DNA from: Yuukianura sp. NJ FZ-2021
Lineage: Eukaryota
Direction: 5' to 3'
Assembly: GCA_046563655.1 (NCBI GenBank)
Contig: CM102285.1
Location: forward strand, 15,066,001 to 15,130,000
DNA: 64,000 nucleotides
Shown: positions 1 through 64,000 of the stretch, piece by piece
Layout of the letters: each line of letters opens with the position of its first letter
How positions within the stretch are numbered: position 1 is the first letter of the stretch
Notes under the pieces: model-generated
Told to the model about the DNA's origin: nothing
Database searches by the model: none
What the model saw: the letters and a program-made list of their open reading frames with translations, nothing else
Made by a program: the position numbers and the translations under genes

Positions 1-852
1 TCAGAAGAAACATGGTGAGCTTATGAGTGTTTTTATTAATAAAGACAGACTTCTTGTCTTTTCACTTTATTATGGATGTACAGCATGATCCAAAAGTAAG
101 ATAGTTTTGTTTTGAAAGTATCATGGGGTAGTTTTGTGCTAAAAAGTGGAAACGTGTTGAAAGTCTTGTACTTTTGTGAAGTATGAGCAAATGATTGTAG
201 TGGGATTTACGACTTTCTCTTGAACTACAGAAACTGCTTGACTTTCACCCTCAACCGCAAAATCCAATAAAAATCAACAGCATTTGGCACAAGCAGAGAA
301 AGCATCTGCTTCCTCCGCCAATAAAAATTTCTACTTCCTTTCAAAACCAAAAATTTGAAATTGACTTTTCAAAATTTCGAAATTTATAAACACAACGAAC
401 GGTTTTTCAATTTTGAGAAAAAAAAACTTCCGGAAAAGCAAGACGCGTTTTAAAAAATTTACTTGAGCCACACCGAGGAAACTTTTATTAAAAAAATAAG
501 TTTTCTGATGAAGATTTTTGGTTTCTTTTTCAGTGGCGTTGCTTTTGACAATAATTTCATGCAAATTTTTTTAGTTTCTTCTAAAAATTCATTAAAATTG
601 TGCAGTGACTTTGGAAATGTGAAAGGTCAAAGGTCACCCGGATGACCTTTTGGCGGGAAAATTGAAAAGAGACTAAGAATTGATGTGCTTTTGAGATTGG
701 AGTAACGATAGGACACGAGTAATGGCCGTGCCATTAGGTTGTTGAATGACTACGACTTTTTGTTATCTTCTCAAAAAGTGAAAGTGAAAGTGGCGGAAGT
801 GAAATTCCAAAGTGCGGTGAAATTTAAAAAATGAAAGTTTTTTTGAACTTAC

Positions 853-3800
853 GACGACGCCAGAAGATCCGATGAAGAAGTGGAGACTCTGCGTGACGTC
901 TGCTGCATGAATGTCATTGTGATATGGATTCTTTTTAAACGTGTAACCAAACTCTACTGCTGAAATAAAATTGTCCAATTTGGCCAAATTGATTTTGAAC
1001 TTTTGGAGAATTCCGTATCGGCTAAATAAGTCTTTCACGACGTACTTGAGACTGTGACTATTCGACTTTTCATGCAGTTTGAAAATATCAAAGTGCCAGT
1101 TGCTGATTTCCTGTTAAAAACAAACAAAACTTTTAACTTTCTCCAAAAAAAAAGTTTTTTGAAACTTTCTTTTTGAAATTTGAATATTCAAGGAACATGA
1201 AACGTGCTTGTCTGTCATTGTTTCAACTTTGTGCTTCTTTGAACATCCGATTTTCATCTGAGCATGACACGGTCCCATTATTTTTCAATTTGACTTTCAC
1301 TTTTTACAAAAAAATATAAAAATAAAAGTTGTGTTCGCTTCCTTGCGCTTCCGAAGCGGAAAAGTACTTAAGAAGGAAATTACTTTCTTTTTTCGGAAAA
1401 TCCTCTTCAAAATTTCACAATCTGATGGAAATTCAACTACTTTAAAAATAAAACTACTTTTTGAAATTCAACTCACAATTTTGAGAAAAGCGTCTTAAAA
1501 TCCCTCCATTGAGGTTAAATGTGCATAAAATAAATTTTGGGGAGAAAAGAAGCGGTTGGATTTGATTGTCTTCTTGAGCTCCCGCCTAATTTTTTTTCTT
1601 TGAGTTTTGTGCTTTCTCTTTTTTGGTTTTTGAAGTGATTCCAAAAACATTTGGACTCTCTGAGAGTACTTTTTTGGACGTTTGTAGGATTTTGAAGATG
1701 AAAATTTAAAGAAAAACATGAGGATTCCTGAGATGACGGCAGAAGAGCCCTTGACAGTCAAAAGCACAAAAGCAAAATTCCTTCCGCCAAATGAAAAACA
1801 AATTCTTCTGGACGAAGACTCAAAAGAACACTTTCTCCAAACGAATTTTTTCATTCGAAATTTCAATTTCACGTTTTTCCTTTTCGAGAAACACGTTTCG
1901 AGTTTTTTGGTAGGCTGACAAAAAAATCTAATCTTACTAAAGTGAAAGTCCAAGTAAATCGAAATTAGACAAGTTTTTGATAATTTTGTTGTACTTCCCC
2001 CGAAAAAACTTTTGCTTAAATTTTGGATTTTCGCAGGAAAGAATCTTTTTGGAGGGCGTCAAAGTTAATTTTTTTTTTGTTAAAGACTTTACAGTTGGCT
2101 AGTAATTGTGTGATGAAGGGTTTTGTTTTTCTTTGTTTTTGGACATCAAAGCAAGAGTTTGAAAGTTGACTTTGTTAGAATATCTAAAGTTAGGATAGGC
2201 ACAGTTAGGTTATTTTAGAATTTAATTAAAGTTAGGTTTGCATTTTGGGCGTTGGAATTAGGCATTGATTTTTCATTATTCAAAGAGAGTGGGAACTCTA
2301 AACCCAAATTACGTCGTCAGCGACACAAAAGAACCAAGTATGCTCTCTTTTCAATTCTAAAAGCACACGTTTTCAGTACATAAATTCCCACTTTCACTAA
2401 ATATGAACGACCAAAGTGCACTTTTTAGAAAACATAAAATATAAAATCTGTCTTTCTTTTTTCAAAATTTTCTCCTCACTTTCACCTTTTTATGAAAAAA
2501 GTTAGTGACAAACCTTTAAAGAGGAAGCAACTTCTGGTGGGATCTGAAGAGTGTTTGAGCTCAGTTGTCGATAGAATCGATCCACGAACAGTCCCACCCG
2601 AATGGCATTGGCCACCGATCTTCAATAATAAAATAAAATATATTATATTATTTATTATATTATTATAAATATTTGAGATTCCTCACCGGAACCTTGGACG
2701 TGGCTCGAGAGCTTTGCTTCTGGGTGGGAAGTTTCGAGTGAAAGTGGAGGCTAGCCATGCTTTCACTTCGTCCGGAATCACTTCCTCCTCAACTTCAGAC
2801 AATTCGTGGTCAGACTCCTCTCCACCCCCGGTTCTGAATTTTTAAAACACACTTTTCAAAATAAAATCAAAATTTTGAAACTAATTTCAAAACGAAAAGC
2901 AAAAAGTCTAATCTTGGCATTTATTGTGAGTAATTTTCATTTGAGGCTCATAAAGCATAATTGGAGAAAGTAGCGGAAGGAAGTGAGTTGTAAACTGGTG
3001 GATTTTGTGTTTATTGCGTTTTGTTAGGTTAGTCAAAATTAGGTTATGTTTAGGTTAGGCAGTGAAGGATTCATTCATTTGTTTCAAAAACGTACTAAAA
3101 AGCCAAAAGTACAGAGAGTTTCAACAGTTTTAGTTGCACATAAATCAGGACACACGACACTTTCTCCGGGAAAGACACAAGAGGAACCAATTTGTCAGTT
3201 GAAGTTAGCGGAAAACAGAAGGAAATTGTTAAGCTGAAGCGATACAAAAGAGAATCGGAGGAAGTGAGGTCAAAGGTCAACAGGAAACGAAACACTGCAA
3301 TAAATCTCAGCTCATCACCTCCTCCTTCCTCCAAAATTTATTTTCAAAATCTACTTTCCAAAATCCACTTTCCAAAATCTACTTTCGAACATGCACTTTC
3401 CGAAATGTCCTTTACAGAATTTAGAAAGTTGTGTTTTCAAATGTAAATTTAAATTGCTCCTCCACTTTCACCTGCAATAAACTCAAATTACTCCACTCCA
3501 CTTCCGAAATCTCGAAACAACCTTGTTTTTCTTTACAATTGTAAAACGTACTCTGCAAAATGAAATTTCTGGACTGGAAAAACTATTTTTTAGAAAAACT
3601 TCTTTTTTAGATTAAAGTTGAAAAGAAAACGTTGGATTGGATTTGGGTTTGATGAGTGGTGAAAGTTTGTGTAACCACGCTTCAAAACGTTCTTTGAAAA
3701 TGCTAAACTTGGGTTTTGTGGACCTAATGCTTCTTTTGATCTCAGGATCTTTCAATTTCACTTTTCAAAAACTTTATTCAAAACTAACTGCTGAATTAGC

Positions 3801-6306
3801 ACTCCAAGTACTGAGCTAATCACTCAAAAAAGTGAAAGTGTTCAGAAATTCAAAGTGTTACTTTTTGGGAATCTTTTAAAACTGCATCAGTAAGATATGC
3901 AGCGTCTTTGAAAAAATGAGTTTGACAGTTTTTTAAAGATTCGCTCTGTACAATTTCCTTCCTTCTGTGTTATTTTTTATGAAGCGGAGAAAGTTAATGG
4001 TCGACTGAGTTTTTGTGTTATTTTTGGAGAAGCTGTTAAGGACTTTCTCCGTCTCGCATTGACTCTTGCTTCACAGCATGACGCCTTCTCTCTGTTAATC
4101 TTAATCAATTCAATTGTTCCCGCTCTGGACCAAGATGGACACGTAGAGTGCAGGATGTGGACACACAAGAGATGTGGACATCTCTGGACGTCTTATTCTC
4201 GTTACCAAAGTCAGTAAAGACTCAAACGTTATGGAGACGACGGGATCAAAGGAAGTTTTTGCCATTCTTCTTTCGTACTGGTTGCCATGGCAACCGATAC
4301 GAATAAAACGGGTTCCTTTTTGCCCTGGTTCTTTGGAAATTCTAGCTGAAATGTTGAGAAAAACGCAACGTCTCATTAGAGCTCTTTAGACTCTGTCATC
4401 ATCGTTTTCGCAGATTTACACAACTTTTCAAAAGAAAATGTCCAATAATCCAAAGCACTTTTCCTCTTGATGTCAAATTGTTTATGAAAACTGACAAAAC
4501 TGAATACATGTTTATGAAAAAAATCGATCCAAAAGAAATTTGGTTTCCGGTTACTCCAAAGTATAAAATTCAAAACTGTTCTCAACATTTTCAAAATTTG
4601 ATATATCACCTACAAGCCCACTGAAAGAGGAGAGGAAAAGGGAGAGAGTTTCTATTCTAAAACACTTTTTTTAGTTTTAATCAAAATATTTAATAAACTT
4701 TCAAAATTTTGAATTTTTGTTTCAAAAAGATGAAAAGAAAAACAGATGAACTAACTTCTGGTTTACAGGCTAATTGAGCCACAAAAACATTGCGACAGTG
4801 GCGTGCGAATCGAGCAGCAAGAGATGAGTGAATTGTTGGTCTAAATTCTACTAGAAAAAGCTTCTAAGTTTGAGATATCTACGAATTGTTGTAAAAGCCT
4901 AAGATTTTTCTAAAAATGCAAGGCTGTTCTAAAAGTCTATGACTTTTCTAAAAAATGCAAGCTGTTCTAAAAGTGACTTTTTCTAAAAACCGGATTGTTC
5001 TAGAAATGAAAGATTGTTGTGAGGTGGAGTGAGAGTGATTGATGAAAATATGAACCTGGATTGGAGTGGAAGACGCCTGGAGTCTGTCGGAGAGAGTGGC
5101 TGGTCCCCTCTGGAAGAGACAGAGGACACATAGCATGAGATGTCAGAGGTCAAGAGGTCAAAGGTCAAAGGTCAAGGACATACAGAGGCTCATTCAACAA
5201 CAGTTCGTCCACTGACTCTATTCTGGCCAAGTGGTGTCGACTGCGGAAGAGAGCAGCAGACGCCGCAGCATCTTTGGTCTTAGCACAAACGAATGCAGAA
5301 GAACTGAAACAAGCACAGTTGTTAGAGCCCTACACTACTCCGCACCTAGATTTTCAAAATTTTCAAAAAAATTTCAAAATTTTGTTCATTTTTTAGAAGT
5401 TTAGAGCGTAAAACTTTTTATACAAAAGAACAATCTTCAACTAGCGGAAAGTGAAACAAAATATTATTTTTCCAACTTTCTCTTTTGTGAATGCCGTTAG
5501 ATTTTGGTAAGTTTGGTTTTCTTGTTCAGAAATCAAAATTTTTACAGCTTTCTAAATTTTGTTCAAAATTTTCGAAAACGTTCAAAATTTTAGCGACTTC
5601 ACTTCATCTCTGTTGGTTTAATATCAACGGAAGACGTAAATACCTGAATAGAAATGATGCCAACAATAATTTTTTGAAATTTTCTTTTGTGAATGGCGCC
5701 AAACTTTGCCATTTTCGTTTCCCTTGATTGGAAATCAAACTTTTAAAACTTTTTAAATTTTGTTCAAAATTTTGAAAAATGTTAGTAGTTAAGTTCTAGG
5801 CATGGAAAGAAAGCAATAGAATAATTTGCAGATAATTTGGAGTTATAAGCTAACCTGTCGATGTTGGCCCCGTCCTGGATGATGTCCAGTGCATACTGGA
5901 TGTTTCTGCGGAGGATGTCAGGGGTCATGTCCTCCGTGACCCCACTGGCCAACTTGTCCACAATCAACTTCAGTCTCTGCGTCACACTGGACGTGGTCAA
6001 CACGTCCAGGTCATCGCGCAGGTCAATCACAGGGTCCTTCTTCCGCATGATCTTCAGACCATTCGTAGGCTCATCATTCGCCACTGAAACAAAGGCAAAA
6101 TTCACAATTTCTCAAATAATTTCTTCAAATAAAATCAAAACATTTCACAAATTTTGCAAAAGTTCCAATTTTCGCAAACAATTAGGATTTGTTGAACTTT
6201 TGTGTGTGCTAAATTGCGTTTTATGGCACGAATTACCTATCTGATAAGTGGCTCCGTCAATATGAAAAGTGGCACTGTGACACCGAAACATTTTGTCTCG
6301 TGACAT
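853..6306 (-). CDS. PDE1: Ca2+/calmodulin-dependent cyclic nucleotide phosphodiesterase 1 (5' part; remaining catalytic exons lie beyond the left edge)
   Basis: Exons 6306-6237 (MSRDKMFRCHSATFHIDGATYQI), 6083-5855 (VANDE...DGANIDR), 2833-2687 (ELSEVEEEVIPDEVKAWLASTFTR), 2619-2514 (RSVANAIRVGLFVDRFYRQ), 1110-853 (WHFDIF...NPYHNDIHAADVTQSLHFF). Junctions are GT-AG and phase-compatible. The motifs are PDE1 hallmarks, including the class I PDE NPYHN..HAADV motif. Confidence 0.93.
4281..4294. promoter_or_regulatory. RFX X-box (perfect palindrome GTTGCCATGGCAAC) in a PDE1 intron
   Basis: Exact canonical X-box sequence; the palindrome extends to 16 bp (4280-4295). Confidence 0.6.
5184..5303 (-). 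CDS. PDE1: Putative in-frame cassette exon of PDE1 (40 codons)
   Basis: TTTCAG acceptor, GTATG donor, 120 nt, phase 2-2, open in the PDE1 frame (SSAFVCAKTKDAAASAALFRSRHHLARIESVDELLLNEPL). Confidence 0.55.
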
Positions 6307-6919
6307 GCTGGACACTGCTGTGCCTTTGGAACTTAAGTGACAGTCACTCACTTTCATAACATCCTCTGATTTTCAAAAGGTCACTCAAAAGGTCAACAAG
6401 TCACTAAAAGTCACAAACTCTCCGTTTTTCACACTAACATGACCTTTCCCTTTGACACTTCCGACTCCTCTCCACCTTTTTTCCAGAGATTAGATAATTT
6501 TTTTGGTTCATTTTGATCCAAAGTGACAACACAAAGTTAGCCGCTGGACAGAGAGTGATTAGTGGCCCAAATCCAAAGGAGTTCCAAGGTAAATCTGTTG
6601 ATTAAGCCCAATAAAACTCAAAGTACTTTGGAAATGAGAGTTTAAGCCAAGGAAATTGGTGGCCTCAGGCCAAATGCACTTAGCCTAACTAACCTAACCT
6701 AAGTTAGGTTATGGTTTGGAACGTTCCCAGCGTTGGAGAAGTTAATACCCGATAATACCCGGGAGCTTTCAATGCTAATCAGATTCTTATATTTGGAGAT
6801 CCACCAATAAAAAGCTAACTCAAGAGTGGAGCTAATGTGAGGAAAACGTGCTTAGAATGATTGAATTTCAGCCTGCAGTAATCACGTTCCCAAAAACTTT
6901 CTCTTACTGCACGCGATTA

Positions 6920-7300
6920 ATGTCTTCAACTGAACTTTATGAGACATCTGGCAATCCTTTCTTCAGACCAAAATAGTTACTCCCTCCAAATCCAAAAATC
7001 TTGTGAAATATGCACTATAGTCTATAAATTTCAAGTTAGTCAAATTTTAACTTGAAAGGGTCTTCAACTGAAGATTACGAAGCATGTGGCAACCCTTTCT
7101 TCAGACCAAAATAGTTACTCCCTCCAAATCCCAAAACCGAGAAATAGCCATTCTAATCGATGACTAATCGTTATAGAAATCTGAATACACATTAATCAAA
7201 ATTTGAGTTAAAATGGTCTTCAACTGGAGTTTAGCAAATATCTGGCAACTTTTTCTATGAACCAACATAGTTACTCCCTCCAAATTTCAAAATCTTGAGA
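6920..7300. repeat. Diverged tandem repeat, 3 copies of ~140-157 bp
   Basis: TCTTCAACTG...TGGCAA...ACCAA(A/C)ATAGTTACTCCCTCCAAAT recurs from ~6923, ~7061 and ~7218; a lone core copy lies at ~11657. Confidence 0.8.
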
Positions 7301-10300
7301 AACATCCTTTTAGTCAATTACTAATCACTTTAGTCTATAAAATAGGAACTTAATCAAAGTCAAATTGAGTTAATCAAAGTGAAATTAAGTTAATCAAAGT
7401 TAAGAAGAACTTAATCAGAACGAAGTGGAACAAAGGTTATTCGGTTAGTATTTTTTGGAGACAGTGATTGATGATTTTGATTGGATTTGATTTGACGAGG
7501 AAGAAAGTGGAAGACAAAGGGATTGGAGTGGGCAGTTCTGTTGGATGAAGGGCCTGTGGGGACCCTTAAGCCAAAACCCAAAACTTTCTCCCGGGTAAAA
7601 TAACAATTGATCCGACTTCTCCCTCACGGCAGGACAAAGTAAACATAATCCAATAAGCCAAGAAAAAAATAGACTATGGAGGTTTTTCCTTCAAGAGGAA
7701 GAAAAGGTGATGGAAAAAATGGCCTTTCCTCTACTTTCTTCTTCACAAAAATTCGTTTTCAAATCTCCCCCGCCATTTCTTGACCATTTTTTCTCCTTTT
7801 TTCTTTGAACTTTCTATGAATATTTTTACTTTTAGTTTGCTCAAAAGGAGAAAATCGGACTTTCCATTTTGAAAATCAAAGAAAATGAGAGTGACCTTAG
7901 CCTAACCTAAACCTAACGTAAACCTAATGTAAACCTAACAAATGTCGCAGTGTTTGTTCCTGTGGGAGAAAGTGGATTTACTACATTTGTTTTCCAATCG
8001 GTTTTACACTCAAACGGAACATGGCCAGTGGCTACGCTCGATTTAGTTTACGGAAAAAGTAAAAAAAAATTCAGGGAAAGCGGAATTCAATTTTTTTGTG
8101 AAAGGCAAGAGAAAATTCTCAAAGCGGAATTTCCTTTTTACTTTTTTTTTCCAAATTTCTGAGCAGATTTTTCAGAATATTATTGACATTCCATCCACGA
8201 AGTATTGGAGACCTTCAAAAAATGAAATTTCTGAGGAGAAAGTATTTTTTTTTAAATTTTGTCTAACTAAAATTCCAGTCACAATGAATACGGTGAAAAG
8301 TTGCATGTTTGTATTCTGAGTTTTTGGCAGCTAGGTTTGCTGGGTCTCTGGAGTTCTGATTCGACAACTTCAAGAATTGAAACCAATTTTTCAAAAAAAT
8401 ACTTTTTTAATGCAAGGTAAAAATTCCAATTTCACTTTCACTTTCACCGGAAACACGAAAAAGTAGGAAGAATTGAAAATCTTGCAAATTATTGTGAGAT
8501 TGTTGGGCTTAACTTGTACACGTCGAATTGAAACTTCACTTTTACTTTTGTTTCAACTAGTTATTTGCACTCTAATTTTCTTTTAGTGATATGGAAAGTG
8601 ATTTAGAATTGTTTTAAGGTTGAAGTGAGGCCGTCGTAGTGTAGTTGTGTCCACGAGAGACAGAGAGTGACTGAAGGGAAGACGTGGAAGCGTGTCTGCA
8701 CAAGAGTTGGGTTGAGATTGCCATAGAAACTGCCAGGAGAAAGCAAACCTCCCGCTTTCTCTTCTTCAAGCAGCCACTTTCTCCTTATGACAGTCTCAGC
8801 ATAATTCAAACCATGAATGGACTCAATTCCCACTAATCACAACAACAATACTACTTTTTTACTCCAACTTTTCAAAAAAGTTTAATTTGTTTTTTAAAAA
8901 AGCGATTTCACTTCTTTCAAAAACTAGAAATATGGTGGGAAAAGTATGTGCTGCTGGTGGAATTAATTTTTGAAAAATGGTTTTTGGAGAAATGGGTGAT
9001 GAATTTGGAGAAATTGAGTTTTGAGAGGAAAGGAATTTGTCAAACTTTCTAAAAAAGAAGTTCGGATGAAGACGCAAAGTGAGTGAAGATTTGTGAGTGA
9101 TTGAAATGCTCAAGTCGTGGACTGATCAGCAGCCGATGTTCCTTTTCCCGCTTAAAAACACATTTGTGCCTCTCTTCTTGGAAAAAGAAAGTAAAAGTTT
9201 TCACTTTGTTCTCATCGCTTCAACTTATTCTGCCAGATTGTGAGTCATGATAAACTTTTCTTCAGAATTTCACTTTTCCTTGGGAAAAAGTCTTCAAAGT
9301 CTCCCTGATTTGGTTACCATTTTCCAAACTTAATTTGGCCAACTTTCTTCTCAACAGCACAGACTCAATCATCACCATTTCCAAAAACTTCACAAAATAA
9401 AAATTTTTTTGCTTACTACAAAAAATCAAAACAAAATTTTCAAAAATTCGAAAACTTTCTCTTCTAAAAGAAAAAAATTAAAACAAACACTTACACAGAC
9501 TGTCGAAAAACTCTCGCCGAAAATTAGTTGTTTCTTCCACAAGGTGTTTTTAGTGCAAATTAAAAAAGTTTTGGCAACACTTTTTTGTTTCTAAAAATGA
9601 ATTTGACGGTGCGTGTGACAGAATGACAATGAAGGTGGAAAGTTGCACAATCCCGAGATTCGCTTGTTCTAAACACAAGTTTTGTTCTAAATCGGGAAGT
9701 TGTTCAAACAGGCCGCCTAGGGTGGTTGTGTGTGTAGTGGTGAAAGTAATTTCTAATTTTGTGTTCTTGGGTTGTGTCTAAACCTGGGAAGAGGCGGATG
9801 ACTCTATCAGTCCACAATAATATCGGTTTATCGATTCACATTTTCACTAGGAAGAGGAACAGAGTTGTCTGCATGGGCCAAGTAAGTTAGTTTGTTCCCA
9901 AAAGAGACTAAAAAAGCTCTGAGGTTGTTCAGCTAAGATTAGAACAGAAAACAAATCAACGTCATAATCAAAAAACACACAGAAACCCATTCAACCGTCA
10001 ACTAAATGTCAAAACTTTATCAAAAACATCACAAAATAGACAAACAAACAAAGCCGATGCGTAGATTTTCTTTGGTAAAACTCTGCAGATTCTTTAAAGT
10101 AAGAAAATGTGACTGAATTGAAGAAAACTAACCATGAAATCATTTGGGGAGAAGCGGCAATATGTTTCAGAGAAAAAGGTATTGGAGGGAGTAACTATGT
10201 GAATTTGTTTGGAAAAGAGGCGGGGAGCGATGTGAAAGGTTTGTGATGGTTGTTGGGATGAGTCTTTTATGTAGATCACTTTTGAGATTGACGCAATAAG

Positions 10301-13300
10301 AAAGTGCGACATTCGGAATAGGCGCTTTCCCTAGAGAAACTTTTTCCTAACTTTCATTTCACTAAAACACGCACAAAAAACAAAGTGCTTCCGAATTGAG
10401 GAATTCCACGCACACCAACTTTCACTTGTGTAATCACCTCAAAAAATCACAATCACTATCAGAATTTCTCAATTCATCCCAAAATTTCGAAATTCTCAAA
10501 ACCTTGACGCATAACTGAAGAAACATGTGAAACTTGAGAAACTAATGTAATTATTTGAATTTCAAGAACCCTTGGTGAATCAATTCAAAATACTATTTTT
10601 TATCTGAAAAGGCTGAGTGTCGATGTTTCCTGAATTTTTGTGATTTTTTGAAAGTAGAAAAGAGCGGAAATGGAAGCTCATTTTGGCGTTGCGTTGAAAT
10701 TGTAGTTTTTGGTGAAAGGTCGGAAGTGAAAGTCATAAAACGAAACATTTGAGTGTAAGTTGCTGCTAAGGGTACAGGGAGACTTCGTGCCAAGGGTACC
10801 AAAGGACACAGGAAACCTGTGGCTGCGGTCAACCGAATGTCAATGTCAGCCCCACTTTCACTTCCGCTTTCACTTCCACAAAATCAAAGCCACTCACATC
10901 TTAAACTTCTTCAAGGAAACACTAAACACGCGGCGGTTTTCCGTTTTCCGAGAGAAACCAAAACTCAAATTTTAGTAAACATTTCTGAGGATCTCATTTT
11001 CAAAAAACGACCGAAATTTTCAAAAAATTAAAAAGAGAATAACATTTTTTTACGTTTTAACATTACAATTTGCCTGTCAATTTTTTTTGTCATTTTTTGT
11101 TGCTGTTGATTCTAACTGAACATGAATGATCTCATTTTTTAGTCTATTTGATCTTCCGGTGCTACTTTCTCAACAAGATTCAAACTTCAAATCGCATCAA
11201 AAGAAATTGCTACAACTGTCAAAGAAATTACAAAGAAACTCAAACAATTTCGAAAAAAGAGAATTTTTTTTTGGAAAACGGAGTGAAATAAGCTGATCGG
11301 ATCAAATCCAATATCTTTTTCAGGTGGAACTTTTTTTCCCGTGTGACGTGATTCGAATTTCTGAAATTCCCGGTAGAGGATTTGCCAAATTCGGTTTTCT
11401 CCGACTATCGGTTTTTCCCAGGAGAAGGAGCAAAGGCGTCTCGAGGTAATTTTTGAATAGAGTCACAAGTCCTTTGAAATTATCCATCCAAAGCCTCACC
11501 TTCGACCTTCCAAGGATTTGGACACAAAGTGAGGAAAAAGCGGGAAAATATGTAATCTGATTCAAGAGTCCAACAGATTCAATTAGACTTTCTATTCATC
11601 TGGATATCAAACGAATCTGACAATTCTGAGTTTTAGTCTTCTCTCAAAAATTCCTGTAGTTACTCCCTCCAAAATCTGAGTAGAAGCGATTATATTTTAA
11701 AAGGATGCAAATGAAAGTTTTAGCATCTCAGACGCTTTTTAGTTTTCAAAAAACCGCTTTTCATTTTGGCGCTGTTTTTTATTTGGTGGGTTTCGTGCTT
11801 TCCAGTGGCTTGGGAGAAGATAAAGCATAATTAAATGAAGAAGGGAGGCGTGCTGGAGGAAGCGAGAAGCGGACCGCCAAAAATCAAAATTTCGAGAATT
11901 GCAAAGCCTTTTCTCCGGGGAAAGTTTTTTCCTTATCCTTTTCCTCGCTCCTTTGCACGAATTTCTAAGCTCCTTAAATCATTCAATTTTCGCTTGCAAA
12001 AAACTGTTTCGTTTTAAATTGCAATGTTTAAAAACTGCTTTCGTAGAATTGTTAATTGTTGCTAAAAACTTGTTTTAATGAAAATTGATTTTGGACAAGC
12101 ATTTTACACGTGCTTGCTGGGGCTTCGCCGACTTTCTCCAAAAGTAATACGATGATGATGGTGTTTCAAAAAAAAAATTTGATTTTTTTCTGCTTTAATT
12201 TTGAATTAGTTTCTGCATTTTACCTGTGACTGATTCCGGTTCTTCTTCTTTTTCTTCGGAGCAGCAGTCGCAAATTTGACACGAAAAAAGGAATTTCCGT
12301 AACGACAACATTCTCCACAAGAATAAAAAATTCAGACGTTCTTTTTTAGTAATGAGTGTAAGTGTAATGAATTTTTTTTAGCAAAATGCTTCTTTTCACG
12401 TTTTCCTGCTGCGAACTTTCACTTTCGCACGCTTCCTATAGTCGACGTGACATTTTGGAATTTCACCATCAAACTTCTGGTTTTGAAAAGTTTTTGTGTG
12501 TGTCCATACTCATGATCGTCCACGTCGAGACAAGATTCGCTTTCTTTTTTTGACAAGTGTCAAATTTTCATGGAAAAGAGAGGAGAAAGCGCGTCATGCC
12601 GAAATTACCTCAGCAAGTGACAGGCAGCAGTGTCTCTTCTGTTCCAAAATGAAACTTTTGTGCTTCCACTTGCACAACTTTGTTTAACTTTCAAAAAAAA
12701 AGTTTTCAAAAGTGGTTCCTTTCTTCTGTTTTTCTTTACTGAGTACAAAGGCTCTTCAAATACCAAATCCCAACAACTTCATTCTGCACGTTCACTCAAC
12801 ACAAAAGGTTCAACTTTCTCCTCAAAGAAAAACAAGTTCCTCACACTCAATTATTTCTGTCACCTCCACGTCAGAGTTCACACCTTGTCACGCTTCACTT
12901 TTCCAAAAAATTCATTAACTACTGCACAAAAGTTTTTTTGAACAAAAAAAATTTGGAACTAAAAAAGTTCCACTTTTTAATTTTTGTTGTAACTTTTGTA
13001 ATTTTTGTTGTGCTTTCACTTGTAACTGGACCTCCTCTGGGAAAGAATGGACGATTAATCAGGAAATTGTGGGCAGAGGAGGAGGGAGAGCTCAGTTTTG
13101 TGTTGTTTGGAGAAAGTGACTGATGGAGGAAGTTGGGTGGGTACAAAGAGGCTACTTCTGCCTTACTTCAACGGCTGCCCTACTTCAACCGCACAGTATC
13201 CGGAGAGAGCAAGAGTCGATTAAGGAAATGAGATTGTCTCAAACGGAACAACAGAAAGTTACACAAAGAATTGAGCGGTAGACCTAATTGTCCAGATCAA

Positions 13301-13326
13301 TTTCATCAAATGGACATGGAAGGGAG

Positions 13327-13432
13327 TAACCTAACTCTGAGGTAACTAAACCTAGAAGTTAGCCTAACATGACCTTTAGCCTAACGTGAGTTAGCCTAAT
13401 CTGAAGTTAGCCTAACATGAACATAACCTAAT
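13327..13432. repeat. Degenerate interstitial (CCTAA/TTAGG)-like tract
   Basis: Repeated TAACCTAAC/GCCTAAC units; similar patches at ~2190, ~3030, ~6690, ~7900, ~39200, ~45070-45190 and ~62450. Confidence 0.6.
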
Positions 13433-14344
13433 CCAAGTACTTGGACACAGCAAACACTTTCTCCAACTTTCTTCTCTGTTTCTTCTGACAACCAAATCAA
13501 TCATACGCTCAATATTGAACTCCATTTCCAATTTCCATTTAATCAACTTTTTACAAAAAACTAAAGTTTCAGAAAAAAAATTTTTTAGTAATAGCAAGCT
13601 GCCGTTCCAAAATTTCAAATTTTCAGGTCAATGCGAAATGTTAAATTTTAGTATGAATTGAAAATGCAAATTTTTCAGTGGCGTCGTGTCCATTTTTTCT
13701 AAATTTTGAATTCATACGTACAGTATGGTGCAGAAGTTAATTAAAAAGTTAAATTAAACATTTAATTTAATTAAACATTGAAAAAAATTAAAGTAAAGTT
13801 AAGTTTGTGATTAACGCAGCAAACTTACAACAATCTAAAAAATAATTACTTGAGCTGTAATTATTTTCCAACAAAAAAGTTTTTTCGCTGAAACCGATTG
13901 ATTGATGAAATGGAAAGTATTATTTTGGATTTTTCCAAAAAGCTTGAGTGTTAAGGGCTCAGGGGGCCCTTTGTTTCTTAAGTTGAAGAAAGTACTTTAA
14001 GTCCCCATTTCTCCTGAACGTGACATTCCTTTTGTTTTCCTTTACTCAGAATCTTATTTGGATTTGGAGAAAGTGCTTTCTCCTCTGCAGCCATTATTCG
14101 TCGATTGACAGTTTTATTTGCTGTGCACAGCGCGTGGCAGTGTTAATTACTTTTCTGTTTAATTAACACCCTAATCAAACTTAAACTTAAAACTATCAAG
14201 TTCTCCACCTCTGCACTGGAAATATTTGAGAGAGATTTGTGGTTTTTGTGGCCAATTAAAAAGAGCAGATGAGGTTTTTGGAATAAAAGACCCAATCTAC
14301 AACTTATTTGTGCTCAACAATTTTAGAGGAACAGAAGAGGCATC

Positions 14345-17100
14345 ATGGGCTACGACTATGAAGGAATTGAGGTCAAATCGGTAAGGTCAACAGGAAATTA
14401 TTTCAGAAATTTTCAAAATTTTGAAAAAAGGTAAGTTTTTTTTGAAATTTTGAAATTTAAGTTGGGGGAGTACTTTGGGAGAAAGTCTGGTCAAGACTAC
14501 AAGAAGATCAAGGCAGGGCTGAAGAAGGGCGTGCCCTGGGTTGACCCGGATTTCAACGAGAAAGATCCAAATACGCTTGGAAAGAAGGCGGCCAATGACC
14601 TTATCTTCTGGGCGAGGGCAAAGGTCAACAAAAAATGTCAAAATTTAATTTTGTTTAATTAGTTTAATTATATTAATTATTTTGACACTAATTAATATAA
14701 CCTAGGTCAACTTAATTAGTTTTAATTAATAAATTTCGCCATAGGCGGTTGACCCGTCACCGGTTTTTGTGAAAAATCAAGAATGCTATGAAACGAAATC
14801 CTCCCGGTTTGACATCATCCAGGGCGCTTTGTGTATGAAATGCTTTTTTCAAAATTTTGAAAATGAGTTTTATTATATATAAATTTATTTTATTTATATA
14901 AATCTATTTCATTTTATAATTTGTAGCTGACTGTTGGTTTTTGGTGTCGGTGGATGTGCTTGCAGAACAACCAGTGTTGCTCCGCATGGTCGTTCCGGAA
15001 GACAACACTTTTGATGATGACAACTCTGTCTTCCATTTTCGGTTTTTTCAAGTTCAATTTTTTCAAAATTTCACCTTTTATTTTTAAATTTCTTTGAAAT
15101 GTGATTTGTAGATTTTGGAAAGCTGGAACTTGGGTGGAAGTTGTGGTGGATGATCGTCTGCCATGCTTTTTGGCAATGGAAAACAACAAGATTGTGACCA
15201 AAGTTGCTTTTGCGAGGAACAGAGAAAACGAGTTCTGGGTTCCACTGATGGAGAAAGCTTATGCAAAGTAAAAGTTGACCTTTGACCCGAAATTGACCTT
15301 TGACCCATGGGGACTCTTTTTTTAAGGTTGTATGGGTCATACTCGATGTTGCAGTTTGGGTTGATCGGAGACGCTCTGGTTGACCTGACGAGTGGAATCT
15401 GTTCTACTTTGACCTTGAGGTCACCCACCTCTGACCCGCCGAAGGCCGTGCTCAACTTCTTGGCCAGCAGTTACGAGCGTGGAGCTCTCATTGGCCTTGG
15501 AATCTGCACGGGAACGAATGAGGCGGGCAGTGCCCCTGCTCTCGGCGCTGGAGAAATCAAGATGGACAATGGACTGGCCAGAGGACACGCCTACTCCGTT
15601 ACAGGGCTAGGTCAATTATAAAATTATAAAATTATATAAATTATAAAATTATAAAAACTATAAAATTATAAAATTTATAAAATTAGGTCAACTGCCCTAC
15701 CAAGGCAAGGACGTTCTGCTCGTCAGAGTCCGGAATCCATGGGGCACAGAGTTCGAGTGGAACGGAGCTTGGTCGGACAAGTAAGTCTCAAATTGACCTT
15801 TGACCTTTGACCTTTGTTGACCTTTGACCTCTAGATCTGTGGAGTGGGAAGCATTTAAAGAAGAGCGCGTGAGCAACCTGCACTTGAAGCTGGGTGACGG
15901 AGAGTTCTGGATGTCTTTTCGCGATGTGATGCAGAACTTTGATCTGCTCAGCATTTGTCATCTTCCGGCTCGTGTGGCCAAGGAAGTGGCGTCTCCGGAG
16001 ATGGGCGAACCCACACTTTGGGCCAACCACGAATTCAGTGGATCATGGACGGAATCGGGAAGTATCAATGCAGGTTGGATCAATTAGTTAATCTTTGTTA
16101 ATTGATTAATGAACTGTTTTAACTAATTAGTGGAGCTGTTCAAGAATCCGCAGTATCTCCTGGACTTGACGACCCCTTCGGACACTGCCACGATGGACGT
16201 CATCGTGTCTGTGTTCAACAAAGCAATTCGACTCACCGGAAAGGACGTCTCCGGAGAAAAGTTTTTCCCAGTCATCTTCAGTGTAAGTTTGTACAAAATT
16301 TTAAGAAAATATTCACAATTTCCCCGAATTTTCCAGTAGTCTTGAGAGTATTTCCCCCAATTTTCCAAAAGCGTTGGGAGAATTTCCCAAAATTTTCCAA
16401 ACGTCATTGAGAGAATTTCTTTTAATTTTTCAAAAGTCTCTAGAATTTCTCTGTAGGTTGTCTTTTTCGAATTGGTTGTTTTTTATCCTAGTTTTCAAAA
16501 ACTATTGAGAGAATTGAATTGAGAAAATTGAAATTTTGTAATCAAGTTCAAAATTTCAAACCTTGAAGTTTTCCGAAACTTTTAAAAATCGTGAAAGATG
16601 CCGCTACAATTTTCAAAAATCTAGAGAGAATCCTCCTGAATTTTCCAAAAGTCTGTAGAGAATTTCCTCTAATTTTTCCAGAAGTCGAGAAAATTTTCCT
16701 AAATTTTCCAAAAATCTGAATTTCCCAAAGTTTCTAAAAAATGGTGCATTGCCCCGAATGTTTTAAAAATGTAAAGAGACCGCTCCGGAATGTTCTAAAA
16801 ATGTTGAGAAATGTTCCCTGAAGATGTTAAAAATCGGTTTGTAATGAAATGTAGGTGAAGACGCCAACTGAGACCTTAACGAAGCGATTTCCAGCGTCAG
16901 CGATGGAGTCTGGAGTGTTGAGCCAGGCAGCGAAGCCTGTGCCGGAAGATATGCGAGAGTCGTTTGAGCTCCACTCATTTCCCAAGGGAAGATACCTCAT
17001 CATCCCCACTTGCATCAACCCAGCCATGTCGGGCAAAGCGGGCAAGTACATGCTCAGAGTCTACACCGATGGGAACTCCACCATGACCCTCCTCAAGTGA
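14345..17100 (+). CDS. Atypical calpain (CysPc protease core + domain III/CBSW, no penta-EF hand), ~523 aa
   Basis: Ten exons: 14345-14380, 14462-14623, 14745-14832, 14927-15041, 15112-15267, 15327-15610, 15687-15780, 15835-16073, 16131-16282, 16855-17100 (1572 nt). Catalytic motifs [18 protein letters not shown] and RVRNPWG; also [38 protein letters not shown] and GRYLIIPT. Confidence 0.93.
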
Positions 17101-18490
17101 AACCAGGGCAAGGTCAAAGGTCAATCCACTCTCCAAACACAACTCAAGTCATTCGTTACAACTCAATCTTCACAATCCAATAAATTCTTCCAATTTCCTC
17201 ACATGAACAAATTTCATCAGTTTCCTCAAAAATTGGTTTCCTCAGAAATCGTTTTCCTCAGAAATCGGTTTCCTCGTTTCCTCATTTTGAATTTTCTTGG
17301 ATTTTGGTTCATAAAAGAGAAAGTTTTTAAAAATTGGATTTGTACAAACATTTCCGATTTTTGTGTTTTCCACTTTTTGAAAGTGCTAAAATCCTATTGT
17401 GCGAAAGGAAGTTAAATGGAATTTAGATAAAGTTGTTACTATGTTGGATCCACAATTCCCAGGAAGTGGTGGATTGAGTCCATTTGATCTTGTGGTGGAT
17501 CCATTTGAATTGTGGAAGAGAACCGATAAAAGTTGAGAATCGAATCTGCGCTTTCTCTTGTTCACTCAAGTTCACTAGTCCATGACAGTGTCACTCGAAA
17601 AGACAAAATCCTGGATTTGATTCCATTTCAACTGAGAGGCGTCACAAGCACGCTCTTCTCATTTCCGTTTTGACTCCTTGTCTCTATGTGCTGGATGCTG
17701 CTAGATGCTGGATGCTAGAGTTTCCTTCCTGAAAGATTCATCCTGGATCCAAGTAATTGACAAATTCTAATCTCCCATCAACTTTTACCACACGCTCATC
17801 TTCCACTTTCACTTCCCTTGGAAACGGGCACAAGATGAGACCAAAAGCGGGTTTCTTCATCCCAATCCGATTTCCTCTCTTTTCTCTCGCTCTCAAAACT
17901 TTCTCTTCCTGCAAAGAGAAAAAGAGAAAAGAGAAGTGAAAGAGGCGCTTATGCCTAACTAATTTCCACATTTTAATTAACTTGGCTTCTTCTGAATCAT
18001 GGACTCATCTTCTTCCTGGAAAAGAGAAAAAAAACGCAATTAGTGCTGCAATTAGATTTCTAAAAGTGAAAGTCACTTTTGATGCTGCCGAATACTTGGA
18101 ATCGCTGAAACTTGCGATGCTGCCTAATACTTGGAATCGCTGATACTTGCCATCGCAGATACTTGTAGCATTATGAACATTTATTACTTGGTTTAGGTAC
18201 CTCCTTTCTCTTGATTTTGAAAAGTAGAAGCCCCTTGTCCTGCACTTATGAAAATGAAGTTTACTGTTTAAGCGATTGAGATTTACTAATAAAAGTGAAA
18301 GCATTGAACTACTTAAACGCAGTGCAGCAGTGGTACAACTTTACAAAACACATAGAGATGAAAGAGACAAAAAACGTTTCAATGCTTGTGGGTTCTTATA
18401 AGTAGCGCGAGATTTAGTGCTAAGGTTGTCTAAAACTCTATTCATAATTTGCGAGAGTTGCCGACGAGTAGTGGTGGGGCCTTCCAGGAT

Positions 18491-20284
<1,794 letters not shown>

Positions 20285-21949
20285 CTTGTGACACTTGAGT
20301 CCTATCCAATCTGTAACAGACAGACAAATGGTGTCAAAGTCACTTGTCTTGTAACTCACAAATTGTAACTGTCAATGTAACTTCTAATGTGTCCTGTCCA
20401 ATGGACGACAAACGATACCAAGAAATGGATGTATACAGAACAGAGGTTACGAGATGTCCAGTACAGATGAGAGATGAGTTGTAACGTTACCTTGTACCAC
20501 CTGATGAGGAGGTCCTTATTGAAGTAAGTTGTGGACAGAACGATTTCCCTTGTTCTGCTAATAGAGAAAAGTAATTGATTTATGTGGTTGTTGTGTCCAC
20601 TACGGTCATAAGTAATTGATGTTTTCCTAATTTTCTAATCAAATGATGTGAGAGAGAGAGGAAGTGAGAGGAAGAGTGGAAAATAGTGCAGGAGAGAGCG
20701 AGAAGTGGAGCTCAGTGTCTTATCGGCTCTTGCGTATTCACTCTCTGTTTTTGGGAACGAGGAAACAGAACGCAAAAACAAACCGCGGACATGCCGAAAA
20801 CCAAGGACTCAAACTCAAGGGTTTTTCAAAACCTTACAAACTAGGACACAACAAATTTCATTTCCGCTTAATAAAAAACGTCTAAAATAGCTAACGCCTC
20901 ACTTTGACAATTAAATAATACCTAACTGCAAACAATAAATTTTACACTGTAAGTACCAAAAACAACAATAAATATACATGAAATAAAACAACAGCTGACC
21001 CAAATTAAAACTGTAAATTAAAGGTTTTGCCCTCACGCTTCTTTTAATTCATAATTGCATTAAAACCTTTTGAACACTTAATTTAATTTTATTTAATAAA
21101 ACATTTAATCAAATGAAACTTTTGAGTTGCATACGTAATTGTTTTATTCAAAGAATATTGCAATTTTGTTTGCACAAAATTTTACTGCATTTAATGGAAA
21201 TCCGAAACAGTTTTTGTTCCACTGTCATATTTTAAATACATCGGAAACGGTTATCTATAAAAACCTGTATTACAATTTAACCATACAATACACTTTCCAA
21301 TTTCAACATGACTATTTAGTCTTGTATTGAAATTGGAAAGTGATGTGTATTTTGAGTGGATTTGGATAGTAACGTACAAATCCTTGGGGTGTCCTCGGTC
21401 GTATAACCGCGGAATTCGAGAGATCGCGGGTGAATAAAGGACAAGGCTAACTTGATCAAGAGGAGCCTTGGCCCCGCCTCCACTGCAGACCATAACCAAA
21501 TGCACGCAATAAGTCATCTCCTGGGTCATGACACACAAACCCTATGACAGCTGTGGACATCAATTTTAATTCTAATTAAACTTAATGTTTAATTAAACCA
21601 ACAATTGAAAGTTATCTATATGCTGTTATTATTTACCTTACGCATGCTTATTAATAAGATTATTTAATTACTTTTAGTTGTCTTTCTTTATTTAAATATA
21701 ATGCATATTATTTTTATTTTAATCTGCCCATGTTTGGTTAATGTGGTGCCACGTAATGTATGTGGAGAACCGTGAGACGAACTTGAAAATTAAAAAAACA
21801 CAAACATTCGAAATGTAAAGAAAACAAATTCAAATTCCGCAGATGACAGCTGATCGGTGTTCATTTGCTTCTTGATTGTTTATACTTAAAATTTAAACCA
21901 TTAATTGATTAATTAGTCTGTTAATTACTTTTGACAGAAGGCCTGCGAG

Positions 21950-23174
21950 ATGTTCTCTAGCTTAAGAGAGAAATTCCACAATGTCCAGGAGGAGATTTCA
22001 TCCAGGTATGTCTTCGAACAATTCAATTTCAATAAGAACTCCAGGTTGTGCTAATGGGAAAACGTTGTCTACTTTTAGCCTCAAGAACTTGAAAATTGAT
22101 CGACATGGAATCCGAAGAAAGTCCAGTGTACCAAACGTGAATGCCTTGACTGGTTCCAGACCAAACGTTAACTTAGAAGCAGGGGCAGAGTTACTTGAAC
22201 ATTACGAAATCGCTTGGAGTGATATTCATCGCAAAACTGAAGAAACAGCCACTTCAGCGCAGGTTTTAGACAAATATTTTTCTAGAGTTTTCTTTTAGGT
22301 TAAGTTGAATCACATGTTACATTTTGTTTTATGTATTCTTAGACTGCTGCCCTTTTGATTTCAAACCTTCACAGAAATTACGAAGACCAGTGGAACAAGA
22401 TGGTTCGCCTGTCGTCTGGACTCGCCATTATTCCCAAAGTGGTTCACGGTGTACAAGAAGTTTCAGACCTCTTATGTAAGGACCTAAGTGACAAATATAG
22501 TATGAGTTGTTATGAATAACTTAAACTCTGAACTTATAGTATTTTCGTACTTTAGTGAACGTGCAATGTGCCTTTGACGAAACACAAGACGCCTTACTGC
22601 AACTGGAAAACATGATTGAGACGATAGAGCTACGAGAGAAGGAATTAGAACACCAGTTCCAGCTTGCTCTTTACAGGAAGAAACGAGAGGATGAACTGGA
22701 CGATTTGAAAGGTTTGAATTAACTCATCGGCACAACAGTGTGATCATAAAGTATGATTAAAACTCTACCATAACTTTTTTACTTTATAGTGAAACTGACG
22801 AACGAGCATTTCGTCAAAATCAAAGAATACGAGAAGAGAAAGGCACTTGAAATGAAGATGAGGCAAGCCTACTTTCAAGAAGCATTTGAAAAGGACCTTG
22901 AGCAATACAAGGACGGAAGTCTCGTCACCCGTAAACTTTTTCATCTTCAGCCAGTTTTTTTCCAAATAGATGCTGTTCTAAAAATTCTAAAAAATTGTAT
23001 TTGTGAACTATTTTAGGAGTTGATTCGAGAGCTGAGAAGGTATCGTCCCCTTCTCTGGAAGAAATTGAGCTGGAAGAGGACACGACCAACTTGGAGAACT
23101 TCCTTGCCGATGCCAACGACATTGAAGAAGAACCAATACCAAACCATGCAAATACCACAACTACTGTCACATGA
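21950..23174 (+). CDS. DTNBP1: Dysbindin (BLOC-1 subunit), ~275 aa
   Basis: Exons 21950-22005, 22079-22262, 22343-22475, 22556-22711, 22790-22930, 23017-23174. MFSSLREKFHNVQEEI start, NLEAGAELLEHYEIAWSDIH, MRQAYFQEAFEKDLEQY and acidic SLEEIELEED..LENFL tail match dysbindin. Confidence 0.9.
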
Positions 23175-23506
23175 TCATCCACTGGCACAGTCACTTGCTA
23201 CACTTCAACTGACAACGACACCATTAACCACTTGATTGTTGTCTTTTTATTCACATTCCAATCACTTTTTGTTGTACAACATACAGTTGTGCTTGCCCAG
23301 CGATTTCACTTAACAAGTACCTTCAAATTACAGCATTTATTTTTTAATCATCATTCCATTAAAGTTCTAGTCCAAACTTCTTGATATTTAAAAATTCATT
23401 TGTTACACAAATCTCCGTCTTGCAACACACTAAAGCATGCAGTGTAAGAAAATACATTGTGCAAGTATTTTCTCAATTTTTTTCAAAATACTTGCAGAGT
23501 TAACTG

Positions 23507-25775
23507 TTAACCACTTTTGTAGGCTTCGTACAACGCTGTCGGGATCTTACCACTGGAATGCAGAGCTCCAATCAGCCTTACTCTCACATCCGATGCAGGT
23601 TTTCCATGTCTACAAGTAAATCAAAACACAGTTTTTTAAATTTCTCCATTAATGATTTACTAAATCGATTAATTGATTAGTGATTTCTTGATTAGTCATA
23701 GGATGACATACGGCTTTCGGAGTAACGCAGGAAGAAACTGATCGTAGTAGTAGCGCTTCCGAAACATCAGCATTTCTGTAATTGCAGCAGGAACTTTCTG
23801 GACAGCCTCAAATGCTTTGATGACTCGGTCAATGTCAAGTTGGATCTGAAAGAAAAGACAAAGGTTAGTTTCGATTAAGGATGAACGAATTAATTGACTA
23901 ACTAATTGAATTGACTAATGCAAAGACTCACTGGGTTGTTTGGATTCGGCAGATTCTCTTCTGCCAGTTCCAGTTCAGCATCTTGTTCCTCTCCAATCCG
24001 GATTTTGGCTGATCCAATGTAATCGCTCCACACATTTCTCATTCCAGCAGGCACAAATGGCCAATATATTGTATGAACTTGGAGGAAACAGATGGGGTCA
24101 TTCGGCAACATGTCGCTTAGGACACAAGCTAAAAAAGTAAACTTTTCTGGAGATCTGGCTGGAGTGGTCGTTTCGCCTCCAAAGGTTCCCGTGTACCATT
24201 TTTCATATCGGTCGAATTTTGAAGGAGAAATTAAGCAGCAGTGTCTCGCCATCACGAAAGCACCGACAATTCCTTCGGAGTTTCTTGAAACTATGCTGGA
24301 CGAGAGTATCTTGTGGATAATTTGTTTGAGAAATGAGAAGACATTGAAGGTGGATTGCGATCTGTATTGTTCCAGAGTTGTAGTTGCAACTGTTGTCATG
24401 ACCAGGACCATCTCCCAGTTGACATTGCCCTCTTGCACACGCTGTTCAACCAACTCGAAAGCTTCGTCAAGCATTCCCGGATGTCTAAGAATCTGAAAAC
24501 AAAGTAAAAGTAGAAACTTAAAAGTGAAAAGCTTCCAGAAAAAGGAAAAAAACAGAGAAATGTGTTGATTCTTGAAACGCATACTGAAAATATTGCTTCT
24601 TTTGCTCCTAAGTACTGCTCCTCCGACTGAGTTTGCGCAGTAAACTTTTCCTGTTGGCGTTGGATGTCTTGTAACGTCAAGGTCACAGTTTTCGACAAAA
24701 TCTGATTCATGTGGTCAATTCGATACTTCTTCCTAAGATCGGCAGGGAGAAGAACTAGATTAAAAAAAAACAGAAATTGAGTGTTAATTAAGTTTTAGTT
24801 TGAGTTAAGATTGTTGTTATTTTTACCATCTTGAAGATAAACTGACAATACTTGTTGACTCCAGCGTTGACATGGGTCATCGGACAGCAAGCGTGACTGG
24901 ATTCCTGTCACCACGTTGTCAGCTACGTTTTTGAGACGTATGAGTTGGTCGTTTGATTCGGGGTTGGCGTAAGAAGCTATCACAATTTCCGGAACAATAA
25001 CTGACATGATCTTGGTCAAACGTGTCTTCTTGGAGTCGTCAGTGTCAGCAGCCGACCAATACCCGAAACAAACAATCTGGGTCGTAAGGAAGTTCTGGTC
25101 CGGAATGGATTCAAGGCTAGAAAAAGAAGAACAAAGTAGAAAATTGTGAATCGATGGGCTTAAATTTCACAAATACGACGAACCTCACGAGATATGCGTT
25201 CAAAGCAAATAGTTTATACTTACTACAAGTCATCAACCAAACGAGCTCCAAAGGCGGAAACTTAATCTTGAGAGGAACAAATTAAACAAAACAAATTACA
25301 AAATAACAAATTAATTACAAATTAATTACATAAATTCAAAGGATTCACAACAACAAAATCGTATTTATGAGCTGACCTGCGTACTGAACAGCTTCAAAAG
25401 ACGAAAGTCATCGAACCCAAGCCCAGGCGTATCTTTGACTAAAGTTGCGAATACTAGCAATCGTTTAATTGATCTCTTCACTGCCTTGGTGCTGATGAAA
25501 AATGTGGGTTCGAAACGTTTCTCATTGTCGTATTCAGTGTCATCTACTTCCATTGCATTGACGTTCCAATTTCCAGCGGAGGTGTTGCCCTGTACTTCCA
25601 AAAGTTTCCTTAGTTTTTCCACTACGAAGACAGGAACGTAATCGTATCGGGCATTCTGAATAGCAATGGAATTTGCAATCCCTGGAGTGCCCTTGTACTG
25701 CGATACAAATTCCTGTTCCAATTCATACAACAACTGTGATGGCAGCGGTTCATTGTCGTCACGTCTGGTTCCCAT
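23507..25775 (-). CDS. FANCA: Fanconi anaemia group A-like protein, N-terminal region only, ~579 aa
   Basis: Exons 25775-25377, 25266-25184, 25116-24827, 24754-24585, 24492-23932, 23845-23712, 23609-23507 (1740 nt). AFVMARHCC..YEKWYTGTFG..FTFLACVLSDMLPNDPICFLQVH..WSDYIGSAKIRI, DIDRVIKAFE..MFRKRYYYDQFLPALL and RVRLIGALHSSGKIPTALYEAY are collinear with recalled vertebrate FANCA blocks (YADWFKASFG, LSELVPFESPRYLQVH, DYISLAKTRL, FRRPYYVSHFLPALL, KIPPSLYSTY). Confidence 0.82.
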
Positions 25776-26321
25776 GTATCACACGAAACACCTGTAATCA
25801 AATCAACAGACAAGCATTTAGTTGACTAATTTAACAACAATTAACTTATTAATTAATTAAATTAACTTTCACCTTTTCTCTGTGCTAATCTTAGTATCTT
25901 ACTAGAATTTTCTTCCGACTTTTGTTTTGATTTTGAAGGGAGAAAAAATTCAGCCGAACGCGGCTTAATTTTTAAAAAATGTAAACTCTCGTCTCACCTT
26001 GCCCCAGAAATGGATTTGGCGGTAAACTGAAAATTTCAAACTTATTAGAATTTCAATCTCAATTTTTTTTCTGTTTTTGTTGTTCATTCATCTTCATTCT
26101 TAATATTTCAATAAAATTTAATTGTTCAATTACTAATTAGATGAGAAACGTTTAACTTACGATTGGTTTCGAAGACGTTAACGAATTTGCCGTAGGTGTT
26201 TTGTCGGGCGAGCACTTTTGATAGCCCGTAAATACAAGGAATAAGGCATAGTTGAACTGATTTTGTTCGTTCGGTGGATCAGCTGTTCCGGTAAACAATC
26301 ACTAATCACTCATTTGCTAAA

Positions 26322-29300
26322 ATGTCTTACCTACAAACGAAGCTAATCAGTCACTCCAGGAAGGTTTGCAGTCTCTACAAAAAGGCACTGAGGACTACAG
26401 AGTCTTGGTGTACTGACAGGTAAGGCACTTTTGCTTTTTAAAATTTCAATTTATTGGTCAAGTTGTAGTACAATTCCGAAATGTATCCATTTTAGTTGAT
26501 TTGGTTTTATTATAAATATTATAAATAGTGGAATTTATTATTTAAATTAATTGTTATGAGCTTAATTGTGAGAGTTGCGATTGTTGCGGATATTGCTTCC
26601 ACTAAACCAGCGATAGAGTCTCTTCATGGGAGAAAGTACATCTAAAATATCCAAATCCACAATTGGATTTTTAGTTTCTCTCCTTCCGAATTCCTTTCCA
26701 CCTCCAAATCCCATGGATTTTCTATTCTTTCGTTTCATCACAAACGTTTTAAAAGCGTTCTTAACCTTTGACACGGCTTTGTTGAATTTCCCCGTGAGTC
26801 CAACCATTAACTTCTTCAATCCACTTTGTTTCGGTTTGAAGAATGGGAATGGACCGACGTTTGGCCTCTGACCTTGACCTCCATTTTCATACGTTATGGA
26901 AGGTAGCTGATTTTGAGTGTTGTGGAATGGCATCTCTTCACTTGTTGGATTGAGATACGCGAGAGTAGTTGACATGATCATGACAGGTTGTTGACCATTT
27001 TGCTGTTGAACATTTTGCAGTTGGTCATTCTTTCTCTGGAGTTTAGCTGGAGCAGATTCAATTGAGTTGATCGGAGGTCGTTGATGATACGGGTTCCTGG
27101 ACGGTGTGAATCCCGATTCTCTTCTGAGATTCGTGTTTTGATTCGGGAAGATCGGAATGCTGTCGGCACTTATGCTCATTCCGTTCGGGAATCCCCGTGC
27201 TTCAGGACTTCCACTCCGAATGGCTTTTCCTACCCTGCGATTCTGTTCCGGGTCTGTTCCTAAGCTCCAGTAACGAACTCTTCCTCCGTTGGACTTGTAG
27301 TGACTATGACCCACTTTCTGCACACTGTCATGAATGTTAATTTCACCTTTGTTCACCAGGAAAATCGGAGAGGAGTTTGATACGGTGGAAAAAATGACTA
27401 ACAAGGTCACACAAAACGGCCATTTCCCACGGTGCCTCGTCCTTAAATTCTGGAACATCATGTCCAGAAAAAATTTAAAATCTGGAGGAAATTGAAAAAC
27501 TGCTATTGAAATTTTAGTTCTATCCGGATGTCGTTTTGTGTCAGATTCCGAATCTTGTTCTCAATTTTTGTCTGAGGTCAGTTCGATGCGTGATGCAGAT
27601 TAGGTTTAAAGAGTGGCGTGTCCTGGTCCTTCAATTTTATAAACCATGTTGTCCATTTTGTGTAAATTGGATTGCCATAATTTCAAATTTGAATGGGCAG
27701 AATGTTGAGTTGTGGACAGCAGGAGGTGGGACGTGGGTCGGTGGGTGGAAGATCCGTTCGAGGATGTGGAGTGACAACGATTTAACAATGGACACAAAAG
27801 ATGTGGATCAACAGACTATAAGAGGTGGCAAAAATAAGGAAATTTTAGTGGAAATTACAGAGTAATCAAAGGAAAGCGTGACTCACTTTAACGGATTTCC
27901 GAACTTTATTCGGAATGAGAAGTTAGGACGCGCAGTGCCCAGATACTTGGACTCAACTGGTGCAAAAGACTGTCAGACGGTGACTGAATGCTCGAATGCT
28001 GGCAGTACAATGTGAAAAAATGTTGATGAGAGGCCTAAAATTCCCAATCCTGTGAACTCAATCTTCAATAATCTAAACACCCGAAACGCCAAATCCTTTT
28101 TTCGTTTTTGAACTTCCTTGACCATTTCCTTTACATTTTTCTTAAATTAATGATATTTTCCAAATAATTTTAGCAAGTCACAGTTATGTTTTTGTGTGAA
28201 AATGGGACGAGGATGAAGTGTCATTGTCAGGGTCCGAATGTTAATTCAACAAAACATACAATTTTCAATGATTTGATTAGGAACGATGCTGGCAGCATCA
28301 AGCATCATGCTGCTGAATATTGGACACTACTGATTATGGCGCGAAAATTTTGAATTTTCGTTTGGTTTCATTCCGTGCTTTTTAACTAAAAATGCATGTG
28401 AACTAAACACTTGTTTTTTCAAAGTCATTCTCACATCATTTGAGTAAAAAAGCAAACAAAGGCAATATTTTTGTTTTTGTTTTTTTTTTCTGTTTTTCGC
28501 GAGAATTTTGTGTTTGCAAATTTTTGTGTGTGCGTTTTGTTGAGCACATAAATCGTTGTGTCCATCCAAAGTGACGTTGAAAGGGAAGCAAAGTAGTCCA
28601 AGTACTTGAAGGGCCTCGAGTCTCATTTATGAGAAATAAAACAAGGATTTACTCTCTCAAATTCCTTGCAATTAAAGTTTGGACTCAAATGTTGCGTTTT
28701 TAGAGTGGCCAATACGGATTGTGTTAATTACATTTTCACTTTTCCTTGTCACTTTTTAAGTTCTTCAAAATATTTGGATACACTTGAAGTTTAAAAAGTA
28801 GGTTAAGCTAAATTCCTCAGATCCGAGATGAGATGTGACATGCAAATTACTTAAGTTAGCTGTGACAATGAATTGTGAATTGCTTTTTGTTTAATTTACA
28901 GACACACTTATCGCTACCAAGCAGTGCACATGAGACAACGATTTGAAGAGCATCGAAATGAATTGGACATGCGAAAAGCCAAGGAACTCTTGGAACTGGG
29001 CGAGGAAGAACTCTTTCAGCAATCACACTATCAACCATTTCAATGTAAATTCATCAATCAGTGCACAATTGTCAATTGACTAGGAATTGTCAATTGACCA
29101 GCAATCGACACACAGTGGGAAATTTTTCAGAATTTTATGACCACTTTTTCTATTGACGATTTTTTTGAAAAAAAAAAACCCATTGATTATACCGGCTTTT
29201 ATTCAGAAATGCCAAAAAAAAAACTTACCCCGTGTAATTTGAATCCGAAAAAAGTAACTAAAAATCCGGAACTCAGAAAATTCGGATTGTCTTATTCGAA

Positions 29301-29625
29301 AATTCAGGAAAATTTCCTACTGTGCGACATTCGTCTTTGACCATCAATTGGCAATTGATTCGATATTCATGATAAAGTTGGATATTTTGGGAGTGTAGGT
29401 GAGTTAATTGAATTTTGATTGTTGTTTTTAGTTCCGAAGTCCCCCGGAGGAGTTGCATATGAGCGCGTGGTGACACCGCCTGACTGGGTCCTTGACTTTT
29501 GGGAAGAGCCGGAGAAGGCCCAGTACCCAGATTACTTTGCTAAGAGGGAGCAGCGGAAGAAGGAGTACATTGCTATGTGGGAAAAGAAGTATGGAAAACC
29601 GGATCCAAATGCAGAACATCACTAG
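26322..29625 (+). CDS. NDUFB9: NADH:ubiquinone oxidoreductase subunit B9 (B22, LYR family), 144 aa
   Basis: Exons 26322-26419 (MSYLQTKLISHSRKVCSLYKKALRTTESWCTD), 28902-29044 (RHTYRYQAVHMRQRFEEH) and 29432-29625 (PKSPGGVAYER..PDWVLDFW...EKAQYPDYFAKREQRK). Confidence 0.95.
26562..27461 (-). CDS. Orphan, probably secreted protein (299 aa) nested antisense in NDUFB9 intron 1
   Basis: Uninterrupted 900-nt ORF in AT-rich DNA; basic N-region then hydrophobic WPFCVTLLVIFSTVSNS (signal-peptide-like); CAG acceptor just upstream (~27482-27484). Confidence 0.7.
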   Translation of the reverse strand: MMFQNLRTRHRGKWPFCVTLLVIFSTVSNSSPIFLVNKGEINIHDSVQKVGHSHYKSNGGRVRYWSLGTDPEQNRRVGKAIRSGSPEARGFPNGMSISADSIPIFPNQNTNLRRESGFTPSRNPYHQRPPINSIESAPAKLQRKNDQLQNVQQQNGQQPVMIMSTTLAYLNPTSEEMPFHNTQNQLPSITYENGGQGQRPNVGPFPFFKPKQSGLKKLMVGLTGKFNKAVSKVKNAFKTFVMKRKNRKSMGFGGGKEFGRRETKNPIVDLDILDVLSPMKRLYRWFSGSNIRNNRNSHN

Positions 29626-29864
29626 ATGTAATCGTTTCTAGAAGTAATCGATGAAAATTGAAAACTTGGGATTTCAATTTAAATGTGTAGCAAAAAGTAG
29701 TTATAACTGATTACATTGTGGCTAATTCTGTAAAAATAAGGTGTCACTGCCTCAAAGTTAAAGTAAAACCATGTATAAATTGCGAGTTTTAAAGAGTTTG
29801 GTTTTAATAGGGTAAAAATGTGAAGAGTTGGCTGAAAAAAGGCTAAAATTCTAAAGGAACGAAT

Positions 29865-30932
29865 TTAGTGAGACTTTTTCTTATCCTCGATGTATTCTAG
29901 TTTCCGTCCACACAAATCCATTAGCTCACCTTTGCGACTGCTCAGATTTGCTGTTCCAATGGCTGACGTAGTGGTGTCTGGTTGGTCATCGTCGTCGTCA
30001 CTTGAGTCATCGTAACACGACAGTCCTGGTAGAATCCCGATGCAAACTAAGCTTCCTTTGTCCGGAACGCTTTCGATTACAAATGAGGAGTCGCTGCTGG
30101 ATCCTGATTGGTTGGGTGATTCAGTCACTGAGACGGTAGCAGAGGATGTTTGGTTGGTTACAGCCTCGGTGTCGTCTGAAGAAAAAAAAGTTGTGTTATA
30201 TTAGGGTGAAAGTGATTTGACAGATTTCCCAATCGAAGTAATCATAATCAAACGCTGACCTGGTTTTGACTTTTTTGGTGATGCTGAAGCAGTTTCGGTT
30301 GGAATGCTCTTCCGTTTGACTAACCCTGCCAGTAATTGGCTTTGTGAAGTTTTCTTAATCCCAATTGACGGGATATCCTCTGCAGGTTTTGATTTCTTGG
30401 TACTCACAACTTTGATTTCTTGATGAATTGCATTTTCGATTTCTTTCTCCCTCAACTGGGACACGGCGTTTCGAAATTCGGAGAGTTCCTTGGCCTCCTC
30501 CAGTCGTTTTCGTTTTTCCTCTTCCAGTCGAGCCTCTTCGACGTAGTCAAGGAACTGCACTTCTTCATCGTCCAATGTCTTGACCAGGTTCTCTGAAAGA
30601 AATAAAATGTTAAATTGTCTTCAATTTCTGTGTTAATTAATTAGTTAATGAATTACTTACTTAGTTTGTGTGACTCTTCGAATTCTTCTTGCTTCCTGTC
30701 TTTCTGTTCCTTGAGTCGATCGTAGAGCGAGCGAGTGTCAACGATTTCTTCCGGTGCTTCTGTAATTCAAATCCACAAATTATAACTAGATAAACAATGG
30801 TTTGTCCATGTTCTTGTTAATCGATTAACGTTTACCTGCTGGTTCTTCTGGTTTTCTAACTTTTTCCCACTGCTCTTGTCGAACTCTCCTCTTCTCCAGA
30901 ATCTCCGCTTCTGTAACAAATCCTGAACTCAT
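29865..30932 (-). CDS. PSME3IP1: PSME3-interacting protein (FAM192A/NIP30), ~279 aa
   Basis: Exons 30932-30836, 30759-30661, 30592-30260, 30175-29865. MSSGFVTEAE..RQEQWEKVRKP..RSLYDRLKEQKDRKQEEFEE..LDDEEVQFLD and CIGILPGLSCYDDSSD motifs. Confidence 0.92.
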
Positions 30933-31834
30933 GTTGCACACAAAGTGATATGATTTTCTACCTTTTCTATTCACAATTAATTGCAGACTAATTTAATTAA
31001 CACCGAGGATTGATTACGAAAATTAAAAATAGCAATCGAGAGTTTCTTTCGGGAGCTCTGTTTTGTTTTTAGTTCGAGGAAAATTGGCGGGTTATCTCTT
31101 CTTTCAAATTAAAAATTGAATTTTTATGAGTTTGTGTAGAAGCTCCACACATCTCACCACACCTTATTCTTACATAGGTGGGCATTTTTATTATTTAATT
31201 TTAATTTGTTACTGGTAGCCTTGAAGTGTTAACTGTGCTTGTTAAAATTTATCAAATGTGTTACTTAATTAATTAAATTAATTAACAATTTAACTAATTA
31301 GCATAAGTAAAACTTTCGAACAATGAAAATAAATGGGTAATGGTAACTTTGCCCGTTCATGTGAGAGTGAGGGATGTTGTGTATTTCTTATTTATTTTGG
31401 TTGGTTATGAAATCATCTGATCATTGTTTTTTCCAAATTATAATTTAACATTTGTGTTTTTGTCTAATCAGAATTCCGTAACATCGCATTCGCAGGGAGT
31501 GTCAAAATTAATCAATTAGCTTAACGTCGAATCACTGGTCATTCCAAGCTAGGTCAGCTTTGCTTTGGGTTCTGTCTAGAACGGAAGGATCAGGGAGGTC
31601 ACGAGGTTATATCTGTCCTTCGTATTGCATCAATTCAAGAATCATCTTTTGGAATGCTGTTCCGGTTGACTGCTTCTGGAAGATGAAAATGACCAGTTAG
31701 ACATAAGTAATTGACCTACCATTAGCTGCTCACTTAGAGAACAGGAACAGGTACGCCAACTGTGTTTTTATGGTTTTACTTAATTTCTGACTGATTTGAT
31801 TGATTGATGTTCTGTTTGTAGATTTTTAAGCTTC

Positions 31835-33313
31835 ATGAAGAAGATGGATCTTGTTTTTGAGAGATGTCTAGCCATGGACCTCGACTTTCCCATTCTCGAT
31901 TCTCCAATTTGGTTGTTTGGACGGTCATTCTCTATCCACTATGGTAAGAAGAACGCTGCACAAGGTTAGAAATTAGAACCAACGTTTTTTGTACGTAGAA
32001 CTTTAATTGAAAATGAATCCAAGTGACTTGACATTTCAATTTCTCTCTTTTCAGATTTGGACGAGCTAAGACGTACAGTTGGAAGTTGCATTTGGTTGAC
32101 TTACAGAAAAAACTTCCCTTCAATACCCCCTACGAGCTTAACATCAGACAAAGGGTGGGGCTGCATGATTCGATGTGGACAGATGATGATTGCAAAGGCA
32201 TTGCTCCGGCGCCACCTTGGTCCTCACTGGTACTGGGAACACACTTTGCGGACTAAAACGTACCTCCAGATTCTGGCTCTCTTTGAAGACACTTCGTCAG
32301 CCCTGCTGTCTCTCCATGAAATCTCTAAAAGTGGAGCTTCACTGGGAAAACCAATTGGTTCCTGGCTCGGTCCAAACACAGTTGCACAAGCCCTCAAACG
32401 AATTCTGTCTACGAGTGCTGCGAATCCAGTTGATCTCGAGATGGTCATCGCCATGGACTCGAGTCTCGTCAGGTCAGAGGTCAAGAGGAGTTGTCTCAAG
32501 ACACACTTGAGGAAAGAGGCCAAAAGCGAGGTCACGTCACTCTCGGTTCCTGTCCTCAATACCCCAAGGTGAGAAAACTAGGTTTCGTTTTTCGAAAAAT
32601 TGTTTTCGAAAAAGTATTTTTGAGAAGTATTTTTGAATTTTTACAGGGAAAGTTCGAGATGGAAACCATTGGTGCTTGTAGTTCCGCTGCGTCTAGGATT
32701 GTCTCAACTTAATCCAGAATACGTCCCTGCTTTTCGCACAGTGTTCGAAGTTAAGCAAAATATTGGCATTCTCGGCGGCAGACCAAATTCTGCACTCTAT
32801 TTTATCGGATACGCAGGTAAAAGTCAAAATGCATGTTTGATCAATTAGTTGAAGCGTGATTAACTAAATTCTTTTCTTTCTTTTGCAGAAGATGAAGTTT
32901 TGTTTCTGGATCCTCATACTGTCCAATCAGCAGTGACTGTTGGAGGGAAAATCTTTGAAACGGAAATTGAGGCTGATGCATCGTACCACATTTCTAAACC
33001 CGGCAGAATGCCGTTTGCAGCAATGGATCCATCTTTAGCAGTTTGTTTCTACTGCAGTTCAGAAGAAGACTTTGACGAACTGTGTACAAATTTAAAAGAA
33101 AGATGGGCCACTACTCCTCTTCCGCTCTTTGAAATCTGTGAAGATCGTCCCACCGATTGGACTCCATCTTCACTTAGCTCTTCAGCGTGCCCCGGAGAAT
33201 CCTGGACAAAAGTAGACGCGCCCAACTGCAGCAACCATTCCCCCAACAACTCTCGTCCATCCCCCTCTCCTTCCTCACAATCACATGAAGATGACTTTGA
33301 AATATTAGGGTGA
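31835..33313 (+). CDS. ATG4: Autophagy cysteine protease ATG4 (ATG4B-like), ~405 aa
   Basis: Exons 31835-31943, 32055-32568, 32647-32816, 32889-33313. [53 protein letters not shown] and C-terminal LIR EDDFEIL. Confidence 0.97.
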
Positions 33314-33843
33314 ACTTTAACCTTAACTTTTTAGTGGTTTACTTACGCTAAGACACCTAATTCGTCTGGATACGCTAATTAGAGTATCGTGTAAATTACA
33401 AAATTATACTCAACTAAAGTCCTATCAGATACCTCTATAAAACTATAAATTAATTGAATTTCAGTAAATAAAATGACATTTCAACATACTACTAAAAATG
33501 GGTACTGCGTTAATTAATTATGACAGACAAAAGCGTAGTCTAAATTTAAATTATAAATTCATTTCAAAGTTAAAATTTTGTTCTAAAAAGTTGCTGTTTA
33601 AAATATTTGAACAAACATTAAAACTTTGTACACCGCTTATGAAGGAAAATTTTGAGGATTTTTTAAAAGTTTGGAAGGTGGGAAAGTTTTCAACAAAACA
33701 CGGATTTCTCTTTAACAAAAACTTTGCCAATCGTAAAAAGTGGAGTCGTAATTTAATTGCTTGTACTGCTGCTCCTTTTAGCTGAAGACCGATTAATTGC
33801 AGGCAGTCGAGACTAATTAACAATTAACACTCCAAATTCGAAG

Positions 33844-34303
33844 ATGGACGAGTATTTAGTCACGGACGACGGAATGAACAAGCAAGTTTTGTTTTGTATC
33901 AACTGCTCTTCCAAGATCCTACTGGCAAATACTGGGACCTTTACCAAATGTGAAATGGTAAGTATCTAAGATACTAACCAGAGTCGTTAATCAATTAACT
34001 CTTGATTAATCGTTGTAGGAGTTACCACGAATGACCCAGAAGAAGGGATCCACAGAGGTGGAAACTGATCTCATCACAGAATGTTTCCAGCTCACTGATG
34101 TCCTTCAGTTTGAGAATATTGGATCCACGAAGCCAGTTGACAATGTCAAGTACTTGGCATGTGCTGACTGTGAACTTGGACCGGTGGGGTGGCAAGGAAG
34201 TCCAGGCACTAGCTGCTTCGTGGCTCTCTCACGCGTTCAGCATGGAAAAGCCAACGATGTTCCTCCGTCGTTAGCTTCTTCGGTAGACGAAAACGCAAAC
34301 TAA
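33844..34303 (+). CDS. RABIF: MSS4/RABIF Rab-interacting factor, 132 aa
   Basis: Exons 33844-33957 and 34019-34303; Zn pairs CINCSSKIL and KYLACADCELGPVGW, plus FENIG. Confidence 0.93.
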
Positions 34304-34582
34304 ACGACCAATGATAAAATTGATCAATTGATGATAATCAATCTAAGGTTTTGAGATTAGTAATTATTTTTGGCAGTATTTTCTAGTTTCATTCCAGAAA
34401 ATAATGTACATCAATAATTTTGTAGCTACGATTCCTATAGGTGGTAAGCTTTGTAGAAGTTTTTTGTTAATTTAATTACTTTCAACAGATAATTGTTATA
34501 AAAGTGAGGAGTTTAACCAAATGTCACTTTTTATTGAATTGTACTTTAATTAGTTTTAGATTCATTTGGATTCCCGAGGTTC

Positions 34583-35744
34583 CTAGTGACGGTGTCCTCC
34601 ATGGGTTCGCTTGTTGCCGAATTTCTGGAAATCATGGTAAGAATTCAAAGTTCGGATAAAAGATATGATTAGGATAAAAGATAACAAGATAATTGAGATA
34701 AAATGTTGATTTATCTTACAGGATGGTGCACTTCTTCCTCCTCTTCTTCGTCTCTGGCCTCATCTGGTTTGATTTCTGGATTTTGGAGAAGGGGATTTTG
34801 ATTAGTAGTGTCATCAGGATTAGTGAGATAAACGGTCGTACCACTGCAAATGTGGATGTGTGATCCAGAACAGCCTGCTTGGTTGACCTTGGCATCTTCG
34901 TAGCCAATTCCATTGGGGGATCCAGTGCCAAGCTTATTGAAAGATCCAGACTCATACTTCGAATCAGCCTCATCTTCATAACCTTCTGGAAATTCGTCAT
35001 TCTCATCTTCCTCATCTTCATCTTCATCTTCATACTTGGGATGTCTCGATCCGTAGAACTTCTCTCTAAGGATCGGTGCATATCGCTTGACAATCTCACG
35101 GATGGTCTTATCTTCTTCATCTTCATCGCTTGTACCTTCATCAGCGACATCAGCGACTACTGGAGGTGGAGTTGTCGTGGTAGTCGTAGTCGTGGCGGCA
35201 TTAGCGGCAGCAGCAGCAGCGATTTGTGCATTTTGGGCAGCAGCGGCAGCCATGATTTGTGAAAGGAGAAACGACTTTTTCCAGAGTCCCATCGCTGGCA
35301 GCATCGGCATTGGTGGAACAACGGTTGCCATTGGAGATGTCGCTGGAGCTGGAGCTGGAGCGGTGCCGGCAGCGGCTGGAGAAATGGCTCCAGAAGCGAT
35401 TGCAGTCATGTAGGCAGTGAATGCAGCGTCTTTGGCTGCTTTCTTGTCAGCCTTGGCTTTTTTCTTGGCTTCTTTGGCCTTGAGCTTCTCTTCGTACGTC
35501 TGGAGTTTGAGTCTAATCAGGGCATCAGCAGGGGATTCAGTGGTGGCTGGAGCAGCAGCAGCGATTTGTCGCTTGGCATCTTCGTGTTCATGACCCTCAA
35601 CTCCTGCTGTTCAAACCAATTATAAAAAAAAATCAAAAACTTTGCAAAAAAAAAAGTCCAAATTTTAAATTTTGGAGTCTATGAGGGGGATGGCTTACCG
35701 TAAACGCAGAGAACTACGGCGACAAGTAGAAGAACAGCCTTCAT
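34583..35744 (-). CDS. Secreted low-complexity protein (Ala/Pro/Thr-rich then acidic), ~324 aa, family unknown
   Basis: Exons 35744-35699 (signal peptide MKAVLLLVAVVLCVY), 35606-34720 and 34624-34583; GT-AG junctions in phase. Confidence 0.82.
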
Positions 35745-36132
35745 GATTTTGGAATTTTGAATGAAGATGCTGATTGGACGACTTCCAAAAGACTACTGAT
35801 CAAAATCCAGAAGACGATTGGAAGTACTTAGCAAAAGCTTTTTTTTAATTTGAACTTCTGGATTTGCATCTGGAGTGACAAAGACGCTGTGACAAAGTCA
35901 TGGACAGCCTCCTTGGTCCAGCATCCGACGACAGATGCGATCGTGATCTTCGACTTTGGAATAATCCTTAAGCGGATTAAGTGGTTGATGCCACTCAAAA
36001 GATTTGGAAATCAACCCATTGCAAAACACTCAACCCAAAATTTTCCAGTTTGTTAGCTTGTTTGACAGAATTTTCAAAATTTTAATTTTAAGAATTTTGA
36101 AATTGAATTTACAAGTGTTAGATAATGTGTCG

Positions 36133-38915
36133 TTACTCCTCTTCCTTGAGACTTGCTCCCTGGAACTGGAGGATGATGACCTCGTAGGTCACGAGGGCAC
36201 TTATGAGGGTCACCATGAAGCTTTTGCTGATCAAGAAGTACCCACACCCAGAAATACCCACGGGGTGGGTCACCAACTGAGACACGAACCGACCAATCTA
36301 CAATTCAAAACTAATTAACTCACAACTAATTAACTAATTAATCTACATTAAGTTTTTTTGAATCTTACAACTAATATGCGACATTTGCTGTCTGATTCAT
36401 CTATGGATGAAGGCCAGTTGTGAATTAATTTCAATCCTTCCTGGGCCTTGAATAAGTAGTAATTTTTTCAAAAAATTGTATCTGAATTTGAAAATTTTGA
36501 AATTTTTCTCATTTTTTGAACCTGTTCATGGAGTCTTGCAGCCAAGTAGGATGGTGCCAGTATTTTAATGAGGACTTGGTACGTGAAGGCATAAATACTC
36601 TCAATCCGAACCAGAGCTGTCTCGTCATTAAGATCCTCAAATTGTAATTAGTTTAAATGATTAATTAACTGTTAAATTAAAAACATATTTTTAGTTAATT
36701 TTAAGTTACGTCTGCAAGTCCTGTGTAGAGTCGTGTAAAAAGGTAGGCAACATTTGCTACGTAGGTCAACAGAAACAGTGGAGAGAAAATGTTGTTGCAG
36801 AGCTGGCAACATTTTCAAAAAATTAAGTTTTTTCAAAATTGTTAAATTCAATTTTTTTTTAAACCTGGACTAAATGTGAAATTTCACGGTGGTCGCAGCG
36901 CAACTCCTCTATTTTCTCGAGCGACAACGTGCTCCAAGTACGTTTGCTTTTGATGACATTGTTGAGTCGCTGGAAAAAACGACCGAAGATAACGGAGACC
37001 AAGGCCAGCAAAATGTCAGCGTAGCCCCACCCAAGGTCACAGAAAAACTCCTAACAACATTTTCAAAATTATTTTAGTTTTCTCAAAATTTCAGTTTCCA
37101 CTTTTTTCAAGTTTTTCAAAGGAGCCTTGCCCCAAAGCAAAAGAAGAACCCAGTATATGAACTGCCGCGTCCTCCAATCAAGTCACTGTCGTAGAATTTC
37201 AAAAAATCTGCAAAGGATTTAGTGCGGGACCTCGCCGCTGAAAAACGAAGTCAAGGTCAACAGAGGTCAAACGACAAAATGATAATGTCAAAGGTCAAAT
37301 TTTGTTACCGACTGACGCCATGAAGAGTGCATTGCCCAGAATCTGCGCAAACGCAAAGAAGAACATGATGAGGAAGCAGTCACGGGCGAGATTGTCGTTC
37401 GTAGGGTGTTGAAGTAGATGTTTTCTGGTCACTTTTTCGGCTCTTTTGCAGGCGACTAAAAAGTGGGGTAGTTCGTTGACCTTCCAGGTCATGTACATGC
37501 TGTTGGCCAAAGTGTGGCCATAGTAGATGGTGCTGTGCAGGAATTTTATCACTCCTTTCGTACTGTCAGCCTTCCGAACTTGTCTAATCGTGTTTCCCAC
37601 CATGATGACCTATTAGTTGAGTTAGTAGAAGATCATTAGCGCGAAAATCATAACCGCGAATTCGACAAGTTGGCAAAAGCGGATCTAAACTATTGGTTCC
37701 AAAGGTTCGCAATGTTGGCAACAATGGAACTAAATGGCTTTTACTTTTTTTTTTTATAGAAATTTTATAAATTCCAAAAAATTGTTTTTTTACAACACCA
37801 TCACACCTCCTAACTTTCTACAGAAGGATTTTTGGAAAAAGTCAAGATTAGGCTAACAAAACAAATTCACTAAGGTGCATTTTCCTTTTTTATGGAAATT
37901 TAAAAAATTCCAAAAAATTGTTTTTTTACAACACCATCACACCTTCTAACTTTCTACAGAAGGATTTTTGGAAAAAGTCAGGATTAGGCTAACAAATTCA
38001 CTAAAGTGCATTTTCCTTTTTTATGGAAATTTAAAAAATTCCAAAGTATTGATTTTTAAAAACACCATCACACCTTCTAACTTTCTACAGAAGGACTTTT
38101 GGAAAAAGTCAGGATTAGGCTAACAAATTCACTAAAGTGCATTTTCCTTTTTTATGGAAATTTAAAAAATTCCAAAATATTGATTTTTAAAAACACCATC
38201 ACACCTTCTAACTTTCTACAGAAGGACTTTTGGAAAAAGTCAGGATTAGGCTAACAAATTCACTAAAGTGCATTTTCCTTTTTTATGGAAATTTAAAAAA
38301 TTCCAAAAAATTGATTTTTAAAAACACCATCACACCATCTAACTTTCTACAGAAGGACTTTTGGAAAAAGTCAGGATTAGGCTAACAAATTCACTAAAGT
38401 GCATTTTCCTTTTTTATGGAAATTTAAAAAATTCCAAAAAATTGATTTTTAAAAACACCATCACACCTTCTAACTTTCTACAGAAGGACTTTTGGAAAAA
38501 GTCAGAATTAGGCTAACAAATTTACTAAAGGTGAGTGAACTTTAAAAGTTGGACTAACCTGGATTGTGAGAGCTATCCAAGTACAAATCCAAGATGCATG
38601 GTAGTACTTCTGGACAACCAATCCATTTCCCTGTCTCGTGATTGGACACATTCCGATGACCCGTTGCAGTCTGATGAATGGCCACAAACATCGCAGTGAC
38701 TCCGTCGTTTCTTCCTCTTCCGATGCTACTTTAGTACTGAAAAGTTCAAATCGTGAAAGATGTTCCAAATTTTTAGACAATTTTCGAATTGGGAAAGAGT
38801 TCAAATCCGTTTTCGAAAAGATGCGGGCATTGTTTTCCGCGGAGACTTTGTCTGATACGATTGCGCCCATGAAAGTGTGCCAGAGGTGTCGTGGATCCAG
38901 GGCTACGATCTTCAT
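36133..38915 (-). CDS. Gustatory receptor family (7tm_7) chemoreceptor, ~466 aa
   Basis: Exons 38915-38559, 37609-37309, 37237-37131, 37050-36865, 36802-36710, 36635-36522, 36446-36369, 36297-36133. RVIGMCP near TM1; C-terminal ISGCGYFLISKSFMVTLISALVTYEVIILQF carries the GR TYxxxxxQF signature; short phase-0 3' exons. Confidence 0.9.
37629..37725 (+). mobile_element. Truncated copy of the 59101-59280 MITE family
   Basis: GATCATTAGCGCGAAAATCATAACCGCGAATTCGACAAGTTGGCAA resembles the left end of the 59101 element. Confidence 0.6.
37739..38530. repeat. Tandem satellite, ~6 copies of a 131-bp unit, in GR intron 1
   Basis: ACACCATC anchor at 37795, 37931, 38062, 38193, 38324 and 38455; units near-identical. 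Confidence 0.97.
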
Positions 38916-39822
38916 ACTCCACTAAAAAGTGAGTATTTGCTCTAAAAAGTACTTTTGAAAAGTAGTGACCTTTGACCTTGACCTTGGTGAAATTGAGGGC
39001 GAGGTCAACAGAATCAACTTTCTCCAACCAAGTTCCAGAAAGTACTGACATGATTCATTTTGACGTGCGAGTGAAAGTGGCGTCTGTTTTGAATGGACTG
39101 GAAATTACAATTTCCAAGGCTCCATTTATCATCCGCAGTTCTTTATGGCACTGAAGGGCTCCTATTTCCTAATCAAATATCGACATCTAGGTTTTAGCCT
39201 AACAAAAACCTAACGTTAGGCTAGCATTAGCCTAACAAAAACTTCCAACTCCAATGTAACTCTGACTAAAAACATAAAACATTTTTTATTGAAACAAAAA
39301 GTAAATTGAAGGTACACAAAAAAGTAGTGAAAGCTGCAACATTAAACAGCGATAAAATCGTCTACATTTTGTTTTCACTTTCAAAACAACTAAAAACAAT
39401 TGTGTGTTTTGTTGAATTTTCCAATTTGATTTTACGATTTCGCTTTCACCAAAATATTTGTCCTAAAATATAAAATATTTCACAATTTTGAATTGTAAAA
39501 ATGATTTTTATTTTATTTTAGAAAACTTTCCGTATTTTTGGGCCGAACTCAAAAGTAAAATTTTCAGACGCAAGATGTCTTCTGCGCTGTTTTTTTAAGA
39601 AATCAGCTTTCTCTGAAACTTTATCAAAAGTTTGAGGAGAAAGGAGGGTGAAAAGCGCTTTCTCTTTGAACCTGTTGTTTAGTAGGGTTGGAGAAATTCC
39701 TGCAGAACTTCAGTTGCTCTTTGGATCCAGCAGCGGAAGGATCCCTACTTAATAAGTTAGCTCCAAAAGTTCACTTTTTAATCATGACCAAGTGACCAAA
39801 GGTCAACTGAGGTCAGCTCGGA

Positions 39823-42800
39823 ATGAATCCGCAACTCTACTTTTGCTTGACCTTTGACATCCTCCTCCTCCTCTCCCTCCTCCTCCCCTTTGTGGGATCT
39901 CGTAGTTTGGAACTGGACGAAAACACAACGACTCCAGATGAAATTTCCACTGGGGGTGAGGATTCTGTTGACCTTGACCCCTGCTCTCTCCTCCAAGCAA
40001 CTCACACAACACATGCCCAAGTGCCACTCTTGTCCATTCAGCATCCACTCTTCAATGTCTCAAATTCAGTTGTGCCCGGAATCACCTACCAAGGTAAAAC
40101 TTTATCTTTTCTAGCTAAAACTTTCACTTTTCTAACTTCAAATTGCACTTTTCCATCTAAAAATTTCAATTTTCTATCTAAAAATTTCACTTTTGTAGCT
40201 AAAAAGTTCACAAATTTCAAATTTTGGAAGGTTTAGAACATAATGTGACCTTTGGATTGCGATGATGAACCTTGTGGGTTAACTTCGAAGTGAACCCATT
40301 ACCCCTCGTATTGACCCGTACAATTAACCCATGGAATCAGTTGAGGGAATTGAGGCTGTCGATGGAAGGGGGCATGATTAATTGATAGCCTCCTGTCCAA
40401 TTTCCATCTTCCAAATTATTCATTTCGTTTTCAAAAAAAAGTTGGAATGTGTTTTTTATGGTTTCCGGGAGAAAGTGAAGCACCTGGGAAAGAGGACAGG
40501 AGAAAATGCGAGTCTGAACAGACAATTGACAGGAATGAATCGATTTCCACTTTCACCCATTTTTATGAACACTTCATCAAAATCCAAACGCTCCCGCCCT
40601 CTTTCTCCTCACTCCACCTCTTTTTCTAATTATTATTTCAAAACACACAAACTAGCACACAACTTAACGTTAGTTTAAAGTTTTCCACTAACGTTACTTT
40701 CCCTGTGTAAGAAAAAGAAAGAAATTTGAACCAATAGGAAATATTTTGGTGTTCAGCGTTTCAACCAATAGGAAATTCCTAATTGATTCCTAAACTCAGG
40801 AACCAGTAGGAAATTTTGATTTCTAAACGCAGGAATCAATAGGAAACGTTAGATTCCTGAATGCAGGAACGAATAGGAAAAGTTTTCATTTATTTTTAAT
40901 TTTGTGCGCTTTTTGTGCTACGGGAGGGTTTGTGCTTATGAAATATTCAGACGCTGAGATGGAATTGGGAGGAAATTGGTGAAAATTGTGAAAGTTGGAC
41001 TGGAGTTGGAGTGGATTTGGTACATTCACATCTAGTAGTGACTGTACTGTTTGTGCTTCTGCGCACTAACGTTGTTTTTCAGTGAAAGTAGTCTTGGGAG
41101 AAAGTCGGTGGTTTAGTTAGAGTGATCGCATGAGAGATTAGCGTTATCAGAGACCATCATCACACTACTTTACCACCACTGCACAATACACACACTTCTC
41201 TTTCTTTTCTCTTCCTACTTTTACACCAACTTTACTTCTAATCAAATTTCAAACAGTCTTTACCAACTTTTTCAAAACAAAAAACAACTCAACATGCTTT
41301 TTCATTAAATGCAAACAAAACAACCAAGAAGAAAAATCGGACAAAGCAAAGTCTTTCTCTTTTAAGAATTTGAATGCCACTGAGAGATTTCACAACTTAC
41401 CTTAAAAATGAAAAGTTTAGTTAGGTATGTCTGCTTCATTATCTAAAAAATCCTTTCTCTGTGTAACTCAATAGATGCTTACGTTCATTTCTTTGAAAAA
41501 CTGTTTTTTATTTTTTTCGTTTTTCTTTTTTTGAAAAAGTAAGATTTTTGTTGTTATTTAGTGGCTTTGGGCAACTAATAAATAAAGTTGCCCTAAAAGA
41601 ATGAAATCTCCTTGCGACGCCACTTTTTCTTCATTTCCCCGCAGAATCCTTTGTTTCTTCGCTTTTTCTGTCACGAGCTTCTCAGAATTTAAATTCCTTA
41701 AAAAAAAGTCCTTGACGCCAGAACGCCTTAAAACAAAAGCCGTTTTGGAGAAAGTAAAAGACAAAAAGAAGAGTTTTAGACAAAGACGCTCATCAAGGCT
41801 TAAGGCCCTCTACAAACATCTTTTAAGTACTCTTCTTCGTCTTTTTCAAAAAACTAAACAAAAGTTCAAACAATTCACAAAGTCCTCCATTTTGAAAACT
41901 CCCGCTGCAATTCATTTACCTGGGAGAAAGTAGAGCTTACTGTTTAGTGGCATGTCGTGTCTCCTGTCTCCTCTTCCAACCACACCATTTTTCATTCACT
42001 TTCTCTCATTTTTCTTTTCTTGTCAACAAAAACTTTGTTCTGAATTCCAAATGAGGAAAAGTAACAAATTTGGCTTTCCCCCAATTTTCAAACAAAAATT
42101 GACACAAACAATTCATGCTCTCAAAAACTTTCTCTTTTTAGTTCAACAACAGAACGTATGTTTCCAAAAAGAACAAAAGTACTTCAAAAGCTTTTGCTTT
42201 TTAGTATTTTCTGTTCAGTTTTGGTTATTGATTGCTCCAGGAACAAAAAGTATCCCACACGCAATGAACGCCAAACTAACGAACAGCACAAAAGGCTGCT
42301 CCAATTATTTGCATCGCTGCTTTCACTTTCAGCGTTTCAGCGTCACAAAAACTCTCTTTTCAAAAATGCTTTCAAAAGCAGCTCACAATGTTGTGATTGT
42401 TCCGTTCCTGTTCCTCCTGCCACTACTGTCCAAACTAAAAATCAATGAAAATAAAAAGTTAACCTAGGTAAAAACTAGGCAAAGTGAAAACCTAAGGTAA
42501 AAATACGTAAAGTGAAAAAAACTAAGGTAAAAAGTGAATGATTTATGAAAGTTGGAGAGTGTTGCACTAACAAGCGAACGGTGGATCTAATGAGGCTACT
42601 TCTGAAGTAGAGGCTGTTGAGTGGAGCGATTTGGCCAATGTGGGACGCATGGCTGCCCACAGTGGCCAAATCGCTGAAAACGCTTCAAGAAACCATGTCA
42701 GGGGAAAACTAATGACTCACTTTCTAAAAAAAGAGACACGGAAAGGCAGGGGATGGACAGACTTTAGCTCATGTTTCTCCATGTTATTTTTAGAACTGAC

Positions 42801-45800
42801 ACAAAAATGAACAAAAAAAAAGTTATTAACCTATGCACACAGTAGGGAGTTATTGATCTGGGAAATTATGGGGGGAGGAAAGGAGCATAATGCACAAATA
42901 TGAAAAGTTACGTCAATTCACAGTTATGAAATAACAACAATAATTGTGAAACTGAATTTCTGTTTATTACTGAACTCTGGAATTTCGAAAAAGAAAAAAA
43001 GAAATTTTTCAAAGATTTCATTGAGTATTCTCACAAATCACCAAAAATTGCAATAAATGGTCCAATTGGGCCACTATTTCGCATTTTTTGGAAGAGAGAA
43101 AAAAGTGTAAGAATTCTGATCCGAAAATCAATTGCAAGAAATTATTCACGGTGGAACAGTTTCAGAGAAAGTTTTCTTTTCATACTTGAGTTGTTTAGTT
43201 TGAGTGACCTGTCTATCTTGAGAGGTCATTTGGAGTTTAATTAGTAAAGTAGTTATTGAGGTCATTCAGAGGAGACACGCAATCCACCACCTTAACAAAA
43301 AAAATCAATTGAGACGTTCCTCATTCGACATGCCACAGACAGACAAAAAGTATATCTTCAAAAAAAATTCATTCAAATTCCCAATTCAAAATGTGGCAAA
43401 TCATAATTTCTTGAAGTGGAAATAGTTTTAAAATAGCAAAATCCAAAAAATGAAACCATCTTTAAAACTTTCCCGCCGGGTGAAATTTTTGGAAGTTGCG
43501 CAACATTTGTATTAATACTTTGCAATAGTTTCCACTACCTCCAAGTGCCCTTAGTCTGGATTGTAAACTACCTTAACCTAAACTGTAACTTTTGGTTGAC
43601 CTTTGCAGTGACCTTTGACCTGGGAGTTGAGTATTCGTTTGTGTTGGAGTTCTGGGTGAATTTGGCTGGATCCAACGACGACGTTCGTCACCACACTTAC
43701 CCCCCACCCCCCAATTTCAAAAAACGAAGACACCAGAGAGACAGGAGAGACAGTCAGTGGATGGAAGTATCTCCTGCTTTTTCAAAAAATACACCAACTC
43801 CATGCTCCAGAAATGCCTTCGGAGGAACTCAGAATGAATCGACCTCTGCTGGGTCAAAGGTCAAGGTCACCTTCAACTGGTTCCTCACAGCAAACCCAGT
43901 CGCACCATCCACTTCACCATACGTTGTCTTCAGGTAACAAAAAAACTTTTAACGTCAAAATACGAAAAACTTCAACTTTCAAAACTAAAACACCAAAAAA
44001 CTTTCAAAATTAAAGAAAAACGGAAAAATTACTCCGAAAAATGAACTCGTTTGACCAAGTTTTTAAGCAAGAGTAAAATAAAAGTTCTTCTATTTTTTAT
44101 TCAAAAAGTGTTTTTAGAAAACTAGCCGTTTCAAATTTTGCAAAGAGAAAGTGTGAAATTGGATCCGTTTGAAAAGAGAAAGTTGTTTAGAAGGCGCGGT
44201 ATGTTTGGTGTTGTCCAGAAGTCGGAGTGTGTCCAGCACAAGGCGGGTGTTTTGGTTGAGCTGCCACTTTCTCTTTGTTTACTCAAGAAACGTGTAACTT
44301 AATTAAGTTAATGCATTCGGAAGGAGTACAAACTTCATAATGAGTTCCGTCTTCTAAAAAGCCGGGCCGGGAATCGATCCCGTAACTTTCTCTTTTGAAA
44401 CAGGAACTTACTCCACTAGGCTGTGTCCATTACACACACCTGTTTGGCTCTTCAAATACACTTTACAAAGTCACTTTCAAATGCTGCTCGCGCTGTCGCT
44501 CACGCTCCAGGCGTTTCGCTCTTTAAACTTGATCAAACAAAGGAGCGCTTCCGCTCCGTCTGTTTAAATGAAAAATTTATAAACTAATTTTACTCAACTC
44601 CTTAGGTTCGAGATCTGGTAAAAAGGGCTGCCTAATATTTTAGATAAAAATATAATAATAATATTTAATATTAATTAACATAATTTCGAAAATTTTACTC
44701 TAGTGGATAAGCACCGATTTTTTTCAAATTTTTTTTGTGAACACCCTATGGACCCCTGACAACGAAAATATAATTTTTTTTGAGGGGTCTCAAAAAAAAA
44801 TATTTTTTCGAAATTTTGAAAAAAAAAATTCGAAATTTTTTTTTGTCTCCGATTTGGCTCAAAATTGGTTTTTAGACTAATTTAGGTGTGCTAAACACGA
44901 ATATGAAAGAATTTTTGTTCTAGGATGTAAGACAAATAAGTTGCGCAATTTCTTAAGAAATCGTACTATGAGAAACGTAAGGGCAACTTATACCTAAAGT
45001 TTGCGTATGGGCATCAGTGATGCCATAAAACTTGGTACTGAAAGTAATAATCACTATTGTGAATCTAACCAAACCTAACAACGCGCCTTCGGCGCGGGAA
45101 AATACAACTTGATCTAACTAGAATGAAAGAGTAAATAAGGCTGCCTGTTTGAACCCAACCTACCTCAGCCACCTAACCTATCTAACCTCGTAGAAGGAAT
45201 AGCTTTAAAAATTCGTAACTTTTTTGTGTTACATTTTAGAACAAAAATTCTTTCATATTCGTGTTTAGCACACTTGAATTAGTCTAAAAACCAATTTTGA
45301 GCCAAATCGGAGACAAAAAAAAATTTCGAATTTTTTTTTTCAAAATTTCGAAAAAATATTTTTTTTTGAGACCCCTCAAAAAAAATTATATTTTCGTTGT
45401 CAGGGGTCCATAGGGTGTTCACAAAAAAAATTTGAAAAAAATCGGTGCTTATCCACTACTCTACACTTATACCTTTTTTTTTATACAAAATTTAATAATT
45501 TTTTAAGAAAGATGCTTGTTCTAGGTTGAGATTCAAGAACAGTGCAGTTCCCAGGTCTTCCGTCTTTGAGCAAATTCTGACCATCAAAGTTGCCTCAGGT
45601 AAATCCAAAATTTCAAAATTTCAAAAGAAATCAAAAACCTTGAAATTTTTTTTTCAAAATTTGGAAAACCATTTCAGAATGTGAGTTGGTTGTGCTTTTG
45701 GAGGAAAGTGAAAGGAAGGAATTGACATTAAGTTCCCTGTGGAATTCCCAAGCTGAAAACAATGGGCTCAACTGTTCCATTTCCATCGAACCTCCTGCTG

Positions 45801-48800
45801 GATTTGGACTCAAGGCGCGTCTGTCCAGCCTCAGTGTCTATGGAATACGTGACCTTTGCAAAGGGCGCTTCCTCTCCCTCCAACCCCCACAAACCCCCCA
45901 ACCCCCCACTGCCCCCCTCCCACCCACTACGGAACTAGTCAAGTACTGTGGCAAAATAGAAGACTACACACAGCAACACAAACTTCTCACTTTCCCCTCA
46001 GCTCAACTTCCGCTCCTCAACGAGTCTCAAACCACGCCAATACGCGCTCTGGGCGCGACTTTGAAAATCGTTCTTCCCGGCTACATCAAACCACGGGAGA
46101 CATTTAGCATTGACCTCAGTACGCTCAGTCCCTGTGAACAAGTGAAACTCTTTGACCTCTCCGGATATCTGAGTTATCAGAGGAAAAGTCACTCCGGAGA
46201 AAGTCTTTGTTCCATTATCATCCACGTTCCCTATGGAAATACCATCAGTGCTCAACTTACAGTGTCTACGCCCTCAAGGTCAGTGACCTTTGACCCCTCG
46301 AGGTCAGTGACCTTTGACCCCTCGGGGTCAACTGACCCTAGTAGATCAATGACCTCTGAGAGAACTGTGACTTTTGAAAGTGAAAGTTCAACGGATGACG
46401 GTGAAAATGTGATTTTAGACGGAGATGAAAATTCGAAAGAGTTCGAATGTATTTTAAAAAGTCGGAAGTCTTCGGCAGGATCTTCGGAGACCGAAGACGC
46501 ATATTTTCCTATTCGGATCGAAGATGTTGAAAATCATTCTTTTTCCAGCGGTGAAAGTGAAACGCACCATAGAATTTTTTGTTTGACCCGCCGCGCTGAA
46601 AGCGATGGTTCTCAATCGCTGGAGAGACGCTGGAAGTCTCTTGGGAATAGAATGAAACTAACTTTCACACTAAATTCAAATTTTCCTGGATTTGAACTGA
46701 CTTATTTGAGTGAAAGTGTGGCTGACTTAAGGCGGGAGTGTGACGAAGGGTGGGTCCATGTCAGTGACAGTGGATGTGTTCTGCTGGTGGAGCGTGGTGG
46801 GACGTGGATTGAAGCAGAAGAAGAATGTCAAGGTCACGGGGGTCATCTCGTCACAGTCAAAAGCGATTTGGTTCAAAGGCAGCTCCAGGAAATCATTATC
46901 CACAGGTAAGGAAAAGCATGAAGTCGGAAAGACGTCAAAGGCAGGAGCAGCAGCGGGAGTTTCAAAATTAGACACATTTTAATGATCTGTCAAAAAAAGA
47001 AAACTTTTGAAAAAAATCGTAAATTTTTAGATTTCAGAATTCTACAGAGGCTATTTAAAGTTTAAGTGCCTTTTTGATTCAAATTTTGGAGAAAATGACG
47101 TAAAAGAGCGCTTTCTCCCTTGAGCCGCCCACAGGCACGGCTCGCAAGATGCCAAACTTTTAGTGTTTTCTTCGATTAGTTCAAAACAGCTTTTTCACAA
47201 AAAAAAACTTTTTTGGTCAAAATTTTGAAAAAAATTGACTGTAAGTTAACAATGGTCCGCTCGCTTGCACACGTTTTACTTTAGGAAAAAAATTTAGGAA
47301 AAAAGTTTTCAAAAGCACAAGAAAACTTTCACCAAAGAAAAAAGTTTCACTAAAATTTTTAGCAAAAATTGTCAAAAATTCGACACTTTTCGTGCGAAAC
47401 CTTCAACTTTTTTTTCACTGCTCTTTCATACTTTTTTCAAAAACGAAATGAAAAACCATGTTTCTAAAGAGCACAAAAAATCGTTAATGGGTTCGCATTA
47501 GTATTCGGAAGAGACGACGCGCTGCGTGAGCGCTTAGCTTCAAACGTGTGCTTCCGCTCCCGCTCCGCTGGACCTTAAATGTTAAATTTCGGTGAGTTAC
47601 AACATTTTGACAGAAATTGATGAGATTGTTAGCGTTTTCTGTGCTCTTCCGTTCCAAATTGTGCAACTTGTGCGCAAAAGCACACATCGGAACAGAATTC
47701 CAGTTTTTACTGCTACTTTTTCCTCAAAGTCACGTTTTGTCTTAGTCAATTTCGAGCTGAAAGGATTTCGAAGTACAATTTTTTATCCCCTCCTCAGCTT
47801 CCCAGGTTTTTTGAAAACTTAGTTTCAGGAGAGAAAGTAAGAAAATGCCCGCGATTTCCTGAGCTAAGCTACCCGGGTTTTAGTTTTTTTGAGAAGTAAA
47901 AGTAGGTTGTAGTACTGAATATCCCATGGATTTTTTCTGAGCAGAAGAAAGCGGATCAGATGAATGATTCATCCGTGCTTTCACTTTTTCTGAAACACGA
48001 GAAAAGCAGAGTAAGAAAAAAGTAAAGCTTAAGACGCAGTTCGTGTTCCTCTATGCTTCGAATTTCAAACCAAAACTAGCCCCAATTTCATCTTTTCTCT
48101 ACTTTTACTTTCGTCAAAAAAAAAAAGCAGAGCTTTTGGCAAACGTCAATTTAGTATGTGATTGATTCTGCTGAATTTTGGTTTTTCTGCAACAAAACAA
48201 AAGTTTTGTTAGAAAGAAAAAAGGTAGGAAAAAATTGAAACTAAACTTATAATTGGTGGGAACATAGCCAATTTTTATCAATTTTGTATGAAATGTTGCA
48301 TTGAATTGTAAATTTTTTTGACACAGGTCATAACTTGACCTGAAACTAAATTTTTCTCTAACTTTTTCATGTTTTCTGTTTTTTGTAGTGGAAGTTGGGA
48401 GAGCGGGAGAGCTTATTGGATTGGAGCTAATGATCGTGAGGCAGAAGGAAAGTTCCAGTGGACCAGTGGTCTCCCCTTCATCTTCTCAAGTAAACCTTCA
48501 CTTTTCTACTTTCTACTTTCACTTTTTCACTTTTTAGTTTCTCTTGTTTCAGATGATTAGTCTTGATTCAATTAGCACAACACTTAAGCTCTAGTTACCT
48601 CACGCGTAACATTTAAAAAAGAGTTACAAACAAAAATCAAGTTACAAAGTTTTGTAGCAACTTTACCATCTACGCCGCAAAATCTTAACTAAACCGTAAC
48701 TTTCCATTTTTTCAACAAATTTTTCATACGCTCATATTTTCTGTTCAGTCAGTGTCAGATTCAGTTAAAATTTAGAGTCTGTGCTTGCGTGCCATATAGA

Positions 48801-51800
48801 CTGGATTTGGCTTTGAATCTTTAGGGAAATGGGCTCCACCACAAGCACAAAAGAGAAAAGTTTTTGAAAGCAAAATCTACTTACTTTCTCTCTCACTTTT
48901 AAAACTTTAAACTTTGGAAACTTTTAACCCATGAAATTCTAAAAACCTAGCAAACCACAAACGAGAGACTGCGTGTGTTTGATTACATTTGTGCATTCAA
49001 AACTTCCTTTTTCAAAAAAGAGAAAAGTAGTTGAAAATTATGTCTTTGTTTTCTTGTTTCCCCAAGGAGAAGCCAAACTACATTTTTTTTGAATTCTTCA
49101 TTTGGTTCAAAATGCTTATTTCTAGAAAAAGAGAAAGTGTTGGTTTGGGTGAAAGTAAAGAGGAAATGGAAAAGTAAATGAGAAACATAGTAGGTATTAT
49201 TGGTTTTGGACAACCAGAGCCCACTTAATGGAAATAGTGGAAAGTCTTAGTGTTCTGGAAGACTTTAGCCACGTTCTAAGTGTCTACTATTCACATGTGG
49301 TAGTGGCCAACATGTATGTTGGGCCACATACATGTTGGTGGTGGGCCAATATGGGCGTAAATAAGAGAAAGTCCATTAATATTTTAAGCACCGTGACATG
49401 CACCATCCTCCTACCCACAAATTCCAATCGCCCAACAACACAAAAACTACTTTCACCTCACACTGCTCCACACAAAAGTTAGCCTTCCGCTTCTCTTTTT
49501 AGGCAGACAAGAAATATGAAACTTCTGTTTTTCATGGAGTTCTTATCAATGCGTCAGGCTAAAATGAAATCATTTTAGTCGGAAAAGTGGTAATAAATAT
49601 TCGTCTCATCAAAGCAAACTCTGCACTTTTCTTAGGTTAGATTTCATGTTTCTGTGAAGTTGATAGTCGGTGGAGTTGAGGTGAAAAGTAGATCGAGAAT
49701 TGATTTATGCCCCCCAGTCCCAGCAGTACACTCTCCATTGTCTCAAGGTGTGGCGTCCAGAATTGATTCTCTTTTGCAAAAGAGCTGGAAAACACAAAAA
49801 CATTGAAAAACATGAAAGTACTGAAAAATTGAAAATAACTGAAAAGTTTGAAAGTTAAAGAATAGAGCAAAATGTTTCAGTAAACCGCTCCAGCATTTTT
49901 TTCGTAAAACTAAAATCGTATTTCAACGCTGGAGTTCAAGTTCTTATGGCTAAACTTCAAGTAATTCTTGCTTGCTTCTTCAAATATCAAATAAGCTACC
50001 AAGCTTGTATCAAGGTAAATTCAGCAGTTCGCTAGCTACGTCAAATTTAGCAAGTTGTGGGATGAAGTCAAAATGAGATGAAAAACTATCGAAAAACTCC
50101 AAAATACTAAAATTGAATTTGTTAACTTTGTAGATTGGTTTCCTGGAACGCGGGAGGGTGGAGCTGTGTTTAACGTGCAACCAAATGATGATGGACTGAG
50201 TGGGCAGGATTGCGTGGAGCTGAGACAGGACTTTGCCCCACTTGGTCCCACCAGAACATTCGACCCACCTTCGTACCCGCTTGAGAGGAAATCACCCAAA
50301 GTGTCCCAGGACAGGTTTGAACAAATTTCAAAAACGAAGAGTTGGCCAATCAGAAGGAGCAAAATGTTTCACTGGAATGACAGAAACTGTCAAACGCTCA
50401 ATTTCTTCCTCTGCGAACGAGCGACACATCCAGGTAAACAAGTTTAACATTCGAGCTGATGATCTTTGACCTTGAAATTGGAAAATTGACATGATGACCT
50501 TTGACCTTGAAATTGGAGAATTGACATGATGACCTTTGACATGTTTGTTTTTGATGCCTCAGGTCTGGAGTTTGTGTGTAACCGAACTGTGCGACTGAGT
50601 CCAGGTACTGCGACGCAGAGTTCTTCAGTGACAGTGACGACTCCAGCCTATCCCAGTTCATATCCAGACAACACTTTGTGCATCACCCGTGTGGAAACTG
50701 TGCCTGGACACCGTCTCGTTGTCACTTTCCAGGAATTTCACCTGGAAGATTCTCCAGGGTAAGTCTTCCACAATTTCCAGCGTGTTTCAGTAACTGAAAC
50801 ATCTTACAAAATTTCCAGAGTTTTCCAGTAACTGAAAGATTCAAGAATTTCCAGAGTGTTTGAGTAACTGACAGAGACAGGGAAATGTCAGAGTGGAATT
50901 GAGTTCATTTGAAGACAAGGAGAAAGTAAATGACCCTGGAGAGAGAAATGATGAAGTTAGGGTATTTCCTAGGCTAGGTTAAACAAGTAGCATCGCTGGA
51001 AATCGCTTCAAGCGATTCCAGCGTCTTTGTTTGGACGTGTGTGAGAGCGTACTTTATCATTCATGCTTCAAATCCAATTTCCATGTATAACTCATCTTCT
51101 TCAACTGTTTCTCCGGAAGGAATTAAAATTGGCATCATAACGCTTTTATGAAGATGTTCCAGCGCTCTTTGTCTGAACGCTGGAGGAAACGCTGAAGAGA
51201 TGAGGAAATGTGTTTGGGTGATCGCTGGAGCAGAAATGGACTGGAATCGGAACGAGACTTTCACTTTCCATGGTTGCTAATGTTCGTCACGCCTTCCGTG
51301 GCTTTCACAATCCAATTTCTCCAAAATACAAATCCAATTTACAACCCAAAAACAAGAATTTTGAGACTCTGATAAAAAAAAAGTGAGACTTTTGTGCAAT
51401 AAAACGGAAGTTTACGGGCATCGTGAATGCGAAAATTGATTAAAGTCCGTCTGTCCAGAAAATCCAGGGATTGCGGCATATCCAGCGTAGTTCCAGTGGG
51501 CAGGGACTTTGTTTTGGCTAAATCCGACCTGTCAAATGTGATCCTCGTGCACTGGTTTCCATTAAGTCCTCTTTGAACAAGTAGCTCAAGTCCCTTCGTT
51601 TCCACTTCACTTGACAACATCAAAAGATGAATTTAGGCTTCGTCAATGAAATATGCTTTAGATTCTGCTGACTTTGTGCTTAAGGGCCCTTGGTGGGTTA
51701 AGGCACAAATACACTCCATTTAGATCCTGACATTCCCAATGTCAACTTAAAGTTTGATTTGGATTCCTGCGGAGAAAGTCCATTGGAACCATTCACTTCA

Positions 51801-54800
51801 TCCGATTGAATGCTGGCAGCATCATTCACTTCATTCTCATAAATGCTGCCAGTATCATTGATCTGCTCTGAATAGATGCTGCCAGTACTATTGACTTGAT
51901 TCTGGAACAAAACAAAGCGAGGGGTGACTGAAAACATGATTTGGTCCTCATTGTTTTGTGTTTTCATTTGGGCAACACGACACTTCAATCTGCCTAATTG
52001 ATTTTACATCGTTCCAGCCACGACCACCGCCGATACTTGATCTGTTCCAGCACTCTGGATACGCTGGAAGCGCTGCAGACGCTGGAAAATGATAAAACAA
52101 CAAACATGTTTGTTTTAGAAATTGTGGAAAGTGGAATTAATGGGCAGGACTTACTACAAAAACAGGAGTCCATGAAACTTCCAATTGTCAATTCCAGACT
52201 TAGGGGAAAAGCGATTTCGTGGAGCATCGGAGAAAGTAGTTGCATGACGCTGGAGAAAGTGAAATGGAAAATGTTAGTTGTGGATGAATAATTGATTGAT
52301 TAATGTACTGTTGCCGCAGTGTGCTGTTGGATCCAACTCCCTTCGGGAGACAGCTTTTACTTTTTCACATTTCCAGCGTCTTTACATTTCCAGCGTCTTT
52401 TCCTTCTACGCAGCGATGTTCGTCTAAAGACTCTCTTGAGTCCAACCCGAACGCTGCAAACGGAGCACTACATTTTCTCCAAAAAGGTTTTCCAAATTTA
52501 TGGTTAGTGATTCCTCCCATTTCTCGGATCCACAGGAAAAGTACGCTCTAGGATACACTTTCCGTGTAACAAGTGTTTCCAAGATTAAAAAACATCCAAG
52601 CACAGACAAAAATCGAAATCCCACATCACTTAACATACAACCCAGAGTATTCGTTACCCCGCCGGGCACGGGGATGGGGATTAGTCGGGTATTCCCCGGG
52701 GTCGCAGTGGGGATTTAACGGGGAATGGGGATTCCCTAACTCTCAAGAATAACCTAAAATTTGGTCTTCATGGTATCCTGTTAACTTCCAAATCCCCCGG
52801 GACCAACCCCAGTTCCCCGGGAAAACCCCTACAACACAACATTAAAATTTTTTTAAATTTTTTTTTTAAATTCTGTCTCATGTTTTTAGAAATAGAAATG
52901 TGTTACCTTTGTTTCCTAGTTGCAAGTACGATTCGCTGGAGCTGTTTGAGGAGCAAACCGAAGGGATTTCTGCGAATCGCAGAAAAATTTGTGGGGAGTG
53001 GAACCGGCGACTTAAGCTGCTTCGATTTGTGTCAACGTCTTCCACCGTCAGCCTTAAGTTCGAATCTGACTTTTCTCATGCACTGCCTGGATTCAAGGCC
53101 AACATTGCAACAGAAAAAGGTATAGCAGCTCTTATACTTTTTACTAAAAACGTTACAGAAGAAAATGTCAAAAAATAGAATTTACTGCAGCTTAAGAAAC
53201 TTTCTATTAACATTGAAAAATTGAAAACCCGTGAAACTTAAAATTTGAGTTAAGCTGCGGGAGTAAAAACTCAAAGTTTGCGTCTAACTAAAATGTAAAC
53301 TGGACATTTAAACTACTTTGCTGCACCTAAATCTAACGCACTTGCGCAGCCTGAATACCTAAATTTTTCCACTCTGCTCTCACTGTCTTGCGAAATACTT
53401 CCAAGTACCACCGTGTTTGTCAAGTTCCTGGTTCTAACTTATTGCTTGCGTCCACGACGAGATCCAGGGAGTGCCTTTGGTACTGGCGTAGTTTGTGCAA
53501 CCGGGTTGCGTCGGAAGAATCTGCGAACAGTGCTTCTGTCAGGAGTTGCAGTCAAAGGAGCCGCATTAGGTCCAGCTTCAGGCTTTGTCTACAAAAAACG
53601 ACATTCAGGTTATGAGTGTCACACGGGCGGAAGTACTAAAAAGTTAAGCCTAAGTTGTAGACTTTACCTTCTTGAATGGCGATTCAGACGGCAGTGGAAC
53701 ACTCCCATCTCTTTTAGCTGCTGGACTTTGAACTTGCAACGTTGACATCCCCTGAGTAATTAAAAAAGTGTCAAGTCAGGTTCAAATTCAAACACAAGTT
53801 GAAAATCACCTTACCTGAGCAACCTTGTTGACAGTGTTTACAATGGCAATATCCGACGCTGAGCTTTCGTCATCGCTGGAAGGCGCTGGAAGCTGAAACT
53901 GCGGTGGCCTGGCAACACGCGGTGGCAACGACTGTTGTCGCTGGAGTCTCGAATGTGCTGGAGACTCTTGTGTCAGTAGTTCCAGGTTTCTGGCTTCCGA
54001 ACTTTTGAGTTTCCGTCCAACTGTTGCCAGTTCCAATTGTAGTTTTTTGACTAAAAAGTGCAAGAATGAAAACAAAATTATGAAAATTGGGTAAAACAAA
54101 GATAACAGTTCAAAAATGGAAGTTACAGAAGTTACCTTGTTCTGTTAATTTGGTGTTCTCTGCTGTGACCGCTGTGATTTTCCCCTGGAATTCCAGGTCT
54201 GAAAATTCTTTGATTTCCGCAAGTGCATCGTATCTTTCGTCCTTGGCCTTTGCCACATCAGTCACTTGAGTTTCCACTGCTTTAATGCGTTGTTTCAGAG
54301 ATTCCACCAATTCTGTCTGTTTTAGCACTTAAAATAGTACGAAAAAAAATTATTTAAAAAACGAACGCTTTTTTTGGAGAAATTGACCAAGTTTTATGAA
54401 AAGAGTGAAAGTGAAAATTACATTGTTGTGATAACCTTCCGTTTGCACTGGTCAACGTATCAATTTTCCTTTTAAGTTCCACTTCGGACTTCTTTTTGGC
54501 TTCCGCAGCTTCATTTAGTTCGTCTTTTCCTTTTGTTAGATCAAGTTTGGCCGTTGCAGCGTCTTCCTTCAAAGTCGTTATCAAATCTTGTTGTTCTTTT
54601 ACTAAAAAACAAAAGTTTTAAGAAAAACACAATCTTGATTTACAAAATAATTTTGAAAATTTGATGCAAGAAGTAGTTACCCAATTCTGATAATTTGGTA
54701 TTCTCCCCGCTAATCGTTTCAATTTTCTTTTGAAATTCCTCGTCGGAATTCTTTTTCGCTTCCACAGCTTCGTCAAGGTCGTCCTTAGCCTTTGCTGCAG

Positions 54801-57800
54801 CAACTTCCGCTGCAGCAACATCTTCCTTCAACTTGGTTAGCAAATACTGTTGTTCTTTTACTAAAAATGGGAAAACTTATAAAATAAGAAGCAATTTTGA
54901 TTTAAAAAACAATGTTTATGACGGGATATTTACCCAATTCAAATAATTTCCTGTTTTCTCCGGCAATTGTTTCAATTTTCTTTTCAAATTCCAAGTCGGA
55001 ATTCTTTTTCGCTTCCACAGTTTCGGCGTTTGCCTTTGCTGCATCACGTTCCGCAGCAGCAATAGCTTCCTTCAAAGTGGTCACCAAATCTTGTTGTTCT
55101 TTTACTAAGAAAAAAAAAAACAAAGTCAAATGTTTATGAAAAAAAAAACATATTTGATTTCAAAAATAATTTAGATGTATTACCCAATTCCGATAATTTG
55201 CAGTTTTCGCCAGTAATTGTTTCAATTTTCCTTTGAAATTCCAAGTCGGATTTCTTTCTCGCTTCAACTGCTTCGTCAAGTTCGTATTTTGCCTTTGCAG
55301 CAACAAGTTCCGCTGCAGCAACATCTCCCTTCAACTTGGTTACCAAGTCTCGTTCTTCTTTTACTAAAAAAAAAACAAAAGTTTATGAAAAAAACATAAT
55401 CTTGATTTTTAGAAATTGACCAAGTATTATGAAAAGAGTGAAAGTGAAAGTTACTTTGTTCTGATAACGCTGCGTTTGCAATGGTCATCGTGTCAATTTT
55501 CCCTTTAAATTCCAAGTCGGATTTCTTTCTCGCTTCAACTGCTTCGTCAAGTTCGTATTTTGCCTTTGCAGCAACACGTTCGGCTGCAGCAACATCTTCC
55601 TTTAACTTCGTTACCAAATCTTGTAGCTCTTTTCCTACAAAAAAAAACGAAAGTTTATGAAAAAAACATAACTCTTGGTTTTCTTACAGAAATTGACCAA
55701 GTATTATGAAACGAGTGAAAGTGAAAGTTACTTTGTTCTGATAACGCTGCGTTTGTACTGGTCATCGTGTCAATTTTCCCGTTAAATTCCAAGTCGGATT
55801 TCTTTTTGGCCTCCGCAGCTTCAATTTTGGCTGTCGCAGCATCTTCCTTCAAAGTGGCTACCAAATCTTGTTGTTCTTTTACTAAAAAAACACAAAAGTT
55901 TATAAAAAAAAACATAATCTCGATATGAAAAATAATTTTGATGTAAGGGATGGTTTACCCAATTCAGCTAATTTATTGTTTTCCACGGTAATTGTTTCAA
56001 TTTCCTGTTTCAATTCCAAGTCGGATTTCTTCTTGGCTTCAATAGCTTTGTGAAGTTCGTTTTTTGCCGTTACTGCATCACGTTCCACTACAGCAATGTC
56101 TTCCTTCAACCTGGTCAGCAAATCTTGTTGCTGTTTGACTAAAAAAAACAAGTCGATCAAAAAACATAGTCTTGAGATTTAAAAAATAATTTTGATGTAA
56201 CCCAATTCCGATAATTTGATGTTTTCCTCGGTCTTTGCTTCAATTTTCTTTGTAAATTCCACAACAACTTCGTTAAGCTCGTCTTTTGTCTTTGCTGCGT
56301 CATGTTCCGCTGCAGCAACATCGTCCTTCAACTTGGTTAGCAAATCTTCTTGTTCTTTTACTAAAACAAGGGAAAAGCTCAAGAAAATAAGCAATTTTGT
56401 TTTAAAAATAATCTTTATGATGGTTATAATTACCGAATTCAGATAATTTCCTGTTTTCGGCGGTAATCGTGTCAATTTCGTTTTTAAATTCCACGTCAGA
56501 ATTCTTTTTCGCTTCCACAGCTTCGTCCAGTTCCTCTTTTGCCTGCGCTGCATCAAGTTGGGCTGTCGCGACCTCTTCCTTCAAAGCTGCTAGCAAATCG
56601 TCTCGATCTTTCACTAGAAGAAATCAAATATTAAAAAAACTATCCTGATTTTTAAAATAATGTTGATGGAGGGAGAGAGTTACCCAATTGCGACAACTTG
56701 TTTGTCTCACAGGTCATCGCTTCAATCTGCTTTTGAAATTCAAAGTGGGACTTCAGCTTAGCTTCCAAAGCTACTTCCGTTTCGCCTCTTGCATTGACTG
56801 TATCACGTTCCGCTGCTATGAGTCGTTCATTCAAAATGGCCACTAAATCTTCCTTCTCTTTAACTGAAAAGAAGCAAAGAAACAGTTAGAATTCGAGAAT
56901 TGAAGCACTTTTTACTCAAAAGCCTAACCCAATTCCGCTTGTTGACCGAAACTCTGCTCCAATTGGTGTTGATATTCAATAAGGTCGTCGTTGGAGTGTT
57001 GGATCAATTCAATTTGAGTGTCCATCTTGTCAATTACGTCTTGGAACGTCATACTAGCTTCAAGCGCCGGTCGCAGTTTTGAGACTCTAATAGATCAACA
57101 TAAAAACGTTAGTCAATCGAAACAGAATTAATGTGTTTATGAGCTAAGTGGTGGTTTATGCTATGACTTGACCTGGATTTAGTCATTAACATGTTGAAAC
57201 TTACTCTGTCTCGAGTGACCGGACTATTTCGCCAGCCTTTAGCATGTCAGCTGACCAAGCCTCTTTTTCCATGGAGAGACTGTTGATCGTGTGGTTCTTG
57301 TCCTGGATAAGGGCATCCTTCCTACGTAGTTCTTCCGTCAACTGGTAAATGTGTTCCTCGTAGTTTATGTTTTCAGTGCTAATGCATCGTAGTGTCGTTT
57401 CCAAGCGAGAGTACACGTTGTCAACTGATCCGAATGGGTCATAGTCGTTCTCGTCAGCCAACGACGATGTCGTCGACATGTTGACGTTGAGTCGGTATCT
57501 CGTATAGAGGAGACTCGCTGGTCACTGAACACAGTCCACTGTGAGTCACTGTCCACTCTGTAGATTCCAACAATTAGTTGAGCACGAGTAATTAGTTGAA
57601 ACACTGGGACTTTGTTTTAACTAACAACGTTAGAGGGTGACAAGACAGAAAGAACAAAAACAAAAGAGACAAAGGAGAACAGAGACAGCGAGACGCCAAG
57701 AGAGACGCCGGCAGTGACGTCACCTAAACAAAATCAAAGGCTCTGATTGGCGGACTTTGGTTGCACAAAAACACACTTCACTCTCCGCGTAGCACCCAAC

Positions 57801-60800
57801 CACATATGGGCATCCAAATTAATTGACATTAAATATTAATTATAAATTAATTATTTAAGTTAGTTAAAACTTTATTTTATTTCTTTTGTGTGTTTTATTG
57901 CCCAATTACTAACCTTAATTTAATTTTGTTTGATTTCATGTATTCGGCCTCACTCAATTGACCTTAATTAACTAATGGACAACTCGTATGGTGAATTTAC
58001 GATAATCAACGTCATCAGTCATTCCAGTATTGTCTTATGAAGAAGGTACAAAACAATTTTTTATAAATAATGTGATAAACTAATTTCTATTACTCGTAAT
58101 TATTGTAATTAAATTAAAGACATTATTTTTACCATATTCAAATCGCGGTTAGTTTAAAATAATGCCCAACTGTGCCTAGGTGAAAGCGGTGCTGGTTTGT
58201 TGTTGGCTATTTTAGTCAAACTCCGCTCATTCTTTGTTCACTTTCACTTTAGAACTGATTTTAAGCGCTTTGTTTAATTAATTTCGTATTTAATTATTGT
58301 AGAAGTGGGAGAGGCGTGTAGGGAGCAGCACATGCAAGGATTCAAGTCCAATTGCTACTTGGTCGTATCTTCTTCCACGGTGACCTTTGACACTGCTCAA
58401 CAACTTTGCTCATCCCTCCAGGTAGGACATTTTACATGTAAAATGGAGACTTTAAGTTTAACATTGTAAAGTAAAGTTAACATTGTGAAGTTAAGTGGAT
58501 TAATTGTTGGAGTAGGGAAATCTAGTGAGCATTGTGGCTGTGGATGAATGGCGATTTGTGACGCAGTTGGTTGTTGCCAGTTCTGGCTACCAGAGGAGCA
58601 ACATCTACTGGCTCGGTGGCTACATAGACAAGTTCAACCAATTGGCCTGGAAAGATCGGATGCCATTTAATTATTCAGGTATGCCCTGTTTATTCCTGGA
58701 GACAAATGTATTTTGGGAATCAAACAGACAAGGGCCTGCGGCTTACATTTGAACTCAACGAGGCATTAACTTTTAATTTTAATTTGCTATCCAGAACTTG
58801 CTCCAGCGTAGCGCTGGAGCTGGAACTTGCTCAAAGTTGCCTTTGAACTTAGCTAGTTTGGAGTTAATTGGTTTGACTTTTGCAGCATTCCATCCCTCTG
58901 ATCTCAAGAGCATCTCTGAATGGAAGTGCCTCAGTCTCTACTGGCATGAAGGCGGCAAAGGAACTTTCGCCTGGAGACTTTCAAACTGCAATCAAGTGGC
59001 TGGATACATTTGCAAAAAACCGTCCAAAGGTAACCAAATTGAGCATTTAGCCTTTCACCTCTCACTTTTTCCACAAAATCTCACGCTTTCTGCCCAGTTC
59101 CAGGTCATTAGTGCGAAAACAATACGCACGAATTCCAGAAGTTGGCAACACTGTGAGTCTATAATGAAACCTTAAAAAAAACCTAACCTACAACCCAATA
59201 AAGTTCAGTTCTACTGTTGCCAACTTGGTAAATCTGCGTTTATTTTGTTTCGGCTTTATTGTTTTCGCGCTAATGACCTGCCACGTTCTTTCTGGTCGGT
59301 TTTTGCTCTTAAGCTGACATGCGGAATTCGGAGTTAAAGACAAAGGAAGATGGATTGTTCTTTGAGCAGCCCTTGTGCCAGGCACCGCCAGAATTTAAAT
59401 ATTTCCTTTGTCTTGAATTCCAAGGCGACTCTCTCCTTCTATAAATTTTTCATGTCAGGTAAGCTCATACTTGAGCAGCGTTAGCGCTAAGCAGTGCTAA
59501 GCATTTCTCTCCGCCCACCTCAATTTCCTCTTTACAAGACGTTGAGCGTATGTGATCAATCTCAAAACGTTGGACCACTTCCGCAGAAACACTTTCAATT
59601 AACTTCGTCTTGTCCAACCCACTTAAGCAACTTAAGATTTATGAAGCTTCCAGGAACATTGGACTCCGCAAAACCCCCAATTCCATTTCCAATCCATTTC
59701 TTAAGTCCTTGGTCAAGGTTTTTCATTTAACATGCTGCTCATTTTCTGACTGGAAGAGAAAGTGCGTCTAAGAATTTAAAGTGGTGGAAGTGTTTGTGCC
59801 TTTTAGTTTATGTACTTTCTGATTTATTTGTGGATGCTTTTTCGGCCGTTTAAGGTTCGCTTCAAAGTTGAAACAAGGTCGTAAATTATTACACAAGCAC
59901 AAAAAGAACCAAAACTTGAAAACTACTGGCAGTACTTTCCGGAACAGAAAGTACTGGAAGCATTTTCCGGAACAGAAAGTACTGGCAGTACTTTCCGGAA
60001 GAGAAACTAGTTTAAGTATTAGATTAAACATGTTGTTGTTCACTTTCTCAAGAGATGCTGGAAGTTGGCACACTCAAGATGACAAAAAATTTCTTAAATA
60101 AAAAAAGAAGCAAATTATGATGCACCAAAAAGAAAGTTGAAACTTAAAAAAAAAACTTTTCCGAGACATGTTATTTTCCAACTTCAGTTTCAATTTCTTT
60201 TGGTTTAAACTGCAAGTCTTTGTTGTTTGTTTTAGAAATGAGCATTTTCAAAAAAAGACGGCAGTTTTTGGGGTCAATTGAGCCTCAGTTTCATGTTTTT
60301 GTTTCAGTTTTTACTCAAAAGTCCCATTTTGTTTTCTAGTCTCTGCACAACGCTATTACAGTATTGCGCGTCCTAAAATTAGATTAAATTTTGAAATCTT
60401 AAAATGTTGATTGAATTTTGTTGTAGTTGAGCCGAGACCAGAGTTGAACCGAACTTTTGTTGGAATCGGAGGAAAAGTGAGTTCTCCGAAGTTCGGTGTT
60501 CAAAAGTACAAAGACAATTTGGACTACACTGTTCGTCTGTCGTCTCCAGAAGGAACTGTCATTGTTGTCCAGTTCCTCCATTTAGATGTTGAGTTCCAGC
60601 AACATTGTCTCTACGACTATGTCGCCATCACGGACCAAAACACTCAAAACAGTTCACAAGTCTGTGGAACTTTCACTGGAAAAGATTTGGAAAGGTGAGT
60701 TAAAAAAGTTAGAAAAAACTCAGTGATCCAAGAAAATGAGTTTTCAAACATTCCAAAGAAATATTTTAGTTTTGCGATCCAGGAAAAAGTGAAAGGTGGA

Positions 60801-63800
60801 ATTTTCGTGGAAAGGAAAATAGTGAAATGCTGAATCCTTATTTTTTACTCCTCCACTTTCTCTTTTTTCGTGAATCGTAAAACACTTCCCTTGAGGTTTA
60901 CCTTTCTCAGAAGAAGAAAGTGGAAAAGTGAAGATTGAACTTCTCATGTCTCTTCATTCTGTTTATTTTGTCTCTTTTTTATTTCGTGTCTCTTTTCTTT
61001 TTGGTCATAAAAGATGAAACCACGCCACTCTTTGAACAATTTTTGCTTTCCCTTGCCAAGCTGCATTGCAGTTTGTTCATTTTAGAGTTGTAAAAAGCAG
61101 TGACATGGAGAAGTAGGAATTATGTTTCTGTTGTCATTTAATTTATCGTTTATCCTCATCTGCTCCAGCCATAAATGTGGAAATGGAATTTGTAAGCGAA
61201 GCACTTTAGATCAAAATCTTGTCTATTATTCACAAAATCATCAAATTTGCAAAACCAAGGTTCTCGTTTGAGTGGCTCTTAACATTTCTACCACTTTTAC
61301 GATGAATTAGGTTTTTTTATAGTTTCACAATTTACACAATTTTCAAAAAGTGCTAAAAACGGAGAATGAAGCTGAAAATGATGCTCCGATCCATGAAATT
61401 TTAGAACATTTTGAACTTTCCGACATTGGAAAATTTTCATTTCGTACAAAACTAATTTTTTGAAATTTTTTTCAGGTTTGATTTTGTTTCATCATCGAAT
61501 GGCGTTGAAGTTGTGTTTCACTCCGACTATTCGGAAACTTTGACTGGGTTTGAACTGATGTGGAGAGCAGTGGATGTGACGGAGTGTTTGAGCGGGAAAA
61601 GGATTTTGACGGGCCTTGGGAAGGAGGGGGCCCTTCAAGGGTCCCTCCATCAAGGGACCCTTCATCAAGGGTCCCTCCACTCACCGAACTTTCCCTACTT
61701 CAATCTCCCTCTGCTCAATTGTGTCTACACCATCGTAGCTCCAGGTAATTTCAAAATTCAATAAAAATCCAGCTTTGATCGTCTCATCTTCCAACACAAA
61801 CAGCTTCCGGAGGAAGGATTTAAAAAGTTAAGCGGCTTTACAATAATCTCACCCTCAGAAAACATTTTTTTTATTGAAAATTATGCGAAGAGAAGCAATT
61901 TTTGAAAAGAGAGGAGAGCAGTATCATATGCTGACAAATAATGATGGCAGTAGCGTCATAATCTTCAATCTTACTTCATTTGAAAAGCTCCTGTGAGAAC
62001 AATGTTTTGACGCAGAGAAAGTTTTCCAAAAACTTTTTTTTTGTTAGTTTAAGATAAAAAACTTTGTAACTTGCAAAAAAAATCGCAAAAAAATAACTCA
62101 TTTTTTGATCAAAACAAATTGCGTAGATGCTCCAGGAAGAGAGGAAAAGAGAAAAGACTCCTGGAATTCGCTGGACAAAGTTTCAAATCGCTGGGAAAAG
62201 GCCGAAATTTCTGGAAAAAGGTCTCAAATCGCTAGAAAAAGATGAAAGAAACTCAAAGAATGTTAAAGATTTAATTAATTGCATTGCCGGATCCTCTTGT
62301 CTTTTGATCCAAAACCACCCGCAGCATCCAGCATCTTTTCTCTCCTCCAGCATCCAGCATCTGCTCTTTCTCCACTTGAGTTGAGTGGAATCTAATTGGT
62401 TGTTTTGGCAATTAGGCTCGCTTTGAGGTTCCTAAGTTTACTCTTCGTTAGGTTAAGATTAGGTTGGTTAGGTTTAAGCTCCGGCTTTCCCAGAAACCTA
62501 AAATGTTTTCTGTTTTCAGTTGGATACAGAATCTGGTTGCATTTTGAAATCTTCGAGGTTGGAGAATCAGCCGGAGGACATGAGGGAGAGGAAGGTGGAA
62601 ATTCTGTTCTGGAAATTCCTGGAGAAGTTCCTGGAGAAATTCCTGGAGAAGGAAACAGTTGTACAGAGGGAGATCATGTGGTGATCAACCTGTTGAGTGA
62701 CACAGACTCTCTTGAAATGAGAACTCCAAGGGGACGGAGAGGTGACCTTGAGGTCAACACCAGAAATTCAATCCTCCTCTGTGGCAACTTGACCTCACTT
62801 CCGTTCCGAACGTCGTTCGTGTCATCGGCCGAGAAGCTCCGAGTCCAACTAATTTCCAAAGAGGGACGTCGAGGAAGAGGATTTCTGGGAAAATTTAAAG
62901 CAGTTTCAACTGGAAATTCTCCAGGAATCCAGGAAAATTTAGTCGTGAATCTCCAGCCCAACACTTCTCTCGTCCTCACTTCACTCAACTTTCCATTTCC
63001 ACCGCCCCCTCTAGTGAATGTGACGACTGTTCTCACAACTCCACCGAACTACATAGTTTCAGTGGAAATTAGGGGCGTGGTCACCCCCAACTGCCAGGTC
63101 AAGGTCAACTCTTTCCTGGTCATCCACGATCCCTATGTTGGAACAAATGGAACTTCTTGGATCATTTGTAACCCCAAAGTCATCTCATTTGGAAACTGGG
63201 ATGGTGGGGGGTCAGGGGAAACTGAGAATTATGTGCTGGCAGCATCCAGTACTTCGGATGTGCTGGTGAGGTCAAGAAATGTCCGCAGAGCACAAGCATC
63301 CAGTACTTCCTTTCACTCTACTTTCAACCGACTAGAGATTACGCAAGTATACAAAGGTCAAGGCCCAAGGACCAAGTGGAACGCACAAGTCTACACTAGC
63401 CTAGGTTAGTTTATAAAAAATAAAATCAAAATTTTGAAAAATTCCAAAATTTTGAATTTCAAAAAAAGCTTAAAAATTTTTGTTCAGATGAAAATTTCTT
63501 GGCGAAAGTTCGTTCCGGTGGAGATCGACTTCTACTGCTGGATGCTTGTACACCCAATCCATGCTTGAATGGAGGAAAATGCATTACCGATGGAGACAGA
63601 CACATTTGTAGATGTGCCTTGCCTTATACAGGTAAACTTGAATGGAACATCATAGCTCAATGGTTAGAGCTCTTCCCGGATTGAAGAGATACGGGTTCGA
63701 GTCCTCTCCGGTGATTCTTTTTTCTTCACTGCTTTTCTTTGTCTCTCAAGCCGTGTGGGTCCGCCTTAAACCCCAGATTGATTAATCGATTCTCTTAATT

Positions 63801-64000
63801 GATTAATTAACAAAATACTTACATTTTAAACCATTTTGATCCATCTAGGTCCATTTTGTGGTCTGAGTGTGTGTGACCTGAGTCCCTGTTTGTTTGGCGA
63901 CTGTTTTGTGGAAGACACTTCTTACCGATGTCAGTGCTACCTTGGATATGCGGGTGACAACTGTGACCGAAGGGCCAAACCGTGCATGCGTGACAGCAGA
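39823..64000 (+). CDS. Large extracellular multidomain protein with CUB, C-type lectin and EGF domains (3' end beyond the window)
   Basis: Phase-compatible exons 39823-40093 (signal peptide), 43609-43933, 45525-45598, 45678-46905, 48389-48489, 50134-50433, 50563-50758, 52920-53119, 58303-58401, 58515-58678, 58886-59029, 60427-60694, 61476-61744, 62520-63404, 63488-63631, 63849->64000. CTLD motifs (TWIEAEEEC, YWIGAND, QPND..QDCVEL, WNDRNC), CUB motifs (TPAYPSSYPDNTLC, CKYDSL, CLYDYV, FHSDYS) and EGF motifs (CTPNPCLNGGKC). Linkage of the first three exons is less certain. Confidence 0.88.
40728..40882. repeat. Five degenerate ~35-bp units containing AACCAATAGGAAA
   Basis: Core recurs at ~40729, 40763, 40801, 40834 and 40867. 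Confidence 0.7.
44356..44428 (-). other. tRNA-derived (SINE-like) relic with Pol III A/B-box-like motifs
   Basis: Minus strand reads CAGCCTAGTGG (A-box-like) ... GGATCGATTCCC (B-box-like) ... TTTTT; no intact cloverleaf. Confidence 0.45.
44703..45456. mobile_element. Non-autonomous foldback DNA transposon, ~245-bp TIRs, 7-bp TSD
   Basis: 44703-~44945 is the near-perfect reverse complement of ~45214-45456 (GTGGATAAGCACCG...CGGTGCTTATCCAC); TACTCTA is duplicated at 44696-44702 and 45457-45463. Confidence 0.93.
51061..52090 (-). pseudogene. Possible decayed antisense gene in an intron of the CUB/lectin gene
   Basis: Consecutive protein-like minus-strand segments (51988-51698, 51623-~51390, ~51320-51061) broken by stops and frame changes; includes three ~33-bp repeats (NSTGSIYSEQI/NDTGSIYENEV/NDAASIQSDEV). 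Confidence 0.4.
52643..52831. mobile_element. Degenerate GC-rich MITE-like element (G-tract left half, C-tract right half)
   Basis: Abrupt GC-rich island with CCCCGGG motifs, ending CCCGGGAAAACCCCTA; TIR and TSD are poorly preserved. Confidence 0.4.
53439..57479 (-). CDS. Nested antisense long coiled-coil protein, 16 exons, ~944 aa, with 11 tandemly duplicated exons
   Basis: Exons 57479-57205, 57086-56929, 56863-56684, 56613-56434, 56360-56202, 56138-55959, 55881-55732, 55634-55455, 55363-55184, 55104-54934, 54860-54681, 54601-54422, 54327-54136, 54050-53815, 53751-53668, 53588-53439 (2835 nt, open). Repeat unit VKEQQDLxxxLKEDxAAAExxAAKAKxELxEAVEAKKxSDLEFxxKIETITxENxKLSEL. Confidence 0.88.
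57715..57750 (-). promoter_or_regulatory. CRE palindrome (TGACGTCA) and CCAAT box upstream of the nested coiled-coil gene
   Basis: TGACGTCA at 57715-57722; ATTGG at 57746-57750 (CCAAT on the minus strand), ~240-270 bp upstream of ATG 57479. Confidence 0.5.
59101..59280. mobile_element. 180-bp MITE with 24-bp TIRs (hAT-like)
   Basis: CAGGTCATTAGTGCGAAAACAATA (59101-59124) against TATTGTTTTCGCGCTAATGACCTG (59257-59280), 1 mismatch; inner IR AGTTGGCAACA/TGTTGCCAACT; 8-bp flanks CCCAGTTC/CCACGTTC (6/8). Confidence 0.8.
59923..60003. repeat. Three copies of a ~28-bp unit (AGTACTGGCAGTACTTTCCGGAACAGAA)
   Basis: Directly visible tandem repeat. Confidence 0.85.
63646..63725 (+). other. tRNA-like pseudogene or SINE head in an intron
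   Basis: TAGCTCAATGGTTAGAGC (A box/D arm), TCTTC-CCGGATT-GAAGA stem-loop, GGGTTCGAGTCC (B box), then a T-run; acceptor and T stems are imperfect. Confidence 0.6.

Follow-up and report, generated by a model that had tools for sequence, protein, structure and literature searches.

Solved structures of the DNA-repair protein FANCA come from human (1455 aa; chains A and S of PDB 7kzp) and Xenopus (6lhs, 6lhu). Its parts are joined by disordered linkers and comprise a FANCG-binding segment with a nuclear localisation signal (residues 19–67), N-terminal repeats, a helical domain (530–619 in Xenopus) and a C-terminal arc. The arc provides the surface for dimerisation, a basic groove for ssDNA, the region for FAAP20 and a further contact with FANCG (bioRxiv 10.1101/854158; PMC7102982). 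In PMC7102982, ssDNA binding, strand annealing and FAAP20 binding map to the C-terminal domain, as do more than 90% of patient FANCA point mutations, and the vertebrate structures show this domain packed against the helical domain and the conserved end of the N-terminal domain. In humans the C-terminal half is essential. In the human complex, the contact of one FANCA copy with the helical bundles of FANCB and FAAP100 covers 2,800 square angstroms of buried surface, the text naming no FANCA domain for this contact (bioRxiv 10.1101/854158). A review regards the module formed by FANCA, FANCG and FAAP20 as the most enigmatic one of the complex (PMC7588663).

Surveys present arthropods as depleted in the core complex, a view based on Drosophila (PMC11061109, PMC4657327). 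The fly-type minimal pathway consists of FANCL, FANCM, FANCD2 and FANCI, without FANCA (PMC11061109). FANCC, FANCE and FANCF are reported in Hymenoptera and not in Diptera or Lepidoptera (PMC10085685). Full-length FANCA is nevertheless on record in arthropods, in Schistocerca cancellata (1319 aa), Anabrus simplex (1276 aa) and a tick (Dermacentor) cluster (1247 aa). Public databases also hold short arthropod proteins in which the Pfam domains Fanconi_A_N and FANCA_helical are followed by a stop: Allacma fusca (569 aa), Orchesella dallaii (563 aa), Cloeon dipterum (512 aa), Nesidiocoris tenuis (476 aa), Lycorma delicatula (530 aa), Clastoptera arizonana (469 aa), Megalurothrips usitatus (605 aa) and Lepeophtheirus salmonis (497 aa). 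They are named 'FANCA homolog', 'N-terminal domain-containing' or not at all, and the gene described here is one more member.

Structure and identity of the window gene

The window, a stretch of 64,000 nucleotides from Yuukianura sp., carries a FANCA gene on its minus strand. As the first-pass annotation had proposed, seven exons encode about 579 aa and end at a TAA at 23509–23507; rebuilt, they join into 1740 nt (579 aa and the stop) with no internal stop, and all six introns (67–110 nt) are GT-AG. Coding exon 1 (25377–25775, aa 1–133) starts at the ATG at 25775, preceded two codons 5' by an in-frame TGA, so the protein has no N-terminal extension in that frame. This region is poorly conserved, and a comparable N-terminal stretch is present in Orchesella and in the metagenomic locus L033. 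Exon 2 (25184–25266, aa 134–161) encodes the PLELxW motif common to FANCA proteins. Exon 3 (24827–25116, aa 161–258) encodes N-terminal helical repeats, with a weak profile match and an alignment to L033, and exon 4 (24585–24754, aa 258–314) was placed by splice model and profile search. The conserved distal Fanconi_A_N repeats lie in exon 5 (23932–24492, aa 315–501). Exon 6 (23712–23845, aa 502–546) encodes the first half of the helical, or middle, domain, and exon 7 (23507–23609, aa 546–579) its end and the stop; the KIPTALYEAY block is followed by only three residues. Upstream, splice-site context suggests a probable short 5' untranslated exon (25998–26026, minus strand), and another may end at 26161. 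Downstream lie a candidate polyadenylation signal, AATAAA, about 165 nt past the stop (23336–23341, minus strand), and a second candidate hexamer at 23251–23246 on the same strand.

Exon 5 matched Fanconi_A_N (PF15865) with an E value of 3.6e-20 (73 bits, cut-off 27), and exon 6 matched FANCA_helical (PF24781) at 1.1e-10 (42 bits, cut-off 28), exon 7 extending the latter match to profile positions 54–80 of 82 (E 8.3e-05). Against PDB sequences, exon 5 aligned to residues ~405–520 of the solved human (7kzp_A, E 1e-12) and Xenopus (6lhs_B, E 3e-15) proteins, and these two FANCA entries were its only matches among 177,635; exon 7 alone and one neighbouring exon gave nothing useful in the same set. 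The homology to FANCA claimed at first pass is supported. A word-index search with exon 5 against longer proteins yielded 0 of 432 candidates, and one with 16 aligned short forms yielded 1 of 7999. In the ESM Atlas, exon 5 also retrieved a mostly arthropod cluster (116 members, 376 aa) whose only domain is Fanconi_A_N and which may represent a still shorter form, lacking the helical domain. AP-5 zeta (SPG48) clusters came up as well and are look-alikes (scores 0.84–0.85). The window gene is the single Fanconi_A_N locus detected in the genome (98.7 Mb, 22 contigs) and, judged by its sequence, is an intact, single-copy FANCA orthologue.

The window protein corresponds to human FANCA residues ~90–625, the front 40%. 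Its N-terminal repeats and helical domain are common to human and Xenopus FANCA in sequence and fold, whereas the arcN/arcC C-terminal domain of about 830 residues is absent; because the canonical architecture includes that domain, we class the protein as a FANCA-derived short form. The fold comparison was made on the Allacma orthologue, which stands in for the window protein. Its model (mean pLDDT 80.5) superimposed on human FANCA 87–524 of 7kzp_A with a Z score of 23.9 and an rmsd of 4.2 over 376 aligned residues, the next entry reaching Z 9.7. Foldseek returned two matches with E below 0.001, both FANCA chains, and the sequence match spans human residues 144–621. The model thus shows the N-terminal domain fold as preserved in the Allacma orthologue.

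On the 3' side, a convergent gene on the plus strand (21966–23174, start approximate) ends with a TGA at 23172–23174, and the gap from the FANCA stop measures 332 bp, against the ~330 bp estimated in the first pass. The name dysbindin given to this gene has a sub-threshold Pfam match behind it (PF04440, E 0.012), and we call it dysbindin-like. Poly(A)-type hexamers of both genes fall inside the gap (23246–23363), which means that the two transcripts may overlap in their 3' untranslated regions. A MATH-domain gene (19805–20371, minus strand), presumably SPOP-like, lies upstream of the dysbindin-like gene; L033 has a different gene on that side. Head-to-head with the FANCA gene lies NDUFB9, encoding the complex I B22 subunit (26295–29625, plus strand, limits approximate), whose last exon matched NDUFB9 structures (E 4e-26) and whose first exon gave an LYR match. 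Within its first intron, a single-exon open frame of ~299 aa runs antisense (26562–27461, minus strand), with a hydrophobic, signal-peptide-like start, a Q/N/P-rich body and no Pfam match.

A stop shared across arthropods

Among the named relatives, those of springtails are the closest. Over more than 500 residues the window protein shares 32% identity with the orthologue of Allacma fusca (569 aa) and 30% with that of Orchesella dallaii (563 aa). Both group with it in the gene tree (support 100), which suggests a springtail (Collembola) origin for the window, and both end at the same profile column; for Orchesella a 529-aa form lacking the final exon is also on record. A metagenome scan confirmed three FANCA loci (L031, L032 and L033) among 236 pattern matches. 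In L032 and L033 the last two intron positions, those flanking exon 6, are the same as in the window gene, and the in-exon stops lie 8 and 5 residues past the conserved aromatic of the final helix. L033 also has the same tail-to-tail convergent neighbour, 301 bp past its stop, with two exons 83% identical, whereas the last exon of L031 was not found before the contig end. A check of relatives' stops had been proposed with the original description of the gene; Allacma, Orchesella and two of the three metagenome loci share the position of the stop.

Exon 5, used in an exhaustive search, retrieved 129 clusters, for 30 of which names were looked up. Placed on a full-length FANCA profile, 19 of the 129 end at columns 575–599 with at most 15 further residues, while every other 25-column bin from 500 upward receives 0–3 cluster ends; 62 clusters end past column 1200, 27 by column 560, 19 at columns 601–1200, and two at columns 600–611 with a longer or later tail. 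The 19 comprise six named arthropods (Allacma, Cloeon, Nesidiocoris, Lycorma, Clastoptera and Lepeophtheirus), two mollusc models (Ruditapes, marked partial, and Aplysia), five nameless clusters and six outside the name look-up. The presence of mollusc models in the bin means that some short records may be annotation breaks. A mayfly, three true bugs and one copepod end at the same point as the springtails; the N-terminal-only form first described for a single lineage is supported and far wider than one lineage. Among 17 rows picked for their shortness, 14 have 20–27 residues beyond the column of window residue 560, compared with 704–865 in 11 long rows (704–733 in the full-length arthropod proteins, which have the same two N-terminal domains). 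All 16 short relatives scanned carry Fanconi_A_N and FANCA_helical and no other FANCA family, and an 85-member, mostly arthropod Atlas cluster (representative 583 aa, score 0.90) has the same two domains. Mean identity among short forms is 31–35% in the distal repeats and helical domain against 13–19% in residues 1–330, a pattern of conservation that places the distal part under selection. On these sequence comparisons, a conserved short form of FANCA is well supported.

We regard it as highly improbable that this stop is an artefact, the transcript splicing on from a donor just before it, or that the gene is a remnant being lost. GT dinucleotides do occur at 23514 and 23511, the L032 and L033 stops overlap a possible donor, the true donors of the window gene are variable, and the end of L031 is missing from its contig. 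However, the position and phase of those GTs differ among the three loci, and none of 138 donor–acceptor pairs tried down to position 21000 takes the protein beyond 639 aa when one exon is added; the longest product is read antisense through the convergent neighbour. The open frame, the shared introns and the motifs conserved across proteins only 18–37% identical argue instead for long-term selection.

Search for the C-terminal half

We built a C-half profile from 40 long proteins and ran it against the 244 kb surrounding the gene. None of the 7906 open frames there matched (best E 0.36), whereas an N-terminal profile recovered exons 5–7 in the same 244 kb (E 4e-37 to 2e-06). The C-half profile was calibrated on five left-out arthropod-type proteins at E < 0.01: with 60-residue pieces all five proteins were detected (13 of 54 pieces), and with 120-residue pieces 15 of 25 were detected, and since springtail sequences sit on longer branches its true power here is lower. 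Together with the trial splices above, the lack of C-half exons in these 244 kb speaks against a transcript that splices on past the stop. Across the genome, full-length Anabrus FANCA found exon 5 only. Searches with the Pfam FANCA_CTD and arcN models gave no candidates, but these models miss their own cut-offs on five of five full-length arthropod-type proteins, which makes the genome-wide Pfam blanks uninformative. No short protein (<725 aa) resembling the Schistocerca C-half appeared among 7604 candidates, no C-half-only cluster among the sets of larger clusters shown by the Atlas, all of which contain Fanconi_A_N (scores under 0.9), and no C-half exon in the 5 kb behind the L033 gene.

These results bear on a split gene, suggested as an alternative at first pass, in which a C-half encoded elsewhere has diverged past these searches and reassembles with the N-terminal protein. 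We consider it unlikely. Conservation in the short forms falls on the surfaces against which the vertebrate C-terminal domain packs, which could point to a C-half acting in trans; arthropod C-halves escape the Pfam cut-offs; and the sensitive profile covered 244 kb of 98.7 Mb, so the genome-wide negatives are weak. On the other hand, the 244-kb profile, the Anabrus search and the 7604 candidates lend the idea no support, nothing resembling a C-half lies near the window gene or behind that of L033, and if the gene had split repeatedly, in several lineages, some C-half records would be expected.

Origins, pathway context and possible role

In a mixture-model tree (26 rows, 448 columns), the short forms of bugs and thrips group with the long Orthoptera proteins (support 97), with springtails outside, and full-length arthropod proteins are nested among short ones. 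P0036, a short tick-like protein of 547 aa, groups with full-length tick FANCA (support 100) and may be a further independent truncation or a short isoform in a chelicerate, or a fragment. The starred branches of this tree force at least three changes, several branches of the gene tree being long. With P0036 included, the hypothesis that one old duplication gave rise to every short form was rejected (p-AU 8e-9). Without P0036, a single origin of the 12 other short forms was marginally rejected under the mixture model with 26 rows (p-AU 0.038) and not rejected under LG+G4 with 39 rows (p 0.34). Repeated truncation is favoured by these alignments with modest support, and an old duplication with differential loss is possible.

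The genome also encodes FANCD2 (G000:C8, ~9.41 Mb; PF14631, E 2.3e-9). One of its exons aligns to FANCD2 residues 504–564 with lysine 561 kept, the matches being weak (E 0.1–1.1) and six of seven being FANCD2. The gene appears intact and multi-exon (L023 ~2677–8426, G000:C8 ~9407700–9413400, plus strand), and just behind it (L023 8701–9693) is a tandem array with 3.1 copies of a 318-bp unit, 96% alike. FANCL, searched for with four Pfam domains, and FAAP100 and FANCE were not found in an exon-wise genome search; this search saw only one of the seven FANCA exons and two FANCD2 pieces, so these blanks are weak, and the missing FANCL may reflect either a search miss or a real loss. The FANCL candidates turned out to be other genes, which by motif we take to be listerin-like, GAS2-like and other RING genes and a gene with a dsRNA-binding domain. 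Two small, near-identical RING-finger genes (L027 and L028; G000:C3 ~914,300 and ~920,600) lie 6.3 kb apart as a local duplication.

Our main reading, given a probability of about 0.5, is that short FANCA acts as an adaptor arm in a Fanconi ubiquitin ligase of reduced composition. On this view the arc-shaped C-terminal domain (human ~626–1455) would have been lost in its entirety and the N-terminal helical repeats and small helical domain kept. The short protein would dock through its conserved distal repeats and helical domain on the remaining core subunits, a FANCB/FAAP100-type hub, and so docked would support FANCD2 mono-ubiquitination. Lacking the arc, it would have no canonical FANCA dimer, ssDNA groove, FAAP20 site or C-terminal FANCG contact; as the cut falls exactly at the linker after the helical domain, these functions would be absent or supplied otherwise. 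That the cut lies at a natural, flexibly linked domain boundary would also explain why several lineages truncate at the same point.

Alternatively, the C-half and most of the core ligase have truly been lost, and the N-terminal and helical domains are kept for a ligase-independent role, for example as a recombination or mitotic scaffold. The blanks for FANCL, FAAP100 and FANCE are what this would predict, and a review lists BRCA1 and CENP-E as binders of the FANCA N-terminal region (PMC5320776). Scored with a profile of the FANCG-binding segment (human 19–67), none of 17 short forms exceeds 0.2 bits. The same profile gives more than 1 bit for just 4 of 10 long proteins left out of it and so failed on most full-length proteins too; a loss of the segment specific to short forms is therefore unsupported. 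We find this role doubtful, given the low sensitivity of the genome search and the FANCD2 ubiquitination lysine that is kept.

A homodimer of the N-terminal part was also considered. Two copies of Allacma residues 86–569 were predicted to pair with a score of 0.43, against 0.00 for the best of three controls, the runs agreeing in at least 55% of contacts with pLDDT of at least 78. This score passes the mark set for the method, which was reached by 21 of 30 solved pairs and 0 of 23 single chains among microbial proteins, and by 17 of 29 pairs (7 of 16 from animals) and 0 of 30 single chains among eukaryotic ones. The predicted interface lies in the middle repeats, away from the vertebrate FANCA dimer site, and of its 19 residues only 1 is identical to Allacma in the window protein and 2 are in Orchesella, below the 15% and 26% identity of the surrounding region. 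Because the interface is not conserved, we set the homodimer aside as a general mechanism and keep it as a lead for Allacma only.

Returning to the adaptor reading, the fly-type pathway is likewise reduced and keeps FANCD2, but flies retain none of FANCA whereas this genome retains half, and the half-FANCA state is possibly an intermediate between the full pathway and the fly-type loss. A broader and more tentative proposal is that FANCA consists of two separable modules. Loss of the C-terminal one would have occurred independently at least three or four times among arthropods (in springtails, Condylognatha, a mayfly, a copepod and perhaps a tick relative), and the N-terminal-plus-helical module would have been kept under selection with a conserved function of its own. 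These animals would then run an intermediate Fanconi ligase lacking the dimer of FANCA to which the human complex owes its asymmetry.

A full-text literature search, with most subscription journals outside its reach, returned no paper treating truncated arthropod FANCA as a class. Survey supplements could list these short proteins, and the records are already public under FANCA-like names. Proteins consisting of the N-terminal and helical domains only, which have apparently arisen several times, would mark those domains as a functional unit of their own. The short forms are ready-made minimal constructs in rearable animals, and they qualify the mostly Drosophila-based view of a depleted arthropod core complex.
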